Of a stretch of 64,000 nucleotides of DNA, positions 1-64,000 are shown in pieces; within the stretch, counting starts at the first letter, position 1, and the number at the start of each line of letters is the position of its first letter. Source of the stretch: an uncultured Acidobacteriota bacterium. GTDB lineage: Bacteria; Acidobacteriota; Thermoanaerobaculia; Thermoanaerobaculales; Sulfomarinibacteraceae. The notes under the pieces were generated by a model. The model ran no database searches, was not told where the DNA came from, and worked only from the letters and a program-made list of their open reading frames with translations. Location: the NCBI GenBank assembly GCA_963844845.1, contig CAWJPW010000008.1, positions 192,257 to 256,256 on the forward strand. The letters run 5' to 3'. Made by a program: the position numbers and the translations under genes.

Positions 1-740
1 TACGTTCCGGCCCAGAGCACCCCGTCTGCCGCCGAGGCGGCGGTGGTGATGTTGTGGATGAGCCCGTCGTCGCGGTAGAGGTCGATCTCCATCTCGCGGT
101 CGGGGTCGTGGTAGGCAATCCAGCGCCGGCTTGCGACGTCGTACTCGAGGATGCCGCCGCCCCACGCCGCCACCCAGATGGTTCCGTCAGCCGCCTCCAC
201 GTTGTAGCACCAGATCTCCTCCATGGGAGCGTTCTTCTCGGTGAAGATCTGCCACGCACCGGTGCGCGTGTCGAGGGCGCTGATGCCGGCGGTGGTGGCG
301 GCCCACACGGTGTCTTTGTCGACCGCTACCCCGTACACGACGTCGTTGACCAGGCCGCTGTTGAACTGGGTGAACTGGTCGAAGCGGCCGCCGGTGAAGC
401 GCACCAGGCCGCCGCCCAGGGTGGCCAGCCAGACGTCCCCGGTGACCGGGCTCACGGCGATGCCGGTGACGACGTTCCAGGGCAGCCCGTCCGCCTCGGT
501 CCACGAGTGCCAGCCGCCGTTCTCGTACAGCGCGAGCCCGCCCTCGGTGCCCACCCACATCCGGTCGCCGTCGGCTGCCAACGCGAAGACATGCTCATCG
601 GGCAACCCGCCCGGACCGGCGTGGAAGCTCTCCCAGTGGGTGTAGACGTAGGGCTCGCCGGCGGGCACCGCGGGGGCGGCGGCCGCCACCACGGGAAGGA
701 GCCCCGCGGCCATCGCCAGCAGCGTTGTCACCGTCCACAT
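1..740 (-). CDS. Secreted beta-propeller sensor-like protein (two-component regulator propeller / Reg_prop-type repeats); 3' end cut by window edge
   Basis: Absent from the ORF track because it runs off the window. Reverse-complement translation from ATG at 740 gives MWTVTTLLAMAAGLLPVVAAAAPAVPAG (signal peptide), then repeats such as DGDRMWVGTEGGLALYENGGW, TGDVWLATLGGGLVRF, DTVWAATTAGISALD and DGTIWVAAWGGGILEYD. Plus-strand ORFs 54..770 and 223..645 are antisense shadows. Confidence 0.6.
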   Translation of the reverse strand, partial: MWTVTTLLAMAAGLLPVVAAAAPAVPAGEPYVYTHWESFHAGPGGLPDEHVFALAADGDRMWVGTEGGLALYENGGWHSWTEADGLPWNVVTGIAVSPVTGDVWLATLGGGLVRFTGGRFDQFTQFNSGLVNDVVYGVAVDKDTVWAATTAGISALDTRTGAWQIFTEKNAPMEEIWCYNVEAADGTIWVAAWGGGILEYDVASRRWIAYHDPDREMEIDLYRDDGLIHNITTAASAADGVLWAGT

Positions 741-756
741 CCCGGCACCTCCCGGA

Positions 757-3144
757 TCACAGGGTCTTGAGGTACTCCACCAGGTCGTTGAGCTGGTCCT
801 TGGTCATGTCGTTGGTCACCCCGTGCTGGTCGTGGGGGTTGAAGCGGGTCCAGATCTCCTCCAGCGTCGCCGCCCGCCCGTCGTGCAGGTAGGGCGCGGT
901 CTCGTAGATGTTGGTGAGGTGCGGCACGTCGAAGACGTCGTGGGTGTCGAGCTCGGAGCCGGTGCCCACCGCCACCTGCTCCCGGTTGGTGAAGTAGGGC
1001 GGGCGGTGGCAGGTGGCGCAGCGCTGGGGCTTGGGGATGGGCTTCCCCGCGTTGCCCCGGGTGCGCTCGAACAGAGCCTTGCCGCGGCGCTGAGCCGGGG
1101 TCAGGGTGTCGCCGACGCGGTGACGGTTGGGGTTGCGGGGGATGGTGCAGATGTAGCGTTCGAGAGCCGTGACCTGGTCGGGGGTGAACGGGTCGATGCG
1201 GGTGAAGAAGACCGCCAGGCGCGGACCGCACTGGCGGGCCAGGGTGGCGTTCTTGCCGGTCCACTTGAAGGGCGCGGTGTCGAGGATCCCGCGCAGGCTG
1301 CGGTTGTCCACCGGGTTGAGGCCGAGGCCGTCGGGCTCGATGTCGTAGGTGATGCCATCGACGCCGCCGTCGGGGTGGCAGGAGTGGCAGGAGAACTGTC
1401 CCTCGAAGGTCACCGCCGCGCTGTGGAAGATGCGCTCGCCGCGGCGCGCCAGGGTGAGCTCGGCCGGTCCGCCCAGCGGGATGACGGCGACGCGCGCGAG
1501 GCGCGCCGTGTCGATCACCGAAACCGCGTCGTCGAGGGCGTCGGCGACGTAGACGAAGCGGCCGTCGGGGGCCACTGCGAGCCCGCGCGGATTGTCGCCC
1601 ACCGGGATGCGGCAGGTGACGTACTCGGTGGCAAGGCCCATGTGGTCGGGCAGGACGGTCCGGCGCCGCTCGTCGGTCGCCCCCTCGACCACCGCCCGCA
1701 GGCGCGCGAGGTCGACCACCGCCACCTGATCGACGCCGCCTCCGCTGACGAAGGCGAGGCGGCCGTCCGGGGTGATGACCACGTCGGTGGGATCGGCAAA
1801 GGCCGCAGCGGGCTCGTCGAGCAGTACCTGGTCGACGCGGCCGTCGCGCCACAGGATGCCGAGCCCGTTGGTGAGCACCCAGCCCTGCACCACCCGGGTC
1901 ATGGGCACCAGGTTCTTGGTGCGGATGAGGGTGACGAGGGCGTACTCACCCCCCGGCGCCACCGCCACTCCCTGCACCAGGTTGGCATCCGGGATCATGA
2001 CGCGGGTGTCGACCATCGCCCGCGCGCTGCCCACCACCGTCACCTCGGAGCGGGAGGACTCACGGAAGCCGACGAAGTGCGAGAGGTTGTTGGTGACGAG
2101 GACACGCGCGCCGTCGGCGGTGCGGGCCACCCCCCAGGCGCCGCGGCCGGCGGCCAGCCGCTTGCGCTCACAGCCGGCGGCGAGATCGACCACCGAAATG
2201 TCGCCGGAGCCGGCATTGGCCACGAAGAGCGTGCCGCCCCCAGCGTCGGTGACGAGCCCGTGCGGCTCGTCACCCACCGGGATGGTGGCGGTCACCGCCA
2301 GGCGCGCGGTGTCCACCACCGAAACGGTGTCGTCGCCGCGGTTGGAGACCACCGCGCGGCGTCCGTCGGGGGTCAGGCAGACCCCGTGCGGCAGGGCGCC
2401 CACCGGCACCTCGGCAACCACCCGGCGAGCCCTGGTGTCCACCACCACCAGGCTGTGCGAAGCCTCGCACGCGGCGTAGAGACGGCCGCCGTCGGGGCTC
2501 ACGGCCAGGTTGAACGGGGTCTTGTAAACCACCTCGAAAGGTGCGGCCGCCGTCGCGGCCCGGATCGTCGCATCGTGCGCCGGAAGCGGGGCCGGGAGGC
2601 TTCCCGGCGGCACCGGGTGGGCGATGGCGGCGAGCGCCCGCTCGATGTCGAAGGGGCGGGACCCCAGGACCGTGGTGTGCGAGCCCTTCTCCTTGTGACA
2701 GCCCAGACAGAAGGCGGCGTCCGGCACCTCCAGCGCCGGCCTCGAGGTCACGTCGGCCTCGGCGTGGCTGGAGCCGGCGCCGTGGCAGAGCTCGCACTGG
2801 ACGCCGTCTGCCAGGCGGAAGGTGGGATCGCGCTGCCACCCCTCGGTGTCGGCGGCGGTGGCGTGGCAGCCGAGGCAGATGGGGTTGCTGAAGGGATCGC
2901 CCGGGGTTCCCGAGAGGCGCGCGATCTCCCGCGACTCCGGCCGCGCCAGCGCGGCGTAGGCGCGGGCGTGGGGGGAGCTCTGCCACGGCGTCACCGCATC
3001 GCCCTGCGCGCCGCCCAGGTGACACTGGCGGCACACCGCTACGCCCACCCACACCGCCGGCTCATCGTCCACCGCCGCAGCGGCCGGAAGCGCGGCCAGC
3101 ACCGCCGCCACGAGGGCCGCCGCCGCGCGGCGCCCAGGGCTCAC
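757..3144 (-). CDS. Fusion protein: multihaem cytochrome c + YVTN-type beta-propeller + di-haem cytochrome c peroxidase/MauG-like domain
   Basis: 795-aa ORF with signal peptide. N-terminal CxxCH motifs: CRQCH, CLGCH, CELCH, CLGCH. Central propeller repeats: LYAACEASHSLVVVD, VVSNRGDDTVSVVD, LFVANAGSGDISVVD. C-terminal peroxidase-like part: FSCHSCHPDGG ... CATCH ... APYLHDG. 4-nt overlap with the upstream gene. Confidence 0.85.
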   Translation of the reverse strand: MSPGRRAAAALVAAVLAALPAAAAVDDEPAVWVGVAVCRQCHLGGAQGDAVTPWQSSPHARAYAALARPESREIARLSGTPGDPFSNPICLGCHATAADTEGWQRDPTFRLADGVQCELCHGAGSSHAEADVTSRPALEVPDAAFCLGCHKEKGSHTTVLGSRPFDIERALAAIAHPVPPGSLPAPLPAHDATIRAATAAAPFEVVYKTPFNLAVSPDGGRLYAACEASHSLVVVDTRARRVVAEVPVGALPHGVCLTPDGRRAVVSNRGDDTVSVVDTARLAVTATIPVGDEPHGLVTDAGGGTLFVANAGSGDISVVDLAAGCERKRLAAGRGAWGVARTADGARVLVTNNLSHFVGFRESSRSEVTVVGSARAMVDTRVMIPDANLVQGVAVAPGGEYALVTLIRTKNLVPMTRVVQGWVLTNGLGILWRDGRVDQVLLDEPAAAFADPTDVVITPDGRLAFVSGGGVDQVAVVDLARLRAVVEGATDERRRTVLPDHMGLATEYVTCRIPVGDNPRGLAVAPDGRFVYVADALDDAVSVIDTARLARVAVIPLGGPAELTLARRGERIFHSAAVTFEGQFSCHSCHPDGGVDGITYDIEPDGLGLNPVDNRSLRGILDTAPFKWTGKNATLARQCGPRLAVFFTRIDPFTPDQVTALERYICTIPRNPNRHRVGDTLTPAQRRGKALFERTRGNAGKPIPKPQRCATCHRPPYFTNREQVAVGTGSELDTHDVFDVPHLTNIYETAPYLHDGRAATLEEIWTRFNPHDQHGVTNDMTKDQLNDLVEYLKTL

Positions 3145-4766
3145 CGCGCCATCTCCTTCGCCGGCTCGGTCACCACCAGCACACGGTCCGCGGCGACGTG
3201 CTCCAACGTGGTGACCAGGCCACTGGGCCAGCGCACCTCGAGACGGTCCACGGTGCGCTGTGAGCCGAGCCCGAAGTGCGCCCGCGGGTCGCTCTGCGAC
3301 AGGTAGCCGGAGGCGGCCCGGATCTCACGCATCTGGGTCACCCCCCCCGCGGTCACACGGATGCGGGCGCCGATTCCGTCGCGGTTGGAGCGCGTGCCCA
3401 CCGGGCGCACCATCAACCAGTGGCTGCGGTTGCCGCCGTCGTTGCGGAGCAGGCGCGGGCCCGCGTTGAGGTCGAGCACCAGCACGTCGAGGTCGCCGTC
3501 GTTGTCGTAGTCGCCCACCGCCGAGCCCCGGCTCACCAGCTTGACCGCCAGCGCGGGCCCCACCTGGCGGGAGACGTCGGCGAAGTGCCGGCCGTCCAGG
3601 TTGCGCAGGACGAGGTCCTCCTCGGGCTCGAGATGGTGGGCGTCGCCGTTGGCGATGAAGATGTCGAGGCGGCCGTCGCCGTCGAAGTCGAAGAGATTGC
3701 CGGACCACGAGACGTACTGACCGCACGCGGCCGCGAGGCCGGCCTGGGCGCTCTCGTCCTCGAAGCCGTGGCCGGTGTTGTGGTAGAGGCAGCCATAGCC
3801 CATGTCCGGCACCAGCACGTCCATGCGGCCGTCGTTGTCGATGTCGCCGGGCTCGGGCCCCATGGCCGAGGTCGCCTCGCCGTTCTCACCGTAGGCGGTG
3901 CCGGCGGTGAGGGCGACGTTCACGAAGGTGCCGTCGCCCCGGTTGCGGTACAGGTAGTTCTCCATGGCATCGTTGGCGACGAAGAGGTCCGGCCAGCCGT
4001 CGTCGTCCAGGTCGCAGGCGCCGACCCCCATGGCCCGCCCGGCGGGGTTGGCGATCCCGGCGGCGGCGCTCACGTCGGCGAAGGTGCCGTCACCCTGGTT
4101 GCGGTAGAGCGCGTCCGCCGTGCCCGGGTAGGAGAGCGGCCCGGGGAAACCGTCGCCGGCGTAGAAGCCGCGATACTCCGGGTCGAAGCACAGGTAGTTG
4201 CCCACGAAGAGATCGAGGTCGCCATCGCGATCGTAGTCGAAGAAGGTGCAGCCGGTGCTCCAGCGCTGGCATGCCACGCCGGCGGCGTCGGTGACGTCGC
4301 TGAAGCGCCCGCCGCCGTCGTTGCGGTAGAGCACATTGCGCCCGTAGTTGGTGACGTAGAGGTCGGTGTCGCCGTCGTTGTCGTAGTCGGCGGCGGTGCA
4401 GCCCATGCCGTAGCCGCGGTCACCCACTCCGGCGGCCGCGGTGACGTCGGTGAAGGTCCCGTCACCGTTGTTGCGGTACAGGGCGTTGGCCAGGCGGCCA
4501 TCCAGCGCCCGGCCGCGCACGTTGCTGACGCCCCTGAGGTAGCAGCCGTTCACCAGGTAGATGTCGAGGTCGCCGTCGCCGTCGTAGTCGAGGAACGCGC
4601 AGCCGGCGCCGGTGGACTCGACGATGGTGCTGAGGTCGTCGTCGCCGATGCTGTGGCTCCAGGTGATCCCCGCCGCCGCGGTGACGTCCACCAGCCGGGG
4701 CAGCGGCACCGTGGCGGCCGCGGCGACGGCGACCAGCCCGAGGAGGACGGCTCGCCACGACCTCAT
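3141..4766 (-). CDS. CRTAC1 / ASPIC-UnbV family FG-GAP (VCBS) repeat protein, secreted
   Basis: 541-aa ORF with signal peptide. Repeated Ca-binding-type motifs: DYDGDGDLD, DYDNDGDTD, DYDRDGDLD, DLDDDGWPD, DFDGDGRLD, DYDNDGDLD. C-terminal UnbV/ASPIC-like segment: NRDGIGARIRV...ASGYLSQSDPRAHFGLG. Confidence 0.85.
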   Translation of the reverse strand: MRSWRAVLLGLVAVAAAATVPLPRLVDVTAAAGITWSHSIGDDDLSTIVESTGAGCAFLDYDGDGDLDIYLVNGCYLRGVSNVRGRALDGRLANALYRNNGDGTFTDVTAAAGVGDRGYGMGCTAADYDNDGDTDLYVTNYGRNVLYRNDGGGRFSDVTDAAGVACQRWSTGCTFFDYDRDGDLDLFVGNYLCFDPEYRGFYAGDGFPGPLSYPGTADALYRNQGDGTFADVSAAAGIANPAGRAMGVGACDLDDDGWPDLFVANDAMENYLYRNRGDGTFVNVALTAGTAYGENGEATSAMGPEPGDIDNDGRMDVLVPDMGYGCLYHNTGHGFEDESAQAGLAAACGQYVSWSGNLFDFDGDGRLDIFIANGDAHHLEPEEDLVLRNLDGRHFADVSRQVGPALAVKLVSRGSAVGDYDNDGDLDVLVLDLNAGPRLLRNDGGNRSHWLMVRPVGTRSNRDGIGARIRVTAGGVTQMREIRAASGYLSQSDPRAHFGLGSQRTVDRLEVRWPSGLVTTLEHVAADRVLVVTEPAKEMAR

Positions 4767-6235
4767 GGCGCCGCCTCCGGCGGGCGGTCGGTCTCGGCGG
4801 GCGGCCGCACCAGCGGCACCGCCGGGCGCCGCAGGGCGGCCGGCAGGCGGTTGGGGGGCGCCAGCTCGCGGTCCTCGTGGCAGCCGATGCAGCCACGCCG
4901 CTCGTTGGGCATCACCCAGGTCCAGCCGGTCTGCCGCGCGACCACGCCGCCGTCGGCGTCGAGGAGCTCGAAGGCCAGCGGCACCCGCGCCGGCACCGCC
5001 ACGTGGAAGGAGCCGTCCTCGGCGAGGGGGACCTCGCCCAGCACCACCCGCCCGGGGCCTTCCGGACCCTCAGCCCCGCCCGGCCGGCCCTCGACCACGC
5101 GCAGGGTCGTGGCCGCCGCCAGACGGGCGAGGCCCGGGCGGTCACTGCGGTGGGCGCTGAGGCAGTAGAAGACGCCTGCCTCCCGGCGCCCGTCCACCAC
5201 CGACGAGCGCCCCGCCACCCGCGGATGGGGTGTCAGCTCGGCCGCCGCCAGGAGATGGGCGCCGGGGTCGGCCGCCACCCTGTAGAGGCGCGCGCCGGTA
5301 GCCGGGTCCAGCTTCCAGACCACGTACGGAGCGTCGCCCCCCAACCGCCGGAACGAGGCGAGCAGGGAGCCGTCCGCCAGTGGCAGGGGGCTTGCCCAGG
5401 CGCCGTCGCCACCGCCGACCACCAACCGGTGCCCGTGGAGGGGTCGGCGAAGCCGCACCGCCGCCAGGTCGCCGCCGCCCAGGAGCCCGGGGGCCTCGGA
5501 CTCCACCAGCCACGCCCAACCGTCGGACCCCACGCGCACCGCGTGGACGAAGCGCGAGCCGCCGTGGGCCACTGCCCACGGCATCAGGTCGGTACCGTCA
5601 AGGTTCACCGCCATGAGCACCTGCCGGGCCGCGCCGACCTCGTCCCGGCGCCAGCTGGAGAACACGATGCGGCCGTTGGCCAGGAGATCGGGCTCGAGGT
5701 CGGAGCCCAGGTTGAAGGTGAGCGGTTGCGCCTGCCCGCCGTCGAGGGCAGCCGCAAAAACTGCCGTGGCTGGAGCGCCACTGTTCTCGTCCGGTCGCCC
5801 CGGGACGCTCGACACGTAGACGAAGCGGTCGCTCGGGTGATCGTCGTCGAGGTGGAAGATGGCGCCGGCCCAGCGTGGCGACGTGCTGTCGCCAGGCCCG
5901 TGGGTGAGCTGCTCGGGGTGTGAGCCATCCGCATCCATGCGCCAGATCTGCCACCGCTCGCCGGCCTCGCGCCGGCCCGCGAAGAGCACCTCGCGGCCGT
6001 CGAACGACACCGCCGGGTCGCGGGCGGCGGCAAAGCCCGCCGTGAGCACCCGCCCCGCACCGCCGTCCCCGGGCGACAGCCGCAGGATCTGGCAGCCGGC
6101 GCAGCCGGCGAGGTCGCTGCCCACCGGGACCCGCACGACCAGCAGGTCGGCGCCCGCCGCCGGCAGCGCGAGGGCCACGGCGAGCAGCAGAGCGCCCGCT
6201 CCGAGCGTCCGTCGGGCACGCGTCTCAGCAGCCAC
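4763..6235 (-). CDS. PD40/TolB-like beta-propeller protein with C-terminal single haem-c motif (HzsA-middle-domain-like)
   Basis: ORF 4763..6436 trimmed to in-frame GTG at 6235, where the signal peptide (RRTLGAGALLLAVALALPAAGA) begins; the longer form overlaps the preceding gene. PD40-like repeats: VSFDGREVLFAGRR..WQIWRMDADGSHPEQLT. GCIGCHEDRE near the C-terminus. Confidence 0.6.
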   Translation of the reverse strand: MAAETRARRTLGAGALLLAVALALPAAGADLLVVRVPVGSDLAGCAGCQILRLSPGDGGAGRVLTAGFAAARDPAVSFDGREVLFAGRREAGERWQIWRMDADGSHPEQLTHGPGDSTSPRWAGAIFHLDDDHPSDRFVYVSSVPGRPDENSGAPATAVFAAALDGGQAQPLTFNLGSDLEPDLLANGRIVFSSWRRDEVGAARQVLMAVNLDGTDLMPWAVAHGGSRFVHAVRVGSDGWAWLVESEAPGLLGGGDLAAVRLRRPLHGHRLVVGGGDGAWASPLPLADGSLLASFRRLGGDAPYVVWKLDPATGARLYRVAADPGAHLLAAAELTPHPRVAGRSSVVDGRREAGVFYCLSAHRSDRPGLARLAAATTLRVVEGRPGGAEGPEGPGRVVLGEVPLAEDGSFHVAVPARVPLAFELLDADGGVVARQTGWTWVMPNERRGCIGCHEDRELAPPNRLPAALRRPAVPLVRPPAETDRPPEAAP

Positions 6236-7373
6236 CGGCGGGCTCCCTCGCAGGCTGCACTGCTGTGGCGTCGAGCTCGAAGAGGAGCTCGTCGCGGCAC
6301 ACGTCACCCGCCACGGTGACCATCGGCACGCTCTCCAGGCCGCGGCGGCGCAGTACCGCGGCGAGGGACGCCCCGTCGGCGGGCCGCTTGACGAAGGCGG
6401 TTGCCTGGCATACGTCGCCGAGGCTCGCTCCCGCACCGGCCAGCAGTGCCGCCACCGTGTCGAGGGTGCACTCCACCTGGGCGGTGAAATCGCCCGGGTG
6501 GCACGATGCCCCGGCCGCGTCGATGGCCGCCGTCCCCGAGACCAGCAGATAGCGACAGCTCGCCGAGGCGACCGCGAGCCCGCGAGAGAACGCAGACCCG
6601 TAGTCCGGCGCCTCGTTCTGGCATGGGTTGACCAGGCGCTCGACGCGGTGCTGGTGGCCGGCCCGCGGCCGCGCGGCCACCAGGTCGAGCGTGCACCACC
6701 CGCCCCGCAGCCCGCGCCCGCGAATGCCGGTGCTGGCCGGTATGCGCGGCGCCGACGTCCCGTTGAGCACCCCGAAGCGCCGGTAGGCGTCGTTGCGGAC
6801 CCGGTTGAAGCCGTCGTACCAGTCGAGGATGCGGTCGAGGTAGAACCAGGTACGCAGCACGTCCGCGAAGGTGAAACCGCTGGCCGCCATCATGTCGGCG
6901 GCGAGCTCGAGCACCGCTGCCGCCTCGCCCACGGGGGTGCGGCATCCCTCGTCCACCAGGAGGCGGCCGACATCCGAGAGACCCAGGTAGGTGGCCTCGT
7001 CGCCCTCCACGAGCCAGCCGCACGGCTGGCCCTGCCAGCTCAGCGGTCGCGGCGCAGAGCGTTTCCCCCGCGCCACCACCAGGTGGACGCCGGCGACACC
7101 GGCAGCGCCGCACGGCGCGCCCTCGATCCAGGTAGGTGGCACCGCGAAGGCCGGGACCACGCCGAGCGCCGCACGCCGTGCCGCCAGGCTCGCCGGAGCC
7201 GCCGCCAGCGCGCCGAAAACCCGCTCCTGGAGCACCACTGCATTCGCCGCCACGACCGCCTCGGCGAGCTCCCGGTAGGCGGCGCCCAGCACGACCGGCG
7301 AAGCCGCGTCGGGGCTCGGCGAGCTCCATGTGAGGAAACCGAGGTCTCCATTTCCCCGTGACGATGCGATCAT
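6225..7373 (-). CDS. YjgF/RidA-fold protein, chorismatase (FkbO/Hyg5/XanB2)-like
   Basis: 413-aa ORF trimmed to the second ATGATCGC start (7373), which has a purine-rich RBS; the 7466 start is GTG with no RBS. Motifs: LRTWFYLDRILDWYDGFNRVRNDAY, VSGTAAID, LFELDA. The family assignment is from remembered motifs only. Confidence 0.5.
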   Translation of the reverse strand: MIASSRGNGDLGFLTWSSPSPDAASPVVLGAAYRELAEAVVAANAVVLQERVFGALAAAPASLAARRAALGVVPAFAVPPTWIEGAPCGAAGVAGVHLVVARGKRSAPRPLSWQGQPCGWLVEGDEATYLGLSDVGRLLVDEGCRTPVGEAAAVLELAADMMAASGFTFADVLRTWFYLDRILDWYDGFNRVRNDAYRRFGVLNGTSAPRIPASTGIRGRGLRGGWCTLDLVAARPRAGHQHRVERLVNPCQNEAPDYGSAFSRGLAVASASCRYLLVSGTAAIDAAGASCHPGDFTAQVECTLDTVAALLAGAGASLGDVCQATAFVKRPADGASLAAVLRRRGLESVPMVTVAGDVCRDELLFELDATAVQPAREPAGGC

Positions 7374-7617
7374 GCGGCCCCTTCCCCCCGTCCCGAGACC
7401 GACCAAGAGCCCCTCACGCCGAGCTGACGGCGGCGCGAAAGGGGGCTCCGGCACCGAGGCGATCACGACGATGATAGTTCGACCCAGGAGCCTCTCGCAA
7501 CGAGGCGAGAATAAGTGCGAGAGATTCCTGCCATCACTGCCCCCTCGCCCATGCTACGCTCGCCGACGCCGTTGCGACGCTTTCGCCGACTACGGCCGAC
7601 CCTGGGAGGACCTCACC

Positions 7618-8601
7618 GTGTACTATGCCGCCGCCTGCCAGACCGCCTTCCCCTGCCCCAGCGCTCGCGCCGAGATCGCCGGGCGCGTGCGGCGCATGTG
7701 CGAGATCGCCGAGCACACCATCATCGGCTACGAGCCGTTCTTCGACGTCCGCCTGCTGGTCTTCCCCGAGTTCGCTCACGCGGTCCCCATCTACGACTCG
7801 GTGGCCGCCCTCAGAGACCGCCTTGCGGTGCCGCTGCCCAACGAGCACACCGACGCCTACCACCGCCTCGCCCGCCAGCATGGCTGCTTCATCCAAACAG
7901 GCACCTTCCTCGAAGCGCACCCCGACTTCCCCGACGTGGTCTTCAACACCACTGCCCTGGTCGGTCCCTCGGGCGTGCTCTCGCTCTACCGCAAGACTAA
8001 CCCCTGGATCCCCTGGGAGCTCCACGCCAGCCCCCACGACGTGCTCGAGCTCCCCGGCGACCCCTTCCCGGTGGTGGAGACGGAGATCGGCCGCCTCGGC
8101 GTAGCCATCTGCTATGACTGGCTCTTCCCCGAGGCCATCCGGCAGATCGCCGCCGCCGGTGCCGAGGTCATCGCACGCGTGTCGGCCTACATGGACCCGT
8201 GGGGCGCCACCCCGCCCATGGACTGGTGGACGCTCTTCAACCGTGCCCGCGCCGCGGAGAACACGGCCTACGTGGTGGCCGCCAACCAGGGCGCCAGCCT
8301 CGCCCAGTACCCACCCTTCAGCTGGCCCGGGGGCAGCATGGTGGTGGACTACGACGGCCGCATCCTCGCCCAGGCCGATCCCGGCGAGGGGGAGAAGGTC
8401 GTGGTGGCGCCCATCGACCTGGAGCAGCTCCGGGCGGAGCGCAATCGAAGGGTCGGTCACGACATGCGCGGCCACCTGCGCAGCGGCCTGTACACCTATC
8501 TCCACCGGCCCGGGCTCGACCCGTCCTCCGAGCACCCCATCACCGGAGCGAGCCTGCGTGCGCGGATCGCCACAGCCAAGGAGCGCCTCGAGCCGAGCTG
8601 A
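7618..8601 (+). CDS. Carbon-nitrogen hydrolase (nitrilase/aliphatic amidase superfamily)
   Basis: ORF 7330..8601 trimmed to GTG 7618, which sits 7 nt after GGAGGA (7605-7610). Catalytic triad contexts: VFPEF (Glu), LYRKTNPW (Lys), VAICYDWLFPE (Cys). Confidence 0.85.
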   Translation: MYYAAACQTAFPCPSARAEIAGRVRRMCEIAEHTIIGYEPFFDVRLLVFPEFAHAVPIYDSVAALRDRLAVPLPNEHTDAYHRLARQHGCFIQTGTFLEAHPDFPDVVFNTTALVGPSGVLSLYRKTNPWIPWELHASPHDVLELPGDPFPVVETEIGRLGVAICYDWLFPEAIRQIAAAGAEVIARVSAYMDPWGATPPMDWWTLFNRARAAENTAYVVAANQGASLAQYPPFSWPGGSMVVDYDGRILAQADPGEGEKVVVAPIDLEQLRAERNRRVGHDMRGHLRSGLYTYLHRPGLDPSSEHPITGASLRARIATAKERLEPS

Positions 8602-8663
8602 GCAGGGCTCCAGCACCGCGCGGTAGACTTGTTCGAAGGTCACCTGGCAGCCAAAGGTGAGGT

Positions 8664-11012
8664 GTGGTCATGTCCGCAAGCGATCGGCCCGGCTCGGGCC
8701 CCGCGAACACCGTGTGGGAGATTTCCCTCGCCCCCCTCGTACGCCACCGCCGCGCGGTCATCGCCACCTTTCTGGCGGTGGCCGCCGCCGTCGCTCCCGG
8801 CGCCCTCAGGCTCCAGGTGGACAACTCGCCCGAGGGCTTCTTCGTCGAGGACGCCCATGCTGTAGCCCGGTTCCGCCAGCTGGAGCTCGACTTCGGCCGC
8901 GACCGCGCGGTCCGCCTGGTGCTCACCGGCGCGGGCCTGTGGACCTCCGCCGGCCTCACCTGGCTCGCCGACCTCGAGCGCGCGGCACAGGCGCCCGGCG
9001 GGGTGTGGGCGGCGGGCGGCGTGGTCGCCCATCACCGCTGGCACCTCGAGCGCTGGCCCCCCGCCGACCCGGCCGCCTTTCATGCCCGGGTGACGGCCGA
9101 CCCGTTTGACGCCACCGCGGGTTGGGTGAGCAGCGACGGCGGGACGGCCACGGTGCTGGTCGCCCTCTACAAGCTCACGCCCGCGCGCCGCGCAGCCACG
9201 CTGGCCGCTCTCGAGGAGCTGCTGTCCCGGGCGCCACCGGGGATCACCGGCCGGATCGCGGGGCTGGCAGTGGTCAACCAGGCCCTGGACGAGGCCCAAC
9301 GACGGATGGCCTTCCGCTTCCTCCCCCTGCTGGTCCTGGTGGCGGCGGCACTGCTGGTGGTGCTCTTCCGCAGCCTCACAGGCGTCGTCCTTCCCCTCAC
9401 CCTGGTGGGGGTGTGCGAGGTCGTGCTGCTCGGGGCGATGGGGTACGCCGGCCAGCGCCTCGACATCGTGACCTCGCTGCTGACGCCCCTTGTCATGGTG
9501 ATCGCCCTGGCCACCGGGGTGCACGTGCTCGCCTACCATCGCCGGCTCCGCGCCGCCGGGCTCGATCCAGCGGCGGCGGTCCTCGCCACCTACCGGGTCA
9601 AGGCCTGGCCGGTGCTGTGGACCGGCATGACCACCTGCGTCGGCTTCGCTTCGCTGGCCCTCTCCGGCGTCCCACCGGTGCGTGCTCTGGGGCTGTGGAC
9701 CGCCTTTGCCATCGCATTCCTGACCCTGGCGGCACTCAGCCTCTACCCCGCGCTCCTGGCCACTCCAAGCGCCACTGGCGGGACCGCCCGGCCCGGCCTC
9801 GCGGATCATGTGGGCGGCTGGGGCAGGCGCTGGGCGGCGTGGGCCGTGGAGCACCGCCGGTGGGTGGCGGCGCTCTTTGCCGCCGCGGCGCTCCTCGCCG
9901 CCGTCGGGCTCCCGCGCATGTCCATCGAGAGCAACATCCTCACCTTCTTCCGACCCACCCACCCGCTCCGAGCCGAGGTGGAGGACCTCGAGGCCCGCGG
10001 GTTGGGAGTGGTGGCCGCGAGCCTCGTGCTGGAGCGCCCCGCCTCCTTCGACGACCCGACCGCTCTCGTGCGTCTGGCCGGTCTCGCCGCCGCCTTGCGG
10101 CGCGAGCCGCTGGCTTTCGGCGTGCTGAGCGCCGGCGACCTCGTCGCCGACGTGGTCGCACGTTCCCCCGAACCGGTGGCGGGCGTCGAGCCGTGGACGG
10201 CGGCGCGGGCGCGGGTGAACGCGATCCCCGACCTGCGTCGCTTTCTCGCGCTCCTGCTCACCGGGGACGGGACCCACACCCGGCTCATCCTGATGACTCC
10301 GGTGCGCGGCTTCACCGAGCTCGAACCGCTCTACCGCCGCGCCGAAGCCCTCGCACACGAGGCATTCCCGGAGGCGAAGGCATGGGTCACCGGGCAGTAC
10401 CCCCTGGTCCTGGCCGCGCAGCACTCGCTCCTTCGCACGGTCGTCCTGTCGCTCACCGCGACGTTCCTCGTGATCGCCGTGGTCCTGCGTCTACTCCTGG
10501 GCTCGGCTGCGCTCACCTGGCGGGCCGTGGTCCCCAACCTGTGGCCGGTCCTGGTGGTGCTCGGGAGCATGGGCTGGTTCGGCGTCCCGGTGGACAGCGC
10601 CACGGTGATGATCGCCGCGGTGGTCCTCGGCCTGGCGGTGGACGACACCCTGCACACCTTGGGCCATCTCCGCCACGTCATGGGTGGCACGGCCGGAGGC
10701 AGTCAGGCCGGGCAGGTCGTGGACACCCTCGCCGAGACCGCCGCCGGCCACGTGAGCACCTCCACGATTCTGGTGTTGGGGTTCGGGGTGTGCGGGCTCT
10801 CGAGCCTGCTTCCCGTGGCCCGCTTCGGCGCCCTCTCGTCGCTGGCCATCGCCGCGGCCCTGGCGGCGGACCTCCTGCTCGTACCGGCCCTGTTGGCCTC
10901 AGCGCCTGCCGCGGCGATCCAGCGCTTCGTCCGGGCGACCGGCGTCAGGCCGGCTGACGGCGGCGCAGGAGCAGCGCGCCCAACCCAAGCAGGAGTACCA
11001 CCAAAAGGGTGA
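8664..11012 (+). CDS. MMPL/RND-superfamily exporter (HpnN-like architecture)
   Basis: 782-aa ORF with two multi-TM bundles, each preceded by a large soluble loop. Typical MMPL N-terminus (RHRRAVIATFLAVAAAV...LQVDNSPEGFF). The 3' end overlaps the convergent gene by 68 nt. Confidence 0.85.
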   Translation: MVMSASDRPGSGPANTVWEISLAPLVRHRRAVIATFLAVAAAVAPGALRLQVDNSPEGFFVEDAHAVARFRQLELDFGRDRAVRLVLTGAGLWTSAGLTWLADLERAAQAPGGVWAAGGVVAHHRWHLERWPPADPAAFHARVTADPFDATAGWVSSDGGTATVLVALYKLTPARRAATLAALEELLSRAPPGITGRIAGLAVVNQALDEAQRRMAFRFLPLLVLVAAALLVVLFRSLTGVVLPLTLVGVCEVVLLGAMGYAGQRLDIVTSLLTPLVMVIALATGVHVLAYHRRLRAAGLDPAAAVLATYRVKAWPVLWTGMTTCVGFASLALSGVPPVRALGLWTAFAIAFLTLAALSLYPALLATPSATGGTARPGLADHVGGWGRRWAAWAVEHRRWVAALFAAAALLAAVGLPRMSIESNILTFFRPTHPLRAEVEDLEARGLGVVAASLVLERPASFDDPTALVRLAGLAAALRREPLAFGVLSAGDLVADVVARSPEPVAGVEPWTAARARVNAIPDLRRFLALLLTGDGTHTRLILMTPVRGFTELEPLYRRAEALAHEAFPEAKAWVTGQYPLVLAAQHSLLRTVVLSLTATFLVIAVVLRLLLGSAALTWRAVVPNLWPVLVVLGSMGWFGVPVDSATVMIAAVVLGLAVDDTLHTLGHLRHVMGGTAGGSQAGQVVDTLAETAAGHVSTSTILVLGFGVCGLSSLLPVARFGALSSLAIAAALAADLLLVPALLASAPAAAIQRFVRATGVRPADGGAGAARPTQAGVPPKG

Positions 11013-11484
11013 GACCCAGCGGGGTGAGCGCCGGGATGGCCTCGAGCTGCTGCCGCAGCAGGGCGCTCCAGCTCCCGCCGGCGCCCGCGAACGGTCCCGT
11101 TTCCACCCCGAAGGACCCGCCCCCGCCCTGGTCTCGGGAGATGTCGCCGCTGAAGTAGAGCGTGCCCAGCTGGCCGCCCATGAGGCTGCCATTGAGGACG
11201 ACCATCTGCCTCGTGCCGTCGAAGTAGCCAGAGAGGCTGGCCGCCATCTCCGCAGGACACGACGCCGGGCCCGAAACGAAGCTCTGCTGAGCGGTGCCAG
11301 AGATCTCCGTCCCGTTCTGGGTGATCATCGCCTGACCCGAGTAGTTGCACGGCAGCTCCTCGCCGGGGATGGTCACCTGACTCGTGAGGTCCCAGGTCCC
11401 GGTGAGGTCGGGCACTGTCTGGGCACCAGCGACTCCCGCAACCAGCAGCGCCACAATATACGAGATGGCTCGCGTCAGTCGCAT
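10945..11484 (-). CDS. Secreted protein with IPTL-CTERM-type C-terminal sorting signal
   Basis: 179 aa with AGGAG RBS and signal peptide MRLTRAISYIVALLVAGVAGAQT. C-terminus IPALTPLGLTLLVVLLLGLGALLLRRRQPA = motif + TM helix + Arg cluster. Confidence 0.7.
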   Translation of the reverse strand: MRLTRAISYIVALLVAGVAGAQTVPDLTGTWDLTSQVTIPGEELPCNYSGQAMITQNGTEISGTAQQSFVSGPASCPAEMAASLSGYFDGTRQMVVLNGSLMGGQLGTLYFSGDISRDQGGGGSFGVETGPFAGAGGSWSALLRQQLEAIPALTPLGLTLLVVLLLGLGALLLRRRQPA

Positions 11485-11909
11485 GATTCGCTCCTTTCCG
11501 GACGGTCGCCATCAAGTATAGGTCCTGTACCCGTAAAGAGCGAGCCCCGGAAGATCCAGCAACGACGGCGCAGGAGGCAGCCGGCGGCCTCCTGTAGCCG
11601 CGTCCGGACCAGCGCGCTGAGCTGCGTCACGACCAGGGGATCGGAGGCCGCGCTCGCCGGGTACCCGTCGGTCCGCACGGGCTCGAGCCCCACCACCTCC
11701 GCCCGGAACCACCCCCTCGTGCGGTGCACCCCCGCACCCGACCCGCCGTCGTCGTTCGCCACGTCGGAGTCGGTGGCAACGTACAGGCCGCCGCCATCCA
11801 CGGTGGTCCCACCAGCGGATGCCGCCCGCGCGAGGACAGGGCCACCGTCACGGCGGCAGTCGCCTTGCAAAGATCAAACGAGAATGCGATCATATCTCGA
11901 AGAAGACTC

Positions 11910-14900
11910 ATGACTCGGTACGTCCAGAAGCCGGGCCGGGTGGAATCGACCTGTTGTCGCCGTCGTCACCTGCAACAGTACCAACGGGCCGCATTCCGCA
12001 AGAGGGTCCCGATACGAGCCCTACTGCTGGTGCTCGCGGCGCTGATTCTCTGCACGGCGAGCGCTACCACAGAGGAGCTCCCGCCGACTGGGGGCACCAT
12101 CGCGCTCAGCGGAGACTCTCCCACCGTGTCGACCGTGGGGCTCACCACCGGAGAGCTTCTCAACGTGGTGCTCACGCCCGACGGGCTCGACCTGGCGGTG
12201 CGGGTGCTGGGACCGGCCGGACGCGAGCTGTGGGCGGCCAACGACGCACCCTCCACCACCCTCGAGGAGAAGGTCTGGCTGGTGGCGCCGGCGGCCGGCA
12301 CCTACCGCGTCGAGCTCACCTCCCACGACGGCGCACCCGGCACCGTCCACGTCGCCAGCGTCGTGCAACGTCCCGCCACCGCAGCCGACCGCCTGCGGGT
12401 TCGCGCCGAGCGTCAGCTGCAGATCGCCCGCCGAGCACTGCGCACCCGCGGCGAAGGACTCCTGGCGGACGCACGCGAGGTGCTCGACGAGGCGGCAACC
12501 AGCTTCGCCGAGCTGAGCCTGCCCCGGCGCCTGGTCACCGCGAAGCTCCTCGCCGCCATGGTGGAGCGCGTACAGGGTGACCCGGCGGCCTCGCGGGCAC
12601 GGGCCGAGGAGGCGCGCCGCGCGGCCGTGGCGGCCGACTACCCCGTGGGCGAAGGCGCGGCCCTCAACAGTCTCGCCATCGGCTGGTGGGCTTCCGGGGA
12701 CATGGAGCAGGCACACTCCGCCGCAGCGGCGGCAGTGGCGGCCTACCGGCGCGCGGGCTACCGCCTGGGCGAGGCCGAGGCGCTCAACACCGTGGGCCTC
12801 ACCGCCAGCCGGCTCGGCGACCTCGACGAGGCCGAGGAAGCCTACCGCCAGGCGGCCGGGCTCTTCACCGAGATCGGCAACCTGGGCGGCCTGCTGTACG
12901 CCCGCAACAACCTGGCGGTGGTTCGCCTGGAGCGCGGCGAGTACGACGCCGCCATCGCCACCTTCGAGGAGGTGGCCGACGCCCTTGCCGCCCGCGGCGA
13001 CGACGCCGCCCGGGCCACGGTCCTCATGAACGTCGGCTCCGTGCTCAACGATCTCGGCGACCTCGACCGCGCGCGCCGCCATTTCGAGCGGGCGCTGACA
13101 CTGCTGCACGGTCTCGGCGCACCTGCCCGGGAGGCCGCCGTCCTCACCAACCTCGGCAGCAACGCTGTGCTGGCAGGCGACAGCGACACGGCGCGCGGGG
13201 ACTACCGGCGCGCGCTGACCCTCTACCGGCAGGCCGGCGATCGCGCCGGGGAGGCCACCGCGCTGCACAGCCTGGGCGATCTCGCGCTGCGCGAGGAGCG
13301 TTTCGCCGCGGCCCGCGACACCCTCCTGGAGGCGTTGACGATCCGCCGCGAGCTCGCACTGCCCCGTGACGTCGCCTCGACGCTCACCAGCCTTGGCGAG
13401 GCCGACATCGCGCTGGCCCGGCTTCCGGCGGCGGAGGGAGAGCTCGCTGAAGCCACCACCATCACCACCACCCTCGGCGACCCCGAAGGGGAGGCGGTGG
13501 CGCGCGACCAGCTCGCCCGCCTCGCCCTCGCCCGCGGCGACCTCGCCACCGCAGCGGCGGAGGCGGATCATGCCATCGCCCTCATCGAGTCGCTGCGCGC
13601 GCGCCTCGCCAGCGATACCCTCCGCTCGACCTACCTGGGCATGCAGCGCGGGCTGTTCGAGCTGGCGGTGACGCTTGCTGTCAGGCGGGCGCGCGACGAT
13701 CCCGGCGGCGGGCACCTGGAGCGGGCCTTCGCGCTCAGCGAGCAGGCCCACGCGCGCTCGCTGCTCGATCTCCTGGCCCCCGACCGTCCCGCCATCGCCG
13801 CCGCCCTCGATCCCGCCCTCGCCGCCCGCACCGCCCGCCTCGAGCAGGACATCGCCAGGCTCCAGCGTCAGCTCATCGACCTCCGCCAGGACGAGACCCC
13901 CGATGCCAACGCCGTCACCTCCACCGAGCAGCGCTTACTGGCGACCGTGGACGAGTGGCAGTCCGCCCGCGCCGGGGCCCTCCGCAGCGGCTCTCCCCTG
14001 GTCTCCCTGCTGGATCCGCCGCTGGCGGGCACGGACCGGGTCGCCACCCTGCTGGAGCACGGCACCGTGCTGCTCGAGTACGTGGTGGGGGATGACACCT
14101 CGACACTCCTGCTGGTAGATCGCACCGGCGTGGCCGCGTTCCCGCTTCCCTCCGCCGGCGAGCTGACCCCCCTGGTGCACACCCTGCGCGACGAGCTCGC
14201 ACAACCCGCGGCGCGGGTGTCCGGAGCCTACCTGCGCGCGGCGCGCCGCCTCTTCGAGCTCCTGGTGGCGCCGGCGGCGCCCCGTCTCGAGGGCGCCGAC
14301 GAGCTCGTCATCGTGCCCGACGGCCCTCTCCACCTCCTGCCCTTCGAGGTCCTTCTCACCGCTCCCCCCCGCTCCACCGATCCCCGGCAGCTCCCCTACC
14401 TCCTGCGACAATGGCGAGTCCGCTACGCACTCTCGGCCAGCATCCTGGCCGAGCTCGCGGAACGACCCACCGGCCCCCGCCCGTGGGACCTGGTCGCGGT
14501 GGCCGATCCCGCCGGCAGCGAGGAGCCGGCGGCGGCCGGCGACGAGCGCGCCCTGCTCCTCGACGCCGGCCGGTGGCGCCAGGGCGGCCTCCCCGAGGCG
14601 CGCCGCGAGGCCGCCCGCATCGCCGGGCTCTTCCCCCCCGGGCGCACCTGCGTGCTCGAGGGTGAGGCGGCCACCGAGTCGGCGGTGAAGGGCAGTCAGG
14701 CCGTCGCCGCGGCGCGCTATCTCCACTTCGCCGCCCACGGCGTGCTCAGCAGCCGCCTCGCCACCCACAGCGGACTGGTGCTGGCGCGGGCCCCGGGAAG
14801 CGGCGACGACGGGCTCTTGCAGGCGTGGGAGGTGTACGACCTGCACCTCGACGCCGACCTCGTGGTGCTTTCCTCGTGCGGCTCGGGCCTCGGCGAGGCG

Positions 14901-15158
14901 GTGCGCGGCGAGGGTCTCGTGGGGCTCACCCAGGCCTTCCTCCAAGCCGGCGCCCACAGCATACTGGTGAGCCTGTGGAACGTCCCCGACCGCGCCGCCG
15001 CCGATCTCATGATCGACTTCTACGCCCGCCTCACCCACGCGCACGGTCACGGCGCCGCCGAGGCGCTGCGCCAGGCCAAGCTGGCTCGGTTGAAGGACCC
15101 CACCACCGCCCACCCCTCGGCCTGGGGAGCGTTTGTCCTCCACGGCGCCGCCCCGTGA
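11910..15158 (+). CDS. TPR-repeat CHAT-domain (caspase-like) protein, probably exported
   Basis: ORF 11724..15158 trimmed to ATG 11910. Hydrophobic signal-like segment IRALLLVLAALILCTASA. Many TPR-like repeats (ALNSLA, ALNTVG, ARNNLA, VLMNVG, VLTNLG, ALHSLG). C-terminal CHAT His/Cys dyad context: HFAAHGV ... LVVLSSCGSGLG. Confidence 0.85.
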   Translation: MTRYVQKPGRVESTCCRRRHLQQYQRAAFRKRVPIRALLLVLAALILCTASATTEELPPTGGTIALSGDSPTVSTVGLTTGELLNVVLTPDGLDLAVRVLGPAGRELWAANDAPSTTLEEKVWLVAPAAGTYRVELTSHDGAPGTVHVASVVQRPATAADRLRVRAERQLQIARRALRTRGEGLLADAREVLDEAATSFAELSLPRRLVTAKLLAAMVERVQGDPAASRARAEEARRAAVAADYPVGEGAALNSLAIGWWASGDMEQAHSAAAAAVAAYRRAGYRLGEAEALNTVGLTASRLGDLDEAEEAYRQAAGLFTEIGNLGGLLYARNNLAVVRLERGEYDAAIATFEEVADALAARGDDAARATVLMNVGSVLNDLGDLDRARRHFERALTLLHGLGAPAREAAVLTNLGSNAVLAGDSDTARGDYRRALTLYRQAGDRAGEATALHSLGDLALREERFAAARDTLLEALTIRRELALPRDVASTLTSLGEADIALARLPAAEGELAEATTITTTLGDPEGEAVARDQLARLALARGDLATAAAEADHAIALIESLRARLASDTLRSTYLGMQRGLFELAVTLAVRRARDDPGGGHLERAFALSEQAHARSLLDLLAPDRPAIAAALDPALAARTARLEQDIARLQRQLIDLRQDETPDANAVTSTEQRLLATVDEWQSARAGALRSGSPLVSLLDPPLAGTDRVATLLEHGTVLLEYVVGDDTSTLLLVDRTGVAAFPLPSAGELTPLVHTLRDELAQPAARVSGAYLRAARRLFELLVAPAAPRLEGADELVIVPDGPLHLLPFEVLLTAPPRSTDPRQLPYLLRQWRVRYALSASILAELAERPTGPRPWDLVAVADPAGSEEPAAAGDERALLLDAGRWRQGGLPEARREAARIAGLFPPGRTCVLEGEAATESAVKGSQAVAAARYLHFAAHGVLSSRLATHSGLVLARAPGSGDDGLLQAWEVYDLHLDADLVVLSSCGSGLGEAVRGEGLVGLTQAFLQAGAHSILVSLWNVPDRAAADLMIDFYARLTHAHGHGAAEALRQAKLARLKDPTTAHPSAWGAFVLHGAAP

Positions 15159-15182
15159 CAGATCGGAGACTCGAAGATCCAG

Positions 15183-15211
15183 AGAGCCGAGCCCGCCGGC
15201 TCCGGCTCTCG
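15183..15211. terminator. Hairpin between convergent CHAT and anti-sigma genes (possible bidirectional terminator, no U-tract)
   Basis: GAGAGCCG...CGGCTCTC stem with inner AGCC/GGCT pairs. Confidence 0.3.
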
Positions 15212-15216
15212 GCCTC

Positions 15217-16149
15217 CTACCCGAGCCCAACCGGCGTGACCTCCATCCGGTACTCCCCAACCTTCTCCCACCGCCCGTCCTTCGACGCGCCCTCCAGCAC
15301 GAGCCGGAGCTCGCCCTCACCGAGCTGCTCGGCGGGCACCACGAGGGCGATGTCGCCGTCGGGCTGAGGAGTCAGACCCGTCACCTCCCACTGCTGGCGA
15401 CCGGCACGGTCGCGCGCGGTGAGGCGGTAGCTGGTGAACGGGCGTGCGTCCTCACGTACCAGCACCAGCGAGAGGAGGCGGTCCGCGGGGACGCTGGGCA
15501 GCTCGGCGGCGGCCGGTCCGCGCAGGGTGAGCACCCCGGGCAGGAGCTCGAGCACACGCACGTCGAGGCGTGCACCGGCCTGCTCGGCAAGCCGCTGCCG
15601 AGCCGCCGCCAGCTCGCCGCGGGTGCGGGCCGCTGCCTGGGCGGCGGCGGCGATCCGGTCCTGGAGCCGGTGTGCCTCGCCCTCGAGGTTGTCGACCCGC
15701 CGGGCCAGCGCCGCCACCCGCGTGCGCGAGGCCTCCACCCCGCGGTGCATGACGACCCAGGCGATCCCGGCGAGCGCCGCCATCACCAACACCGCCGCCA
15801 CGCCGGCAAGCCAGCCCGGCCGCTGGCGCGCGGACGCCGGCGCGGGATCCTCCAGGGCGGCGAGGCCGGCCTGGGCGAGGGCGACCTCCTCGCGGCAGGA
15901 GACGCAGGTCGCCAGGTGGGTGCCCACCGCCTCCGAGGCGTCGTCGACCTCGCCGGCCGCCCACGCCGCCAGGCTCGCCGCCGACGGGTGGGCCGCGAAG
16001 ACCGAGGCCGCTGCCCGGGTGGCCTCGAGCTCGTCACGACAGGCAGCACAGCGCTCCAGGTGGCCACTCACCGCCGCCGCCTCGTCGCCCTCGAGCGTGC
16101 CGTTCAGGTGCCAGGGCAGGAGCTCGCGGACGCGGGCACACTCAATCAT
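15217..16149 (-). CDS. Anti-sigma factor with zf-HC2 motifs, single TM, extracytoplasmic C-terminal domain
   Basis: Trimmed to ATG 16149 (MIECARVRELLPWHLNG), overlapping the sigma gene stop by 8 nt. Two HxxxCxxC motifs: HLERCAACRDE and HLATCVSCREE. TM segment WLAGVAAVLVMAALAGIAWVV. Confidence 0.75.
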   Translation of the reverse strand: MIECARVRELLPWHLNGTLEGDEAAAVSGHLERCAACRDELEATRAAASVFAAHPSAASLAAWAAGEVDDASEAVGTHLATCVSCREEVALAQAGLAALEDPAPASARQRPGWLAGVAAVLVMAALAGIAWVVMHRGVEASRTRVAALARRVDNLEGEAHRLQDRIAAAAQAAARTRGELAAARQRLAEQAGARLDVRVLELLPGVLTLRGPAAAELPSVPADRLLSLVLVREDARPFTSYRLTARDRAGRQQWEVTGLTPQPDGDIALVVPAEQLGEGELRLVLEGASKDGRWEKVGEYRMEVTPVGLG

Positions 16150-16735
16150 CGTCTGGCCTCCCCTCCACCTCATGCGGCGTCGGCGGCGTCGCAACCGTTA
16201 CACGACGCCCTTCGCCCTGCCGCAGACGGGCGGCCACCTCGGCTGCACGCCGCCGGCAGCGCAGCACCCGAACCCGCAGGGCGCCCTCGCTCACCGCCAG
16301 CTCGAGGGACATCTCGCGGTAGCTGAGGCCTACCAGGATCATCTGCCAGAGCCGGCGGCACTCGGCGGGGCAGCGCCGCGCCACCTCGAGCAGGAAGAGC
16401 CGCTCCGCCGGGTCGCTCGACGGAGCCTGAGGCTCGGGGGCCGCCTCGGGATCACCGCCTTCGTGGCCGAGGCGCCGGCTGCGCGAGCGGAGGCGGTCGA
16501 TACAGGTGTGGACCACCGCCCGCCAGACATAGCCCTTGAAAGCGCCGTCCCCCCGATACCGCCCCTCGCGCACGTCGCGGAGGAGCTCGGCGAGGGCGTC
16601 CTGCACCGCATCGGCCCACTCCTCGCCGAGGCGGAAGCGGTACGGCCGCGCCGCCAGCTCGGCCCACCGCGCCACCTCGCGCGTCACGCCATGCTCGCCC
16701 GCTGCGAAGTCGATCGCCCGCTGAGCGTCGCTCAT
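16142..16735 (-). CDS. ECF-type sigma-70 family RNA polymerase sigma factor
   Basis: 197 aa. Region 2-like: DAVQDALAELLRDVREGRYRGDGAFKGYVWRAVVHTCIDRLR. Region 4 HTH-like: LSYREMSLELAVSEGALRVRVLRCRRR. Translationally coupled to the anti-sigma gene. Confidence 0.85.
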   Translation of the reverse strand: MSDAQRAIDFAAGEHGVTREVARWAELAARPYRFRLGEEWADAVQDALAELLRDVREGRYRGDGAFKGYVWRAVVHTCIDRLRSRSRRLGHEGGDPEAAPEPQAPSSDPAERLFLLEVARRCPAECRRLWQMILVGLSYREMSLELAVSEGALRVRVLRCRRRAAEVAARLRQGEGRRVTVATPPTPHEVEGRPDDD

Positions 16736-16771
16736 CCTTCGATTCTAGCCGTGGTGCTAGGATTCCGCTCG

Positions 16772-17419
16772 ATGGACACGACTCCCTCCCCCGCCGAGGT
16801 CGTGGAGCGTCTCGGCCGCCTGCGGGCGGTGGCGATCCTGCGGACGACGGTGCCGGGGGCGGCGGGGGCGGCGATGGCGGCGGCGGTGCGCGGCGGCTTC
16901 CGCGCCGTGGAGCTCACGCTGGGCACCCCCGACGCGCTCACGGTGGTCGCCGAGCTGGCCGGCCGCGAGGGCCTGCTGGTCGGCGCCGGCACCGTGCTCA
17001 CCCCCGCTGAGGCCCGCGCCGCGGTGGCGGCGGGGGCCGCCTTCCTGGTCTCGCCGGTGGTTGACGAGGCGGTCATCAGTGAGGCTGCCCGGCTCGGCGT
17101 GGCGATGATCCCCGGGGCGGCCACCCCGTCCGAGATGCTGCGCGCCCACCGCGCCGGCGCACCCCTGCAGAAGCTCTTCCCGGCGCCGGTGGACGGGCCC
17201 GGTTGGGTACGGGCGGTGCTCGGCCCGCTCCCGTTCCTGCGCATCGTCCCCACCAGCGGGGTGGACGCCGGCAACGCCGCCGCCTTCCTCGCCGCCGGCG
17301 CTCATGCGGTGGGGTTCGTGCGCCCGCTCTTCGACCCCGACGAGGTGGCCCGCGGCGACGTCGCCGCCATCGAGGCGCGAGCCAGGCGCCTCCTCGCCGC
17401 GGTGGACGCGGCCGGCTGA
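16772..17419 (+). CDS. eda: 2-dehydro-3-deoxyphosphogluconate / 4-hydroxy-2-oxoglutarate aldolase
   Basis: Real gene is the last 215 codons of ORF 15434..17419, starting at ATG 16772. Motifs: VAILRT, VELTLGTP, GAGTVLTP, FLVSP, IPGAATPSE, LQKLFPA, VPTSGV. Confidence 0.85.
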   Translation: MDTTPSPAEVVERLGRLRAVAILRTTVPGAAGAAMAAAVRGGFRAVELTLGTPDALTVVAELAGREGLLVGAGTVLTPAEARAAVAAGAAFLVSPVVDEAVISEAARLGVAMIPGAATPSEMLRAHRAGAPLQKLFPAPVDGPGWVRAVLGPLPFLRIVPTSGVDAGNAAAFLAAGAHAVGFVRPLFDPDEVARGDVAAIEARARRLLAAVDAAG

Positions 17420-17420
17420 C

Positions 17421-18200
17421 TCACCGACCGTCCGGCAGCCCGTCGACGATGAGGCTGCAGCAGGTGACGCCGCCCTCGGCCTTGGCGAGCTCGTCGGCCG
17501 GCACGGGCGTCACCGCGATCCCGCGCGCCACCAGCCGCTCCCGGGTGCGGACGAAAGCCGCCGAGTGGATCACACCACCGCCCACCAGCAGCGCGTTGGC
17601 GGCGAACGGCTCCTCCGGCGCCACCTCGATCACCTCGACCTCGCCGAAGCTCCCCGGGTCCACCCACTCGGGGTTGCAGAGCACCGTCGCGGGGCCCACC
17701 ACACCGATCGCCGTCTTGAGGTGGAGGCAGCCTTTGAGCTCCACGCCCCGCACCTCGTAGCCGAGGTCCGCCACCAGCTCGCCCAGCTGAGCGATCCCGG
17801 CCCCGTCGGAGCGGCCCGAGCGCCCCACGAAGAGCGTCCGGCCGACCCGCAGCACATCGCCACCATCGAGGGTGGCGGGGGCCTGGAGGTACCGTAGGGG
17901 CCGGTACCGGCCCAGCACCTGCGCGACCGACTCCAGCTCCGGCCGACGCGAGGCGGCCCCGGGCCGGGTGATCACCGCCGCCTCGTCAAGGACCACCGCC
18001 GCGTCCTCCACGAACACCGCGTCGGCCAGCTCCGGCGCCGTCGGCAGCCGCTCCACCGTGCAGCCGAGACGTCGTAGAGCCTCTTCATACTGGCGGTGCT
18101 GGGCCCGCGCGCGCTCGAGATCGATGGGCTTGCGCGGGAGGTGGGTGAGCTCACAGCGGACAATGGCGGGGCTCACCTGGCGGGTGAGGGCGAGGATCAT
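17421..18200 (-). CDS. Dimethylarginine dimethylaminohydrolase-like amidinotransferase-fold enzyme
   Basis: 259 aa. N-terminus RQVSPAIVRCELTHLPRKPIDLERARAQHRQYEEAL. Motifs FVEDAAVV, DGGDVLRV, HLKTA. C-terminal catalytic Cys context EGGVTCCSLIV. Confidence 0.8.
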   Translation of the reverse strand: MILALTRQVSPAIVRCELTHLPRKPIDLERARAQHRQYEEALRRLGCTVERLPTAPELADAVFVEDAAVVLDEAAVITRPGAASRRPELESVAQVLGRYRPLRYLQAPATLDGGDVLRVGRTLFVGRSGRSDGAGIAQLGELVADLGYEVRGVELKGCLHLKTAIGVVGPATVLCNPEWVDPGSFGEVEVIEVAPEEPFAANALLVGGGVIHSAAFVRTRERLVARGIAVTPVPADELAKAEGGVTCCSLIVDGLPDGR

Positions 18201-18259
18201 GTCGGCCTCCTGCCGTCATCCTACCGCGCACGGGTCAAACGTCGCGGCTGCGGTGCGCC

Positions 18260-19711
18260 TCAGCCCTCGGTGAGTGCCGTCTCCACAGCCGGCGTCGCCA
18301 ACGACAGACCCACGAAGGCGAGGATCGACACGGTAAGACCGAAGACGTTGCTGTCCAGCCCCAGTGGCAGAGGCAGACGGGAGATCTCCAGCCCCACGGT
18401 GGTGCCGCCGCCCAGGAGCATGGCCCACAGCGCCGCCCGCGAGGTGCCGCGGCTCCAGAACAGGGCCCCCACCAGCGGGACGAAGAGGCCCGAGACCATG
18501 AACGCGTACGAGTAGAGCATGAGGTTCAGGACATTCGTCATGAACGAGGCCAGCAGCAGCGCGGCGGCGCCCAGGAGGAGGGTCGCCACCTGGGAGAAGC
18601 GCAGGAAGCCCGTGCTCTCCGGGTCGAGCTCGCGGAAGTGGCCGATGATGTCGGATACCAGGTTGCCCGAGCAGGCCATCAGGCAGCTGTCGGCGGTGGA
18701 GAGGATGGCCGAGAAGTAGGCCGACATCATCACCCCCATCAGGCCCACCGGCAGCACCGTACGCAGCAGCATGGGCAGCCCGGTCTCGGGGTCGGTGGCG
18801 GAGATGTCGGCGGCGCCCAGGTAGTGGAACATTCCCTGGTCCGCGGCGACCCGGGCGAAGAGGCCGAGGGTGACGCCCATGAGCGCCATCACCGGCCACT
18901 CCAGGAGCCCGGCCACGTACCACGCCCGCTTGGCGGTGTGCTCGTCGGCGCATGCGTAGATCCGCTGGTAGAGGGTCATGCCCACGAACCAGATGGGGAT
19001 GATGGTCACCCCCCAGTTGACGATGTCCTGCCAGCTCAGGTTGGTGAAGGTGAGCATCTCGGGCCGCAGGGTAGTGACGATGGCCGACCACCCGCCGATG
19101 GCGCGGTACGACACCGGAAGGCCGACGAACACCAGCCCGCCGATGAGGACCATCCACTGCACGGTGTCGGTGTAGATCACCGCCTTCATGCCGCCGAGCA
19201 CCGTGTAGCCCACCACCACCGCGCCCATGATCAGGAGGGCGGTCTCCTGGTCGAGGTGGACGAAGGTCCCGGAGGCGAGCTTGGCGCCGGCGAGGATCTG
19301 CGAGCTGGTGAACCCGATGTAGCCGATGGCCGAGATCACGCCCGCCACCAGAGCCACCCGTCGGTCGTAGAAGTGGCTGAACACCTCGGGGAACGTGAAG
19401 GCGTTGTCGAACGCCCGGTTGCGCTTGACCTTGGGGATCAGGAGCACGGCGCTGAGCCACGCCCCCACCAGCCCGGTGAAGAGCATCCACGATCCCGACA
19501 GGCCCATGGTGAAGCCGAGTCCACCGAGACCGATGGAGAAGCCGCCGCCCACGTCGGTGGCCACCACCGACATGCCCACGTGCAGGCTGCCCATATTGCG
19601 GCCGCCCACGTAGTAGTCATCGGCGCCGGTGTTGCGCTTGAGGAAGTAGAAGCCGATGCCCAGCATGATGACCATGTAGGCACCGAAGACGATTAGGTCG
19701 ACGGGATGCAC
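18260..19711 (-). CDS. Sodium:solute symporter (SSF) family transporter
   Basis: 483 aa, about 13 TM. N-terminus FGAYMVIMLGIGFYFLKRNTGADDYYVGGRNMG is typical of SSF. Confidence 0.9.
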   Translation of the reverse strand: MHPVDLIVFGAYMVIMLGIGFYFLKRNTGADDYYVGGRNMGSLHVGMSVVATDVGGGFSIGLGGLGFTMGLSGSWMLFTGLVGAWLSAVLLIPKVKRNRAFDNAFTFPEVFSHFYDRRVALVAGVISAIGYIGFTSSQILAGAKLASGTFVHLDQETALLIMGAVVVGYTVLGGMKAVIYTDTVQWMVLIGGLVFVGLPVSYRAIGGWSAIVTTLRPEMLTFTNLSWQDIVNWGVTIIPIWFVGMTLYQRIYACADEHTAKRAWYVAGLLEWPVMALMGVTLGLFARVAADQGMFHYLGAADISATDPETGLPMLLRTVLPVGLMGVMMSAYFSAILSTADSCLMACSGNLVSDIIGHFRELDPESTGFLRFSQVATLLLGAAALLLASFMTNVLNLMLYSYAFMVSGLFVPLVGALFWSRGTSRAALWAMLLGGGTTVGLEISRLPLPLGLDSNVFGLTVSILAFVGLSLATPAVETALTEG

Positions 19712-19908
19712 CGCAATGCCCTCCCCTCCCGGGCGGCGAGCACAATCCGGCGCGCCCGAGGGACGGTGTGTATCAGGTCTCGACGAGGTTACGGCGGACG
19801 GCGCGGCGGCCGCGCCCCACGAGCTCGCGCCCGGAGCGGGTCTCAGCAGAGTTCAGGTCCGCGGTCATGGTTCCTAGGGTACACGGTCCGGCGCGGGGAG
19901 ACGGCAGC

Positions 19909-21423
19909 TCACGGCGCCACGGCGCTCCACCGCTCGGTGGTGCCGGTTTCGAAGCCGTCGAGGAAGAGCGGGCAGACCTCCGGCAGCACCGCGCGGATCC
20001 GACCGAACCCGTACGTGTTGTTGGGCACCGCACCGGGTGCGAGCCCGCCACAGGTCTCGCTGGTGGTGAGTGGCAGCGCCGCCGCCTCGATGTCGGCCTC
20101 GATGGCATCGACGTCGCCGCGCAGACCAGGGCACGCCGAGATGAGGAGCGCAGCGAGCCCGGCGACATGGGGACCAGCCATGCTTGTGCCGGAGTCGGTG
20201 GCGTAGCCCCCGCCGGGAAACGATGAGCGCACGTTCACTCCGGGAGCGACGACCTCCGGCTTGAGACGACCGCTTCCGTCCGCCGTCACCGGGCCGCGGC
20301 TCGAGAAGCTGGCAATCGTATCCGAGGAGTCCACCGCGCCGACGCTGAAGGAAGCATCGTAGATCGCCGGGGGGTCGACGACGCTGCTGCACGTCGGCCC
20401 AGAGTTGCCCGCCGACGCCACCACCACGATACCGGCGGCCCGGACGTTCTCTACCACCGTCCTGAGGATGTCGGGATCGGTGCAGCCCTCAGTGGGCGTG
20501 CAGACCCAGGAGTCGTTGATGACATCCGGGGCGAGGTCGGGACGCGGATTCTCGCCGGCGAGGTCGGTGGGCGCCAGGAAAAACTGAAAGCACTCGGCGT
20601 AGGTCGCCGGCGTGCCCGCCCCCTGGTCCATGTTGCGGCACCCGATCCAGCGCGCTCCCGGCGCCATGCCAATCTGGTTGCTGCCACCGTCGTCGCCCAC
20701 CATGGTGCCCATGGTGTGGGTGCCATGGCCATAGTCGTCGCACGGCACCGGTGAGTCGGCACCGCAGGAGCCGCCCCCGCTGTGGATCGCGTCGTGCCAG
20801 TTGTAGTCATGGCTGGCGGTGGCCCCGTTCCAGCCGCGGTAGGCGCTCTCGAGGGCAGGGTGCATCCAGTCGTAGCCGGTGTCCTGCCCGGCCAACACCA
20901 CCCCCTGCCCGGTGGGGCCCAGCGCCCACAGGTCCGGGGCGCCCACCATCGTGATATTCCACTCCACCGCCGTCGCCACCACTGGGGCGCGCTCAGCTAC
21001 CGGCTCCGCCAGGCGCACGCGCGGGTTCGCATCCAGTCGCGCGACGTCCGACCGGCGCGCCAGCGCCTCCACCAGCGCGCGGTCACCTCGCACCCACACC
21101 ATGTTCGCCACCCAGAACGCGCGGTGGGGGACGCCGCGCGCGGTGAGGAGGCGCAGCAGTGGCGTCTGGCTGCGGCCGGCCGCCGCGCGTAACCGCTCCA
21201 CCACGAGCCGGCCCCTGGCGACCTTGCCTTCGAGGCGGTCGGCAGCGCCGAGGGGGGCCTGCTCAGCGAGCACCACCAGCATCTCGGTCTGGCCGCCGCT
21301 CCCGGTGCCGTCGAGCACCGCGGGCGCCACCTTCGCGCGCCAGCCGGGCACCGCCGCCCCCGCAGTGGCGACGACAAGCGCGGCAAAAACGATGACGGTG
21401 AGGCGCAATCGCGACATCGCCAT
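19909..21423 (-). CDS. Secreted S8 (subtilisin-family) serine peptidase with propeptide
   Basis: ORF 19909..21918 trimmed to ATG 21423 (MAMSRLRLTVIVFAALVVATAGA signal peptide). Catalytic D (AGQDTGYD), H (HGTHTMGT), S (SGTSMAGPHVAG). Confidence 0.9.
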   Translation of the reverse strand: MAMSRLRLTVIVFAALVVATAGAAVPGWRAKVAPAVLDGTGSGGQTEMLVVLAEQAPLGAADRLEGKVARGRLVVERLRAAAGRSQTPLLRLLTARGVPHRAFWVANMVWVRGDRALVEALARRSDVARLDANPRVRLAEPVAERAPVVATAVEWNITMVGAPDLWALGPTGQGVVLAGQDTGYDWMHPALESAYRGWNGATASHDYNWHDAIHSGGGSCGADSPVPCDDYGHGTHTMGTMVGDDGGSNQIGMAPGARWIGCRNMDQGAGTPATYAECFQFFLAPTDLAGENPRPDLAPDVINDSWVCTPTEGCTDPDILRTVVENVRAAGIVVVASAGNSGPTCSSVVDPPAIYDASFSVGAVDSSDTIASFSSRGPVTADGSGRLKPEVVAPGVNVRSSFPGGGYATDSGTSMAGPHVAGLAALLISACPGLRGDVDAIEADIEAAALPLTTSETCGGLAPGAVPNNTYGFGRIRAVLPEVCPLFLDGFETGTTERWSAVAP

Positions 21424-21493
21424 ACGGTAGCACCTTTGCGACCCGGCGTCTCCCTCGAATCCGGTCCGAGGTCTTCGCCCTCGCGCTGCTAGA

Positions 21494-22489
21494 ATGCGCC
21501 GGATGAGCGCAGGCCGACCGACCGAGCTGGAGCGTCTGAGCGTTGTGATCGTCGTCGGCGACCGGCGCGACCGGCTCCGCGGGTGCCTCGAGGGCCTCCT
21601 GGAGCAGAGCGACGAAGCCGAGCTCGAGATTCTGGTGCAGGATCTCGGGAGCCCGTCCGCGCCGCCGGTGCCGTTCGCCGGCCACCCTGCGGTTCGCGTC
21701 ACCGAGCTGGGGTCTGCGACCTCCTTCGCCGCCGCCCGCACCGCCGGCATTCGTACGGCTCGAGGCGACGTCGTGGCCTTCGTCGAGGAGCACGTCCAGG
21801 TGTGCCCGGGCTGGGCCCGCGCGCTGCTCGAGGCGCACGGGCGCGGCTGGGACGGTGTCGGCCCGCGGGTGGAGAACGGCAACCCGGGGCTCGGCCGCGC
21901 CGATCTCACCGGGATCATGAGCTACGGCCGGTTCGCGCACCAGGTACGGGAAGAGGAGACCCAGCTCATCCCCGGCCAGAACTCCTCCTACCGCCGCGAG
22001 GTCCTGCTCGCTCTCGGTGACGACCTCGAGCGCCTGCTGGCCTCCGACAACGCCCTCATCCAGCGCCTCGTCGCCGACGGTCACCGCCTCGCCATCGTGC
22101 CCACTGCGCGCATCCGCCACCTCAACGAGGGCACCCTCGGCAGCGTCGTCCGCGGTTATTTCCTCTACCACCGCCTCTACGGCCACCTGCGCGCCGCCGA
22201 GCGCTCATGGCCGTGGTGGCGGCGGCTGGCGTACGTGGTGCTGACGCCGGTGATCCCTCTCTACTACCTCGCTCACACCCAGGCCTTCCTCGCCCGCCAC
22301 AACCCCCCGCTGCGGCGGACCCTGCTGCGCGGCGCCCACCTGGTGTACCTCGCCCAGCTCGCCGGTGCCACGGGCCAGGCGGTGGGGCTGCTCCTGGGCC
22401 CCGGCAACGCCGAGGCGGCATTCACCCGCTACGAGTGCACCGAGGAGAGACCCCTGCCGGCGGCGGAGAGCGCGGGCCATGCCGCCTGA
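21494..22489 (+). CDS. Glycosyltransferase family 2-like
   Basis: 331 aa. LSVVIVVGDRRDRLRGCLEGLLEQS..LEILVQD; C-terminal membrane-associated part. Overlaps the next GT2 by 11 nt. Confidence 0.7.
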   Translation: MRRMSAGRPTELERLSVVIVVGDRRDRLRGCLEGLLEQSDEAELEILVQDLGSPSAPPVPFAGHPAVRVTELGSATSFAAARTAGIRTARGDVVAFVEEHVQVCPGWARALLEAHGRGWDGVGPRVENGNPGLGRADLTGIMSYGRFAHQVREEETQLIPGQNSSYRREVLLALGDDLERLLASDNALIQRLVADGHRLAIVPTARIRHLNEGTLGSVVRGYFLYHRLYGHLRAAERSWPWWRRLAYVVLTPVIPLYYLAHTQAFLARHNPPLRRTLLRGAHLVYLAQLAGATGQAVGLLLGPGNAEAAFTRYECTEERPLPAAESAGHAA

Positions 22490-23402
22490 GCTCTCGGTGG
22501 TGATACCGGCCTATCGCTCGACCGCGACCCTGGGCGGCTGCCTGACGGCGTTGCGCGGCCAGGATCACCCCTCCTTCGAGGTGGTGGTGGTGGACTCGAG
22601 CCCCGACGACGCGAGCACCCGCATGGTCCAGGAGGGCTTTCCGGAGGTGCGCTTCGAGCACTCGACTCGGCGCCTCCTGCCGCACGAGGCCCGCAACCGC
22701 GCGGTGGACCTCGCCGGGGGACAGCTCCTCGTCTTCACCGATCCCGACATCTACCCGCATCCCGGCTGGCTCACGGCCCTCGTTACCGCCCATGCCCGCC
22801 ACGGAGGACTGGTCTCCGGCGCCTTGACCTGTCACGGAGGGCGCTGGTTGGACGTCGGCATCCACCTGTGCAAGTTCAGTAAGTGGTTGCCGGGCGGCAG
22901 CGTGAGGCCGGTCGACATGGGCCCCACCGCAGCCCTGCTCTGCCCGCGGAGGGTGTACGACGAGCTTGGCGGCTTCCGCGGCGACCACTTTCTCGGCGAT
23001 GCGTTGTTCAGCTGGGAGGCGCGGCGGCGCGGACACACGGTTTGGCTGGTGCCCGGTGCGGTGGCCGAGCACCACCACGTCGAGGGCTTCCTGGGCTTTC
23101 TTCGCGAGCGTCTGACCCGGGGTGTACTCTTCGGAAGCCTCCGGATGGAGTGGGAGCGGTTTGGGCGTGCCAGAGCCCTCGCTCTGATCCTCGGCTCGAT
23201 CCTGCCCCTGCGCCTGGCCAGCAATCTCGCCCACTGCGCCCGGCACAGCCTGCGGGGCCACCGCTTCGGCGACTTTCTCATCACACTGCCGGTGGTGACC
23301 GCCGGGTTTCAGGCGTCGCTCCTGGGCGAGGCCTGGGGCTGTGCCCGCAGCCTCGCGCGCCGCGCCCGCCGAGAGGTCACCGGCCCTCGTGAGGCCGGCT
23401 GA
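22479..23402 (+). CDS. Glycosyltransferase family 2
   Basis: Trimmed to ATG 22479. LSVVIPAYRSTATLGGCLTALRGQDHPSFEVVVVDSSPDD ... LLVFTDPD. Confidence 0.85.
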   Translation: MPPELSVVIPAYRSTATLGGCLTALRGQDHPSFEVVVVDSSPDDASTRMVQEGFPEVRFEHSTRRLLPHEARNRAVDLAGGQLLVFTDPDIYPHPGWLTALVTAHARHGGLVSGALTCHGGRWLDVGIHLCKFSKWLPGGSVRPVDMGPTAALLCPRRVYDELGGFRGDHFLGDALFSWEARRRGHTVWLVPGAVAEHHHVEGFLGFLRERLTRGVLFGSLRMEWERFGRARALALILGSILPLRLASNLAHCARHSLRGHRFGDFLITLPVVTAGFQASLLGEAWGCARSLARRARREVTGPREAG

Positions 23403-23404
23403 CG

Positions 23405-24619
23405 ATGACCGACCCGCTCCGCGTCCTGGTGGTCGCCACCAAGCCGCCCTGGCCGCCGGTGGGCGGCGGCAACGCCATTCTCCACAGCCTCCTCGAGGCC
23501 CTCGCCGCGCGCGGCGTCGCCCTCACCGTGCTGGCGCCTACCGGCTCCGTCCCCGTCAGCGGAGACGAACCCGGCTACCAGCTGCACACGGTCTCCGCGG
23601 CACCGGCGGGCTGGCTGAGGGCCGGGGCCGCCCTTCTCACCGGCGCCTCCGTGACCATGACGCGCTACCGTCTCGAGCCCCTGGCGGCGGCGGTGGAGAG
23701 GCTGGTGTCCGAGCTCGAGCCGGACGTCATCCACCTCGAGCAGGTGCAGCTGGCGTGGCTCATTCCCCTCTTCGCCGGGCGCACACCGGTCCTCCTGCGG
23801 CAGCAGAATGTGGAGTCCGACCTGACTCGGCGCTACGCGCGGATCTGCTCGCCGCTCACCTCCCTGCTTCTGGGCCTCGAGGCACGCCGCCTGGCCCGAG
23901 CTGAGGCGCACGCCTGCGCTGCTGCCGACCTGGTGGCGGCGATCTCGGAGCACGACGCCGCCGCCCTCGCGGCCATGGCCCCCGGCGCCCGGATTCGCGT
24001 CCTGCCGCCGGCCTGGGCTCCCACCGTCCCGCTGCAGCCACCGCCTCGCTTAGCGGGCGACCCTCCGATCGTCTGCCTGGGTTCCTTCGACTGGCGCCCC
24101 AACCGCGACGGCGCGCTGTGGTTCCTCCGCCGCGTCTGGCCGCGAGTGGCCGAGGCCCTCCCCGGCGCGGTGCTCCACCTCGCCGGACCCGGCTCGTCGA
24201 GCCTACGACCCGCCGGGACCCGCGTCACCCGTCACGGCCTCGTGGCCTCGCCCTCCGAGCTGGCCGACCCGCGGGCAGTGGTGGTCGCGCCGGTGCGCGT
24301 CGCTTCCGGCATCCGCGTCCGCCTCCTCGAGGCCTGGTCCTTCGGCGTACCCGCGGTCACCACCAGCCAGGGCGGCGCCGGTCTCGTGGAGGACGACGGC
24401 GACGGCGCGCTCCTGGCCGACGACCCCGCAGCCTTTGCCGCCGCCGTGGTCCGGCTTGGACGCGAGCCCGCCCTGCGCCGCGCCCTGGCGGAGCGAGGAC
24501 GTCAACGCCTGGCGGAGTTTGCCGCACCGGCGGTGGCCGAGCGCGCGCTCGAGCTCTATGCCGAGGCGGCCGGTCTCGTGGTGGGCGCCACTCAACCGCG
24601 GCGGGCCCGCAGCAGCTGA
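23405..24619 (+). CDS. Glycosyltransferase family 4 (GT-B fold)
   Basis: 404 aa. LRVLVVATKPPWPPVGGGN; C-terminal GIRVRLLEAWSFGVPAVTT (E-x7-E-like region). Confidence 0.85.
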   Translation: MTDPLRVLVVATKPPWPPVGGGNAILHSLLEALAARGVALTVLAPTGSVPVSGDEPGYQLHTVSAAPAGWLRAGAALLTGASVTMTRYRLEPLAAAVERLVSELEPDVIHLEQVQLAWLIPLFAGRTPVLLRQQNVESDLTRRYARICSPLTSLLLGLEARRLARAEAHACAAADLVAAISEHDAAALAAMAPGARIRVLPPAWAPTVPLQPPPRLAGDPPIVCLGSFDWRPNRDGALWFLRRVWPRVAEALPGAVLHLAGPGSSSLRPAGTRVTRHGLVASPSELADPRAVVVAPVRVASGIRVRLLEAWSFGVPAVTTSQGGAGLVEDDGDGALLADDPAAFAAAVVRLGREPALRRALAERGRQRLAEFAAPAVAERALELYAEAAGLVVGATQPRRARSS

Positions 24620-26079
24620 CCCAGCGAGCCGCCGGAGCGGTGCCACAACAGGGCGGCACCGAGCCCGCCCGCCGCCGCAGCGGCCACCGCCGACCAACTC
24701 CCCGGCAGCTCCCTGCCGGCGACGGCCGCCGCCCCGACCAGCACGAGCGCGGTCGCCACCACGCCCGGAGCCGAAGCGCCAAAACCTCCCAGCCGAACGC
24801 GCCGACGCAGCAGCAGAGCCAGAACCACCAGCCGCCCCACCACCGCCAGGGCGAGCCCGGCGGCGGTTCCCAGGGCCCCAAAGCAGACGGTGAGCAGCGC
24901 CATGGCCGCGCCTCCGGCGACCAGCACGCCGGTCCGCAGCAGGGCCACGGTACGAGCGTGGCCCGCCGCCACCAGGGTGAGGTCCTGGTAGCCGAGGAGA
25001 GACTCGGCAAGAAAGGAGAGCGCCAGCACGCGGAGGACCTCTCCGGCCGGCAGGTAGGGAACGCCTGCCAGGAGCACCACCAGCTGCTGCGGTACCGCCA
25101 GGCACATGCTCAACGGCAGCCACACCAGCGCCAGGGTGAGAAGGCGGGCGTGATGGTAGGCGCCGGCCAACGCACGCTCATCACCACGCCGATGCGCCGC
25201 CGAGGCCATGGGCAGGTAGCCGTGCGCGCCCGCCGCCCCGAGCATCCGCAGCGCCCGGAGCAGGCCCTTGGCGATACCGTAGAAACCGACCTGCGCCGGG
25301 CTCGCCAACAGCCCCACCACGCCCATGTCGAGCCACTGGTCGGTCTGGCCGAGGACCTCGAGGACCGCGAACGGGCGTAGCGAGCCCACCAGACCGCGGT
25401 CGCGCCGCCGCCGCCCGCGCCCGAACCAGCCCCGGCGAACCGCGTGGAGGGCGAAGAGGCCTTCGGCCGCCACGCTGCCGGCGGCGAAGGCCAGAGCGAA
25501 GACCAGCACTGAGCCGCCCGCCAGGGCGGCGAGCGCCACCGCGGCGGCACGCAGCAGCCCACCGCCGCCGTCACGCAGCAGAGCACGGCCGGCAACCTCG
25601 CCAAAACCGCGGCAGGCGCCCAGCACCGCGAGCCCCACCGGCAGAGCCAATGCCACCGGCCACACCCCGAGCAACCCCCATCCCAACAGGCCCCACGCCG
25701 GCGGCAGCAGCCCGGCCGCCTCGACCATGGCGAGCCCGGCCGCGGCCAGCGCCACCGCGGCGCCGCCACCCACTGCCGCGGCCACGAGCAGGGCGGTGCG
25801 GGCACTGGCCTGGGCCTCCTCCTCGGCTCCGGCGGCGCGCAAGGCTGCCACCCGGTGCGCGGTGGCGGGGTTCAGACCGAGGCTGGCGATACCGCCCAGC
25901 GCCGAGGCCAGCGCCACCGCCAGCAGCAGCATGCCGAGCTCGGCCGGCGCCAGTGCGCGGGCCATGATGACCCGGGCGAGGAGGGTCCCCACCAGGGCGG
26001 CAACGCTGCCGGCGACCACCGCCAGGGTGGAGCCGACGAGGTCCTGGCTTCCGCGGGCTCCGTCGCCGGTCTCAGGCAC
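24592..26079 (-). CDS. Polysaccharide flippase (MOP/Wzx-like) membrane protein
   Basis: ORF 24592..26163 trimmed to GTG 26079 (8-nt overlap with the czcD stop). About 12-14 TM, Ala/Leu/Gly-rich. The start is uncertain. Confidence 0.65.
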   Translation of the reverse strand: MPETGDGARGSQDLVGSTLAVVAGSVAALVGTLLARVIMARALAPAELGMLLLAVALASALGGIASLGLNPATAHRVAALRAAGAEEEAQASARTALLVAAAVGGGAAVALAAAGLAMVEAAGLLPPAWGLLGWGLLGVWPVALALPVGLAVLGACRGFGEVAGRALLRDGGGGLLRAAAVALAALAGGSVLVFALAFAAGSVAAEGLFALHAVRRGWFGRGRRRRDRGLVGSLRPFAVLEVLGQTDQWLDMGVVGLLASPAQVGFYGIAKGLLRALRMLGAAGAHGYLPMASAAHRRGDERALAGAYHHARLLTLALVWLPLSMCLAVPQQLVVLLAGVPYLPAGEVLRVLALSFLAESLLGYQDLTLVAAGHARTVALLRTGVLVAGGAAMALLTVCFGALGTAAGLALAVVGRLVVLALLLRRRVRLGGFGASAPGVVATALVLVGAAAVAGRELPGSWSAVAAAAAGGLGAALLWHRSGGSLGQLLRARRG

Positions 26080-26980
26080 GGGGCGCCGAGCCGCACTGGA
26101 TCTGGTGCAGGGCGGTGCGAGGTTCCACCTGGATGGTGGAGTGCCCGATGGCGAACTCCTCATCCAAGGTCGAGCGCAGACGGACGAGGAGGTCGGGGGG
26201 CGCCTCCGGACCGGCTACCACGTGGGCCGAGAGGGCCACGAACCCCGAGGTAATGGTCCACACGTGGAGGTCGTGGACGCCGTCCACCCCGCGCACCCGG
26301 GTGAGCGCTGCCGCCACCTCGTCGAGGTCGATGTGCGAGGGGGTCCCCTCCATGAGCACGTTGACCGCCTCTCTGAGCAAGCCCCACGACGAGAGCAGGA
26401 CCAGGGCCCCGATGAGCACCGAGGCCAGCGGGTCCGCCCACCCCCAGCCGAACGCCCAGATGAGCGCGCCGGCGGCCATCGCCTGCACGCTGCCCAGGGT
26501 GTCAGCGAGAACGTGGAGCCAGACCCCACGCACATTGAGGTTGTCCTCACGCCCGCCGTGCAGGATTGAGAGGCTCACGAGGTTGACCACGAGCCCGCCC
26601 GCGGCCACCGCCAGCATCGGTCCGCCCTGCACCGCGTGGGGGGTGTGGAAGCGCTGCCAGGCCTCCACGAAGATGAACACCGAGATCGCCACCAGGGTGC
26701 CGGCGTTGGCCAGAGCGGCGAGGATCTCGGCACGGTGGTAGCCGAAGGTGCGCCGCGCCGAGTGCGGCCGGCGGGCGAGGCGCACGGCGACCAGCGAGAG
26801 TGCGAGGGCGCCGGCATCCGAGAACATGTGCCCGGCGTCGGCGAGCAGCGCCAGGGAGCCGGTGAGCCAGCCGCCGACGATCTCCGCTGCCATGTAGGTG
26901 AGCGCGAGGGCCAGCGTCGCCCCCAGCCGGCGCGTGTTCCGGGCTCCAGCCTCCTCGTTGGCGTGGGCGTGGCTCGCCAC
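26072..26980 (-). CDS. czcD: Cation diffusion facilitator (Zn/Co/Cd efflux) transporter
   Basis: 302 aa, GTG start with GGAGGAG RBS. His-rich N-terminus MASHAHANEE. Motifs LLADAGHMFSD, FGYHRAEIL, HVLADTLGS. C-terminal cytoplasmic domain with HDLHVW. Confidence 0.9.
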   Translation of the reverse strand: MASHAHANEEAGARNTRRLGATLALALTYMAAEIVGGWLTGSLALLADAGHMFSDAGALALSLVAVRLARRPHSARRTFGYHRAEILAALANAGTLVAISVFIFVEAWQRFHTPHAVQGGPMLAVAAGGLVVNLVSLSILHGGREDNLNVRGVWLHVLADTLGSVQAMAAGALIWAFGWGWADPLASVLIGALVLLSSWGLLREAVNVLMEGTPSHIDLDEVAAALTRVRGVDGVHDLHVWTITSGFVALSAHVVAGPEAPPDLLVRLRSTLDEEFAIGHSTIQVEPRTALHQIQCGSAPRA

Positions 26981-26998
26981 CTCGCTCCTCCGGCCCCC

Positions 26999-27026
26999 AT
27001 TGTGCGCGAAACGTCCCGACGTTCAA
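26999..27026 (-). promoter_or_regulatory. Putative czcD promoter with palindromic operator in the spacer
   Basis: Minus strand reads TTGAAC-GTCGGGACGTTTCGCG-CACAAT. The spacer contains a perfect 6-2-6 inverted repeat, AACGTC GG GACGTT (27009-27022). Confidence 0.4.
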
Positions 27027-27049
27027 AGGACCGGAGGTCCCAAGGCGCC

Positions 27050-27432
27050 GAACCTCGGCCCCGGTCGCGGCGCCGGCCCCGGACACCGCGTCGGCTCCTG
27101 ATGCTCCCAACCCCGGCTCCCGGGCGGCGGCCTTGCCGCCGCCCGTCGGCGCGGCCCCGGGGGCGGCAACGGCACACGCAGGCAGACGGCAGCACGGCCG
27201 TCCCCGGGCCCTGCGCCGAGTCGCCTCCCTGGTCGCTCGGAGCAAGTACTCCGAACGCCAAGGGCCGTGGGAGCCCCCCATGACGTTTCCCGCGAACGCC
27301 CTCCCGGCGAGGAAGCGCTCCCGGGAAAGCGTCATGGACGGCACGCCCGCCGGAGGACACCTTCTCCGGAGGACACCTGCTCCGCGGCGGTATCGGACGC
27401 GGCCGCGGTCCCCGTCCCGGCCCCGGACGCTG
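27050..27432 (+). repeat. Repeat family 1, copy 1 (core about 27098-27390), structured non-coding element
   Basis: Block-wise identity with 33086-33357 (minus) and 63297-63570 (plus). Frame-breaking indels between copies; hairpins conserved with compensatory changes; flanked by GGNCCN-type hexamer runs. Confidence 0.8.
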
Positions 27433-27569
27433 TCAATGGCACCGGCGCGCGGACGTGCCGACCGGGGACCTCCTCCGACCTTGCCAGGAGGAGACCGGGC
27501 GTGCGAGACTACCCGCGCTCGACGATGGCGAGAAGCGACTGCCGCGCAGGCGCATGGGACACATACGGG

Positions 27570-29249
27570 ATGACACGAGTACTCCACGCCGTAGCCGCCA
27601 CGGCCCTCCTGGCCGGGCTACTCTTCATGACCGCCGGCTGCCGACCGGGTGCAGGCACGCAGGTCGGTATCGCCCCACCCGACGACAGCCTCGAGCAGGG
27701 CGATACCCGCCACGAGGCCCTCGCCGATGCGGACGTCGGCAAGTGGATCACGGTTTGCGAGCCGGAGGCCTGCTTCAACGGCTATACGCTCGCGCTCTTC
27801 CGCCGCCGGATCCCCATGCTGGTCGACCTCAACGGTCGGATCGTGCACTCATGGCCTCGAGTCCGCGCGGTGGCGCGTACCCGGCTCAACCCGGACGGAA
27901 CCCTCACGGTCGACGGTGTCGACAACTACCTCAAGGAGTACTCGTGGGGCGGCCGGCTCGACTGGTACTACCGCCCGGCCAACGAGGAGGATCTCCTCCA
28001 CCACGACTTCTTTCGTCTCGCCAACGGCAACTACCTGCTCCTCCTACACGAGGCACCGGGTCGGCTCGACAAGCTGATCGAGGTCGACCGCTCGAAGCGG
28101 GTGGTGTGGTCGTGGCGGATTGCCGACCACCTCGGCGTCGACTTACCGCAGGCCGATCGCTCGTCGCACGACCCGACCCACTGCAACTCGGTGCAGGAGC
28201 TACCGCCCAACCCGCACTTCGCCGCCGGCGACGAGCGCTTCCGCCCCGGCAACATCCTGGTAAGCGCGCGCAACCTCAACTGCATCTTCGTCATCGACCG
28301 TGAGACCGGCAAGGTGGCCTGGCGCTACGAGGACAGCCTCGACTACCAGCACGAGGCCCGCATGATCGCCTCCGGAAACGTGGGAGAAGGCCTCATCGTC
28401 GTCTTCGATAACGGCTACAACAACCGCGAGGCCTACCGGCGATCATCGGTCCTCGCCATCGACCCGGTGGAGCGCCGCGTGGTGTGGCGCTACGCCGCCG
28501 ATGGGTTCTTCTCCTCGGTCGCCGGCACCGCCCAGCCGCTACCCAACGGCAACGCGCTGATCAGCTCGAGCCAGGGCGGGCGCATCTTCGAGATCACGAC
28601 CCAGGGGCACGTCGTGTGGCAGCTCGAGCCGCCCTACCTGCCCATGCGCGCGCGCCGCTACCCGGCGGACTACTGTCCGCAGCTCGAGCGCCTCAAGCCC
28701 CAGCCCCTCCACGCCGTCGCCCGCTCCGACACGCGCCCGTTCATCGACCAGGAGCTGTACGCCTACACCCTCCCCGAGGAGCACCAGACGATCAGGGACT
28801 TCCACGGCAAGACCCGGAGGCTGGTACGGGAGCCCTCGAGCTGCCGCGTGCTGTGGCTGCCCCCCAGGCCGCAGATGGTCCTCGCCTACGGTCTCGACGC
28901 GGGACCGTTGGGGCCCGCCAGCGTGAAGGGTCTCTTCCGCGCCACCCTCGAGCCGCTCGCCGGAGGCAGGCTTCGGGTGCTGCTCGACGACGAGGTCGAC
29001 TCGTCCGATCAGGAGCTCTGGCGGGAGCGCAGCATCCTTCTCGACGGTCTCGGCTACCAGAAGGTCCGGCTCTGCCTGGACGCCCGTTGGGAGGGCGACC
29101 TCGGCGAGCGGCAAGGCGACCGCATCGTACGCTGGCAGAGCCCGTGGGTCGGCAGCCGGGTCAAGCCCAAGCCGACGCCGGAGCCCGAGCTCGACCGCGA
29201 GCGCAAGCTCCGCGCCCAGCAGCTCAAGACCATCGGCTACCTGCAGTAG
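27570..29249 (+). CDS. Arylsulfotransferase (ASST/Arylsulfotran_2)-like beta-propeller lipoprotein
   Basis: ORF 27267..29249 trimmed to ATG 27570 (MTRVLHAVAATALLAGLLFMTAGC lipobox). Motifs: HHDFFRLANGNYLLL, THCNSVQ, NILVSARNLNCIFVIDRETGKVAWRY, VVFDNG. Extra C-terminal region of about 200 aa ending QQLKTIGYLQ. Confidence 0.7.
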   Translation: MTRVLHAVAATALLAGLLFMTAGCRPGAGTQVGIAPPDDSLEQGDTRHEALADADVGKWITVCEPEACFNGYTLALFRRRIPMLVDLNGRIVHSWPRVRAVARTRLNPDGTLTVDGVDNYLKEYSWGGRLDWYYRPANEEDLLHHDFFRLANGNYLLLLHEAPGRLDKLIEVDRSKRVVWSWRIADHLGVDLPQADRSSHDPTHCNSVQELPPNPHFAAGDERFRPGNILVSARNLNCIFVIDRETGKVAWRYEDSLDYQHEARMIASGNVGEGLIVVFDNGYNNREAYRRSSVLAIDPVERRVVWRYAADGFFSSVAGTAQPLPNGNALISSSQGGRIFEITTQGHVVWQLEPPYLPMRARRYPADYCPQLERLKPQPLHAVARSDTRPFIDQELYAYTLPEEHQTIRDFHGKTRRLVREPSSCRVLWLPPRPQMVLAYGLDAGPLGPASVKGLFRATLEPLAGGRLRVLLDDEVDSSDQELWRERSILLDGLGYQKVRLCLDARWEGDLGERQGDRIVRWQSPWVGSRVKPKPTPEPELDRERKLRAQQLKTIGYLQ

Positions 29250-29270
29250 GAATGTGGCGGCTGGTTCGCG

Positions 29271-31760
29271 CTAGAGGTAGCCCAGCGTCTTGAGCCGCTG
29301 GCGCTCCTCGTCACTGAGCGTGCGCTGCGGAACGGGCGTGCCCCGCTCCGCAGCCGCCGCGCCCACCAACGCCTCGAGCTCGCGGGCGAGCGCCTCGGTG
29401 CGGTCACGGTGCTCCCCCGCGAGGTTCTCGTGCTCGCCGGGGTCGCGGCCGAGATCGTAGAGCTCCTCCCGCCCCGCGGGCAGGCTGAGGATGTACTTCT
29501 CGTTCCCCACCAGCAGGCCGCGCCGGTCCACCGCGGCCTCGGGTCGGTAGGTCGCCAGCAGCACCGGCGGCGACGGCTCGTGCGCGGCGCCGAGCATGAG
29601 GGGGGTGAGGTCGCGCCCGCGCCGGGTCCCGAGGTCGTCGAGGCGCAGCAGCCGATCGACGGTGGGCAGCAGGTCGAGGTGGGAGACGACGTCCGGCACC
29701 ACCGTCCCGGCCGGCAGCGTGCCGGGGAAGGAGACGATCAGCGGAACGTGGACCTGCGCCTCGTAGAGCTGATCCACGTGCGCCATCTGCACGTGGTCGC
29801 CCAGACCCTCGCCGTGGTCGGCGGTGAGCACGACGAGGGTATGGTCGAGGAGGCCGCCGGCGCGCAAACGCTCCATGAGGAGGCCGAGCTGGCGGTCGGC
29901 GTACTCCACCTCGCGGCCGTAGGCCGCCCGCTTCTCCGCCTTCGTGTGCTTCTCCTCGCACACGAAGCGAAGCTGAGCGGTGACCGGACCGCCGGTCGGG
30001 TTCTTCAGGGTCACCGCCACCGGCGGGCGCGCGAGCAGCGCCGGGTTGCGCGGGTTGACCGTGCCGGTGGACCAGCCTGCGCCGGGCGCCATCGCAATCT
30101 CCGGCGGGTCGACCGAAACGTAGCGGAAGCTCAGCGGCCGCTCCTGCCGCGGCCCCGCAGGGAGCAGCATGAGGCGGTTCGACCCGGGCCTCAGCTCGAG
30201 GTCGAGGGTCACCATGCGCCCGTCGGCGTGGAAGCTCCCGACGGGCCGGCCGTCGAGGCGGACACCCACCTCGGGGTAGGCCTCGTCCGGCGGTGCGTAG
30301 GGCTCGTGCGGATCGCTGTAATGGACCCAGAGGAAGAAAGGCTCGGCGGGCTCGGCGTCGAGCCAGGCGAAGACCTCCCGGTTGACCTCGCCGGCATCCT
30401 TCCACCAGTCCGCTCCGAAGCGGTCGCCGTAGCTGTCGAAGCCCTGGGCGATGCCGTAGGTGGCCGAGAGAACGCCGAGGCTGACGAAGCCGGCGGTGGC
30501 GCGGTAGTTGTCCCGCAGCACCTCGGCCAGCGTGAGCTCCCTGGAGGGCAGGAGGCCGCCGTTGTTATGAACCCCGTGCTCGGCGGGCACCTCGGAGGTG
30601 AACATGGTGGAGTGGCTCGGCAGGGTGATGGGAATGTGGCTGTACGCCCGTGCGAAGCGCACCCCCGAGGCCGCCAGGGCGTCCATGTTCGGCGTCGACG
30701 TGCTTCCCCCGTAGCACGAGAGGTGGTCGGCGCGTAGCGTGTCCACAACCACGAGCAGCAGGTTGGTCCGTGCGTCGACCCGGGCGGCGTCGGCGAAAAG
30801 CCGCGGCCGGCGCCACCACACGGCCTCGCCCGGCGATGCGCCCCGGAGCCGGAGCACCACCTCGACCCGCTGACCGGCGAGGGGTCCGAGCGCGATCCGC
30901 CAGCGCTTGCGGGGCAGGTGGCCCAACGGCGCCTCGGCGACCAGCTGCTCGCCCCGCTCCCGGTGGCGCACCCACACCTGGGCGCGACCTTCCCGGGAGG
31001 CCGGGCCCCCGGCCGGAGCCACGCCGATCTCGAGAGACCCCCGAGGCGGTACCAGGAGGGGGAAGGCCACCTCCGTACCGCTCGCCTGCACGAAGCCGTC
31101 GTCCCGGCGCACGGGATCGGGCGCCGCTGCTGCGCCCGGGACCGCCAGATCGACGGCATAGAAGGCGGCAGCCAGGGGCCGGGTGTCCGACGACCCCGGG
31201 ATCCGGTCGGCCGGGCGCTCCGCCCAGGCAAAGTCGAAGCGCAGGTGACGGTCAGGGCCGAGAAGCTCTTCGGGCACCGGCAGCCGGTAGGTGGCGAGCT
31301 CGGGACCCACCGTCACGTCGCCGAGGACGCCATCGCCCAGCGCCACGTGCACGACCTGCGGCGGCGCCCCCTGGTACGCGAACGCCCGGCAGGTGAAGGC
31401 GAGCTCCACGCCCGGGGCTCGAATGACCCGGGCCGCCACCTCGGCGGTGGTCCCGATGGCCCAGGCGAAGCCGCGCCCGAGCGTCGGGTCGGACTCGAGC
31501 TCGCTCCAGCCCACCCCGAGCAGCTCGCGGTCGCCGGGGGTGCTGAAGCGGACGTGCTCCTCGGTGCGGCGGACCACCGCCTGGTCGAGGCGCCGGTCGA
31601 GGCGGAGCACCTCCGCGAGGCCCTGCGACGGCACCGCGTCGGCCGCGACCCGAGTCGCCGGTCGGAGCCCGAGAGTCGCCTCGCCCCGCCCGCCACAGCC
31701 TCCCGCCGCCAGCAGCAACGTGACGGCGAGGATGACAGACCAGAGACGGCGCACGGCCAT
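29271..31760 (-). CDS. Sulfatase-fold (alkaline phosphatase superfamily) hydrolase/transferase lipoprotein with large N-terminal domain
   Basis: ORF 29271..31781; likely start MAVRRLWSVILAVTLLLAAGGC (31760). Motifs: LLLVVVDTLRADHLSCYG, SHIPITLPSHSTMFTS (Thr at the nucleophile position), LTADHGE. Ends RQRLKTLGYL. Confidence 0.85.
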   Translation of the reverse strand: MAVRRLWSVILAVTLLLAAGGCGGRGEATLGLRPATRVAADAVPSQGLAEVLRLDRRLDQAVVRRTEEHVRFSTPGDRELLGVGWSELESDPTLGRGFAWAIGTTAEVAARVIRAPGVELAFTCRAFAYQGAPPQVVHVALGDGVLGDVTVGPELATYRLPVPEELLGPDRHLRFDFAWAERPADRIPGSSDTRPLAAAFYAVDLAVPGAAAAPDPVRRDDGFVQASGTEVAFPLLVPPRGSLEIGVAPAGGPASREGRAQVWVRHRERGEQLVAEAPLGHLPRKRWRIALGPLAGQRVEVVLRLRGASPGEAVWWRRPRLFADAARVDARTNLLLVVVDTLRADHLSCYGGSTSTPNMDALAASGVRFARAYSHIPITLPSHSTMFTSEVPAEHGVHNNGGLLPSRELTLAEVLRDNYRATAGFVSLGVLSATYGIAQGFDSYGDRFGADWWKDAGEVNREVFAWLDAEPAEPFFLWVHYSDPHEPYAPPDEAYPEVGVRLDGRPVGSFHADGRMVTLDLELRPGSNRLMLLPAGPRQERPLSFRYVSVDPPEIAMAPGAGWSTGTVNPRNPALLARPPVAVTLKNPTGGPVTAQLRFVCEEKHTKAEKRAAYGREVEYADRQLGLLMERLRAGGLLDHTLVVLTADHGEGLGDHVQMAHVDQLYEAQVHVPLIVSFPGTLPAGTVVPDVVSHLDLLPTVDRLLRLDDLGTRRGRDLTPLMLGAAHEPSPPVLLATYRPEAAVDRRGLLVGNEKYILSLPAGREELYDLGRDPGEHENLAGEHRDRTEALARELEALVGAAAAERGTPVPQRTLSDEERQRLKTLGYL

Positions 31761-31790
31761 GGCGCCCGAGTATACGCCCACGGGCGTACC

Positions 31791-32981
31791 TCACCCGCCG
31801 TCGGCGACGGCCGCGCCCAGGCGTTGGGCCAGTGCCGCGGCGGCCTCCGGCCAGCCAGGCGGTGGGGTCGCCACTGCGGAGACCCTTACCCAACCGGGGG
31901 CGCCGAAGTCCTCGCCGGGCCAGAGGCCGACGCCGTGGCGCCGGGCGAGGCGCACACACCACTCTCGCGACGTGCCGACCCCGGCGCGCTTCAGCAGCGG
32001 CCCGATGTCGCACCACAGGTAGAAGCCACCCTGCGGCATCGCGGCGGTCAGGCCGGCGGCGGCGAGGGCGGCGCGGACCCCGGCCAAGCGCTCGCGCACC
32101 GCCGCGCGGGCGGCTTCGCGGTACGCCTCGGGCACCTCGGGCAGCCGCACCAGGGCGCGCTGGACGTGGGTGTTGGGCGGGTTGAGGACCTGCGCCTGGA
32201 AGCCCGCCACCCGCGCGACCATCGACGGGTCGGCGGCAACCCAGCCCACCCGCCAGCCACAGGCGGCGTAGCTCTTGGACGCAGAGCGCAGCTGCACCAC
32301 GGTGTCGAGGGTCGGGTCGAACCGGGCCGGCAGGGTGTCGCTGCCGGACGCGAAGCGGAAGGCCTCGTATGCCTCGTCGCTCACTAGACGAAGGCCGTGC
32401 TCGCGGCACAGCTCGACCAGAGAGCGCGCTTGCTCACCGGTGAGCGTGGCGCCGTCGGGGTTGGCCGGTGAGGATAGCACCAGCGCCCTGGTGCGCGGGG
32501 TGATCGCCCGCGCGAGCCGCCCGGGTTCCCAGTCGAACCGCCCGCCCGGCTGCTGCACGCCCACCGCTCGCGCGCCCAGCAACCGCGCCACCGCCGGGTA
32601 GGCCGGGTAGCATGGCACCGGGTGGAGGAGCTCGTCGCCGGGAGCGAGGATGGCGCCGAGCACCGCCAGGATACCGGCCTTGGCGCCGTGGGTGACCATC
32701 AGCTGGGCGGGCGCCAGGGCCTGGCCCTCGCGGCGGTGCGCCTCGACGAGCGCGTCACGCAGCGCCGGTAGCCCCAGCGGCGGAGCATAGTCGCGGGCCG
32801 GCTCCAACGCCGCTTCGCGCAACGCCGCGGCGAGTTCGTCGGGCGCCGCGAAGCACGGCGTGCCCACCAGCCAGGCGTGCGGCGTTCCGGCGAACTCCGC
32901 CAGCGCCGCGACCACGTCGTCGACGGCGCGCGACGCCAGCGCCGGCAACCGCCCGGGGGATGGGGAGCCATCGGGTGTCAT
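31791..32981 (-). CDS. Class I/II pyridoxal-phosphate-dependent aminotransferase
   Basis: ORF 31791..33071 trimmed to ATG 32981, because the longer form runs into the repeat element. PLP-Lys motif RSASKSYAACGWRVGW; LSSPANPDG. Confidence 0.85.
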   Translation of the reverse strand: MTPDGSPSPGRLPALASRAVDDVVAALAEFAGTPHAWLVGTPCFAAPDELAAALREAALEPARDYAPPLGLPALRDALVEAHRREGQALAPAQLMVTHGAKAGILAVLGAILAPGDELLHPVPCYPAYPAVARLLGARAVGVQQPGGRFDWEPGRLARAITPRTRALVLSSPANPDGATLTGEQARSLVELCREHGLRLVSDEAYEAFRFASGSDTLPARFDPTLDTVVQLRSASKSYAACGWRVGWVAADPSMVARVAGFQAQVLNPPNTHVQRALVRLPEVPEAYREAARAAVRERLAGVRAALAAAGLTAAMPQGGFYLWCDIGPLLKRAGVGTSREWCVRLARRHGVGLWPGEDFGAPGWVRVSAVATPPPGWPEAAAALAQRLGAAVADGG

Positions 32982-33035
32982 CGGCGATCGAGTGTATCGT
33001 TCAAACGTTCGAACGTCTCCCCCGCCCGGGCCGTA

Positions 33036-33450
33036 GGCAGGGTCTGCGTCCGGGACCGGGGCCGGGGCCACGACCGGGGCCGCGGCCGCCCCGGAGCAGG
33101 TGCCCTCCGGCGGACGTGCCGTCCATGACGTTCTGCCAGGAGCGCCTCTTCACACGGAGCGCGTCTGCGGCAAACGTCATGGGGGGCAATCACGGCCCTT
33201 GGCGCCCGGAGAAGTGGCCCCGAACGACCAGGCAGGCGACTCGGCGCAGGGGCCCGGGGGCGGCCGTGCTGCCGTCTGCCTCCTCGTGCCGTTGCCGCCC
33301 CCGGGGCCGCGCCGACGGGCGGCGGAGCCGCCCGGGAGCCGGTGTCGGGAGCATCAGCGACCGGCGCGGTGGCCGGGGCCGCGACCGTGGGCCGCGACCG
33401 CGGCCGGGGCCGGTACCGGGGCCTGGGCCGCGGCCGGGACCGTCAACCGG
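33036..33450 (-). repeat. Repeat family 1, copy 2 (core about 33086-33357, inverted orientation)
   Basis: The reverse complement aligns block-by-block with copies 1 and 3. One hairpin uses three G-U pairs that exist only in this orientation. Confidence 0.8.
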
Positions 33451-33487
33451 TGCCGCGTCCGGATCGGCGGCTCCGCCGTGACCTTCT

Positions 33488-34621
33488 CTACTCGCCACCC
33501 CGGATCCCGAACTCCTCCAGCACCTTCGCGGTGTGCTCGCCGAGCCGCGGCGCGGGGCGTGACGGCGTCCGGCCCAGCGACGGGAGCCACGGCCCCGGAA
33601 CCTCGACCGTGGCGCCGCCGGGGGCGGTCGCCTCCTCGAGCAGGCCGGCGGCGCGGAAGTAGGGCTCCGCCCGGGCGGCGTCGAGGTCGTTGACCGGGGT
33701 CACCGGCAGACCGCGCTCCGCGGCGGCGCCCAGCCAGTGCTCGGCGGGGGCGCCGGCGAAGGCGGCCGCCACCTCGCGTGCGGCCCGCTCGCCCTCGGGG
33801 CCGAGGTCGAGGCCGGCGCCGGCGAGGTGGCGAAGCCCCAGCAGCTCCACCAGGCCGACCCAGAGCTTGGGCTCCAGGGCGGCCACCGCCACCCGCCCAC
33901 CGTCAGCGCACGCGTAGAGGCGATAGCTGGGGCAGCGGCCGCTCAGCAGGGTCGCGGCGACGCTGTCGCCACCGGCGGCCCGATCCGCCCAGGGCCAGGT
34001 GAGGAACGGCAGCGGCGCCGCGGCCAGGGGCTGCTCCACTACGCTCCCGACGCCGCTGCGGTGGCGCTCGAGCAGCGCGGCCAGCACCGCGCTGGCGGCG
34101 AGGAGGCCCGCGGCGACGTCAGCGAGGAGGATGTGGGGCAGTGCGCCGCCGGGCACGAGGTCGAGGACCCCGGCCATGGCGGTGAAGTTGAGGTCATGGC
34201 CGACCCGCCCGGCCCACCCGGGAGCGCGGCCGAAGCCGGACAGCGAGCACCACACCAGGCCGGGGTTGAGGGCGGCGAGGCGCTCGCGGCCGAGGCCCCA
34301 CCGCGCCATCGTACCGGGGCGGAAGCTCTCCACCAGCACGTCGGCGCCCTTGGCCAGTCGGCGCACCGCCGCCGCTCCCCCGGGCGAGCGCAGATCGAGG
34401 CCCAGCGACTCGGCGCCGCGATAGCAGGCGACGAACCCGGCGCCGGTGTTCCCCACCAGCGGCGGGGTGTGGCGGAAGGGGTCGCCGGCGACCGGGTCCT
34501 CGACCTTGAGAACCCGCGCGCCGAGGTCGAGGAGCTGGCGCGCCAGCACCGCCCCGGGCAGCATGCGCGAGAGGTCGAGGACCACGAGGCCCTGGAGGGG
34601 AGCCGCGTCAGCGCCCGTCAC
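33488..34621 (-). CDS. Family III CoA-transferase (CaiB/BaiF / alpha-methylacyl-CoA racemase-like)
   Basis: 377 aa. LQGLVVLDLSRMLPGAVLARQLLDLGARVLKVE; 4-nt overlap with the upstream ACAD gene. Confidence 0.85.
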   Translation of the reverse strand: MTGADAAPLQGLVVLDLSRMLPGAVLARQLLDLGARVLKVEDPVAGDPFRHTPPLVGNTGAGFVACYRGAESLGLDLRSPGGAAAVRRLAKGADVLVESFRPGTMARWGLGRERLAALNPGLVWCSLSGFGRAPGWAGRVGHDLNFTAMAGVLDLVPGGALPHILLADVAAGLLAASAVLAALLERHRSGVGSVVEQPLAAAPLPFLTWPWADRAAGGDSVAATLLSGRCPSYRLYACADGGRVAVAALEPKLWVGLVELLGLRHLAGAGLDLGPEGERAAREVAAAFAGAPAEHWLGAAAERGLPVTPVNDLDAARAEPYFRAAGLLEEATAPGGATVEVPGPWLPSLGRTPSRPAPRLGEHTAKVLEEFGIRGGE

Positions 34622-36219
34622 GAGCTCTCCCTCGCCGGCTCGAAGACCTTGACGTAGCGCATCATCTGAGCGATGTCCGAGACCTTGACCTTGCCCATCA
34701 TGAAGGCCACCTGGGGGTTCACCGCGCCGCTCTCGATGCCGACGTAGGTGCCCGCCGACATGCGTACGAGGCAGTCAGGCTCACCGGCGAGGCCGGGCGC
34801 GACCGTGCATCCGCCGTCGGCGATGCGCACCGTCCACTCGCAAGGCTCGGCTCCTTTCAGTACGAAGTGGAAGGTGGCGCGCCAGCCCTCGCGGCGCTCG
34901 GGCCGGAAGCGCCGGGGCAGCGAGCGGATGAGGTCCTCAGCTGTTGCCGGAGGCGCCGCCTCCGCCGCGGGCTCGCTCGCCACCGGCGGCTCCGACGCGA
35001 CGGCTGCGGCGGTCGCCGCGGGTGCCCGCTCCACGGGAAGCCGCGCGGAGCGCCCCGCCGCCGGTGCCGGCGGACCGCCCTCGATCATGACCCGAGCGAT
35101 GATCTCGCGCATGATTTCCGAGGTCCCGGCGACGATGGTGCCGGCGCGGGCGTCGCGGAAGAAGCGCGCCAGCGGGTACTCCTCCATGAAGCCGTAGCCG
35201 CCGAAGCACTGCAGGCACTCGTCGGCGGCGCGCTGGGCGAGGCGTGTCGCCACCAGCTTGGCCATGGCGCACTCGGCCACCGCGGGCAGCTGGTGCTCGA
35301 GACGCCAGGCGGCGTGGTAGGCGAGCTGGCGGGCGGCCTCGTTCTCGGCGGCGAGCCCGGCGAGGCGGTGGGTGAGCACCTGGTAGCGATCGAGCCGTCG
35401 GCCGAACACCTCGCGCTGGCCGAGGTAGGCCAGCGTACGCTCCAGGCAGAGCTCCACCGAGCCCACCGAGATGGCGGCGCTCACCAGGCGCTCCAGCTGG
35501 AACGCCTCCATGAGGTAGTAGAAACCCATGTTCTCCTCGCCCACCAGGCGGTCAGCGGGGACGCGGACGCCGACGAAGGCGAGCTCGGCGGTATCCGAGG
35601 CGTGCCACCCCAGCTTGGCCAGGCGACGGGTCACGGAGACGCCGGGGGTGTCGGTGTCCACCACCAGCAGCGAGATCCCCCCGGGGCCCGCCTCGCCGGT
35701 GCGCACCGCCAGGGTCACGAAGTCGCCGTCGGCGCCGTTGGTGATGAAGGTCTTGGCGCCGTCGACGACCCATTGGTCACCGTCGCGCACCGCCCGGGTG
35801 GTGAGGGCCGCGACATCGGAGCCGGTGTCGGGCTCGGTGACGCCCAGCGCGCCGATCCGCTCGCCCGCGACCGAGGGCGCGAGGTAGCGCTGCTTGAGCA
35901 CCTCGGAGCCGAAGCGGGCGATGTGGGCGGTGGCCATGAACTGCTGCACCCCCACCGCGGCGCAGAACCCGCCCATGAGGGAGCGCGGCAGCTCCTCCAG
36001 CAGCACCACCGCCGAGAAGAGATCGGCCCCGGCGCCGCCGTAGGCCTCGGGCTGGGTGACTCCCAGCAACCCCAGCTCACCCATGCGCCTGAAGATCGAG
36101 CGGGGAATCCGTCCCGCCGCCTCCCACGCATCGGCGAGCGGCGCCACCTCCCGCTCCACGAACCGCCGCACCTCGGCCCGGAACAGCTGATGCTCGTCGT
36201 TCAGATAGATCGACTCCAC
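34618..36219 (-). CDS. Acyl-CoA dehydrogenase fused to C-terminal SCP2 sterol-carrier domain
   Basis: 533 aa, GTG start after GGGAGGAG. ACAD motifs: GALGVTEPDTGSDVA, FGGYGFMEEYPLARFFRDAR. Ala/Pro linker, then SCP2-like FHFVLKG...NPQVAFMMGKVKVSD. Confidence 0.9.
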   Translation of the reverse strand: MESIYLNDEHQLFRAEVRRFVEREVAPLADAWEAAGRIPRSIFRRMGELGLLGVTQPEAYGGAGADLFSAVVLLEELPRSLMGGFCAAVGVQQFMATAHIARFGSEVLKQRYLAPSVAGERIGALGVTEPDTGSDVAALTTRAVRDGDQWVVDGAKTFITNGADGDFVTLAVRTGEAGPGGISLLVVDTDTPGVSVTRRLAKLGWHASDTAELAFVGVRVPADRLVGEENMGFYYLMEAFQLERLVSAAISVGSVELCLERTLAYLGQREVFGRRLDRYQVLTHRLAGLAAENEAARQLAYHAAWRLEHQLPAVAECAMAKLVATRLAQRAADECLQCFGGYGFMEEYPLARFFRDARAGTIVAGTSEIMREIIARVMIEGGPPAPAAGRSARLPVERAPAATAAAVASEPPVASEPAAEAAPPATAEDLIRSLPRRFRPERREGWRATFHFVLKGAEPCEWTVRIADGGCTVAPGLAGEPDCLVRMSAGTYVGIESGAVNPQVAFMMGKVKVSDIAQMMRYVKVFEPARESS

Positions 36220-36608
36220 GTCTCCTCCCGTTCAGATCAAGCCAGCGGGGCGTGGCCAGATGCCTGCCCGGCGACCGTGCGGCCCCAACCTGGCTCCGAT
36301 CGCCGCGACAACCCGCTCCCTCATTCTCCTTACCTCCGCCCCTCGGAGAGCGTGCTCAGCGCAGCTGGGCGCGCTCTCCGAGGGTGGCTGGGTGGGGGGC
36401 AGCGGGGCGGGACCCACCCGCGATTTGAGGGCCCGCTCTGAGCACCGGCGAACCCTCCCCGCTGCGGCCAGTACCTGTGCGGGCGCCGACACGGCGAAGC
36501 CGCGTAGGCTGCGGCGGCTGCCTTCGGGGGCAGGCTCGCGGGCACACGGAGGCAGACGGTGCAGCCGTGGCCGCGAAGCGGCTGGCGCCCGCACCGGAGA
36601 ACCGATGC

Positions 36609-38369
36609 TCACCGGTACATCTCCTCGATCAGCTCGCGGTAGCGCTCCTCGATGACGCGACGTCGGGGCTTGAGCGTCACGGTGAGCTCGCCGCCCTCGG
36701 GGGTGAAGTCCGGCTCGACGACGGAAAACCGCTTGACCTGCTCGAATCGGGCCAGCTCCTGGTTGACGGCATCGACCTCCGCCTCCACCAGCCGCCGCAG
36801 CTCAGGGTCGTCAGACCGCGCCTGCTCCAGCTCCGGGTGGACAGCCTCCAGCGCTATCCGGTCGACGGTGAGGAGTGCCACGAGGTAGCGGCGGCGGTCA
36901 CCGTGGACCACGCAGTTGGAGACCAACGGGCGGCGCCGCAGCAGGCTCTCCAGCTTCTGCGGCGCGACGTTCTTGCCGCCGGCGGTGATGATGAGCTCCT
37001 TCTTGCGGTCGGTGATGTAGTAGTAGCCGTCATCGTCCCGCCGGCCGATGTCACCGGTGCGGTAGAAGCCATCGGCAGTGAATGCCTCGGCGGTCTCCTC
37101 GGGGCTGTCAAGGTAGCCGGAGAACACCATGGGCCCGCGCACCTCCAGCTCGCCGTCGGCGGCGATGCGCACCTCGGCGCCGGGCAGGGGCCGGCCCACC
37201 GAGCCCAGCCGGTAGGCCGGCGGCGAGTTCCAGGTGACGGGGGCGCAGGTCTCGGTGGCTCCCCAGCCCTCGCACACCAGCAGACCGGCGCCGTGGAAAA
37301 AGCGCGCCACCTCGGGGTCGAGCGGCGCTCCGCCCGAGACAAAGAAGCGCAGGCGACCGCCCACCGCGGCGCGCAGGCGACGCAGCACCAGGAGGTCGGC
37401 GAGGCGGTGGCGCAGCGCCAGGGCCGGGCCCGGCGGGAGACCGCGCTCACGCCGGCAGCTGACCTTTGCGGCCACCGCCGCGGCCCATTCAACGAGGGCC
37501 CGGGCCGGCCGGCCGCGGGCCGCCGCCTGCGCCAGGACGCGGGCGTGGATCTTCTCGAACACCCGCGGCACGGCGACTGCGAAGCTCGGCCTGACGGTGC
37601 GGAGGTCCTCGGCCACCGTCTCCAGGCTGCGGGCGTAGGCGATGGTGCGGCCGAGGTAAAGGGGAAGGAAGTGGCCGGCGACCCGCTCGAGGGCGTGGGC
37701 GAGGGGCAGGAAGCTGAGGTTGACCTCGAGGTCCGAGAGGTCGCCGGCCATCTCGAGGATCGCCTCGATCACCGCCAGAAGGTTGCCGTGGGTGAGCACG
37801 ACACCCTTGGGCCGGCCGGTGGTCCCCGAGGTGTAGACCACGGCGAACGGGGTGTCCCGCTCGGCGGCGAGACCGTGCGCCACCGCCTGGCCGCGGGCCG
37901 CCGCGTCGGCTGACTCCTCGAGCACAGCCAGGGTGACACAGGGATCGGCGGGCGCCGGGCCGTCGAGGACCACGAGGTGCTCCAGCGCCGGCAGACGCCC
38001 ACGCAGCGCCAGCACCTTCTCGGCGAGCGCCTCGTTCTCGGCGAAGACGACCCGACAGCGGCTATGACCGAGGATGAAGGCGGTCTCGTCCGGAGGCAGG
38101 GTGGCGTACACCGACACCACCATCGCTCCTGCCGCGAGGCTACCGAGGTCGGCGAGAGCCCACTCGGGCCGGTTCTCGGAGACGATGGCGACGCGGTCGC
38201 CGCCGCCGACCCCGAGCCCGGCGAGGCCCCCGGCCACCGCCCGCACTCGCTCGCGGACGACCGCCCACGGGAGCTCCTGCCACGACCCGCCCCGGAAGAA
38301 GCGAAGACACGCCCGGTGCGGATGGCGCGCCGCGTTGTCGAGGACGACCTGCGTGATGTTCCGGTACAT
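36609..38369 (-). CDS. Long-chain fatty acid--CoA ligase (AMP-forming)
   Basis: ORF 36609..38468 trimmed to ATG 38369 (MYRNITQVVLDNAARHP). Motifs: VYTSGTTGRPKGV, GWGATE, YRTGDIGRRDDDGYYYITDRKKELI. Confidence 0.9.
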   Translation of the reverse strand: MYRNITQVVLDNAARHPHRACLRFFRGGSWQELPWAVVRERVRAVAGGLAGLGVGGGDRVAIVSENRPEWALADLGSLAAGAMVVSVYATLPPDETAFILGHSRCRVVFAENEALAEKVLALRGRLPALEHLVVLDGPAPADPCVTLAVLEESADAAARGQAVAHGLAAERDTPFAVVYTSGTTGRPKGVVLTHGNLLAVIEAILEMAGDLSDLEVNLSFLPLAHALERVAGHFLPLYLGRTIAYARSLETVAEDLRTVRPSFAVAVPRVFEKIHARVLAQAAARGRPARALVEWAAAVAAKVSCRRERGLPPGPALALRHRLADLLVLRRLRAAVGGRLRFFVSGGAPLDPEVARFFHGAGLLVCEGWGATETCAPVTWNSPPAYRLGSVGRPLPGAEVRIAADGELEVRGPMVFSGYLDSPEETAEAFTADGFYRTGDIGRRDDDGYYYITDRKKELIITAGGKNVAPQKLESLLRRRPLVSNCVVHGDRRRYLVALLTVDRIALEAVHPELEQARSDDPELRRLVEAEVDAVNQELARFEQVKRFSVVEPDFTPEGGELTVTLKPRRRVIEERYRELIEEMYR

Positions 38370-38387
38370 TCCCCTTCCCGACCCCCA

Positions 38388-38416
38388 GATTCGAAGATTC
38401 AAGGATTCAAAGATGA
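38388..38416 (-). promoter_or_regulatory. AT-rich triple motif (ATCTTTGAATC CTTGAATC TTCGAATC on the minus strand), 18 nt upstream of the fatty-acid CoA ligase start
   Basis: Plus strand GATTCGAAGATTCAAGGATTCAAAGATGA. Complementary to the motif pair at 38559-38597. Confidence 0.5.
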
Positions 38417-38558
38417 CCCCACCCACCCCGTCCGCACCCGACACGACGTTGCAGGAGGAGAGTGTCAAGACCTTGGAGGAGCTCTGGCGCGCATCTTCGT
38501 ACCGGAGCCTCCCACCACAACCCGCTTCCTCTGGATCTGCGGCATCATTGTACGGCCT

Positions 38559-38597
38559 TAATCTTTGAATCTTTATATCTTACCATCTTTGAATCAC
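38559..38597 (-). promoter_or_regulatory. Two direct GATTCAAAGAT 11-mers flanking a TATAAA box (minus strand)
   Basis: Minus strand reads GTGATTCAAAGAT-GGTAAGATATAAA-GATTCAAAGAT-TAAGG. GC is far below the window average. Confidence 0.5.
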
Positions 38598-38606
38598 GGC
38601 ATTCGG

Positions 38607-40736
38607 TCACCGGTAGAACCTCTCGCCCTTCCTGGCGGCGTCGGCCAGGACCGGCGCCGGCCGGAAGCGCTCGCCGAGCCGATCCGCCAGCTCCTCCAAA
38701 CGGGCCACCACGACCGCCGCTCCCACTGCGTCCACGTGGTGAAACGGGCCCCCGCGGAAGGGCGGGAAACCGAGGCCGAGAACCGCGCCGGCATCGCCGT
38801 CGCGGGGCGAAGCGATCACCCCCTCGCCCAGGCAGTGGGCCGCCTCGTTGACCTGGAGCAGGGCCACCCGATCGCGCATCTCGGCGGCATCCACCTCGCG
38901 CCGCTCGGCGCCGCCCAGCAGCTCGTAGACGTCCGGGTTGGGCTGCTTCTTTCCCTTCTTCGGATAGCGGTAGAAGCCGTGCCGGTTCTTGCGCCCGGCG
39001 TAGCCGGCCTCGGCCAAACGCGGGAGCGCGTCGGAGGCGCCGAGACCGCGGTGGGCGAAGGCCTTGCCGAGATCCCTGGCGACATGAGCACCGACGTCGA
39101 TACCCACCTCGTCCACCAGGGCCACCGGACCCACCGGGTAGCCGAAGTCCTTGAGCGCCCGGTCCACCGCCTCGATGCGCGCACCCTCCTCGAGCAGCAG
39201 CATCGCCTCGTTGAGGGCCGGCGCGAGAATCCGGGTGGTGTAGAAGCCGGGGCCGTCCCTGACGACGATGACCGCCTTGCCCTGGGCCGCGCCGAAGGCG
39301 TGGGCGGTGGCCAGCGCCCAGGGGGCGGTGGCTTCGGCCGCGACGATCTCCAGCAACGGCATCTTGGGCACCGGCGAGAAGTAGTGCATCCCCAGCACCC
39401 GCTCGGGATGGCGCGCCTGTGCGGCGATCTCGTGGATGGGCAGCGCCGAGGTGTTGGTGGCGAACACCGCGTCGGCGGCGATCACCGCTTCGGTCTCGGC
39501 GAGGACCCGACGCTTGAGCTCGAGATCCTCGAACACCGCCTCCACCACCAGGTCGCAGCCGGCGAGGTCGGCCACATCCAGGGTGGGGTGGAGTCGGGAC
39601 CGGCGCACGTCGCGGTCGGAGCCGTAGATCGCGCCGGAACGCGCCTGCCTGGCCAGGCCCTGCTCCACCGTGCGCACCGCCCCTCCCAGCGACCTCTCGT
39701 CGATGTCGCGCACCACCACCGGGCAGCGCCCCAGCGACACCGACGCGATACCGGCGCCCATGAAGCCCGCGCCCAGCACGCCCAGGCGACGCACCGGCCG
39801 GCCCCCCTCGGGGGCCTTCTTGAGCTCGTTCATGGCATGGAAGAGCCCCACCAGCGAGCGGCTCTCGGAGCTCATCACCAGCTCGCCGAAGTGGCGCGCC
39901 TCGCACTCGAGGCCGCGGTCGAGCCCACCGGCGAGACCGGCTTCGACGCACTCGAGGATGGCCGGGGGCGCCGGGTAGAGGCCACGGGTGCGGCCCGCCA
40001 CCCGCTCGCGCGCCTTCTTCAGCACCATTCTCCGCACCGGCCCGAAGCCGGCCAGGCGGTCCACCAGTGAGCGCTCTGCGCGGCGCGGCTTCAAGCTGCC
40101 GTCGAGCAGCCGCCGCGCCACCCGCACTCCGGACTCGGCGATGCCGCCGGGGGTTGTCACCGCGTCCACCAGACCCATGCGCAGGGCCTTTCGAGCCCGC
40201 ACCCGCTTGCCGGTGAGCATCAGCTCCAACGCCTGGGTGAGCCCCACCCGGCTGGGCAGACGCTGGGTGCCCCCCCCGGCAGGGAGAAGGCCGAGCTGGA
40301 CCTCGGGCAGCCCGAGCACCGTGGCGGGGTCGTTCGCTGCGAGAATGAAGTGGCAGGCCATCGCCACCTCGAAGCCACCGCCGAGGGCGGCGCCGTGCAC
40401 CGCCGCCACCACCGGCTTGGGCGACTCGGCGAGACGCCGGAGCATGGCGTTGCCCTCGCGGGAGAGCCGTGCCGGCTGCTCTGCGCTGGTCATGCCGGCG
40501 AGCACGTCGAGGTCGGCACCGGCGATGAAGGTGTCGGGCTTGGCCGACACCAGCACCAACGCCCGCACCCGGTCGTCGTCGAGGAGGCGGGCGGCGGTGG
40601 CGTCGAACTCCTCCAGCAGCTCGGGCGACAGGGTGTTGACCTTCTTGCCCGGGCAGTCCAGCGTCACCACCGCGATCCCGCCCTCCTCCATGGTGATCCG
40701 CACCGCGTCCATTGCGCCCTCCCCGCGCCCGCTCAC
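38607..40736 (-). CDS. fadJ: Fatty-acid oxidation complex alpha subunit (enoyl-CoA hydratase / 3-hydroxyacyl-CoA dehydrogenase)
   Basis: 709 aa. Crotonase part: AAVHGAALGGGFEVAMAC. NAD-binding: LGVLGAGFMGAGIA. Follows the thiolase gene with a 4-nt overlap (fadI-fadJ order). Confidence 0.9.
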   Translation of the reverse strand: MSGRGEGAMDAVRITMEEGGIAVVTLDCPGKKVNTLSPELLEEFDATAARLLDDDRVRALVLVSAKPDTFIAGADLDVLAGMTSAEQPARLSREGNAMLRRLAESPKPVVAAVHGAALGGGFEVAMACHFILAANDPATVLGLPEVQLGLLPAGGGTQRLPSRVGLTQALELMLTGKRVRARKALRMGLVDAVTTPGGIAESGVRVARRLLDGSLKPRRAERSLVDRLAGFGPVRRMVLKKARERVAGRTRGLYPAPPAILECVEAGLAGGLDRGLECEARHFGELVMSSESRSLVGLFHAMNELKKAPEGGRPVRRLGVLGAGFMGAGIASVSLGRCPVVVRDIDERSLGGAVRTVEQGLARQARSGAIYGSDRDVRRSRLHPTLDVADLAGCDLVVEAVFEDLELKRRVLAETEAVIAADAVFATNTSALPIHEIAAQARHPERVLGMHYFSPVPKMPLLEIVAAEATAPWALATAHAFGAAQGKAVIVVRDGPGFYTTRILAPALNEAMLLLEEGARIEAVDRALKDFGYPVGPVALVDEVGIDVGAHVARDLGKAFAHRGLGASDALPRLAEAGYAGRKNRHGFYRYPKKGKKQPNPDVYELLGGAERREVDAAEMRDRVALLQVNEAAHCLGEGVIASPRDGDAGAVLGLGFPPFRGGPFHHVDAVGAAVVVARLEELADRLGERFRPAPVLADAARKGERFYR

Positions 40737-42031
40737 GGGCGCTCCAGCACGAGGCCGATGCCGAGGCCGCCGGCGGCACAGGCCGCCACGACGCCCCAGC
40801 GGGCCCCCTCGTGCTGCATCCGGTGGCTGCAGGTGATGACCAGGCGGGCGCCGGTGGCGCCGAAGGGATGCCCCACCGAGAGCGACCCGCCCCAGGCGTT
40901 GAGGCGCTCCCGGTCCACCCGCCCCACCGGCCGCTCACGGCCCAGCCGCTCGCGGCAGAAGGCCTCGTCCTCCAGCAGCTTGAGCACCGCCAGGACCTGC
41001 CCCGCGAAGGCCTCGTGCAGCTCGATGACGCCGACGTCGTCGAGCTCGAGGCCGGCAGCGGCGAGGGCGCGGGGAAGGGTGAGGGCGGGGCCGACCAGGA
41101 GCTCCTCGCGGGGCGGCTGCGCCGAGATGGCCGCCGTTCTGAGAGCTGCCAGGGGCTCGTATCCCAGCCGCGCCGCAGCCTCCTCGCTCATGAGGAGCAG
41201 GGCGCTGCCGCCATCGGTGAGGAACGAGCTGTTGCCGGCGGTGACGGTGCCGAGCCTGCGGTCGAAGGCCGGTCTGAGCGCGGCGAGCTTGTCGAGAGTG
41301 CTGTCGCCGCGGATGCCGTTGTCCTCGGCCATCCGGTGCGGCCCCGGCGCCACGAAGACCGGCTCGATCTGACGCGCCAGCAGCCCGGCCGTCGTGGCTT
41401 CGGCGGCGCGACGGTGAGAGGAAAGAGCGTACTCGTCCTGAGCCTCACGGGCGATACCGAGGCGCTTGGTGAGGCGCTCGGCGTTCTCGCCCATCGCCTC
41501 GCCGGTGGAGAACTCGGCGATGGCCATGGCCTCGGGCAGCAGGTCACGTGCCTTGAGCCCGCGCAGGAGCTTGAGGTAGCCGGCGACTCCCTTGGCCTTC
41601 TGCGCCGCCATCAGGCGCTTGCGCACCGGCCGGCGGAAGCGGATGGGGACATCGGAGAGGGTCTCGGCCCCGGCCGCGATGGCCACGTCCGCCATGCCGG
41701 AGGCGATGGCGCGGCCGCAGTCCAGGGTGGCCTGCAGCGAGGAGACGCAGGCCATGGTCACGGTCCACGCCGGGCAGCTCGCCGGCAGGCCCGCCCCGAG
41801 AGCGACCTCGCGGCCGAGGTTCGAGGTCTGGGGATCGGCGATCACCCGGCCCATCACCAGCAACCCGACCTCTCCCGGGTCGATGCGGCTGCGGTGGAGA
41901 AGGCCTGCCACCGCCATGCGCCCGAGGTCGTAGTCGCTGAGGTCGATGAGCTCGGTGCCCGAGCGGCAGAACGGCGTGCGGCAGCCGTCCACCACCAGCA
42001 CGGGCCGACGAAAGGTCTCGGTGCCTGGCAT
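40733..42031 (-). CDS. fadI: Acetyl-CoA C-acyltransferase (3-ketoacyl-CoA thiolase)
   Basis: ORF 40733..42175 (TTG start) trimmed to ATG 42031 (MPGTETFRRPVLVVDGCRTPF). Motifs: TVTMACVSSLQA (active Cys), NAWGGSLSVGHPFGATG, ACAAGGLG. Confidence 0.9.
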   Translation of the reverse strand: MPGTETFRRPVLVVDGCRTPFCRSGTELIDLSDYDLGRMAVAGLLHRSRIDPGEVGLLVMGRVIADPQTSNLGREVALGAGLPASCPAWTVTMACVSSLQATLDCGRAIASGMADVAIAAGAETLSDVPIRFRRPVRKRLMAAQKAKGVAGYLKLLRGLKARDLLPEAMAIAEFSTGEAMGENAERLTKRLGIAREAQDEYALSSHRRAAEATTAGLLARQIEPVFVAPGPHRMAEDNGIRGDSTLDKLAALRPAFDRRLGTVTAGNSSFLTDGGSALLLMSEEAAARLGYEPLAALRTAAISAQPPREELLVGPALTLPRALAAAGLELDDVGVIELHEAFAGQVLAVLKLLEDEAFCRERLGRERPVGRVDRERLNAWGGSLSVGHPFGATGARLVITCSHRMQHEGARWGVVAACAAGGLGIGLVLERP

Positions 42032-42231
42032 GGCCTGGGTCCTCCCCTCCGGATACTCGACGATCGCCCGACGCCCACGCGGACGCCGACGACGAGGCCT
42101 CAGGATCATCTGGTCATACAAGAAGACGTAACACCTGTCGATGCTCATGTCAAGCAAAACGACTCCTTGATTCAATAATTTATCCCGTGATCACTTGGCC
42201 GAAAGTGGTCGTTCCTGGTACCCTCTTGGAG

Positions 42232-42996
42232 ATGAAGTCAGACCAGTTTTTCGGCATTCCGCCGGTGGCCCCGCGCGGCACCATGGCGCAGCGGGTGGCG
42301 GAGCACCTCGCCCGCCTCATCGCCGACGGCACCCTGGCGCCGGGCGACCGGCTGCCGGGAGAACCCGAGCTGGCTCGGCGCCTGGGGGTGAGCCGCCCCA
42401 CCCTGCGCGAGGCCCTGGGCATGCTGCACGCGCGCCGCCTGGTGGAGGTCCGGCCCCGCTCGGGCACGTTCGTGGCCAGCGCGCTCCCCGCCGAGGCGGT
42501 GGGCGCGGTCCTCGAGCTGGTCACCGTCGATCCCACCAAGATCTGGGAGCTCCTGGAGATCCGTCGCTTGGTGGACGGCGAGGTCGCGGCTCTTGCGGCC
42601 CGGCGTCGCACGCCGTCCGACCTCGCCCGCCTGGAGGAGCTGGCCACCTCGGTGGCCTCCTTCGCCGGCGACGCCCTGGTACGCCGCGAGGAAGGCGGCC
42701 GTGCCTACGCACGGTTCTTCGCCCACCTCGCTCGGGCCACCCACAACACACTCCTCGCCCACCTGGTGGAGTCCGTGTTCCGGACGCTGCGGAGCGCTCT
42801 CCCCTACAGCCGCGCACGCCTCGCCTCCCAGGCTTCCGCCGGCGACACCATCCGTACCCAGCTACTGATGATCATGGAGGCAGTGGCCGCCGGGGACCCC
42901 GATGCCGCCCGTGCGTGCACCGTGACGCACCTGGACTTCGTCGAGCGGGCCCTGCGCGGGCTCGGCAATCCGCACCGGCCCGAGGGCGTATCATGA
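42232..42996 (+). CDS. GntR-family (FadR/FCD subfamily) transcriptional regulator
   Basis: Trimmed to ATG 42232. HTH: LAPGDRLPGEPELARRLGVSRPTLREALGMLHARRLVEVRPRSGTFV. All-helical C-terminal domain. Divergent from the fad operon. Confidence 0.85.
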   Translation: MKSDQFFGIPPVAPRGTMAQRVAEHLARLIADGTLAPGDRLPGEPELARRLGVSRPTLREALGMLHARRLVEVRPRSGTFVASALPAEAVGAVLELVTVDPTKIWELLEIRRLVDGEVAALAARRRTPSDLARLEELATSVASFAGDALVRREEGGRAYARFFAHLARATHNTLLAHLVESVFRTLRSALPYSRARLASQASAGDTIRTQLLMIMEAVAAGDPDAARACTVTHLDFVERALRGLGNPHRPEGVS

Positions 42997-43025
42997 GACC
43001 ACCTTGACGAGTCGACGGAACTCCC

Positions 43026-45830
43026 ATGGGTGAGCGGGACGACGGGAACCGAAGCTCTGCCGGCACTCAGGACGACACCACCCGCTCGTGGCCGGGTGAG
43101 TCTGCGCCCGCTCCGGCGCCGGCGCCGGCCCCGGGGGTCCTTCTGGGCGGCCGCTTCATGCTGCTCAGCGAACTGGGCCGAGGCGGCAGCGGCCGCGTGT
43201 TCGCCGCCACCGACACCTCGGTGGGCCAGAAGGTGGCGCTCAAGGTCTTCCACGCCGAGGTTGTCGACGAGCGCGCCCGTGAGCGGCTGCGCCGGGAGGT
43301 GCGTGCCGCCCGTCCCGGCCATCCCAACGCGGTCACCATGTTCGAGCTCCACGACGTCGCCGGCCGGCCGGTCCTCAGCATGGAGCTGGTGGAGGGCAAA
43401 AGCCTGCGCGAGCTGCTGACCGAGCACGAGCGTCTCTCCGTCCCCGAGACGATCGCGCTCATCGGCCAGGTGGCCGCCGCCCTCGCGCACTTCCACGAGC
43501 GGGGGCTGGTGCACCGTGACGTCAAACCCGGCAACATCCTCGTCACGTCGGACGGCACTGCCAAGCTCTGCGACATGGGGCTCATGCGCCCGCTCGAGCA
43601 CGGCCTCACCGTGACCTTTGCCGACACGGTGGTCGGCACCCCCGCCTACATGGCTCCGGAGCAGGCGAGCGGCAGTGAGCTGGGCACCGCAGCCGACGTG
43701 TACGCCCTCGGGCTCACCCTCTTCCAGTGCCTCACCGGCGACATCCCGCTGGTGGAGAGCACCGCGGTGGCGACCGTCGTCCGCCGCCAGCACGAGCGGG
43801 CCCCATGGGTGCGGCGCGAGTGCCCGTGGTGCCCGCCGTGGCTGTGCCGCCTGGTACACCAGATGCTCGACCGCGACCCGGCCCGTCGTCCCAGCGCCGC
43901 CGAGGTGACCGCAGCCCTCGCCAGCGGCAACGTCCGCCGGCGCATCCGCTGGGGATGGGTCGCGGCGACGGGGGCCCTGGTGCTGGCCGGCGGGGCCGCG
44001 GTCGTCGGCATGCAGGCCCTCGAGGTGGGCCGGGCGGTACGCATGGAGGTCGTCGACTCCGGCATCCGAGGCGTGGACGCCCACGGCGCCACCGCCTGGC
44101 AGGTGGAGCTGCCGGCCGCGCCCAGCCAGGTGCTCCAGGTTGACCTCACCGGCGACGGCGAGCCCGAGCTGGTGGCCGCCGTCGACCTGGTCGACCGCTC
44201 CGACGAGCGCTCCTCACCGCCGCCCGCCTCGGAGATCGTGGCAGTGACCCGCAGCGGTCGGGTCGTCACCCGCGCCCAACCTCGATCTCTCGTGGGCAGG
44301 TGGGCCTACCCCTACCCCGTGCACCTCGTACCGCAGCTCAAGGCCATAGACCTCGACGGCGATGGCCGTCCGGAGCTGGTGGCGGTGTGCCGGCAGGCCA
44401 ACTTCTACCCCACCGCGGTTCTCGTCTACTGGCCGCGCTGGGACCACTGGGAGGATCTGCTGCACCACTCGGGATACGTCATCGACGTGACCACGGTGGC
44501 GAGCTCGCCGCCCACGATACGTCTGGTGGCGTTCAACAACCGTCTGGGCATGGCCACGGTGGTGGGCGAAGTGGAGATCACTCCGCCGGGCGAGCGCGCG
44601 GCGACCCTTGAGGTGACCCCTCTGTGGTCCCCGGAGACCGGAGTCAAGTCGTCGTTGCTGGCGCGCTGGCGGCTCTACGTCCCCGTCGGTGAGGGGCGCC
44701 TTGCCAGGCCGGTTCACATCGACGTCACACCCGACGGCGGCACGCTGGTGACCACGGGGGCCGGCACCCTCCGGCTGGACGCCCACGGCAACCCCTGGGA
44801 GAGCCCCAACCGGGGCCGCGACCTGCGCGAGCTGCGCATGTGGTTCGTCGACCGGATCGCCGAGCTCAGCAGCGGCTACGGGCTGCCCGCCGCCGAATCG
44901 GTGGAGGCTTTCCAGAACCGCGTAAAGGAGCAGGCTGCCCCGCTTCTCGTCGAGGACCCCTACGCCGCGATCCTCGCCGTGAAGACCGCACGGCGGCTTG
45001 CGCAGGTGGGTGCCCTCGGCCGCGGCATGGCGCTCCTCGAGGCTGCGCGCCCGGGTGTCCGGAGCTTCGACGAGGTACGCTACCGACTCATCCACCTGGA
45101 GGCCCTCGACCGCCGCCTCGACGCCGCCCTCGGGACTGCCGAGGACCTCTTCCGCACCGGGGTGACCTCACGTGCCGACTTCGATACGTCGGTGCTCGCC
45201 ATGCGGATCGCCATCGAGGCCAGGGACGCTGCGGACGTCGCCCTGGCCATCTCCCGCATCGTCAACCAGCAGGCCACCAGGCTCCCCTATCCCGGCATGG
45301 AGACCGCCCTCTGGGCCCGCGCCCACCTGTGGTGGGACGAGGCGACCGAGCTCGACACGCGCGTGCAGTCGTGGCCGTTGGCCCCGGCAGGAGTGGCGGT
45401 GGCGTGCCTGGCGCGGTGGCGGCTCGGGCGGACCGCAGCCGAGGACCTCGGCCTCATGTCACGCGCGGTCGCCAACGATCTTGACGCGGAAACCGAGATC
45501 GCGCTCGCCGCGGCCGCCGTGGAGCTCGCGCTGGACCGCCCCCGCGACGCACTCGCTCGTCTCGAGGCCGTCTCCGCCGCTCTCGAACCCCTCGCCCGCG
45601 ACAACTTCGAGCAGCACCAGCTCATGGACCTCTGCCACGCCCTCCACGTCCGCGCCCTCGCCGCCGCCGGCGAGCGGCGCCACGCCCAGGTCGAGGGCAC
45701 ACGGCTGCTGAGAACGCTGACGCCCGGGCTGCTCCCCGCTCACCTTGTCGAGGAGATGCTCTCGCGGAGCCGCGATCTGCTGGCGGACGACGCCGGCACC
45801 GGCCCACCCGCCGTGATCCCGGCTTCCTGA
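43026..45830 (+). CDS. Ser/Thr protein kinase with TM segment, FG-GAP-like and helical-repeat extracytoplasmic region
   Basis: 934 aa. Kinase motifs: [38 protein letters not shown]: [18 protein letters not shown]. Later [16 protein letters not shown] and [14 protein letters not shown]. Confidence 0.85.
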
Positions 45831-45876
45831 ACCGCGGCCAGGCCGCGGCCACCACACCGGGCGGTATAGTGGAGCC

Positions 45877-46287
45877 ATGGCACCTCAGGAACCACAGGTG
45901 GCTGACGAAGCGGCCGAGCGGGCCCGACGCGCCGCCGCGGCGGTCGGGGTACCCGCCGCGCGCCGGCACGTCCTGCTGTGCTGCGACCAGAGCGTACCGA
46001 AGTGCTGCGAGCGGGAGCGCTCACTGGCGTCGTGGTCGTACCTCAAGGCGCGCCTCCGCGAGCTCGGCCTCTCCGAGACGGGCGGCGTCCTGCGCACCAA
46101 GGTCAACTGCCTGCGGGTCTGCACGGACGGCCCCATCGCCGTGGTCTACCCCGAGGGCGCCTGGTACCACTCGTGCACCCCGGTGGTGCTCGAGCGGATC
46201 ATCCAGGAGCACCTGGTCGGCGGCGAGATCGTGGAGGAGTACTGCTTCGCGGTGCGGCCGCTGGAGCCCGCCCATCCCAACCGGTGA
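45877..46287 (+). CDS. Thioredoxin-like [2Fe-2S] ferredoxin-domain protein
   Basis: 136 aa. Cys clusters [14 protein letters not shown] and [21 protein letters not shown]. Confidence 0.7.
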
Positions 46288-46390
46288 TGAGGTTCCCCCT
46301 CCCGCCCATCCACAACCAGCATTCGTGGCCTGGCGACACCCCCACGGTTATTAGGACAGGCTGCAGCAGCGAGTAGGACGAGACCTCGAC

Positions 46391-46575
46391 GATTCCCAAG
46401 TCCGAGCAGCTCGTCGAGCTTCGTCGCGAGACCGCGGAGGTGCCTGTCAGCGTGGTGATCCGAACAAGGCGGACCCAGAGGCGCAGCAGCGCTCCGTCGA
46501 GGACTCCGCCGCCGGGAGGAGCGCCGCGATGGCAGGTGCATCCGCGGGCGCAGGAGATGCTCGGCGAGGTGCCCG
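46391..46575 (+). repeat. Repeat family 2, copy A (about 175-nt structured element)
   Basis: Aligns with 56205-56392, 63594-63735 and 63826-64000. Shared core: CTTCGTCGCGAGACCGCGGAGG...GGTGATyCGAmCAAGG...GCCGCCGGGAGrAGCGCC. Confidence 0.8.
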
Positions 46576-46577
46576 GG

Positions 46578-46844
46578 CTACGCCACCGCCCAGATGAGGC
46601 CGCCGATCACCGCCAGGGGGATGAGCAGGATGAGCCCCACGACCAGGGCGATCGGGCCGAGGACGGCCAGCAGCACTCCGCCCACCACCAGCAGGAACAG
46701 CCCTTTGAGCAGAACCAGGCCGAGCCACAGCGGGAGCAGCGCCAGCTTGAAGATGAGCTTGAGCAGCGTCCCCAGCAGAACCACCACCCCCACCACGAGG
46801 CCGATGGCCATGAGCACCGCGAAGATCCCGAAAAGCTCGAACAT
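46578..46844 (-). CDS. Small hydrophobic membrane protein (about 88 aa, 3 TM)
   Basis: ORF 46578..46892 trimmed to ATG 46844, preceded by GGAGG. MFELFGIFAVLMAIGLVVGVVVLLG... Confidence 0.6.
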   Translation of the reverse strand: MFELFGIFAVLMAIGLVVGVVVLLGTLLKLIFKLALLPLWLGLVLLKGLFLLVVGGVLLAVLGPIALVVGLILLIPLAVIGGLIWAVA

Positions 46845-47091
46845 GCTCGCCTCCAACCGTGTATACGCAGCCACCCCCACCCGAGTTCCCACTCGGGCCT
46901 CCGCTCCTGGTGTCTCAGACGCTCAGCACGGGCCTCCGGGTGGCAGGGTCCGTGCTCTTCTCACCCATGCCATCCCATTTCCAGAGCAATCGGACGCAGC
47001 CGCGGAGAGTCCGCGCGCCGCCACCGCCGCGGCATCGCCCGCCTCGGCACATCGGACGATCTCAATTGCATCCGTTTCCAGCGCCCGCCGC

Positions 47092-47484
47092 CTAGCGCCT
47101 CATGATTGAGTCGAGGATGAGCATGAACGCGGCCTGCTGCTCCGGCTCCGCCTTCTCGATCACCGCGAGACAGCCGGTGTCGTCGAAGGCCTCGTGCAGG
47201 CGGTCGGCGGGATGAGCGGAGGTGATGATCACCCGCTTGAGGTTGACGCCGCGGCGGCGCGCCTCCTCGAGCACGGCACGACCGTCGAGGCCCGGCATCT
47301 CCCAGTCGAGGAGCATGAGGTGGATGTCGGGGCCGAGGCGGGACACCGCCAGGGTTGGATCGGAGTAGGTCTCCACCGCGGCCCGCTCCCCGTAGCGGTC
47401 ATCCATCAGCGCCCGCCACACCGCGCACTGCAGGGGCGAGTCGTCCACCACGACCACACGGCGCGCCCGTTCGGTGCTCATCAC
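47092..47484 (-). CDS. Single-domain response regulator (CheY-like receiver)
   Basis: 130 aa. VVVVDDSP, phospho-acceptor context HLMLLDWEMPGLDG, VIITSAH. Confidence 0.85.
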   Translation of the reverse strand: MMSTERARRVVVVDDSPLQCAVWRALMDDRYGERAAVETYSDPTLAVSRLGPDIHLMLLDWEMPGLDGRAVLEEARRRGVNLKRVIITSAHPADRLHEAFDDTGCLAVIEKAEPEQQAAFMLILDSIMRR

Positions 47485-47571
47485 CGCAGCGAGGTTAGCA
47501 GATTCCCAGCCGCCGCAGGAGTGGAACTTCCCCGCAGCAGATGGCTCTCACCCCGATGAGAGGAGGCCCTC

Positions 47572-48372
47572 ATGCGAATCCCCAACGCGTCGCTGCTCGT
47601 CATCGCTCTCTCGCTCCCGATGGCGCTGCCCGTGCCACCAGCCGCAGCCGCCGACGCTGGAGCCCTCGCCGTGGAGATCCTGGTGGACGGACGGCCGCTG
47701 GCGGAGTATGCCGCCCGCGGCACGACCTACGTCGAAGCCCTGGCCGGGCGCGAGTACTCGCTGCGCCTGCGCAACCACAGCGGTGGGCGTCTCGCCGTGG
47801 CCCTGGCGGTGGACGGCCTCAACTCCATCGACGCCCGCGCCGGGACCGCCTGGAGTGCCTCCAAGTGGGTGCTGGGCCCATGGCAGAGCGTCACCATCGA
47901 CGGCTGGCAGACGTCGTCGGCCACCGCCCGCCGCTTCGTCTTCACCACCGAGGAGCGCTCCTACGGCGCCTGGCTCGGTCATACCCGCGATCTCGGCCTG
48001 ATCACCGCGGTGGCCTTCCGCGAGCGCCCGCTTCCCCCACCGCGCCCCTGGGCCGCCGGCGAGAGCCGCGGCGAGGGCTCGCGCCGCCAGGAGAAGGTCG
48101 GCGGCAGCGCCGGAGCTCCCGCGCCCCAGCTTTCCGAGGACATGGCCGCCACCGGCATCGGCCGCCAGGTGGACAACCCGGTACGGCGGGTCCAGCTGGA
48201 GCTCGACCCGGATCCGGTGGCCAGCGTGCGCCTGCGCTACGAGTACCGGCCCGAGCTGGTGCGTCTGGGAGTCCTCCCGCTCCCACCCCGCCCCGATCCC
48301 CTCGCCCGAAGGGAGTCGGCGCAGGGCTTCTCCGGCCTGAGGTTCGCTCCGGATCCCTACTCCTCCCGTTGA
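47572..48372 (+). CDS. Conserved secreted protein of unknown function
   Basis: 266 aa, RBS GAGAGGAGG, signal peptide MRIPNASLLVIALSLPMALPVPPAAAA. Core: YSLRLRNHSGGRLAVALAVDGLNSID...GWQTSSATARRFVFTTEERSYG...ITAVAFRE. Confidence 0.6.
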   Translation: MRIPNASLLVIALSLPMALPVPPAAAADAGALAVEILVDGRPLAEYAARGTTYVEALAGREYSLRLRNHSGGRLAVALAVDGLNSIDARAGTAWSASKWVLGPWQSVTIDGWQTSSATARRFVFTTEERSYGAWLGHTRDLGLITAVAFRERPLPPPRPWAAGESRGEGSRRQEKVGGSAGAPAPQLSEDMAATGIGRQVDNPVRRVQLELDPDPVASVRLRYEYRPELVRLGVLPLPPRPDPLARRESAQGFSGLRFAPDPYSSR

Positions 48373-48426
48373 TCCTGTTGCCGGCCCCGGGCGGAGTGGT
48401 CTACCCTCCGCCCGGGGGTCTGAACC

Positions 48427-49683
48427 ATGCGCTTTTCCCAGGTTCTCGACGAGGAGTGGCGCCCCGCGCTGGGCTGCACCGAGCCGGCCAGCATTGCCTG
48501 GGCGGCGGCGTGTGCTGCGGCTCAGGTCAGCGGCCCGGCAGAGCGCGTGCACCTGGCGTGCGACCCGCGCATGTACAAGAACTGCTTCGCGGTTGGCATC
48601 CCCTACTCCGGCCACCGGGTGGGGATCCGTTGGGCCGCCGCTCTCGGCGCCCTGCTAGCGGACCCCGAGGCCAGGCTCGAACTCTTCCGCGGCATCACCC
48701 CTGAGACCCTCGCCGGTGCCCACAGCCTGCTCGAGACCGAGGCAGTGACGGTGGAGGTGAATGCCGATCACGACGCGCTGTGGGTTGACTGTACGGTCAC
48801 GGGCGCCGGCGGCCGCGGCCGCGCGGTGCTGGCCGAGGCGCACACCCGCCTGGTGCGGCTGGAGCGTGACGGCGTCGAGCAGCCCTTGCCGGCGCCCCCC
48901 GCAGGGTTTGCCGGTCCCGATCTGCGCACCCGTCTGACCGCAGCCTCTCTCGCCGAGCTCATCGCGCTGGCGAAGAGCCTCGACGTCGACGACCGCGCTC
49001 GCCTGCGCCACGGCATCGCCTGCAACCTCGCCATCGCCGAGCACGGCCTCGGGCTCCTGCCACCGCCGTTCCTCGCGCGCGGCGGCGACGACCCCCTCCA
49101 CCGCATCGGTCAGCGCGTGTGCGCCGGGGTCTACGCCCGCATGTGGGGCGAGGATCTGGTTGTCGTCTCCCTGGCCGGCTCCGGCAACAAGGGAATCGTG
49201 TGCTCGGTGCCCCTCGCCCTGTGGGGGGACCACCTGGGCGTCGCTCTCGAGCGCGTGGAGGAAGCGCTCGCCTTGGCCTGCGTGCTCACATCGGTCGCCA
49301 CCGCCCATCTGGGCACCCTGTCAGCCATGTGCGGCTCGGCCAACGCCGCCGGCATCGGCCTCGCCGCCGGTCTGGTCCTGCTCGAGGGGGGCGGCGAGAA
49401 CGAGGTCTCGCTGGCAGTCAGCAACATGGTCGGCAACCTCACCGGCATGATCTGCGACGGGGCCAAGATCGGCTGCGCCCTCAAGGGGATGAGCGCAGTG
49501 GACGCGGCCTTCCGCGCGGCCTCTCTGGCGCTCTCGGGCCTCGGCATTCCCGCCACCGACGGCATCGTCGGCGCCGACGGGCTCGCCTCGCTGCGCAACC
49601 TGGCGCGCATCGCCGGGCCCGGCATGGCATCAACCGAGCCCGAGATCCTCGGGATCATGCGCGCGAAGATGACCTCAGCGTAG
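48427..49683 (+). CDS. cyuA: UPF0597/YhaM-family protein (L-cysteine desulfidase CyuA-like, serine dehydratase alpha-like fold)
   Basis: 418 aa. The N-terminal signature EEWRPALGCTEPASIAWAAA matches the YhaM ALGCTEP motif; GSGNKG is also present. Confidence 0.75.
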   Translation: MRFSQVLDEEWRPALGCTEPASIAWAAACAAAQVSGPAERVHLACDPRMYKNCFAVGIPYSGHRVGIRWAAALGALLADPEARLELFRGITPETLAGAHSLLETEAVTVEVNADHDALWVDCTVTGAGGRGRAVLAEAHTRLVRLERDGVEQPLPAPPAGFAGPDLRTRLTAASLAELIALAKSLDVDDRARLRHGIACNLAIAEHGLGLLPPPFLARGGDDPLHRIGQRVCAGVYARMWGEDLVVVSLAGSGNKGIVCSVPLALWGDHLGVALERVEEALALACVLTSVATAHLGTLSAMCGSANAAGIGLAAGLVLLEGGGENEVSLAVSNMVGNLTGMICDGAKIGCALKGMSAVDAAFRAASLALSGLGIPATDGIVGADGLASLRNLARIAGPGMASTEPEILGIMRAKMTSA

Positions 49684-51732
49684 TACGGACAGCAGGTCCG
49701 AGGCCTCACCCACCAGCGCCTTCTCCACCTTGTCGGCGACGTTCAGGTGAGTGTACTCGATGACCTCCGAGTAGCGAGGGCCCAATGGAGTGGCGCCGGC
49801 CACGTCGTATGCCTGCACCGTCACCCGCGCCTGAAACACCGTGCCGTAGCGTCCCATGTAGCGCACCTGACGCTCGCCGAGGTACTCGACCTGGGCGAGC
49901 ACCAGCGCCGCGGTCTCGCCGCGCAGCTGCCCGATGGCGTCGCCCGGGGAGAGCCGGGACGGGCCGCCGAGGCCGCCGTCGTCCATCAGCTCCACCCCGC
50001 CGCCGCCCAGGCGCTTCTCCAGGAAGCTGCGGACCTCGCCGGCGAGCAGAGGCTCACCGGTGACCACCAGCGCGGTGCCGTGCGCCGGGGCCGGCGCCGG
50101 CGCCGGCGCAGCCTCAGCGCGGGGCGCTACCCGCCGGGGCGCGGGCCCGGCCCGGCGGCCGCTGTCCGTGGCCGCTCGCTCGCCGCCTCCAGGAGTGGAC
50201 GACGCGGCCACCTGCAGACCGGCGGGTGGCGGCGCGCTCGCCGCCTGGGCCCCGGCCGAGGCCGTTTGCGAGCCCCCCTGCATGTCGCCCGACCCACCCC
50301 CGGGCACAGGCTCCACGCCCTGAGCAGAGGAGCCCGCCGGGGCGGCCGCCACCGGCTCCGCCGCCGAGCTGTCGCTGCTCTCCGCCCAGCTGCCGCCCGC
50401 CACCTCGACCTGGTCGGAAGGCATGGACTGGGCGGTGCCCTCGGCTGACGCAACCCGGCTTGCGCCGAATGCGGCGCGGGCCATCTGGACGCCACGACCC
50501 AACAGCCCGGTGCGCCAGGCGACCACGCCGGCGAGTCCGAGGAGACCGACGCCCACCACTACCAGGATGAGCACCACCATGAGCATCCGGCTACGGCCGC
50601 TACCGGCCTGGGGCGGCGGAGCCCCCACCATCGGCGCGTCGGCCACCAAGGGCGCCTCGATGGGCGCCTCGTCGGGCCATGGCGCACCGCCGGCCTCGGG
50701 GCTGTCCGGGCTGGGCGGCAGCGGCGGAGGCGGCGGCACGGCGGTCGTCCCACCAGCCGCTCCGACAGGCGCCGTGCTCCCCGGCGAGCTGCCGACGCCG
50801 CTCTCCACGGCCATCGTGGGCGAGGTGTTGAGCGCCTGGGCATCGGCCGGCGGCGGCGGGGCCGGAGGAGCCATCACCACTGCCCCCCCGGTCGCGGGCT
50901 CGCGCCGGCCACCGGTGGAGTCGAGGTAGTCTTCCACGGCATCCACCAGCTCGTGCGCGTCGGGGTAGCGCTGCTCGCGGTCCTTGGCCATCATTCGCGC
51001 GAGGATCGCCCGCACACGCTCGTCCACATCAGGGTTGAGCTCGCTCACCGGTGGCGGCTCCTCCTCCGCGATCTTTCTGATCAGAGCCAGTGGGCTGTCG
51101 GCGCGGAACGGCGCGGTGCCGGTGAGCATCTCGAAGTAGGTGACGCCGAGGGAGTAGATGTCGGTGCGGCAGTCGAGATCGCTGTCGAGGCATTGCTCGG
51201 GCGAAAGGTACCCCGGCGTGCCCATGAACATCCCGCTCATGGTCAGCCGACTCGCCGCATCAGGCATGAGGGCGAGACCGAAGTCAGCTATCTTGAGCAG
51301 GTTGCCATCACTCAGGATGAGGTTGGCCGGCTTGATGTCGCGATGAATGACGCCCTGGTCGTGGGCAGCCGCGAGCCCCGAGGCCGCCTGCAGGATCAGG
51401 CGCGTCGCGCGCGGCGGGACCATGCGCCCGTCGCTCCTGAGCAGCTGCTGCAGGCTCCTGCCCGACACGTACTCCATGACGAAGTACTGCTTGCCCGCAT
51501 CCTCGCCGATGAAGTAGATCTGCACGATGTTGGGGTGGCTGAGCTTGGCGGCGCTCTGCGCCTCGCGCACGAAGCGGGTGACGTAGTCGGGGTCCTGCGA
51601 GAGGTGCTCACCCAGCACCTTGATGGCGACGAAGCGGTTGAGCGACTCCTCGTGCGCCTTGTAGACGACCCCCATCCCACCCCGCCCCAGCTCAGCGACG
51701 ATGCGGTAGTGGCCGATCATCTCCTCACTCAT
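49675..51732 (-). CDS. Ser/Thr protein kinase with Pro-rich linker, TM segment and unassigned C-terminal domain
   Basis: 685 aa. Kinase motifs: LGRGGMGVVYKA, VAIKVL, HRDIKPANLIL, DFGLA, GTPGYLSPE. TM: MLMVVLILVVVGVGLLGLAGVVAW. Confidence 0.85.
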   Translation of the reverse strand: MSEEMIGHYRIVAELGRGGMGVVYKAHEESLNRFVAIKVLGEHLSQDPDYVTRFVREAQSAAKLSHPNIVQIYFIGEDAGKQYFVMEYVSGRSLQQLLRSDGRMVPPRATRLILQAASGLAAAHDQGVIHRDIKPANLILSDGNLLKIADFGLALMPDAASRLTMSGMFMGTPGYLSPEQCLDSDLDCRTDIYSLGVTYFEMLTGTAPFRADSPLALIRKIAEEEPPPVSELNPDVDERVRAILARMMAKDREQRYPDAHELVDAVEDYLDSTGGRREPATGGAVVMAPPAPPPPADAQALNTSPTMAVESGVGSSPGSTAPVGAAGGTTAVPPPPPLPPSPDSPEAGGAPWPDEAPIEAPLVADAPMVGAPPPQAGSGRSRMLMVVLILVVVGVGLLGLAGVVAWRTGLLGRGVQMARAAFGASRVASAEGTAQSMPSDQVEVAGGSWAESSDSSAAEPVAAAPAGSSAQGVEPVPGGGSGDMQGGSQTASAGAQAASAPPPAGLQVAASSTPGGGERAATDSGRRAGPAPRRVAPRAEAAPAPAPAPAHGTALVVTGEPLLAGEVRSFLEKRLGGGGVELMDDGGLGGPSRLSPGDAIGQLRGETAALVLAQVEYLGERQVRYMGRYGTVFQARVTVQAYDVAGATPLGPRYSEVIEYTHLNVADKVEKALVGEASDLLSVLR

Positions 51733-51887
51733 AGTGCCTCCTCCGGCGCCGGGCGCCGGCCGTCTGTTTGAGCCGAAGTCTCCTGCTCATGCTAGCACGC
51801 AGGCACTCCCCCAAACGCCGCGGATGTGGCCTCCGTAAAGTGGGTGGACGACGACACGGATGATCGTCGGACAACCTCCTTCCCTTC

Positions 51888-51916
51888 AGCCCCGTGACAA
51901 CGGGGCTTCTCTTTTT
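51888..51916 (+). terminator. Intrinsic-terminator-like hairpin + T-tract, 64 nt upstream of nadE (possible attenuator)
   Basis: AGCCCCG TGACAA CGGGGCT followed by TCTCTTTTT. There is no plus-strand gene upstream. Confidence 0.5.
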
Positions 51917-51979
51917 GCCCCCGACCGCGGAATACTGGGGAGCCGCGTGACCCTCTTCGGGGTCAGGGAGGAGCGACGC

Positions 51980-53677
51980 ATGCGGATCGCCATCGCCCAG
52001 CTCGACCTCACCATCGGGGCCTTCGTCGCCAACCTGGAGCAGATCCGGGAGGCGGCCGCCGCCGCTCGTCGCGCCGGCGCCGATCTGCTGGTGCTGTCGG
52101 AGCTGGTCACCACCGGCTACCCCCCCCGCGACCTCCTCGAGCGCGACGACTTCGTGGACGAGAACCTGCGTCAGCTGGAGCGCATCGCCGCGCTCTCGGA
52201 CGAGCGCCTCGGGATCGTGGCAGGTTACGTGGAGCGCAACCGCTCGGGAATCGGAAGGCCGCTTTACAACGCCGCCGCCCTGTGCCACAGCGGCCGGGTG
52301 GCCGATCGGGTGATCAAGAGCCTGCTACCCAGCTACGACGTGTTCGACGAGGACCGCTACTTCGAGCCCGGAACCGAGGTCCATCCGGTGGAGTTCCGGG
52401 GGGTGGCGCTGGGCATCACAATCTGCGAGGACGTCTGGAACGACCCCGATTTCTGGCCGCGTCGGCGCTATCACCGCGACCCGGTGGGCGAGCTGGTGAC
52501 CCAGGGCGCCCGTCTCCTGCTCAACATCTCCGCCTCGCCGTTCAGCCTCGGCAAAGGCCGTCTGCGCCGCGACATGATCGCCCAGGAGGCGGCCAAGCAC
52601 AGGCGCTACTTCTTCACGGTCAACCAGGTGGGAGCCAACGACGAGCTCGTGTTCGACGGGCACTCCCTCGGTGTCGACCCCACCGGGAAGGTGGTCCTGC
52701 GGGCGCATGACTTCGCCCCCGACTTCCTGGTCTACGACGTGCCCGAGGCCGTCCTCACCGCGTCGGACCCAGGCCCAACCCCCGGTGAGACCGGCTCGCT
52801 CCGCGAGGTCGCCGGGTCGCGGGCCGAGGAGGCCTACGACGCCCTCGTCCTTGGCCTCGCCGACTACACCCGAAAGTGTGGCTTCGACCGGGTCGTGCTG
52901 GGTCTGTCGGGGGGGATCGACTCGTCGCTCACCGCGACGGTGGCGGTGGACGCCCTGGGCTCCGGCGCCGTCCTCGGGGTCGCTCTGCCGAGCCGCTACT
53001 CCTCCGACCACAGCCTGCGAGACGCCCGCGCTCTCGCCGAAAGCCTCGGCATCGACTACCTCGAGGTCCCCATCGATCCCGTCTTCCAGGCCTACCTCGA
53101 CGCACTCGAGCCGATCTTTCAGGGGCGCGACACCGACGTCACCGAGGAGAACATCCAGGCCCGGGTACGCGGCAACATCCTCATGGCGCTCTCCAACAAG
53201 GAGGGCCGACTTCTCCTCACCACCGGCAACAAGTCCGAGCTGGCGGTCGGCTACTGCACCCTGTACGGCGACATGAGCGGCGGTCTGGCGGTGATCTCGG
53301 ACGTGCCCAAGATGTTGGTGTACGAGCTGGCGCGCTGGGCCAACCGCGAGCGCGAGCGGATTCCGGACGCGGTGTTCCAGAAGCCACCCTCGGCCGAGCT
53401 CCGCGCCGACCAGACCGACCAGGACTCACTGCCGCCGTACGACGTCCTCGACCGCATCGTCGAGGCCTACGTCGAGCACAACCGCAGCGTTGCGGATATG
53501 GTGAGCGAGGGCCTACCGCGCGAGATGGTCAAGGAGATCGCGCTCCTCATCGACCGCAACGAGTACAAGCGGCGCCAGGCGGCGCCCGGAATTCGCATCA
53601 CCAGCAAGGCCTTCGGGTCCGGCCGAAGGTACCCCATCGCCGCGGTGTACCGGGATCTCCACGAGCGGCAGGATTAG
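51980..53677 (+). CDS. nadE: Glutamine-dependent NAD+ synthetase
   Basis: ORF 51860..53677 trimmed to ATG 51980 after GGGAGGAG. N-terminal CN-hydrolase domain: MRIAIAQLDL, LSEL, ITICEDVW. C-terminal ATP-pyrophosphatase motif: VLGLSGGIDSS. Confidence 0.9.
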   Translation: MRIAIAQLDLTIGAFVANLEQIREAAAAARRAGADLLVLSELVTTGYPPRDLLERDDFVDENLRQLERIAALSDERLGIVAGYVERNRSGIGRPLYNAAALCHSGRVADRVIKSLLPSYDVFDEDRYFEPGTEVHPVEFRGVALGITICEDVWNDPDFWPRRRYHRDPVGELVTQGARLLLNISASPFSLGKGRLRRDMIAQEAAKHRRYFFTVNQVGANDELVFDGHSLGVDPTGKVVLRAHDFAPDFLVYDVPEAVLTASDPGPTPGETGSLREVAGSRAEEAYDALVLGLADYTRKCGFDRVVLGLSGGIDSSLTATVAVDALGSGAVLGVALPSRYSSDHSLRDARALAESLGIDYLEVPIDPVFQAYLDALEPIFQGRDTDVTEENIQARVRGNILMALSNKEGRLLLTTGNKSELAVGYCTLYGDMSGGLAVISDVPKMLVYELARWANRERERIPDAVFQKPPSAELRADQTDQDSLPPYDVLDRIVEAYVEHNRSVADMVSEGLPREMVKEIALLIDRNEYKRRQAAPGIRITSKAFGSGRRYPIAAVYRDLHERQD

Positions 53678-53750
53678 CCGAAACCTACTGTGCTGCGTTG
53701 CGTGACGGCCTGGCGTTGGCGAGAGTGGGGGGCCTTCGAGTCGCCAAGGG

Positions 53751-54545
53751 TCACGGGCGCGCGGGGGCCCGCATCGCCTCGATGGAGGAGCGGGTTCGCT
53801 CGAGCAGCTCGTTGACGCTCTCCTTGCCCATGCCGTCGGTGGCGATGGGCTCGCCGACCACCACCTCGAGAACGCCGCTGCGGGAGCGCCACTCGCCCTT
53901 GGCGAGGAGACGGCGGCTGCCGTTGACCGCCACCGGCAGGATCGGTACCTGCGCGTCCACCGCCAGGTGAAAGCCACCCTTCTTGAATGGCAGCATCTCG
54001 TCGCTGGGGGAACGGGTCCCCTCGGCGAACACCAGGACCCGACGCCCGGCCCGCACCACCTCGGCCGCAGCCGCCATCTGCTGGTGGGAGCGCTCGCGGT
54101 CCCGACGATCCACCGGCAACAGCCCAAGGCGCACGATCGCCGGACCGAACATGGGGATGCGCGTGAGCTCGCGTTTGACCACGAAGTACGCAGGGTGAGG
54201 CAGGGCCACGGCAAGGGCGGGCCCATCGAAGTGGCTGGCGTGGTTGGAGACGATCACGTACGAGCCGTCGCGCGGCACGTGCTCGAGACCACATACCCGC
54301 AGGCGCACGCCACACACCAGAAGGAGCAGTCGGCTCCACGCCCGCGTGAGGGGATAGGTGATCCGGTGCAGCCCCAGCATCGCGGCGACGATCACCGAGC
54401 TCGTCACCACCAGGGTCGCCAACGTCATTACGGGGTAGATGAGCAGCCAGCGCAGGCGCACCGCGTCACTGTATCGGCGCACGCCGGCCAGACGCAACCA
54501 CGGCGGGCTCGGGGCGCGGCCGCTCAGTGCTTCCTCAACACCCAT
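53751..54545 (-). CDS. plsC: 1-acyl-sn-glycerol-3-phosphate acyltransferase
   Basis: 264 aa. NHASHFD (HX4D), FAEGTRS, N-terminal TM. The start is uncertain, as this form overlaps the upstream gene by 22 nt. Confidence 0.8.
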   Translation of the reverse strand: MGVEEALSGRAPSPPWLRLAGVRRYSDAVRLRWLLIYPVMTLATLVVTSSVIVAAMLGLHRITYPLTRAWSRLLLLVCGVRLRVCGLEHVPRDGSYVIVSNHASHFDGPALAVALPHPAYFVVKRELTRIPMFGPAIVRLGLLPVDRRDRERSHQQMAAAAEVVRAGRRVLVFAEGTRSPSDEMLPFKKGGFHLAVDAQVPILPVAVNGSRRLLAKGEWRSRSGVLEVVVGEPIATDGMGKESVNELLERTRSSIEAMRAPARP

Positions 54546-55201
54546 CGATTCAACAGCTTCACCGCGCCGGCCAGCTCCCGCGCGAGTGGGTGGTCGCCCA
54601 GCCTCTCACCGATGCGCTCTGCAAGGCCGCGGTAGTACCACATCTGCCGCTGTGGGGCGGCGTTGAACCTCCCCCAGACCGCATCCACGCGTTCGCTGGC
54701 GGCGAGGTCTCCCAGCAACGACAGCAGGTTGTGCAGGGCGTCCGCCGCCTTGACGAGAACCGCGTCCACCGGAATGCTGTCGAGGCCCTCCAGCTGCTCG
54801 CGCTTGCGCACCTCCCAGGTGGCACTGGCCTCCTCGTCGCGTCGCTTGTTCTCGGTGACGGCGCGCACAATCTCGAGCACCTCCGGGCCGGCGGCCTCGA
54901 GGATCACCGCCTCACCGTCGGGGGCCGGCACATCCTCGAGGAAGTCGTGCAGGAGGGCCGCCGCGAGCACGGTATCGGGCGCGCCCAGCCGGGCCAGGAT
55001 GCAGGCTGTGCCCATGAGGTGGGTGACGTAGGGCACACAGGTTGCCGGCAGCAGCGGGCCGTCACGCGCGCAGTCGGGCGCCCCCCCCTTGCGGAACTGC
55101 CGGTAGTGCCCACGCGCCGCCAATCTCAGCGCCGACTCCAGCAAGGGGGAGTACAGGCGGTGCTCTGACCCTGCGAACGGATTCTGTTCGGCCTCTTCCA
55201 T
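54524..55201 (-). CDS. HD-domain phosphohydrolase (RelA/SpoT-type (p)ppGpp hydrolase-like)
   Basis: Trimmed to ATG 55201. RLAARGHYRQFRKGG...PYVTHLMGTACILARLG...AALLHDFLEDV. Confidence 0.7.
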   Translation of the reverse strand: MEEAEQNPFAGSEHRLYSPLLESALRLAARGHYRQFRKGGAPDCARDGPLLPATCVPYVTHLMGTACILARLGAPDTVLAAALLHDFLEDVPAPDGEAVILEAAGPEVLEIVRAVTENKRRDEEASATWEVRKREQLEGLDSIPVDAVLVKAADALHNLLSLLGDLAASERVDAVWGRFNAAPQRQMWYYRGLAERIGERLGDHPLARELAGAVKLLNRWVLRKH

Positions 55202-55268
55202 GGTCGACCTTCGAATTGTACCGTGCATCATCGTGTTACGTCACGGTAAGATCGCCACGGGAGGTTCC

Positions 55269-56039
55269 ATGCGCTCGATTCTCGTCGCCTTCACCTGTGC
55301 GTCGCTCCTCGCCACCGGTGCCGTTGCCCAGTCGCTGGGACCGGGCGGGAACATCCCGGTGGTCGCCAACCTACCTGGCGTGGCCGGTACGTTCTGGCGC
55401 TCGGACGTGATCGTGACCAACGCGAGCGACACCAGCACCTCGGTGATGCTCAAGCTGCTTCCGGAGATCCGCGACGGCGCCACGACCTTCACCGCCAAGC
55501 TGATCGGCCCCCTGGACCTCCCCGCCCGCAGCCAGCTCAATCTCCCCAACGTGGTGCAGAGCCGCTTCGGCCTCATCGACGCCAAGGGCTCCCTTCAGAT
55601 CTACACGACCAACGGCGTGCCGGTGGCCCTGGCCTCGCGCACCTACACCTACGACCGCGACAGCGGCGGCAGCTACGGGCAGGAGGTCAGCGGCATCCTC
55701 GCGGCCAAGCAGGCGTGGGTTGCCGGGGTGGAGCACGACGGCCTCTATCGAACCAACATCGGCATCGTATGGCTGTGGGACACCCCGGTGCAGTTCACCG
55801 TGACCGTGTTCAAGGCGGACGGAAGCGAGGCGGGCTCGGGCGTCGTCGCCTTTCCTGAGGCCGGCCTGCAGCAGAAGAGCCTGGAGGCGTTCGGGGTCGG
55901 CACGCTGATCGACGGCTACGTGGTCATCTCCAGCTCGGACCCCGACGCCATCTGGTACGCCTACGGCTCCCGGGTCGACCAGACATCCGGCGACGCGGTC
56001 TACCGCCCCGCCAAGAGCCTCGCCACCGACCTTCCATAG
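55269..56039 (+). CDS. Secreted protein of unknown function
   Basis: Trimmed to ATG 55269 after GGGAGG. Signal peptide MRSILVAFTCASLLATGAVAQ. Motif GVAGTFWRSDVIVTN. Confidence 0.6.
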   Translation: MRSILVAFTCASLLATGAVAQSLGPGGNIPVVANLPGVAGTFWRSDVIVTNASDTSTSVMLKLLPEIRDGATTFTAKLIGPLDLPARSQLNLPNVVQSRFGLIDAKGSLQIYTTNGVPVALASRTYTYDRDSGGSYGQEVSGILAAKQAWVAGVEHDGLYRTNIGIVWLWDTPVQFTVTVFKADGSEAGSGVVAFPEAGLQQKSLEAFGVGTLIDGYVVISSSDPDAIWYAYGSRVDQTSGDAVYRPAKSLATDLP

Positions 56040-56204
56040 CCGCTGCGGCACTGTTCGCGGGCGCACCCGCATCCGACCGGGAACCCGGAAGCCCTCCAAA
56101 GCAGCTGCCGGCAGCTCCCCTTCGTCGCCCGATCTCTCGATGACCCCCATCGCAACGACGACCACCAGCGACTTCTCCAGGCCGAAGCCCGTCCTCCCGT
56201 CACC

Positions 56205-56392
56205 CGTCGAGCCCCCATGTCTCGCCAGTCTTCGTCGCGAGACCGCGGAGGTGCCCATCAGCATGGTGATTCGACCAAGGAGCCGCCGCAGGCGTAGCAG
56301 CGCTACGTCGAGGACGGCGCCGCCGGGAGAAGCGCCGCGATGGCGGGTGCATCCGCGGTCGCAGCAGAAGACTGGCGAGACATGGGGGCGAC
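56205..56392 (+). repeat. Repeat family 2, copy B (complete, closed by a perfect 22-bp stem)
   Basis: CCCCCATGTCTCGCCAGTCTTC (56212-56233) is the exact reverse complement of GAAGACTGGCGAGACATGGGGG (56367-56388). Inner stem: GACCGCGGA/TCCGCGGTC. Confidence 0.85.
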
Positions 56393-56446
56393 TGGTAGAA
56401 TCCCGGGCCGACCGGGTGGTTCTCGCCACCCCGGGAGGTCCTGCCC

Positions 56447-57343
56447 ATGCCCGCGCGATCACTCCTCGACCACATCGGCAACACCCCGCTGCTGCGCCTG
56501 CAGCGAATGGTCCCCGAGAAGAGCGCCGCGGTGCTCCTCAAGATGGAGGCGTGGAATCCATCCGGTTCCCTCAAGGACCGGATCGTCAGGTACATCCTCG
56601 AGGACGCCGAGGCGTCCGGGGCACTCCGCCCGGAGCAGGTCATCACCGATGCCTCGTCGGGGAACACCGGCATCGCGCTGGCCATGGTGGCGGCGGTCAA
56701 GGGCTACCGCACGCGCATCTACATGCCGGAGACCAAGTCCATCGAGCGCCGCAAAATCATGCAGGCATGGGGCACCGAGCTGGTACTCACCACCGGGGCG
56801 GATCAGAACTCGCACATCTGGGCGGTGGAGGAGGCGGTGCGGAGCGATCCGGGGCTCTTCTACCTCAACCAGAACGGCAATTCCGGCAACTGGCGGGCCC
56901 ATTACCACGGCACCGGCGAGGAGCTCATGGCGCAGACCGGGGGGCGGCTCGACTGCTTCATCGCCGGAGTGGGGACCGGTGGCGTCCTCATGGGCGTCGG
57001 CCGACGCGTCCGCGACGCCGGCCTGACCACTCGTGTGGTCGCGGTGGAGCCGAGTGACGCACACTCGCGCATCGAGGGCCTGCTGCACTTCGACGGCACC
57101 TACGTGCCTCCGATCTGGGACGAGTCCCTGGTGGACGAGCGCCTCCCGGTCGCGGACGCCAACGCCATCGCCACCGCCCGGCGCCTGGCCCGCGAGGAGG
57201 GCATCTTCTGCGGCATCTCCACCGGCGCGACCCTCTTCGTAGCTCTCGCTGAAGCCGCCCGCCTGGGCCCGGGGCACACGGTGGTAGCTGTGGCCGGCGA
57301 CCGCGGCGAGCGCTACCTGTCGACCCCACTGGTGGAGGGCTGA
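56447..57343 (+). CDS. Cysteine synthase (O-acetylserine sulfhydrylase family, PLP-dependent)
   Basis: 298 aa, RBS GGGAGG. IGNTPLLRL, PLP-Lys NPSGSLKDR, SSGNTGIALA. Confidence 0.9.
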   Translation: MPARSLLDHIGNTPLLRLQRMVPEKSAAVLLKMEAWNPSGSLKDRIVRYILEDAEASGALRPEQVITDASSGNTGIALAMVAAVKGYRTRIYMPETKSIERRKIMQAWGTELVLTTGADQNSHIWAVEEAVRSDPGLFYLNQNGNSGNWRAHYHGTGEELMAQTGGRLDCFIAGVGTGGVLMGVGRRVRDAGLTTRVVAVEPSDAHSRIEGLLHFDGTYVPPIWDESLVDERLPVADANAIATARRLAREEGIFCGISTGATLFVALAEAARLGPGHTVVAVAGDRGERYLSTPLVEG

Positions 57344-57361
57344 AGCGGCCGCCTTTACGCC

Positions 57362-57390
57362 TTGACACACTCCGACGGGGCGCTACATAT
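57362..57390 (+). promoter_or_regulatory. Sigma-70-like promoter (TTGACA - 16/17 nt - TACATAT)
   Basis: A consensus -35 hexamer at 57362-57367 and an AT-rich -10 at 57384-57390, both rare in this GC context. Begins 19 nt after the cysteine synthase stop. Confidence 0.45.
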
Positions 57391-57396
57391 TGGTGA

Positions 57397-57511
57397 TGTC
57401 AGCTGATCGCGGGCGTTACACGGACCTGGCAGCCGCGAGAATAACTGCAAAGGTCCGGGCGGGCACACCCGCCATCACGAAATCCCGCATCCGCGGGATT
57501 TCGTATTTTTT
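57397..57511 (+). ncRNA. Candidate small RNA (about 115 nt) or 3'-UTR/leader element ending in an intrinsic terminator
   Basis: Bounded by the promoter above and the terminator at 57479-57511. Rod-like pairing: GTGATG/CATCAC, GCGGG/CCCGC, GGACCT/AGGTCC, GCAG/CTGC. Confidence 0.35.
57479..57511 (+). terminator. Rho-independent terminator
   Basis: GAAATCCCGC ATCC GCGGGATTTC followed by GTATTTTTT. Confidence 0.8.
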
Positions 57512-57675
57512 CTCGAGAAGGAGCAGGGGCTCCGCGGGGCCGGCGACCCGTCACATCGGGAGCTCCCCCAGCGGCACCAGCTCAGCGCCTTCCGAGTCAA
57601 CGCTGGGGGCGTGGATGGGCGGGGGAACCTCGTCACGTCATCACCCGAATGGCTCGTCCCTGGTACTGTGTCCCC

Positions 57676-58260
57676 ATGAGCTCCGAAGCCCACGTGCGCT
57701 GGTCGGAGGCGCGCCGGGCGGAGCGCCGGCAGCGACGCCTGAAGCGGTACCGCGCCGGGCTGCGTCCATTCGCCATCGCTGCTCACGAGATCACCAAGGA
57801 GCACAACGTCGGCTCCCTGGTCCGCACGGCCCACGCGGCGGCGGCGCGGGAGGTGCTCCTGGTGGGCGAGCGCGATTGGAACGTGGAGGCTGCGCGCACC
57901 GCCGAGCTCTACACCGAGATCGTCCAGCTGCCCGACTCCCGAGCCCTCCTGGCCCACATCGTCGACCTCGGCTACCAGCTGGTGGCGGTGGAGCTCGACG
58001 AGCGCGCGGTGAGCCTGTTCGAGACCCGCTACCCGGAGCGGCCGTGCTTCCTCATGGGCGCCGAACTGGGTGGTCTGCCGGAGGAGCTCTTGGCTGCCGC
58101 CAAGCTGGTCGTGCAGATCCCGCAGTGGGGCCTGGTGCCGTGCCTCAATCTCGCAGTCGCCGGCTCCATCGTGGTGTACGACTACCTGGCCAAGCTGCAA
58201 CGTGACGACGCCCTGGATCGGCCCAGCGGCGGCCTGCCCGAAGGGCCCTCCGAGGGGTGA
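57676..58260 (+). CDS. TrmH/SpoU-family RNA 2'-O-methyltransferase
   Basis: Trimmed to ATG 57676. HNVGSLVRTA, FLMGAELGGLP, IPQWGLVPCLNLAVAGSIVVYD. Confidence 0.8.
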   Translation: MSSEAHVRWSEARRAERRQRRLKRYRAGLRPFAIAAHEITKEHNVGSLVRTAHAAAAREVLLVGERDWNVEAARTAELYTEIVQLPDSRALLAHIVDLGYQLVAVELDERAVSLFETRYPERPCFLMGAELGGLPEELLAAAKLVVQIPQWGLVPCLNLAVAGSIVVYDYLAKLQRDDALDRPSGGLPEGPSEG

Positions 58261-58321
58261 TCCGGCTTTCTTGTCATCGACTCAAATGACTGCTAGAGTT
58301 ATGCGTCCTGAGGAGGCGATC

Positions 58322-58891
58322 ATGAGGCGAACAAACGTGCTCTTCATCGTGGTTCTGGCGTCCCTGGGCGTCCTCGCGACGGCCTGCTCGACGCGCAAGC
58401 CCGTCGCCACCGCGGCGCCCGCCGTCGCGCCGGCGCCACAGCCAACCCCCACCCCCATGGCCGAGGAACAGGTCGCTGCGCCCAGCAACGAGCCGGTGCC
58501 CTCGGTGGAGGTACATGAGGAGCTCCCGCAGGACCTCCAGGAGCTCAACCGCCGCGGCTACCTCAAGGACGTCTTCTTCGCCACCGACGAGTACGACCTC
58601 ACGGCGGAGGCGCGCGAGACCCTGGCCGCCGACGCCGACTGGCTGCGCAAGCACCCCACCGTCAGGATCCTCATCGAGGGCCATGCCGACGAGCGCAACA
58701 CCCGCGAGTACAACCTCGCCCTGGGCGAGCGCCGGGCCGCGGCCGCCCAGCACTACCTCGTCTCGCTGGGCATCGACGCCTCCCGCATCCGGACCATCAG
58801 CTACGGCGAGGAGCGGCCCTTCGCCGTGGGGCACGACGAAGCCGCGTGGCAGCTCAACCGCCGCTCGCACTTCGTCATCGTCGCCCGCTAG
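58322..58891 (+). CDS. pal: Peptidoglycan-associated lipoprotein
   Basis: ORF 58070..58891 trimmed to ATG 58322 after GAGGAGG. Lipobox LGVLATAC. OmpA-like: ILIEGHADERNTREYNLALGERRAAA...NRRSHF. Confidence 0.9.
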   Translation: MRRTNVLFIVVLASLGVLATACSTRKPVATAAPAVAPAPQPTPTPMAEEQVAAPSNEPVPSVEVHEELPQDLQELNRRGYLKDVFFATDEYDLTAEARETLAADADWLRKHPTVRILIEGHADERNTREYNLALGERRAAAAQHYLVSLGIDASRIRTISYGEERPFAVGHDEAAWQLNRRSHFVIVAR

Positions 58892-58900
58892 GAGGCCGCC

Positions 58901-59755
58901 GTGCGCGCCTGGCTCCCTCTCGTCCTCATCCTGCCCCTGGCCGCCTGTACCACCCAGGAGGACATGGCACTCCTGCACCGGGAGATCACCGACGTCCAGC
59001 GCCAGGTCCAGCAGATGCAACAGCAAACCCTCGACAAGTCCGACCTGGCATCGATGAACCAGCGGCTCCAGGAGCAGACCGACAAGACCCTGCGCTCCAA
59101 CGCCGACCTGGGCCTCCGGGTGGACAAGCTCCAGGAGCAGATCGAGGCGCTCCACGCCAGCCTCGAGCTGACCACCCGCCAGCTTTCGAGCATCGCCCAG
59201 GAGCTGGCCGCGGCGCGTGCGGGCATAGCTGGCCGGCCGACGCTGCCACCGGTGACGGTAGCGCCCAACCCCGGCGCCGCGCCGGGGTCGTCCCCCGGCA
59301 ACGCAGCCGCTCCCCAGCCCGGCGAAGGCGAGGGCGCCACAGCAGCGTCACCCGGCACCGAGACCTCGAGCACACCGGAGGAGCTCTACCGCAGCGCCTA
59401 CGAGGACTACATGCGCGGCAACTACGACCTCGCCGCCCAGGGCTTTGCGGAGTACCTCCGCCGTTTCCCCGGAAGCGACCTCGCCGACAACGCCCAGTAC
59501 TGGATCGGCGAGTGTTATGATGCGCAGGACAAGGAGCAGGAGGCCCTCGAGGCCTTCTCGCAGGTTTTGGAGAAGTACCCCGCCAGCGACAAGGCGGCGG
59601 CTGCCCAGCTCAAAAAGGGGCTGGTCTACCTGAAGATGGGGGACCAGGGGCAGGCCGTGGTCAATCTTCAGTACGTGGTCTACGAGCACCCCGGCACCAA
59701 GGAGGCCGACCTCGCCCGCGAAAAGCTGAAGTCGCTGGGCATCACCATCCGCTAG
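58901..59755 (+). CDS. cpoB: Tol-Pal system protein YbgF/CpoB
   Basis: 284 aa, GTG start. Lipoprotein-like signal LPLAAC, N-terminal coiled coil (QRQVQQMQQQ...), C-terminal TPR part (YRSAYEDYMRGNYDLAAQGFAEYLRRFPGSDLADNAQYWIGECY). Confidence 0.85.
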   Translation: MRAWLPLVLILPLAACTTQEDMALLHREITDVQRQVQQMQQQTLDKSDLASMNQRLQEQTDKTLRSNADLGLRVDKLQEQIEALHASLELTTRQLSSIAQELAAARAGIAGRPTLPPVTVAPNPGAAPGSSPGNAAAPQPGEGEGATAASPGTETSSTPEELYRSAYEDYMRGNYDLAAQGFAEYLRRFPGSDLADNAQYWIGECYDAQDKEQEALEAFSQVLEKYPASDKAAAAQLKKGLVYLKMGDQGQAVVNLQYVVYEHPGTKEADLAREKLKSLGITIR

Positions 59756-59807
59756 GAAAGGCCCCAAAGGGGCGCTTGACCTGGACGAGCCAAGGAGACC
59801 GGAGAGT

Positions 59808-60098
59808 ATGGCGACGATCAAGGGAACCAAGAAGCAGGCGCGCAAGCGGCACCGGCAGTCGCTGGAGCGTCGGATGCGCAACAAGGCGGTGCGCACCCGC
59901 GTGCGCAGCCAGATCCGCAGGATGCGCGAGGCCATCGCCGCCGGCGACGCCGAGCAGGTGAAGCAGCTGCTGCCCGAGACCATGTCGGTCATCGACGTGG
60001 GCTGGCGCAAGGGCGTGATCCACCGCAACACCGCGTCGCGCTACAAGGCGCGCGTCACGCGTCAGGCCCAGGCGGTTCTGGCGGCCAAGGACGCGTAG
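59808..60098 (+). CDS. rpsT: 30S ribosomal protein S20
   Basis: 96 aa. MATIKGTKKQARKRHRQSLERRMRNKAVRTRVRS...IHRNTASRYKARV. Confidence 0.9.
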   Translation: MATIKGTKKQARKRHRQSLERRMRNKAVRTRVRSQIRRMREAIAAGDAEQVKQLLPETMSVIDVGWRKGVIHRNTASRYKARVTRQAQAVLAAKDA

Positions 60099-60102
60099 AG
60101 TC

Positions 60103-61011
60103 ATGGCTGGCGCGCTGCTCACCACCTCCATCGAGCAGGGGCGGCTGGTGAGCCGCGGCAAGGTTCGCGACATCTACGCGACCGACGACGCGCTGATCCT
60201 GGTCGCCACCGACCGGATCAGCGCGTTCGACTGCGTGCTTTCACCAGGCGTCCCCGGCCGAGGCGTGATCCTCACCCAGCTGTCCAACTTCTGGTTCCGG
60301 CGATTCGCGGCGAGCGTGCCCAACCATCTTCTCGCCACCCGCTTGGAGGACTTCCCCGAGCCGTTTCGCTCGCACCCGGAGCTCGCCGGACGAAGCGTGC
60401 TGGCCCAACGCCTGGAGCCGATCCCGGTGGAGTGTGTGGCACGGGGCTACCTGGCGGGATCTGGCTGGAAGGAATACCTGGCGTCGGGCCGGGTGTGCGG
60501 CATCCCGCTCCCTGCGGACCTCCGCGAGTCCGACCGCCTTCCCGAGCCCATCTTCACCCCGGCCACCAAGGCCACGACCGGTCACGACGAGAACATCGCC
60601 TTCGACCGGATGGTGGAGATCGTCGGCAGCGACACCGCCGAGGCCCTGCGGAGTCTGACCCTGCGCCTGTATCGCGAGGCCGCCGAGTACGCCGCCGAGC
60701 GCGGCATCCTCATCGCCGACACCAAGTTCGAGTTCGGCTTCGACCGCTCGCGCCGGATCGTGTGGATGGACGAGGCCCTCACCCCGGACTCCTCTCGTTT
60801 CTGGCCGGCGGACGCCTACCAACCGGGGCGCTCCCAGCCCTCGTTTGACAAGCAGTTCGTCCGCGACTGGCTTGAGGAGAGCGACTGGGACAAGACCCCA
60901 CCGGCGCCCCATCTCCCCGATGAGGTGGTAGACGGAACCCTCGATCGGTACCGGCAGGCATACCGGCTGCTCACCGGCGAGGACGTCGAGGCGGCGCCTC
61001 CAGCGAGCTGA
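60103..61011 (+). CDS. purC: Phosphoribosylaminoimidazole-succinocarboxamide synthase
   Basis: 302 aa. GKVRDIY, ATDRISAFD, IADTKFEFG. Confidence 0.9.
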   Translation: MAGALLTTSIEQGRLVSRGKVRDIYATDDALILVATDRISAFDCVLSPGVPGRGVILTQLSNFWFRRFAASVPNHLLATRLEDFPEPFRSHPELAGRSVLAQRLEPIPVECVARGYLAGSGWKEYLASGRVCGIPLPADLRESDRLPEPIFTPATKATTGHDENIAFDRMVEIVGSDTAEALRSLTLRLYREAAEYAAERGILIADTKFEFGFDRSRRIVWMDEALTPDSSRFWPADAYQPGRSQPSFDKQFVRDWLEESDWDKTPPAPHLPDEVVDGTLDRYRQAYRLLTGEDVEAAPPAS

Positions 61012-61038
61012 TTCCATTCTTTCGGAGGAGCGAGGAGC

Positions 61039-63123
61039 ATGACGATTCCCACCGCGAACCTGCGTAACGTGGCCCTCATCGGCCACTCCGACACCGGCAA
61101 GACCAGCCTGGTGTCGGCGCTTCTCTTCGACAGCGGCACTTTGAACCGCTTCGCCAAGGTCGACGACGGTCACGCCGTCACCGACTTCGACGAGGACGAG
61201 GTGGAGCGCAAGATCACCATCAACACCGCGCTCGCCCACTTCGAGCACCGCGGCGTCAAGGTCAACCTCATCGACACCCCCGGTTACAGCATCTTCACCA
61301 CCGACGCCGTCCAAGGGCTGCGGGTGGCCGACACCGCGCTCATGATGGTGTCGGCGGTGTCCGGCATCGAGGTGCAGACGGAGAAGCTGTGGCGGGTGGC
61401 GGCCGACAACGGCCTGCCCTGCCTCGTCGGCGTCAACCTCATGGACCGCGACCGCGCGTCCTTCCAGCGTACCGTCGATGCGCTGCAGAAGAAGTTTGGG
61501 CGCGAGGTCATCGCGCTGCAGCTGCCCATCGGCGAGGAGAGCAGCTTCACGGGCGTGGTCGATCTCGTGAGCGGCACGGCCACGACCTGGCCCCACGACG
61601 AGAGCGGCACCGCGACGCAGGGTGAGATCCCGGCCGACATGGCCGACGCCGTGTCCGCCGCCCGCGAAGCCCTCATGGAGATGGTGGCCGAGCAGGACGA
61701 GCAGCTCATGGAGGCATACCTCGAGGCCGGCGAGCTGGAGGGCGAGAGCTTCCGCAAGGGCCTTGCGAAGGCCATCCGCAGCCGTGGCCTGTTCCCGGTG
61801 TTCGCCCTGGCGGCGGGCAAGAACATGGCGGTGCAACCCCTCATGGACGCCTTCGTCGACCTGGTGCCCGCCCCCGACTGGCGGCCGGTGCCCGTACGTA
61901 CCCCCGCCGGTGAGGAGCTCGAGCTGGACGTGGCCGACGGCGAGCCGCTGGCGGCCTACGTCTTCAAGACCTTCTCGGACCCCTACGCCGGACGCATCTC
62001 GCTGATGCGCCTGTTCACCGGCGCCCTCACCCCGGATGCCTCGGCCGTCAACCCCGAACGCGATGTCACCGAGCGCTTCGGCGGTCTCTCGGTGATGCAG
62101 GGGAAGGAGCTCCAGCAGGTCGAAGGTCTGGCGGCAGGCGACCTGGCGGCGGTGCCCAAGCTCAAGGAGACGCATACCGGCGACAGCCTCGCCGCGGCCA
62201 ACCGCCTGGTGATCGTCCCCGCCGCGCACATCCCCGAGCCAGCCATCAGCTTCGCCTTGGAGCCCAAGTCCAAGGGCGACGAGGACAAGCTCTTCTCGGC
62301 CCTGGCACGGATCCGGGACGAAGACCCCACCATCTCGGTGGGCCGCGATCCCCAGACCCACGAGCTGCTCATCTCGGGCGCCGGCCAGCTCCACGTGGAG
62401 GTGGTGGTGGGCCGCCTCAAGAAGCGCTACAAGGTCGACGTGGTGCTGCACCAGCCCAAGGTGCCCTACCGCGAGACCCTCACCGCCACCGCGGAGGCCA
62501 CCGCCCGCCACAAGAAGCAGACCGGTGGCCACGGCCAGTTCGCAGAGTGCAAGATCCGCCTCGAGCCGCAGGCACGCGGCGAAGGCTACGAGTTCCTGGA
62601 CAAGATCTTCGGCGGCTCCATCTCGCAAGGCTACCGGCCGGCGGTGGACAAGGGTATCCAGGAGGCCGCGGCGCGTGGCTTCCTCGCCGGGTACCCGGTG
62701 GTGGACTTCAAGGTCGTGCTCCTGGATGGTAAGGAGCACCCGGTGGACTCTTCGGAGATGGCCTTCAAGATCGCCGGCCGCAAGGCCTTCCGCGAGTGCA
62801 TGAAGAACGCTCGTCCGACCATGCTCGAGCCGATCATGCGGGTGGACGTCTATACCCCGGACGAGTTCATGGGCGACGTCATGGGCGACCTCAACTCCCG
62901 CCGCGGCCGCGTGCAGGGAATGGACACGGAGGAGGGAACCACCACCATCCGCTCCCTGGTGCCGCTGGCCGAGGTGCTCACCTACGCTCCCACCCTGCGC
63001 TCCATCACCGGCGGCCGCGCCGACTACCACATGGAAGCCTCGCACTATGACGAGGTTCCCAAGCAGCTCCAGGAGAAGATCATCGCCGCCTCGAAGCTCG
63101 AAGAGGAAGAAGAGGACGAGTAG
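61039..63123 (+). CDS. fusA: Elongation factor G family GTPase
   Basis: 694 aa. G1 GHSDTGKTS, G3 DTPGY, NLMD. Domain IV/V motifs: HKKQTGGHGQF, GRADYHMEASHYDEVP. May be an EF-G paralogue. Confidence 0.85.
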   Translation: MTIPTANLRNVALIGHSDTGKTSLVSALLFDSGTLNRFAKVDDGHAVTDFDEDEVERKITINTALAHFEHRGVKVNLIDTPGYSIFTTDAVQGLRVADTALMMVSAVSGIEVQTEKLWRVAADNGLPCLVGVNLMDRDRASFQRTVDALQKKFGREVIALQLPIGEESSFTGVVDLVSGTATTWPHDESGTATQGEIPADMADAVSAAREALMEMVAEQDEQLMEAYLEAGELEGESFRKGLAKAIRSRGLFPVFALAAGKNMAVQPLMDAFVDLVPAPDWRPVPVRTPAGEELELDVADGEPLAAYVFKTFSDPYAGRISLMRLFTGALTPDASAVNPERDVTERFGGLSVMQGKELQQVEGLAAGDLAAVPKLKETHTGDSLAAANRLVIVPAAHIPEPAISFALEPKSKGDEDKLFSALARIRDEDPTISVGRDPQTHELLISGAGQLHVEVVVGRLKKRYKVDVVLHQPKVPYRETLTATAEATARHKKQTGGHGQFAECKIRLEPQARGEGYEFLDKIFGGSISQGYRPAVDKGIQEAAARGFLAGYPVVDFKVVLLDGKEHPVDSSEMAFKIAGRKAFRECMKNARPTMLEPIMRVDVYTPDEFMGDVMGDLNSRRGRVQGMDTEEGTTTIRSLVPLAEVLTYAPTLRSITGGRADYHMEASHYDEVPKQLQEKIIAASKLEEEEEDE

Positions 63124-63164
63124 CTCCTGCCGCGAGCACGACCGCAGAGCGAAGAGACGCAAGA

Positions 63165-63193
63165 GGGCCCGGCGCAACGCGCCGGGCCCTTTT
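63165..63193 (+). terminator. Rho-independent terminator of the EF-G gene
   Basis: GGGCCCGGCGC AAC GCGCCGGGCCC followed by TTTT. Confidence 0.8.
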
Positions 63194-63247
63194 CAGCTCG
63201 TGCGGCGGACCGTTGAGGAAGGACGGAGCCCGAGGCCGGCTGCCCCT

Positions 63248-63575
63248 CCGGTCCCGGTCCCGGTCACGGTCACGGCCGCGGCCACCGCCCCGGTTGCTGA
63301 TGCTCCCGACACCGGCTCCCGGGCGGCACAGCCGCCGGGCGGCGCGGTCTCGGGGGCGGCAGCGGCACCGGCTGGGAGACGGCAGCGAGGCCGCCCCCGG
63401 GCCCCGGCGCCGAGTCGCCTGCGTCGTCGTTCGAGGGCACTAATCCGAGCGGAGTACCCGCGGATTGCCACCCATGGCATTTCCCGCAGGGGCGCTTCGA
63501 GTGAGAAGACGTTCCCGGGAAGATGCCATGGGTGGCACGTCCCGCCGAGGGAGACCTGCTCCGGGGCGGCCTCGG
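63248..63575 (+). repeat. Repeat family 1, copy 3 (core about 63297-63570)
   Basis: Aligns with copies 1 and 2. 5' flank is a hexamer run: CCGGTCCCGGTCCCGGTCACGGTCACGG. Hairpin CATGGCATTTCCCG/CGGGAA(G)ATGCCATG carries two compensatory pair changes relative to copy 1. Confidence 0.8.
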
Positions 63576-63593
63576 CCTCCTGTCTCCTCCCAT

Positions 63594-63735
63594 CTCACAA
63601 GCCCGCGGGTCTCGGTGATCTTCGTCGCGAGACCGCGGAGGCGCCGGTCAGCGTGGTGATCCGACCAAGGCGGAACCGGAGGCGTAGCCCAGCTACGTCG
63701 CAGGCAGCGCCGCCGGGAGAAGCGCCACAATGGCC
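63594..63735 (+). repeat. Repeat family 2, copy C (3'-truncated or diverged)
   Basis: Shares GGGTCTCGGTGATCTTCGTCGCGAGACCGCGGAGG...GGTGATCCGACCAAGG...GCCGCCGGGAGAAGCGCC, then loses similarity. Confidence 0.7.
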
Positions 63736-63825
63736 TCCTCCGCCCCCGGCATCGCCCTCACAGGAAGGACCGGCGTCCTCCGAGTCCCCGGACCACCTCC
63801 CTCGTCCCCCTCCTCCTCTCCCCCC

Positions 63826-64000
63826 GGTTCCCAAGCCCGCGGGTCTCGCCGGGCTTCGTCGCGAGACCGCAGAGCCGCCTGTCAGGGTGGTGATTCGACC
63901 AAGGCTGCGCCGAGGCGTAGCCCAGCTACGTCGCAGGCGCAGCCGCCGGGAGAAGCGCCGCCCTGACTGGTGGATCTGCGGTCGCAGCAGACGACCGGCG
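63826..64000 (+). repeat. Repeat family 2, copy D (runs off the window end)
   Basis: The inner stem has a compensatory change (GACCGCAGA/TCTGCGGTC versus GACCGCGGA/TCCGCGGTC in copy B). The closing stem is only partly visible before the window ends. Confidence 0.75.

Follow-up and report, generated by a model that had tools for sequence, protein, structure and literature searches.

A hairpin-forming repeat that looks like a new interspersed intergenic family in an uncultured acidobacterium

What is the block that fills the gap between czcD and an ASST-like gene in this acidobacterial genome, and does it control its neighbor or belong to the repeats? The preliminary description of this DNA noted that the block recurs three times in the window (the whole 64-kb stretch analyzed here), and held that it would fit a large 5' leader or riboswitch-like RNA as well as a REP/MITE-like element. 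We suggest that the second reading comes closer, and that the block has the look of a novel family among the dispersed intergenic repeats that many bacteria carry, not of a riboswitch. The element is about 300 nt long, 72% GC, non-coding, and predicted to form five hairpins. Its recurrence was confirmed by repeat search and an nhmmer profile (E-values 1e-79 to 1e-86), which place copy 1 at 27085-27385 (+; 2e-79), copy 2 at 33075-33370 (-; 5e-86) and copy 3 at 63284-63580 (+; 1e-80). A 25-nt block common to the copies occurs three times, against 0.00 expected in shuffles, and every shared sequence block listed earlier is present in the copies. The cores of copies 1 and 2 are 86.5% identical, and that of copy 3 is 74-79% identical to the others. 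Single-nucleotide indels separate them, as first described (GGGCCCT versus GGGCCCCT, plus one additional C in copy 3).

Each unit opens with a variable array of (CGGNCN)n hexamers, continues with the core, about 290 nt long, and closes with another array in the same orientation, which copy 3 lacks; whole units, core plus arrays, span 330-410 nt (n = 3). The features of the three copies are as follows.

27055..27097, + strand: 5' hexamer array (CGGNCN)n of copy 1, about 7 units (TRF 27055-27095, hexamer scan)
27098..27390, + strand: core of copy 1 (nhmmer match 27085-27385, consensus fold)
27121-27145, 27146-27219, 27234-27257, 27278-27337 and 27350-27384, + strand: hairpins P1, P2, P3, P4 and P5 of copy 1, in that order (predicted fold)
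27350-27384, + strand: 16-nt tandem duplication inside P5 of copy 1 (TRF)
27111-27128 and 27374-27390, + strand: subterminal direct repeats of copy 1
27391..27435, + strand: 3' hexamer array of copy 1, 8 units, ending in CGGACGCTG as in copy 2 (hexamer scan)
33371..33442, - strand: 5' hexamer array of copy 2, about 12 units (TRF period 6, 11.8 copies; hexamer scan)
33086..33370, - strand: core of copy 2, five hairpins as in copy 1, with an 8-bp P1 and a C-G to G-C swap in P4 (nhmmer 33370-33075)
33071-33102 and 33313-33344, - strand: subterminal direct repeats of copy 2
33035..33088, - strand: 3' hexamer array of copy 2, 9 units, ending in CGGACGCAG (TRF, hexamer scan)
63248..63296, + strand: 5' hexamer array of copy 3, 8 units (TRF 63248-63275, period 6, 95% matches; hexamer scan)
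63297..63580, + strand: core of copy 3, the most divergent copy, with two compensatory pair changes in P4 (nhmmer 63284-63580)
63308-63327 and 63551-63570, + strand: direct repeats of copy 3, 85% identical

The hexamer runs had been reported to bracket all copies, which holds for copies 1 and 2 on both sides and for copy 3 on the 5' side only. Within the window, long hexamer arrays are found only at the flanks of the element, always in its orientation, and the 5' array varies in length from about 40 to 72 nt. A repeat search of each copy returned no specific or clean terminal inverted repeats; the arrays are quasi-palindromic (71-82% complementary), and the element ends instead carry direct repeats, subterminal in the core and about 20 nt long (CACCnGCTCCnGGGCGGC).

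The element is not an assembly artifact, since an independent short-read contig (L001) is identical to window positions 27333-32892 and a second genome carries an orthologous copy. The ends of that contig were considered as repeat-induced breaks and this was rejected: the left end (27333) does lie within copy 1, but the right end (32892) falls in unique coding sequence. The orthologous, fourth copy occupies the same czcD/ASST gap in a related metagenome-assembled genome (L002:1409-1713). Its core is 82.6% identical to that of copy 1, against only 61-64% at the four-fold sites of the flanking genes. The arrays fare differently, with 47% identity and an 11-nt gap in the 5' array, and 72% identity with 12 gap columns in the segment of the 3' array, so that array length differs even between orthologues, as in ordinary microsatellites. 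Paralogues and orthologue have diverged about equally (85-87%).

Could the block encode a protein? It had been argued that stops interrupt every shared frame, and this was overstated, because copy 1 has stop-free frames; the non-coding verdict nevertheless stands on other evidence. The case against coding follows from the frameshifting indels, the lack of detectable codon periodicity of substitutions across the element, and the lack of a Pfam match (E<=1) for any open frame. A degenerate or very small protein, either from an ATG-initiated frame in P4 (MTFPANALPARKRS...) or as Gly-Pro-rich peptides of the hexamer arrays, seems to us extremely improbable. Some long frames are indeed stop-free across copies, and in all four copies one frame that starts with ATG stays open for 22 codons or more. 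However, that frame has neither a Shine-Dalgarno sequence nor a conserved stop codon, variable columns number 7, 8 and 12 of 22 each at the three codon positions, which gives no clear third-position excess, the 1-nt indels shift the frame between copies, the relative's contig has no gene call at the element, and the hairpin accounts for the compensatory changes. A degraded PF05635 gene was also considered and set aside, as the open frames lack a Pfam match.

The claim that the block is structured fared better. Across the four sequences, from which the structure itself was predicted, 94.4% of pair cells are paired, compared with 41-49% in slid-partner controls, and seven pairs show double-sided changes, a number reached in 2 of 500 shuffles. 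The hairpins singled out in the preliminary description behave as it said. P1 has 11 bp in copy 1 and 8 bp in copy 2, with the 3 bp gained by matched insertions on both arms; P4 carries two compensatory pair changes in copy 3, and copy 2 adds the C-G to G-C swap, so that P4 alone holds three compensatory pairs. The bulged G is retained in all copies, its position shifting by one or two bases. Substitutions affect 8-20% of paired and 22-41% of unpaired columns, and are thus two to three times commoner in the latter, in six of six pairwise comparisons (Fisher p 0.03 to 0.0003). Single copies also fold more stably than their shuffles (z -2.7 to -5.5). That the hairpins, as predicted from these same four sequences, are maintained by selection is shown by the compensatory changes, by the lower substitution rate of the stems, and by an orthologue more conserved than synonymous sites. 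The description of the block as non-coding, structured and repeated is therefore upheld by the missing codon periodicity, the 94.4% pairing, the seven double-change pairs and the stem-biased conservation. A hammerhead ribozyme, prompted by the CUGAUGC motif at the 5' end, was rejected, with no Rfam ribozyme match even at E<=10.

Which strand would carry the function is less clear-cut. With alifold the reverse strand scores -143.5 and the forward strand -137.1 kcal/mol; as the reverse fold is no weaker than the forward one, either strand, as RNA or DNA, is possible as the functional form. On the forward strand G-U cells outnumber C-A cells by 36 to 8 overall and by 10 to 4 among the helices that both strands are predicted to form, a count that is biased by the strand used for structure prediction and is weak on the shared helices. 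We therefore dropped the attempt to call the transcribed strand from it.

The three copies lie in unrelated contexts: a divergent intergenic region (copy 1), an operon junction (copy 2), and the space behind a terminator (copy 3). The gene downstream is an ASST-like lipoprotein at copy 1 and a class I/II aminotransferase at copy 2; at copy 3, which follows the EF-G terminator, there is none for at least 430 nt, and what comes next, from about 63583, is not a gene but two copies of a second repeat family. The neighboring sites that we read in the sequence are these.

26999..27026, - strand: candidate czcD promoter/operator, TTGAAC-N16-CACAAT over the near-palindrome GAAACGTC/GACGTTC, between czcD and copy 1 (inferred from the sequence; about 80% conserved in L002; not called by the consensus scan)
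27481..27510, + strand: candidate ASST promoter, TTGCCA-N18-GAGACT, between copy 1 and the ASST start codon (inferred from the sequence; nearly invariant in L002)
33004..33015, no strand assigned: perfect palindrome ACGTTCGAACGT, between copy 2 and the aminotransferase start codon at 32981 (sequence reading; TRF 32998-33016)
63165..63193, + strand: hairpin resembling an intrinsic terminator, with a 10-bp GC stem followed by TTTT, between EF-G and copy 3 (sequence reading)

Consensus scans for promoters and terminators drew a blank in all three regions, including next to genuine genes, and are uninformative in this genome; the hairpin after EF-G was missed because of its four-T tract. A sigma-54 promoter at TGGCACG in copy 3 was discarded, as its GG-N10-GC spacing is wrong. 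If the candidate czcD and ASST promoters are right, copy 1 lies upstream of both and may be untranscribed.

A cis-regulatory 5' leader or riboswitch for the downstream gene owes its appeal to the size, conservation and structure of the element, to the orientation of copies 1 and 2 toward the next start codon, at the distances first given (180 and 105 nt), and to the retention of copy 1 upstream of the same gene in the relative. However, the unrelated contexts of the three copies argue against it. The genes downstream of copies 1 and 2, for a lipoprotein and an aminotransferase, are unrelated, and copy 3 sits behind a terminator with no adjacent gene to lead into. Moreover, the promoter-like site at copy 1, conserved in L002, and the operator-like palindrome at copy 2 would stand between element and gene, and we found no expression platform, whether terminator/anti-terminator or Shine-Dalgarno sequestration, in a search whose scans returned nothing even beside real genes. 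In other genomes the element is missing upstream of ASST-like homologues (59% and 43% identical) and of an aminotransferase homologue (56%). We consider a leader very improbable. An independently transcribed family of structured non-coding RNA genes, each copy with its own promoter, and thus a new large RNA of a Thermoanaerobaculales-like lineage, has more in its favor: the orthologue at the same site is conserved well beyond the four-fold sites, compensatory changes and stem-biased conservation are seen in every copy, including the oldest, copy 3, and the near-equal divergence of paralogues and orthologue is expected if most positions are constrained. The forward-strand excess of G-U over C-A points the same way. 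Even so, we think such a gene family rather unlikely. No promoter- or terminator-like site was found at a fixed position in or beside the copies, the variable 5' array would put any upstream promoter at a variable distance, forward and reverse strands fold alike, and none of the sampled relatives, at 75-78% EF-G identity, has the element, which makes its range narrower than is usual for a functional non-coding RNA. That a second repeat family in the same genome behaves in the same way also speaks for repeat biology.

The element could alternatively act as DNA, either as a (CGGNCN)n-bounded cassette that some site-specific enzyme moves or recombines, or as a binding platform for a nucleoid protein. 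Consistent with this are the confinement of long arrays to its flanks in its own orientation, hairpins that form equally well on both strands, and the position of copy 1, possibly in a spacer that divergent promoters leave untranscribed. In two related genomes (L007, L018), moreover, hexamer-periodic arrays flank other cargo, namely PF05635 (23S rRNA IVP-like) genes; the arrays of L018 use a different hexamer unit, (GCAGCG/GCCGCG)n. However, no recombinase or transposase gene was seen beside any copy, the arrays are unstable in length even between orthologues, and pairs in P2, P3 and P4 change through G-U intermediates, which suits RNA pairing better than DNA. We judge a DNA-level role quite unlikely. 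A bolder version would make the element one cargo of an undescribed cassette system in Thermoanaerobaculales-like Acidobacteriota, bounded by same-orientation hexamer-periodic arrays, with the arrays as a mobilization or recombination substrate, or else with the core as a new large multi-copy non-coding RNA under purifying selection and the arrays as a protein-binding or processing platform. We offer this only as a speculation with the odds well against it. Its cargos so far would be this RNA of 290 nt and five hairpins and, in related genomes, PF05635/Avd-like genes for four-helix bundles. Only the hexamer arrays, which border the element here and unrelated genes in those genomes, hold some promise of leading to something new.

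On balance we favor an old, lineage-specific, ERIC/MITE-like interspersed intergenic repeat, with hairpins under selection and probably acting in read-through transcripts. The REP/MITE-like alternative of the preliminary description was thus the better of its two, in that the family is small, multi-copy and devoid of a transposase of its own (three copies, 330-410 nt); the clean terminal inverted repeats and the transposase that would complete the picture were not found in the window. Neither the Pfam search of the 64-kb window's ORFs nor the open frames of the element yielded a transposase, RAYT, TnpB or integrase. The family looks old and not recently active, since its copies differ by 13-26%, and as near-identical copies are absent, its mobility is something we can only infer. 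Copies would have dispersed into intergenic 'safe' sites in the ancestor of the source genome and MAG GCA_975902885.1, a step that is shown in part. Read-through transcripts of neighboring operons would then include element copies, and the stable multi-hairpin RNA could serve as a structural module at operon boundaries, whether by blocking 3' exonucleases, by offering a site for processing, or by insulating one transcription unit from the next. ERIC acts as such a transcript module in Yersinia. Small bacterial repeats of about 100-200 bp yield highly base-paired transcripts, and ERIC copies, which are transcribed together with the genes beside them, change the stability of the mRNA in a way that depends on their orientation (PMC2229807).

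The distribution of the element is narrow. L002 is the sole syntenic relative found, and it also carries the element; in relatives more distant than L002 non-coding DNA is not alignable. Eight relatives with 75-78% EF-G identity yielded no element. Seven EF-G-syntenic loci from such relatives lack it, and in six of these only 84-181 nt lie downstream of EF-G, so that copy 3 and its neighbors are lineage-specific insertions. Distant homologues of the neighboring genes (L010/L011, L012, L018) showed no synteny. DNA-pattern scans of the genome contigs of 185,579 species gave one chance match, in an Actinomycetota coding region, and a scan of JGI metagenomes gave four (L003-L006); IMG/VR viral contigs gave none, plasmid blastn none, and phage blastn only a 40-nt match to the hexamer array. 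A P4 covariance model and nhmmer profiles found no diverged copy in about 120 kb, nor in about 170 kb of related sequence. The Rfam search bore out the impression that no known RNA family is involved: Rfam 15 gave 0 matches at gathering thresholds across the window, and each copy at E<=10 drew only sub-threshold chance matches (mir-941, chrB-b, MIR1883 and similar). In full-text literature searches we found no interspersed structured repeat reported for Thermoanaerobaculia-like Acidobacteria.

Structured repeats of the interspersed kind have been described extensively in Proteobacteria and Firmicutes, and several invite comparison. Like ERIC/IRU, the element is multi-copy, intergenic and non-coding, with imperfect hairpins kept by compensatory change; Wilson and Sharp are said to have used the same argument in 2006, from ERIC conservation beyond that of neighboring synonymous sites. 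However, ERIC is a 127-bp element of Enterobacteria with one long hairpin and short terminal inverted repeats. Ours comes from an acidobacterial host, is 72% GC, is predicted to form five hairpins in a core of about 290 nt, carries direct repeats near the core ends and is flanked by hexamer arrays. Architecture and host phylum set the two apart, and the resemblance is functional only. Bacterial MITEs such as Correia/NEMIS and RUP are likewise small, non-autonomous-looking, dispersed and lineage-specific, and their transcripts are predicted to fold stably (PMC2229807). Copy 3 of the element is an insertion relative to related genomes. In contrast, the terminal inverted repeats that define MITEs were not found in the element, no parent IS is known, and its copies are 13-26% divergent and not near-identical. 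It shares with REP/BIME/REPIN sequences an extragenic, GC-rich, hairpin-forming character, a position at operon ends or between genes, and the proposed roles of mRNA 3'-end protection and transcription insulation. According to PMC3733652, REP units are 20-40-bp palindromes that carry a GTAG or CGTC tag. They are tied to the RAYT transposase, whereas our unit is ten times larger, has no conserved tag, and has no RAYT in the window. CGTC does occur inside the P4 stem of copies 1 and 2 and of L002, but its loss in copy 3 means that it is not a conserved terminal tag.

NIME/dRS3 of Neisseria hold variable cargo between short boundary repeats, with 20-bp inverted repeats and a phage integrase link. 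The likeness is that different cargos share a kind of boundary, element cores here and PF05635 genes in relatives; however, the boundaries here are direct hexamer microsatellite arrays of variable length and showed no association with a phage integrase. The large structured bacterial RNAs OLE, ROOL, GOLLD, HEARO and raiA, non-coding Rfam families without an assigned function, resemble the element in being hundreds of nucleotides long, multi-helix and of narrow phylogenetic range, but these are mostly single-copy or tied to specific neighbor proteins, whereas the element is multi-copy, lies in unrelated contexts, and has no Rfam match at E<=10 beyond chance. In kind it would not surprise a specialist, and it would open no long-standing question. 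The family is nonetheless a marker for a narrow lineage, such GC-rich intergenic repeats explain why assemblies and gene callers may stumble there, and hairpins that outlast synonymous sites make a clean case bearing on the co-option of repeats by their host. The second repeat family in the same window is unrelated to the first and is structured.

The family-1 element is real and makes up a new sequence family. A profile made from the aligned copies found three matches in the window and no fourth:

27085-27385, + strand, copy c1 (E 2e-79)
33075-33370, - strand, copy c2 (E 5e-86)
63284-63580, + strand, copy c3 (E 1e-80)

A repeat search paired the same regions (27074-27369 with 33091-33387, inverted, 75-87%; 33203-33389 with 63265-63451, inverted, 86%; 27056-27257 with 63255-63451, direct, 75-82%), and a 25-nt block common to the copies occurs three times, against 0.00 expected. 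All the shared blocks of the preliminary description are present, as are the 1-nt indels between copies. Contig L001, from an independent short-read assembly (Logan ERR11523667), is identical to window 27333-32892 over 5,560 nt, starting inside hairpin P4 of c1 and ending in unique coding sequence 155 nt before c2; it gives no clear indication of copy number. An assembly artefact is excluded, since this contig is identical and a second genome carries the element.

The unit is a core between two hexamer arrays, and the consensus fold of the core has five hairpins (coordinates from c1):

5' array: (CGGNCN)n, about 40-72 nt
Core: about 290 nt, beginning near CTGATGCTCCC and finishing near CCTGCTCCGGGGCGGC
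27121-27145, hairpin P1: 11 bp in c1, 8 bp in c2
27146-27219, hairpin P2: its stem, about 20 bp, is nearly all G-C
27234-27257, hairpin P3
27278-27337, hairpin P4: about 60 nt, with an inner helix
27350-27384, hairpin P5: 16-nt unit tandemly duplicated in c1
3' array: about 45-55 nt, oriented as the 5' array, with last bases CGGACGC(T/A)G in c1 and c2; absent in c3

Hexamer runs had been said to bracket all copies, which holds for c1 and c2, but c3 has them on its 5' side only. Long arrays of the (CGGNCN)n type occur in the window only at these flanks. Subterminal direct repeats about 20 nt long (CACCnGCTCCnGGGCGGC) are present in the core, and a test for specific terminal inverted repeats found none. 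The P5 duplication (CCGGAGGACACCTKCT x2.2, 27350-27384) is seen in c1 alone; the orthologous copy in a related genome (locus L002) lacks it, which dates it to after the split of the two genomes.

The hairpins are conserved. In the alignment of c1, c2, c3 and L002, standard pairs fill 94.4% of pair cells, versus 41-49% with partners slid by 1-3 columns, and seven pairs have changed on both sides. The slid controls have 1-4 such pairs and shuffles 3.0 +/- 1.3, with 2 of the 500 reaching seven; this support comes from four sequences, from which the fold itself was predicted. The structured element with compensatory changes proposed at the outset is thus borne out, down to its details: the CATGACG.../...CGTCATG hairpin, P4, has three compensatory pairs (A-U to G-C, G-C to A-U and C-G to G-C) and its bulged G, and P1 does differ in length, being extended by matched GGC/GCC insertions in both arms. 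In each of the six pairwise comparisons, unpaired columns are substituted two to three times more often than paired ones (Fisher p 0.03 to 0.0003), and copies taken singly are more stably folded than dinucleotide shuffles (z -2.7 to -5.5). The consensus fold of the reverse complement is equally good (-143.5 vs -137.1 kcal/mol forward). On the forward strand, G-U cells outnumber C-A cells 36 to 8, an excess that shrinks to 10 to 4 on helices predicted for both strands and then favors that strand only weakly.

The element is non-coding, as had been suggested. No gap-free segment has 3-periodicity in its variable columns, the copies are separated by 1-nt, 6-nt and 10-nt indels, no stop-free frame matches a Pfam family at E<=1, and the relative's annotation has no gene in the orthologous gap. 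The supposed stops in every shared frame are not literally there, as c1 has stop-free frames. Within P4, all four copies keep a short ATG-started frame open; its variable sites number 7, 8 and 12 at codon positions 1, 2 and 3, it lacks both a Shine-Dalgarno sequence and a conserved stop, and we find a coding element hardly credible.

MAG GCA_975902885.1 encodes a homologue 80% identical to the ASST-like protein and retains the same czcD neighbour, a 592-bp gap and, within this gap, a full copy of the element (L002:1409-1713). Between the two genomes, identity is 82.6% in the core, about 80% in the unique intergenic flanks, 61-64% at four-fold-degenerate sites of the two flanking genes, and 47-72%, with length changes, in the hexamer arrays. 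Core identities are 86.5% for c1-c2, 85.0% for c1-L002 and 86.6% for c2-L002, and c3 is 74-79% identical to the others. The family is therefore old, with no recent duplicates among its copies, and its core has diverged less than synonymous sites nearby. Distribution is narrow. Both repeat families of the window are absent from seven EF-G-syntenic loci of related genomes (L007, L008, L013-L017; EF-G 75-78% identical), in six of which EF-G lies just 84-181 nt from the next gene, so that c3 and its neighbours are lineage-specific insertions; the family has presumably been mobile in the past. Only chance matches came from scanning 185,579 species-representative genomes, JGI metagenomes and IMG/VR for DNA patterns, and from blastn against PLSDB plasmids and GenBank phages.

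The copies share nothing in their settings except an intergenic position. In this 72% G+C window, Pfam annotation of all long ORFs gave ordinary chromosomal genes, with no transposase, integrase, RAYT or TnpB among them, and the EF-G-like protein has its nearest named homologues in Thermoanaerobaculales/Acidobacteriota MAGs (70-78% identity). Copy c1 occupies the 590-bp gap between the divergently transcribed czcD (cation efflux) and ASST-like lipoprotein genes. A TTGCCA-N18-GAGACT block (27481-27510), nearly invariant in the relative, lies between c1 and the ASST start codon, and a promoter/operator-like block, TTGAAC-N16-CACAAT (26999-27026), lies over a near-palindrome on the czcD side; if both are promoters, c1 would be upstream of both. 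In the database, the ASST-like protein (P0001, 582 aa) is given a GTG start at 27501, 23 codons (27501-27569) before ATG 27570, where a textbook signal peptide of a lipoprotein begins (MTRVLHAVAATALLAGLLFMTAGC); in the relative, the ATG is taken as the start (559 aa), and the longer call is probably an over-extension. Copy c2 lies between a family III CoA-transferase gene, the last of a beta-oxidation cluster, and a class I/II aminotransferase gene, both on the minus strand, with a perfect palindrome (33004-33015; TRF 32998-33016) before the aminotransferase start. Palindromic ACGTTC/GAACGT motifs adjoin both this start (ACGTTCGAACGTTTGAACG, 33004-33015) and that of czcD (GAAACGTCCCGACGTTC, 27010-27027), and a related genome (L018, about 12610-12650) has a run of ACGTTCTAACGTTC...; these could represent an operator, or a promoter-proximal motif, in common use. 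The motifs are not part of the repeat, because they stand on opposite sides of c1 and c2. Behind the EF-G-like gene comes a terminator-like hairpin; copy c3 begins 55 nt past this hairpin and is directly followed by two copies of the family-2 repeat.

A riboswitch or large 5' leader had been suggested, and the next start codons do lie 180 nt (c1) and 105 nt (c2) away. However, the unlike settings, the candidate promoter or palindrome between element and gene at c1 and c2, the position of c3 behind a terminator and the lack of any expression platform at the copies do not fit a riboswitch or shared leader, and we consider a cis-regulatory leader very improbable. The element does fit among the small interspersed repeats of bacteria with transcripts that form stable stem-loops; some of these, most clearly ERIC in Yersinia, modulate flanking mRNA stability in an orientation-dependent manner (PMC2229807). 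We somewhat favor an old, lineage-specific interspersed repeat with hairpins held by selection. If it has a role, this would be as a structural RNA module at operon boundaries, within read-through transcripts. The copies could also be a family of ncRNA genes, each independently transcribed, but we regard this as rather unlikely.

Such an interspersed repeat would work like ERIC, CIR and MITE-type repeats, but cannot be filed under any named family: its likeness to ERIC is functional only, it differs from REP in unit size and tag, it has no terminal inverted repeats as MITE-type elements do, and Rfam gave no match at any threshold tried, in keeping with the first impression of no known RNA family. 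Its distinctive traits are its size, five-hairpin layout, subterminal direct repeats and flanking hexamer arrays. The restriction of these arrays to its flanks would suit a DNA-level cassette bounded by them, which we think quite unlikely. We likewise doubt that the element will prove to be either a cassette system bounded by hexamer arrays or a new multi-copy ncRNA under selection; the sole hint beyond an ordinary repeat is that arrays flank PF05635 genes in relatives.

These PF05635 genes (23S rRNA IVP-like/Avd-like four-helix-bundle) are flanked by hexamer-periodic arrays in two related genomes, a layout that resembles the arrays around the family-1 core and may point to array-bounded cassettes in the clade:

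L007 183-242, 786-863 and 1028-1147: (CACGGA/CACGGT)n arrays, PF05635 gene at 415-765
L018 11834-11881: array of a different unit, (GCAGCG/GCCGCG)n, PF05635 gene at 12032-12406

A long hairpin (L007 866-1030; arms CCCCTGTCATCCCGAGCGGAGCGAGG / CTCGCTTGCTCCGCTC..GGGATGACAGGTGGGG) adjoins the first gene between two arrays.

A repeat unrelated to family 1, family 2, has four copies of about 175 nt in the window:

46395-46570, + strand
56206-56381, + strand
63596-63771, + strand
63830-64000, + strand

The repeat forms a single long, imperfect hairpin, in which nine pairs still pair after changes on both sides, and has no Rfam match and no copy in the relatives' loci examined. Of the four copies, one separates convergent genes, another stands upstream of a PALP-enzyme gene, and the remaining two are in tandem directly after c3. 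A second structured family in the same window shows that the genome carries such elements in general. AT-rich octamer repeats, AGATTCAA x3.5 and its inverse AATCTTTG x4.5, stand about 150 nt apart (38387-38414 and 38560-38595) in this 72% GC genome, where, in the beta-oxidation cluster, the acyl-CoA synthetase gene meets that for hydroxyacyl-CoA dehydrogenase, and look like paired operator sites.

Follow-up and report, generated by a model that had tools for sequence, protein, structure and literature searches.

An uncatalogued, clade-wide family of structured intergenic repeats in Thermoanaerobaculia and Holophagae

The repeat described here lies in a 64-kb window (the whole stretch of DNA that was analysed; G+C content 71.9%), between two genes of the minus strand that encode a family III CoA-transferase (33488–34621) and a class I/II aminotransferase (31791–32981). 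As a preliminary description of this DNA had it, the CoA-transferase gene upstream of the repeat closes a fad-type cluster, and 105 nt separate the end of the repeat core from the ATG of the aminotransferase gene at 32981. A repeat finder and a three-way alignment matched 33078–33389 on the minus strand (copy 2) with 27053–27369 (copy 1) and 63255–63577 (copy 3) on the plus strand. The block-for-block correspondence claimed earlier for the reverse complement of about 33086–33357 was recovered in the alignments, which pair this segment with 27087–27383 and 63286–63578. An nhmmer profile built from the three copies found exactly three full copies in the 64-kb window, with E-values of 1e-99 to 2e-110 that place the similarity far above chance; the sole further matches were palindromic self-matches of the same three copies. 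By this profile, the full extent of similarity is 27042–27440 (plus strand) for copy 1, 33030–33421 (minus strand, core together with the flanking hexamer arrays, E = 2e-110) for copy 2, and 63227–63626 (plus strand) for copy 3. The cores of the three copies are 75–87% identical, loops and linkers included, and are separated by indels of 1, 6 and 10 nt. With three copies in 64 kb, the element has been amplified in this genome.

All three copies are intergenic according to third-position G+C and Pfam annotation. Copy 1 is flanked by two divergent genes, one for a CDF transporter (start at 26980, minus strand) and one of the ASST type, whose start is likely at 27570, where a lipoprotein-type signal peptide begins. 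Copy 3 is located downstream of an EF-G paralogue and behind a terminator-like hairpin, GGGCCCGGCGC-aac-GCGCCGGGCCC-TTTT, at approximately 63164–63196, and its 3' flank is replaced by two repeats of a different family, family 2 (63583–64000). The repeats mislead ORF callers, by which both the ASST and the aminotransferase ORFs were extended into the element. The nearest homologue of the aminotransferase is 56% identical, and the proteins of the window are singletons in a large protein collection. Neither 185,579 species genomes nor JGI metagenomes contained an exact match to the most conserved 25-nt block of the repeat (GATGCTCCCNACNCCGGCTCCCGGG), which places the source genome and its close relatives outside those collections.

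The core of the element is a discrete block of about 270–290 nt with five predicted hairpins, A to E. In copy 2, the core with its hairpins spans 33086–33357 on the minus strand, and a five-sequence profile matches it over 33368–33080 (E = 7e-68). Two hexamer arrays, direct repeats of one another, flank it on the same strand: a 5' array, (NCGGNC)n, of about 12 units (33371–33442; TRF period 6, 11.8 copies) and a 3' array at 33050–33088 (TRF period 6, 6.5 copies). NCGGNC-like arrays also precede copies 1 and 3 and a copy in a related locus (L039; L numbers denote loci of relatives, described below), and the 3' array follows the cores of copies 1 and 2. Similarity between these two copies extends via the hexamer array past the end of the core, to about 33030 in copy 2. 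There, a G-rich box (CCCGGGCGGGGGAG) is followed by an 8-nt tandem array (ACGTTCGA ACGTTTGA ACG), together covering 32996–33030 on the minus strand; the array ends 14 nt before the aminotransferase ATG. A module of G-box and short array is also found 3' of D–E copies (those with hairpins D and E) in L050, L057, L014, L011 and L054, and we infer that the box and the 8-nt array are part of the element. Pairing from flank to flank is restricted to self-complementary hexamers (CCGG, GGCC and CGCG units).

The hairpins differ in how far they are conserved. Hairpin A, CGGGCGGC-UCC-GCCGCCCG (33316–33334, minus strand), was identified by fold prediction; in copy 1, a 6-nt insertion adds three matched pairs to it and thus lengthens it symmetrically. 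Hairpin B (33241–33315, minus strand) has a G+C-rich stem of about 21 pairs that is nearly invariant among the window copies, with 92.6–100% of the alignment cells paired in its two main stems and 88.9% in the 3-pair apical helix. Hairpin D, UGCC...GGCA (33117–33188, minus strand), is the most widely conserved module, and a C·A mismatch or a CC/AC loop recurs near its foot. Hairpin E, CCGCCGGAG...CUCCGGGG (33089–33112, minus strand), contains a 16-nt tandem duplication in copy 1. Hairpin C, between B and D, is treated separately below, since the strand argument of the preliminary description was built on it.

To follow the repeat beyond the window, we used 80 loci of at most 22 kb each that were supplied by an EF-G protein search. 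The best EF-G matches, with up to 78% identity, all belonged to Thermoanaerobaculia MAGs and place the source among Thermoanaerobaculia-type Acidobacteriota; some 60 of the loci come from this class-level group as well. The three-copy profile gave weak matches in L014 and L042. Covariance models built on the part with hairpins D and E, R1 and then R2, found copies in L011, L012, L018, L020, L033, L039, L050 and L057, three tandem copies in L054, and hairpin D in L014 and L042, while 19 loci from other phyla had no hairpin D–E family member by the same models. D–E modules occur in about ten further loci within approximately 1 Mb of relatives' DNA. The complete A–E architecture was detected with the five-sequence profile in two Holophagae loci, L042 (E = 1e-65) and L039 (E = 5e-59), and L014 likewise has equivalents of hairpins A, B and C. 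In these three loci, the positions of hairpins A and B are taken by hairpins of other sequence, the difference from the window copies being strong in L042 and L039. Tandem arrays comprise three copies in L054 and two in L014, and D–E occurs alone in places, so the family is modular and, in places, mosaic or truncated. Copies from one genome are far more alike than copies from different genomes.

What the members share is a signature that reads (C)CGAGGTTGCC(N)CC, a long stem of variable sequence, GA(N)GGCACGCCCGCC and then hairpin E. At the foot of hairpin D and in its flanks, GGTTGCC...GGCACGCCCG, it is the sequence that is conserved, and in the stem itself the pairing: both partners change in 7 of the 14 lower-stem pairs, for a total of 35 compensated cells among 13 sequences, and 91.7% of the lower-stem cells are paired, compared with 31–47% when the partners are slid. 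None of 500 shuffles reached the same pairing and covariation. The covarying hairpins, together with the conserved foot of hairpin D, show that a folded form is under selection. Structural covariation of this kind is also found in the leader/riboswitch class, but the feature is not specific to leaders.

Hairpin C was the basis of the earlier proposal that G-U pairs mark the minus strand of copy 2 as the sense strand of an RNA; we refer to that strand, and its equivalent in other copies, as the proposed sense strand. In copy 2 the hairpin is as described, CGTTCGGGG-CCACTT-CTCCGGGCG at 33226–33203 of the minus strand, with nine pairs, three of them G-U, one of which is unique to this copy. Its stated counterpart in copy 1, CGCTCGGAG...CTCCGAACG, does exist as a hairpin, with 8 of 9 positions paired rather than the full helix; the third pair is C·A (27236/27255), which becomes a G·U wobble when read on the opposite strand. 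The helix of copy 3 contains A·C and G·A. Across the three copies, four pairs of hairpin C are invariant, two vary on one side and three are broken, and no compensatory change was seen. Nor are the loops unrelated, as had been thought: CCACTT and GCACTAA have CACT in common, and a relative has CCAATACT.

The G-U argument was then extended to all helices, A to E, of the three window copies. On the proposed sense strand, 16 G·U cells stand against 6 A·C cells (about 13 versus 6 events), or 10 against 5 when only single transitions from a Watson-Crick majority are counted; the excess in these helices is not significant by either the event or the transition count. The count is moreover tilted toward the proposed sense strand because the structure prediction allowed G-U pairs on that strand. 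The core of copy 2 folds with similar energy on either strand, −144.1 kcal/mol (z −2.25) versus −146.6 kcal/mol (z −2.78). Whole-element folds are better on the strand opposite the proposed sense for copies 1 and 2 and on the sense strand for copy 3, and the joint consensus fold of the three copies reaches −160.7 kcal/mol on the proposed sense strand versus −177.6 kcal/mol on the other. Hairpin D, the hairpin with the best support, reverses the sign. It is more stable on the opposite strand in 10 of 13 family members, and its lower stem, read on the proposed sense strand in 13 sequences, has 15 C·A versus 4 G·U cells. Eight of the 13 aligned sequences, namely copies 1 and 2, L042, L050, L057, L011 and two of the three L054 tandem copies, have C·A at one and the same position. 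Considered together, the wider counts and the folds do not single out a sense strand, and the proposal that G-U pairs mark the minus strand as the RNA strand finds no support in them. G·T wobbles are tolerated in single-stranded DNA too, so such pairs could not distinguish RNA from single-stranded DNA in any case. Some G-U pairs confined to a single hairpin of a single copy are no evidence for an RNA strand; applied to a wider sample, this test changed sign.

The orientation of the copies relative to adjacent genes varies. The proposed sense strand is co-directional with both neighbouring genes for copy 2 and the copies in L039, L050 and L057, and antisense to both for those in L011, L012 and L054; the copies in L020 and L033 share the site of L012, and those in L042 and L014 are flanked by convergent genes. 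Copy 1 is uninformative on orientation because in a divergent region either direction faces a gene. Distances to genes are short: the L042 copy lies 5 nt (model match) to approximately 16 nt (junction comparison) past the EF-G stop codon, the L039 copy 18 nt before a start codon, and the L012 copy lies about 50 nt after a stop codon.

At one site, filled and empty states can be compared. Between the EF-G stop codon and the stop codon of a convergent OsmC-like gene there are about 298 nt in L042, 18 nt in L039 and 74 nt in L041. The extra 282 nt of L042 are an A–E element, which is 74% identical to the copy located 4 kb away in L039. Filled in L042 and empty in L039 and L041, the site indicates that the element is gained or lost as a unit; precise deletion would explain this sole filled-versus-empty case equally well as insertion. 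Comparison of the L042 junctions with the empty sites of L039 and L041 revealed no target-site duplication. AATCCC occurs inside both ends of the insert, but the placement of the junction is uncertain by a few bases; the copy begins directly after TTAA. The L042 copy has neither hexamer arrays nor inverted ends. Other copies are syntenic across genera, namely those upstream of rpsT in L012, L020 and L033 and those beside a gene of 1340 aa in L011 and L014, and their stem feet are conserved about equally to the adjoining coding DNA. Such copies appear to have been kept over long periods, and their synteny and conserved stem feet fit retained function better than pure selfish spread.

To establish the identity of the element, it was compared with catalogued families and with several kinds of functional site. 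No Rfam 15 family matched the window at gathering thresholds, only a tRNA matched in eight related loci, and a relaxed search of copy 2, copy 3 and L014 returned chance-level hairpin matches only (E 0.02–5). A six-frame translation of the element had no match in the protein database. A small protein is contradicted on both strands: copy 3 has a 1-nt indel that shifts the only ATG-initiated frame, which lies in hairpin D, and a stop codon that interrupts the frame of the opposite strand. The start of the L042 copy, GGATTCGAACCC, resembles a T-arm, which raised the possibility of a tRNA-derived (SINE-like) element; ARAGORN found no tRNA, and the window copies are without the motif. TTGCC and GGCACG recall the −12/−24 elements of a sigma-54 promoter, yet they stand in the wrong order, about 66 nt apart, and pair as the foot of a stem. 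An integron attC site was likewise rejected: GTTGG...CCAAC, present in some hairpin D stems, is reversed relative to R''/R' and missing from the window copies, as judged by eye against the attC consensus, and the genomic spacing is unlike that of a cassette array. An intrinsic terminator was rejected because most copies have no U-tract after hairpin D or E and because copy 1 is placed in a divergent promoter region. Neither a sigma-70-type promoter nor an intrinsic terminator turned up in consensus scans of the window copies and their flanks, in a lineage whose promoter rules are poorly known. Transposase, integrase and reverse transcriptase genes were absent from the window and from the surroundings of every copy examined, and no HUH/Y1 transposase, RAYT or TnpA gene is among the 30 annotated genes of the window. 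A literature search returned no relevant report of repeats or non-coding RNAs in this clade.

Several known systems resemble the element in part. REP sequences are defined as imperfect palindromes of 20–40 nt that bear a GTAG or CGTC tag on one side (PMC3733652). Like the REP and BIME elements of enterobacteria and pseudomonads, the family described here is intergenic, non-coding, multi-copy, found in either orientation, sometimes clustered in tandem, and often placed at gene 3' ends or between co-directional genes; its hairpin is held by compensatory change with a conserved foot, and some relatives share copies in synteny where others have none. Unlike them, it measures 270–290 nt, roughly ten times the size of a REP, with five hairpins of 19–75 nt each instead of one, and it is flanked by hexamer and octamer arrays, which REPs do not have. 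Nor does it carry a consistent GTAG/CGTC tag: GTAG (L042) or CGTC (L039 and copy 3) precedes hairpin C in some copies only. It resembles MITEs and PATEs in being a discrete element a few hundred bases long, in its presence or absence as a unit at an orthologous site (a single case), in its amplification in the genome, in its internal or subterminal hairpins and in encoding no protein; it differs in having no clear terminal inverted repeats beyond the self-complementary hexamers, no target-site duplication at the L042 junctions and no known parent insertion sequence. Moreover, hairpin D and its flanks are conserved at class-level divergence and with some synteny, which is seldom so for the short-lived MITE families.

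The neisserial NIME and Correia elements are comparable in their mosaic build, with blocks bracketed by short repeats and families that abut, as families 1 and 2 do at copy 3; no sequence relationship to them is known, and the brackets here are tandem hexamer and octamer arrays. In NIMEs, the brackets are 20-bp dRS3 inverted repeats. HEARO and omega RNAs and the IS605-orfB motifs are similar as multi-hairpin units of 100–300 nt with covarying stems and several copies per genome, but the element has no match to Rfam at any threshold tried, and in contrast to HEARO and omega RNAs, no IscB, TnpB or other partner gene adjoins any of its copies. In its behaviour, the element comes closest to REP/BIME, NIME and MITE/PATE elements; since it lacks or does not clearly show the features that define membership of these named families, it was filed as a new family, outside any of them.

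Four other readings were weighed against that of a dispersed repeat. The one proposed in the preliminary description, a G-U-tuned RNA acting as cis-regulatory leader of the aminotransferase gene (copy 2) and the ASST gene (copy 1), agrees with the position of copy 2 upstream of and co-oriented with the aminotransferase gene, with the co-orientation of copy 1 and the ASST gene, and with the modest G·U excess on the proposed strand in the window copies (16 versus 6 cells). That excess, however, is not significant and is reversed in hairpin D, the divergent setting of copy 1 carries no information, and copy 3 follows the EF-G paralogue and its terminator-like hairpin. Among the relatives' copies are some in convergent regions (L042 and L014) and some antisense to both neighbours (L011, L012 and L054), and the neighbouring genes are functionally unrelated. 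An identity of 75–87% within one genome, even in loops, is also unlike that of riboswitch or leader copies conserved independently of each other. We therefore regard a leader function as very improbable and do not take copy 2 to be dedicated to the aminotransferase gene as its leader. A reading that does not depend on neighbours is that of structured sRNA genes in multiple copies, each with its own promoter and perhaps with the coding strand opposite to the proposed sense, in which the conserved single-stranded stretches beside hairpin D would have a trans-acting or protein-binding role. Orientation independent of neighbours is expected of such stand-alone genes, and copy 3, behind a terminator-like hairpin, would need its own promoter for expression. 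Covariation of the hairpins across class-level distances, sequence conservation of the hairpin D foot and flanks, and synteny of some copies in three genera also agree with this reading, as does the mismatch at a fixed position, C·A on one strand and a U·G wobble on the other, which is seen in many functional RNAs. Against it stand the missing promoter- and terminator-like signals in and beside the window copies, the wedging of copies within 5–50 nt of stop or start codons, the mosaic or truncated members (D–E alone) and tandem arrays, presence or absence as a unit, strand signals that disagree between hairpins, and the lack of an Rfam family. Such sRNA genes are accordingly a possibility that we entertain only tentatively.

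A more specific version of the mobile-element reading is a derivative of a transposon that moves as single-stranded DNA, either an IS200/IS605-type PATE or a REP/RAYT-like element, with subterminal hairpins recognized by an HUH tyrosine transposase encoded elsewhere. Such elements have been described, together with their hairpins (PMC6006769, PMC3733652). Such an origin would account for the G·T wobbles and for the missing inverted ends and target duplications: hairpins A and E lie near the ends of the element, clear terminal inverted repeats are absent, the L042 copy follows TTAA without a target duplication, presence and absence are unit-like, and the stems tolerate wobble and mismatch positions. 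On the other side, no Y1/HUH transposase gene is present in any of the DNA examined, GTAG or CGTC tags are not consistent, and at 270–290 nt and five hairpins the element is bigger and more elaborate than known REPs. The wobble bias varies by hairpin, which gives no single active strand, and the copies, oriented +, − and +, lie in both orientations under a GC skew that is negative over the entire window, which may speak against a strict replication-strand bias, though the copies number only three. In our estimation, this origin is distinctly unlikely. The A–E or D–E unit could, finally, constitute a new class of structured non-coding RNA of Thermoanaerobaculia and Holophagae, functional on the strand opposite to the proposed sense, where the recurrent C·A would become a conserved U·G, and set in a bracketed architecture; we think this rather unlikely. 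If it were true, the class would belong to a clade-wide intergenic architecture between terminators and promoters, in which C- and G-rich boxes and tandem arrays of 6–8 nt bracket a structured cargo, and it would point to a regulatory or RNA-processing system without a described counterpart.

We favor, on balance, a dispersed repeat: an uncatalogued, non-coding and non-autonomous family of intergenic repeats in Thermoanaerobaculia and Holophagae, whose folded form is probably recognized by a protein and which would be passively transcribed, with REP-like effects on transcripts. Likeness within the genome, presence or absence as a unit, effectively random orientation, and tandem or mosaic forms are the marks of such a putative repeat. 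Weighing against it are the missing mobility genes, the lack of clear inverted ends or a target duplication, the single filled-versus-empty site and the copies kept in synteny across genera. We hypothesize that a conserved host or transposition protein recognizes one or both strands when folded and single-stranded, and that through this recognition the element would be copied or kept. Transcription would be passive, within the untranslated regions of neighbouring genes or by read-through, and stable hairpins in the resulting transcripts could block exonucleases or RNA polymerase, as REP and BIME elements do.

Together, our results describe a structured repeat that is found across its clade in a poorly known phylum and is missing from the catalogues. 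Its general kind is familiar; the tandem arrays that flank it are unusual. The three-copy observation of the preliminary description was largely right; of its interpretation, the conserved, folded, non-coding unit stands on the evidence of the covarying hairpins, and the RNA strand and the leader role do not. To our knowledge, Thermoanaerobaculia and Holophagae are known almost solely from MAGs, and their non-coding DNA is essentially undescribed. Because its boundaries are defined, its five hairpins covary and at least one site occurs in both filled and empty states, the family can be used as an annotation feature in these genomes, and it could mark genome rearrangement within the clade.

The window carries a second intergenic repeat, family 2, besides family 1, the non-coding element of about 280 nt with five hairpins (A–E). 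The family-2 unit is a partial palindrome of about 190 nt, and its four copies (46382-46568, 56193-56379, 63583-63769 and 63817-64000) all lie on the plus strand, two of them arranged in tandem immediately 3' of family-1 copy 3. Homologues were found in the relatives, at 2824-3012 (E = 2e-27) and 16041-15902 in locus L006 as well as in loci L033, L010 and L008, and comparison of family 2 with Rfam matched no family. EF-G and copy 3 are separated by a G+C-rich hairpin (63164-63196), 40 nt 3' of the EF-G stop codon, whose 11-bp stem runs into TTTT and which looks like the intrinsic terminator of that gene. Having four T instead of five, it escaped the terminator consensus scan.

Arrays of hexamers (NCGGNC or NNTGAC) flank the family-1 core both in the source genome (window 27056-27082, 33050-33088, 33371-33442 and 63248-63294) and in the related locus L039 (16290-16380). 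In locus L001 (1-143 and 680-990), where such arrays reach up to about 300 nt, they also stand without a family-1 element, on both sides of a protein gene; judging by eye from the translation, we take its product to be a putative four-helix-bundle protein of the 23S rRNA intervening-sequence type.

Two changes are private to family-1 copy 1: a 6-nt insertion (region 27121-27145) through which hairpin A gains three matched pairs (GGC...GCC) in length, and a 16-nt tandem duplication, CCGGAGGACACCTKCT, of 2.2 units within hairpin E (region 27350-27384). Longest-ORF calling places the starts of two neighboring genes so that they overlap family-1 repeats: the ASST-type gene at 27267 (affected stretch 27267-27569) and the aminotransferase gene at 33071 (affected stretch 32982-33071). 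The true starts are likely 27570, the first base of the signal peptide MTRVLHAVAATALLAGLLFMTAGC, and 32981, which gives an exact match to a database protein, respectively. At 33005-33016, 24 nt ahead of the ATG of the aminotransferase gene, lies a perfect 12-nt palindrome, ACGTTCGAACGT; the related ACGTCCCGACGTTCAAAG (27010-27030) precedes the CDF transporter start on the other strand by about 35 nt. Both may be operator sites, or members of the intergenic 8-nt array system described next.

A/T-richer tandem arrays with a period of 7-8 nt abound between the genes of Thermoanaerobaculia, Holophagae and Sulfomarinibacteraceae, but are seldom found in the loci from other phyla. Each comprises 3-9 units (GAATTCG, AAATCCG, TTCTTCGT, ACTTAATC and others); examples are window 38387-38414, 38560-38595 and 32996-33016, L021 3130-3283 and 12073-12099, L023 12088-12114, L050 6243-6264 and 6968-6991, and L054 2686-2711 and 12082-12127. 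Typically the array directly follows a stop codon and precedes a C-rich box and a terminator-like hairpin; alternatively, it follows a G-rich box, with a sigma-54-type TGGCAC-N5-TTGCA or a GCTATGAT box 10-25 nt downstream of the array. Inverted pairs spaced about 100 nt apart are frequent. To our knowledge, this intergenic pattern has not been described.

A further conserved non-coding module, GACCGCGGGCGTTC...CAGCCGCGTCACC...GGGTGGGCAYACCCACCGC with the terminal hairpin CGAAATCCCGC...GCGGGATTTCG, adjoins copies of the family-1 D-E hairpin pair in two distant MAGs (L014 2500-2620 and L050 5880-6010); it matched no Rfam family. At the EF-G/OsmC-like junction, where the Holophagae locus L042 holds a 282-nt family-1 element, locus L036 has a 1.5-kb insert (5755-7279) that appears to contain a protein-coding gene. 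This intergenic site seems to be an insertion point that has been used repeatedly.

Follow-up and report, generated by a model that had tools for sequence, protein, structure and literature searches.

Structured foldback repeats, probably mobile, in Acidobacteriota genomes, with one copy upstream of a cysteine synthase gene

Introduction

In a 64-kb stretch of Acidobacteriota DNA, hereafter called the window, a cysteine synthase gene (cysK) is preceded at close range by a long inverted repeat, related copies of which are found elsewhere in the same stretch. This raises the question of whether the repeat belongs to the gene, as a leader or a riboswitch would, or is an element of independent standing. 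Both possibilities had been named in an initial annotation made from the DNA letters alone, which compared the element with riboswitch expression platforms and with transposon-end hairpins.

Several kinds of bacterial repeats provide the background for this question. REPINs are doublets that fold into hairpins, with compensatory changes preserving both the length of the spacer and the pairing; two alternative folds, a rod and a "clover," compete, and a single-stranded DNA (ssDNA) intermediate has been proposed (PMC3116915). Acidobacteria carry tyrosine transposases flanked by terminal inverted repeats (TIRs), known as TIRYTs, and some of these TIRs belong to repeat families (PMC3733652). Bacterial MITEs are small, intergenic, multicopy foldback sequences that are polymorphic in presence, and ERIC and other hairpin repeats act on neighbouring mRNAs, where the RNA hairpin can alter mRNA decay (PMC3184786).

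Results

Fold of the element upstream of cysK

The copy upstream of cysK (copy B; Table 1) is complete; its ends were placed by analogy with a filled/empty site pair described below, where the copy in the related genome L013 reads AGCCC...GGGCT. For the interval 56205-56392 the predicted fold is one rod-like hairpin of -129.6 kcal/mol, compared with -80.9 ± 4.4 kcal/mol for 200 dinucleotide shuffles, none of which was as good (z = -11.0), and its reverse strand is less stable (-115.1 kcal/mol). The arms of the outer stem had been described as exact reverse complements over 22 bp; this is so, and the perfect inverted repeat extends to 23 bp. The minimum-free-energy fold includes the inner stem GACCGCGGA/TCCGCGGTC as well as the hairpin GGCGTAGC-AGC-GCTACGTC (56291-56309), both recognised earlier. 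The internal loops of the core are asymmetric and conserved, and by our reading of the pair table the core may contain a tandem G.A/A.G (56273-56274 opposite 56327-56328) flanked by a covarying pair. Between the end of the element and the cysK start codon (ATG, 56447) lie 56 nt, so that the close upstream position given earlier holds, and the distance of 55 nt does not.

As the initial annotation implied, no family of Rfam 15 matches the element. The entire 64-kb window yielded no Rfam family at gathering score and no tRNA gene, and at E ≤ 10 the search of copies A and B and of the copies in the related genomes L001 and L013 returned only generic hairpin or miRNA-like noise.

Table 1. Element copies and associated features in the window.
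Feature	Position	Strand	Remarks
Copy A	46399-46579	+	complete; covariance model (CM) score 153 bits
Empty site	51733-51859	.	127-nt divergent spacer; relative L013 holds a 179-nt copy there
Copy B	56210-56390	+	complete, 181 nt; 5'-AGCCCC to GGGGGCG-3'; CM score 166 bits
5' arm of outer stem, copy B	56211-56233	+	GCCCCCATGTCTCGCCAGTCTTC; pairs with 56367-56389
Clamp of 5' arm, copy B	56211-56215		GCCCC; conserved
Variable part of 5' arm, copy B	~56216-56230		variable but paired; followed by conserved TTC
Conserved core, copy B	56234-56366	+	internal loops GUC/A and GA/GCA; stem GACCGCGGA/UCCGCGGUC; conserved strands GGUGAUUCGACCAAGG and CCGGGAGAAGCGCCGC
Apical hairpin, copy B	56291-56309	+	GGCGUAGC-AGC-GCUACGUC; triloop variable among copies
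3' arm of outer stem, copy B	56367-56389	+	23-bp perfect inverted repeat
Extended -10 element of cysK (outside the element)	56393-56401	+	TGGTAGAAT; directly 3' of copy B; putative promoter role, from its conservation
Copy C	63600 to ~63735	+	decayed: 5' three quarters kept, 3' arm lost; CM score only 63.8 bits
Copy D	63834-64000	+	cut by the window end; in tandem with C; CM score 155.8 bits

Copies in the window and in related genomes

Motif and repeat searches found four copies (A-D) in the window, all on the + strand. Copy A sits between the convergent genes 45877-46287 (+) and 46578-46892 (-). The alignment of copy C with the others diverges past ATGGC, and its sense strand has no excess stability. 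Since C and D share the first 14 nt of the arm as well as the flank, they seem to result from a local tandem duplication.

Species-representative genomes totalling 596 Gb, scanned for a sequence pattern of the element, yielded one real homologue, in the Acidobacteriota MAG contig L001 (JAADFK010000196.1), and one chance match (L002). We then trained a covariance model on A, B, D and the L001 copy (L001a), which revealed two further copies, a rearranged one beside L001a (L001b) and a diverged one in L013 (L013c, 73.6 bits). L013 is a contig of GCA_975902885.1 and bears the closest cysK, 89% identical to that of the window. Together with the four of the window, these three, from two related Acidobacteriota MAGs, bring the known copies to seven. 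L001a and L001b stand head to head in a convergent spacer (L001:2360-2940), each antisense to its nearest gene, and L001b is a composite with an internal deletion. The ~200 nt between them are visibly more AT-rich than the surroundings with their ~72% GC, and a 9-10-mer, CCCCATCCG, is common to the flank of one L001 copy and the arm of the other. L013c (179 nt, L013:3831-4009) occupies a spacer from which a kinase gene (-) and a CN_hydrolase/NAD_synthase gene (+) diverge.

When applied to the more distant relatives L014-L019, the covariance model picked up other GC-rich palindromes but no true copy; the Thermoanaerobaculia-like loci without a copy include L014-L017, with a cysK of 71-72% identity, and L018, with an EF-G gene of 78% identity. 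A pattern scan of metagenome contigs returned ten loci, all chance matches inside genes, and neither one scan of viral contigs nor BLAST searches against plasmid and phage collections produced a match. The pattern used for the genome and metagenome scans required GGTGATNCGANCAAGG, which is missing from the diverged L013 copy, and so more distant members would have been overlooked; for this pattern, the family appears to be narrow, with three MAGs among the 596 Gb of genomes and the metagenome set. A 13.8-kb Logan contig duplicates part of the window.

Other repeats were seen along the way. The spacers of L014 (16440-16520 and 9620-10000) and L016 (9567-10000) hold other long GC-rich palindromes, one of them a nearly perfect 80-nt palindrome, and several hairpin repeat families seem to populate the genomes of these relatives. 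The window itself contains a second, unrelated intergenic repeat (27050-27370 and 63250-63575, ~80% identical over ~330 nt) with a ~20-bp hairpin (63466-63537); it occurs once 5' of an arylsulfotransferase-like gene and once between the EF-G gene and copy C. The largest families of direct repeats in the window (3400-4650, - strand) are internal repeats of an FG-GAP/VCBS-like protein encoded by a 541-aa ORF (3141-4766), as assigned from the repeat sequences.

Covariation and strand preference

For the five intact copies, RNAalifold predicted 74 pairs, of which 37 carry compensatory changes on both sides. The shuffled alignments had 12.8 such pairs on average, none of 500 shuffles reached 37, and slid partners gave at most 11. 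Similarly, 92.3% of the cells are paired, compared with 77.5% in the shuffles. Both sides have changed in 18 of the 25 pairs of the outer stem (helix 1), while the apical hairpin (helix 5) has compensatory changes in three of eight pairs and 95% of its cells paired. The pair table and the shuffles therefore bear out the earlier claim of a real, discrete and structured repeat family with covarying stems.

The sense strand is more stable than the antisense strand by 16-47 kcal/mol in every intact copy, but not in the decayed copies C and L001b. In the paired columns, G.U was found in 19 and A.C in five (p = 0.003), and counting only copy-specific singletons still gave 13 and five, respectively (p = 0.048). 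The excess of G.U over A.C, together with the stability of the sense strand, means that one defined strand has been selected to fold in single-stranded form. Selection thus keeps this particular strand folded as a rod-like hairpin, and these data do not tell RNA from ssDNA.

Conservation is distributed unevenly along the element. The terminal 5-6 bp, AGCCCG/CGGGCT, are conserved in all copies, with the terminal A replaced by G in L001a, and the next ~15 bp vary in sequence between copies and stay paired. Exactly 20 nt separate the terminal GCCC from the core (TTCG/TTCGTCGCGAG) in seven copies out of seven. Among A, B, D and L001a, the core is 74-86% identical, compared with 28-75% for the variable arm. 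The outer stem consists entirely of Watson-Crick pairs in B (23/23) and almost entirely in L001a (24/25), whereas A has 19 Watson-Crick pairs, two G.U pairs and three mismatches, and L013c has five G.U pairs and one mismatch. The initial annotation had stated that the outer stems differ completely in sequence and yet keep their pairing. The pairing is indeed preserved, as some 15 pairs vary and remain paired, but the sequences are not completely different: the arms of B and D are 75% identical, those of A and B 41%, and the terminal 5-6 bp are conserved throughout. Nor do the motifs that had been called invariant deserve this name, since copy A carries GGTGATCCGAACAAGG and GGGAGGAG and the L013 copy deviates further.

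Compared with the flanks and with other sequence of the window, the variable arms gave only chance matches of 8-12 nt, so that copying of the arm from flanking DNA was rejected as an explanation. Coding potential is not kept across the copies, as indels and the variable arms break any frame.

Position of copy B relative to the cysK promoter

Directly 3' of copy B lies the extended -10 element of cysK, which has counterparts in three relatives without the repeat: TGCTAGACT in L013 and GGGTAGAAT in L014 and L016. Because this element is conserved where the repeat is absent, copy B probably lies upstream of the cysK promoter. Farther downstream, a leader hairpin GGGTGG/CCACCC (56414-56431) abuts the Shine-Dalgarno sequence GGGAGG, which is followed by the start codon; the hairpin and the Shine-Dalgarno sequence are both conserved in L013. 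The interval 56393-56446 could therefore hold a small translational control hairpin of cysK, and in Rfam it gave only a spurious match to flavi_FSE. Neither a terminator-like site 3' of copy B nor an overlap of the element with the Shine-Dalgarno sequence was found.

The spacer before cysK is 407 nt long in the window and 98 nt in L013, where the orthologous spacer has no copy B; the element is absent upstream of cysK in L014, L015, L016 and L017 as well. The 169 nt between the stop codon of the upstream gene and copy B (56041-56209) are also missing from L013, and so the spacer has gained more than the element. These 169 nt are unique sequence, not another repeat. Long spacers also occur upstream of cysK in L014 and L016.

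The other copies have unrelated genes as neighbours: a hypothetical gene and EF-G, kinase, PRK and HDAC genes. As to the two mutually exclusive conformations proposed for the element, the alternative hairpin GTCTCGC...GCGAGAC is found in B, C and D, has a weak form in A, and is lacking in the copies of L001 and L013. An expression platform for cysteine synthase, as first suggested, does not agree with an element that sits upstream of the extended -10, is not conserved at the locus and recurs beside unrelated genes. Hence, copy B is not a cysteine synthase leader or riboswitch.

Occupancy of orthologous sites

L013 is collinear with the window over 48.4-57.5 kb of the latter, and occupancy in this segment is reciprocal: copy B is present in the window and absent from L013, and L013c is present in L013 and absent from the window. 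At the empty site (Table 1) the flanks can be aligned right to the termini of the element, with CACTCCCCC|AAACGCC in the window and GACCCCG|AGCCCAC...GCGGGCT|AAACGCC in L013, and nothing is duplicated at the filled/empty join ...CCCC(G/C)|AAACGCC. This alignment defines the exact termini 5'-AGCCCG...CGGGCT-3' and the lack of a target-site duplication, and no repeated flanks are evident at the other copies. We conclude that copies are gained or lost precisely at these termini, without target-site duplication, and that some decay after insertion; absence at an orthologous site could reflect a precise loss instead of a gain.

There was no case of the same position being occupied in two genomes. 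Of the two spacers open to comparison between the window and L013, each is filled in one and empty in the other, and the syntenic locus of L018 has no copy after the EF-G gene. Copies A-D all follow + strand genes in the sense orientation, both L001 copies run antisense to their nearest genes, and L013c lies in a divergent promoter spacer. The 5' flanks of the seven copies are pyrimidine-rich and not fixed: TTCCCA (A and D), CTCACA (C), CTTCAA (L001b), GCGTTT (L013c), CCGTCG (B) and TTTTCC (L001a). We considered whether the outer stem could be a pre-existing palindromic target, such as a terminator, split by the insertion, and rejected this, as the variable segment is bounded on its outer side by the conserved termini and no such palindrome exists at the empty site.

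Near L013c (L013:3800-3830), another motif resembling an extended -10, TGCTAGCAT, precedes the kinase gene, with the element directly upstream of it. Together with TGGTAGAAT before cysK, this makes two independent cases of an element 3' end a few nucleotides upstream of TGnTAnnnT, which may be a coincidence or a promoter-proximal preference.

Among the ~30 ORFs scanned in the 64-kb window, none had a transposase-, reverse transcriptase- (RT) or TnpB-like Pfam match. No consensus promoter or terminator was found beside A, B, C or D, which is weak evidence, as the consensus scans were crude. The + strand GC skew is negative throughout the 64-kb window (about -0.04).

Discussion

A probable mobile foldback element

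The insertion is discrete and leaves no duplication, the conserved ends are short, one strand is folded preferentially, a segment of the arms is constrained, copies decay, and presence varies between relatives. Taken together, these properties exclude both a riboswitch and a classical DDE-type MITE. We consider it probable, with moderate confidence, that the copies form a lineage-restricted family of non-autonomous mobile foldback elements of ~181 bp, REPIN-like or IS200/IS605-like, which move as a single-stranded hairpin. Of the two comparisons made initially, that with transposon-end hairpins comes closer to this reading than that with riboswitches.

Each copy would be built of a 5-6 bp terminal clamp AGCCCG/CGGGCT, a stretch of ~15 bp that is fixed in length and free in sequence as long as it pairs, and a conserved asymmetric core of ~135 nt. 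The element would move as a single-stranded hairpin mobilised in trans, most likely by a tyrosine HUH transposase of the IS200/IS605, RAYT or TIRYT type encoded elsewhere in the genome, and the movement could follow the "peel and paste" route proposed for REPINs. Where a sense copy lies within a transcription unit, the transcript would bear a hairpin of high stability, with possible consequences for read-through or mRNA decay, as with ERIC and REP; by this analogy, effects on adjoining mRNAs are plausible.

Some observations sit less well with a mobile ssDNA hairpin. RAYT or IS200-type enzymes recognise hairpins of ~25 nt, and the conserved core is far longer and more elaborate. The pairing is rich in G.U, with G.U kept across copies, and the tandem G.A is also more RNA-like than ssDNA-like. 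No mobilising gene was seen in the 64-kb window. The known copies are only seven and establish no target motif, as A and D share TTCCCA and the others differ. The negative + strand GC skew is opposite to targeting of the lagging-strand template, if the usual skew rule holds, which is weak evidence. Finally, the absence of copies at orthologous sites could equally be a precise loss.

Comparison with known repeat families

Like REPINs with their RAYTs and TIRtrons with their TIRYTs, the elements are non-autonomous and intergenic and form one long hairpin in ssDNA or RNA. The likeness to the REPIN/RAYT system extends to a segment in which compensatory changes keep only length and pairing, to an alternative fold beside the rod that recalls the "clover," and to the occurrence of clusters, inverted pairs and decayed remnants without target-site duplication. 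However, the order of conserved and variable parts is different. REPINs have conserved 16-25-mers at both ends and a variable spacer in the middle, whereas here ~6 bp at the ends are conserved, followed by variable paired sequence, and a long conserved asymmetric core with RNA-like G.U and G.A features occupies the centre. In addition, the element has no terminal GTAG/CGTC tag, with CGTC found only inside TTCGTCGCGAG, it shows no sequence similarity to REPINs or TIRYT-associated repeats, and no RAYT or TIRYT gene flanked by it was seen in the 64-kb window.

IS200/IS605-derived palindrome-associated elements (PATEs) resemble the element in having no classical TIRs, no target duplication and strand-specific DNA hairpins that tolerate G.T. 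PATEs and IS200/IS605 elements have separate small subterminal hairpins, left and right, and their insertion takes place 3' of a fixed sequence of four or five nucleotides. By contrast, the two ends of the present element pair with each other over its full length, and the seven copies reveal no fixed target. ERIC/IRU, Correia, RUP and other hairpin MITEs are likewise imperfect palindromes of ~100-200 bp in spacers, often located 3' of genes and co-transcribed with them, and their occupancy also varies between close relatives, but they are bounded by conserved TIRs and flanked by duplications of TA or another target (PMC3184786), both of which the element lacks, and they show no sequence similarity to it.

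Alternative explanations

The copies could instead form a functional RNA family, acting as sense hairpins in cis (in processing or stabilisation, or as a site for RNase III or another protein) or as small RNAs, spread by duplication and selected by the host, with mobility incidental or absent. We regard this as unlikely. It would account well for the strong covariation and strand-specific G.U pairing, for the G.U pairs kept across copies and, in our reading, the tandem G.A beside a covarying pair, for the sense orientation of all four window copies behind + strand genes, and for an outer helix fixed at ~25 bp, as a measuring enzyme would need. The core, 74-86% identical while the arms have diverged, points to purifying selection on the core sequence in each lineage. 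A host function is harder to reconcile with the lack of any position shared by two genomes and the differing occupancy of both comparable window/L013 spacers, with the decay of C and L001b, or with the placement of the other copies, antisense to the nearest genes in L001 and in a divergent promoter spacer in the case of L013c. The window copies also lack an adjoining consensus promoter or terminator, and for the pattern searched the family is restricted to three MAGs among the 596 Gb of genomes and the metagenome set. As a special case, a family of trans-acting small RNA genes was rejected on the absence of a consensus promoter or terminator at A-D, weak evidence given the crude scans, and on the lack of conserved positions.

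A more speculative possibility, which we see as a long shot, is a previously undescribed structured mobile element in which the 135-nt core serves as a protein-binding scaffold and the 15-bp paired module as a short-duplex processing site or as a specificity determinant renewed at each transposition, the whole being propagated or used via RNA, not via REPIN-like ssDNA. The corresponding general explanation, an RNA-based mobile or guide-like element with the core as a protein-binding scaffold and the fixed-length variable duplex as a specificity or processing module (a measured cut releasing a short duplex, or copying through an RNA intermediate), is very unlikely. What recommends it is the 20-nt distance from terminus to core, exact in every one of the seven copies, with a free sequence whose pairing is kept, the RNA-like G.U and G.A features, and a pairing that brings the 5' and 3' ends together. 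Moreover, the perfect stems of 23-24 bp in B, in L001a and in the inner part of L001b suggest that the arms are renewed together instead of drifting. Nevertheless, the older copies A and L013c show ordinary decay, with G.U pairs and mismatches, the variable arms match neither the flanks nor the window beyond chance 8-12-mers, no RT, nuclease or Argonaute-like gene is nearby, and seven copies are a very small sample. No RT was seen close to any of the copies, which led us to reject a retron or other RT-linked RNA.

A classical MITE, whose terminal inverted repeats would be recognised in double-stranded form by a DDE transposase, is highly improbable. In its favour, the elements are small, intergenic, multicopy, foldback and polymorphic in presence, as is general for MITEs (PMC3184786), and they are non-coding. 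However, the one clean filled/empty pair has no target-site duplication, and none is evident elsewhere; the conserved ends comprise only 5-6 bp and the following 15 bp vary, whereas TIRs typically exceed 10 bp; and the strand asymmetry of pairing would not be expected of a double-stranded DNA recognition site. The initial statement that the element is not a classical MITE thus agrees with the ~6 bp of conserved termini and with the clean filled/empty pair.

A riboswitch or cis-regulatory leader of cysK, switching between the rod closed by 22 bp and the local GTCTCGC/GCGAGAC hairpin, retains next to no credibility: against the distance of 56 nt to the gene and the two mutually exclusive pairings of copy B stand the conserved -10 element and leader hairpin downstream of it, the cysK genes of L013-L017 that do without the element, the unrelated genes beside the remaining copies, the L001 and L013 copies devoid of the alternative hairpin, and the lack of both a terminator and a Shine-Dalgarno overlap. 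What the element has in common with sulfur-metabolism riboswitches and leaders (e.g., the SAM classes of Rfam) is a structured fold, covarying and RNA-like, 5' of cysK, but it has no Rfam match, lies upstream of the likely promoter, is not conserved at the locus and recurs at unrelated loci.

Implications

If the elements are indeed mobile foldback repeats, the cysteine synthase gene loses a false candidate riboswitch, and a well-defined repeat family is added from Thermoanaerobaculia-like Acidobacteriota, whose mobile DNA has barely been described. The architecture falls outside both textbook classes: unlike MITEs, the elements have neither TIRs nor target duplication, and the order of conserved and variable parts is opposite to that of REPINs. 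Among the structured repeats of bacteria, this build makes them an unusual variant. With their strict 20-nt spacing and their strand-specific, G.U-rich pairing, they are a useful test case for distinguishing an ssDNA transposition substrate from selection on RNA. In the genomes that carry it, the family is likely to break metagenome assemblies and to mislead screens for RNA motifs.
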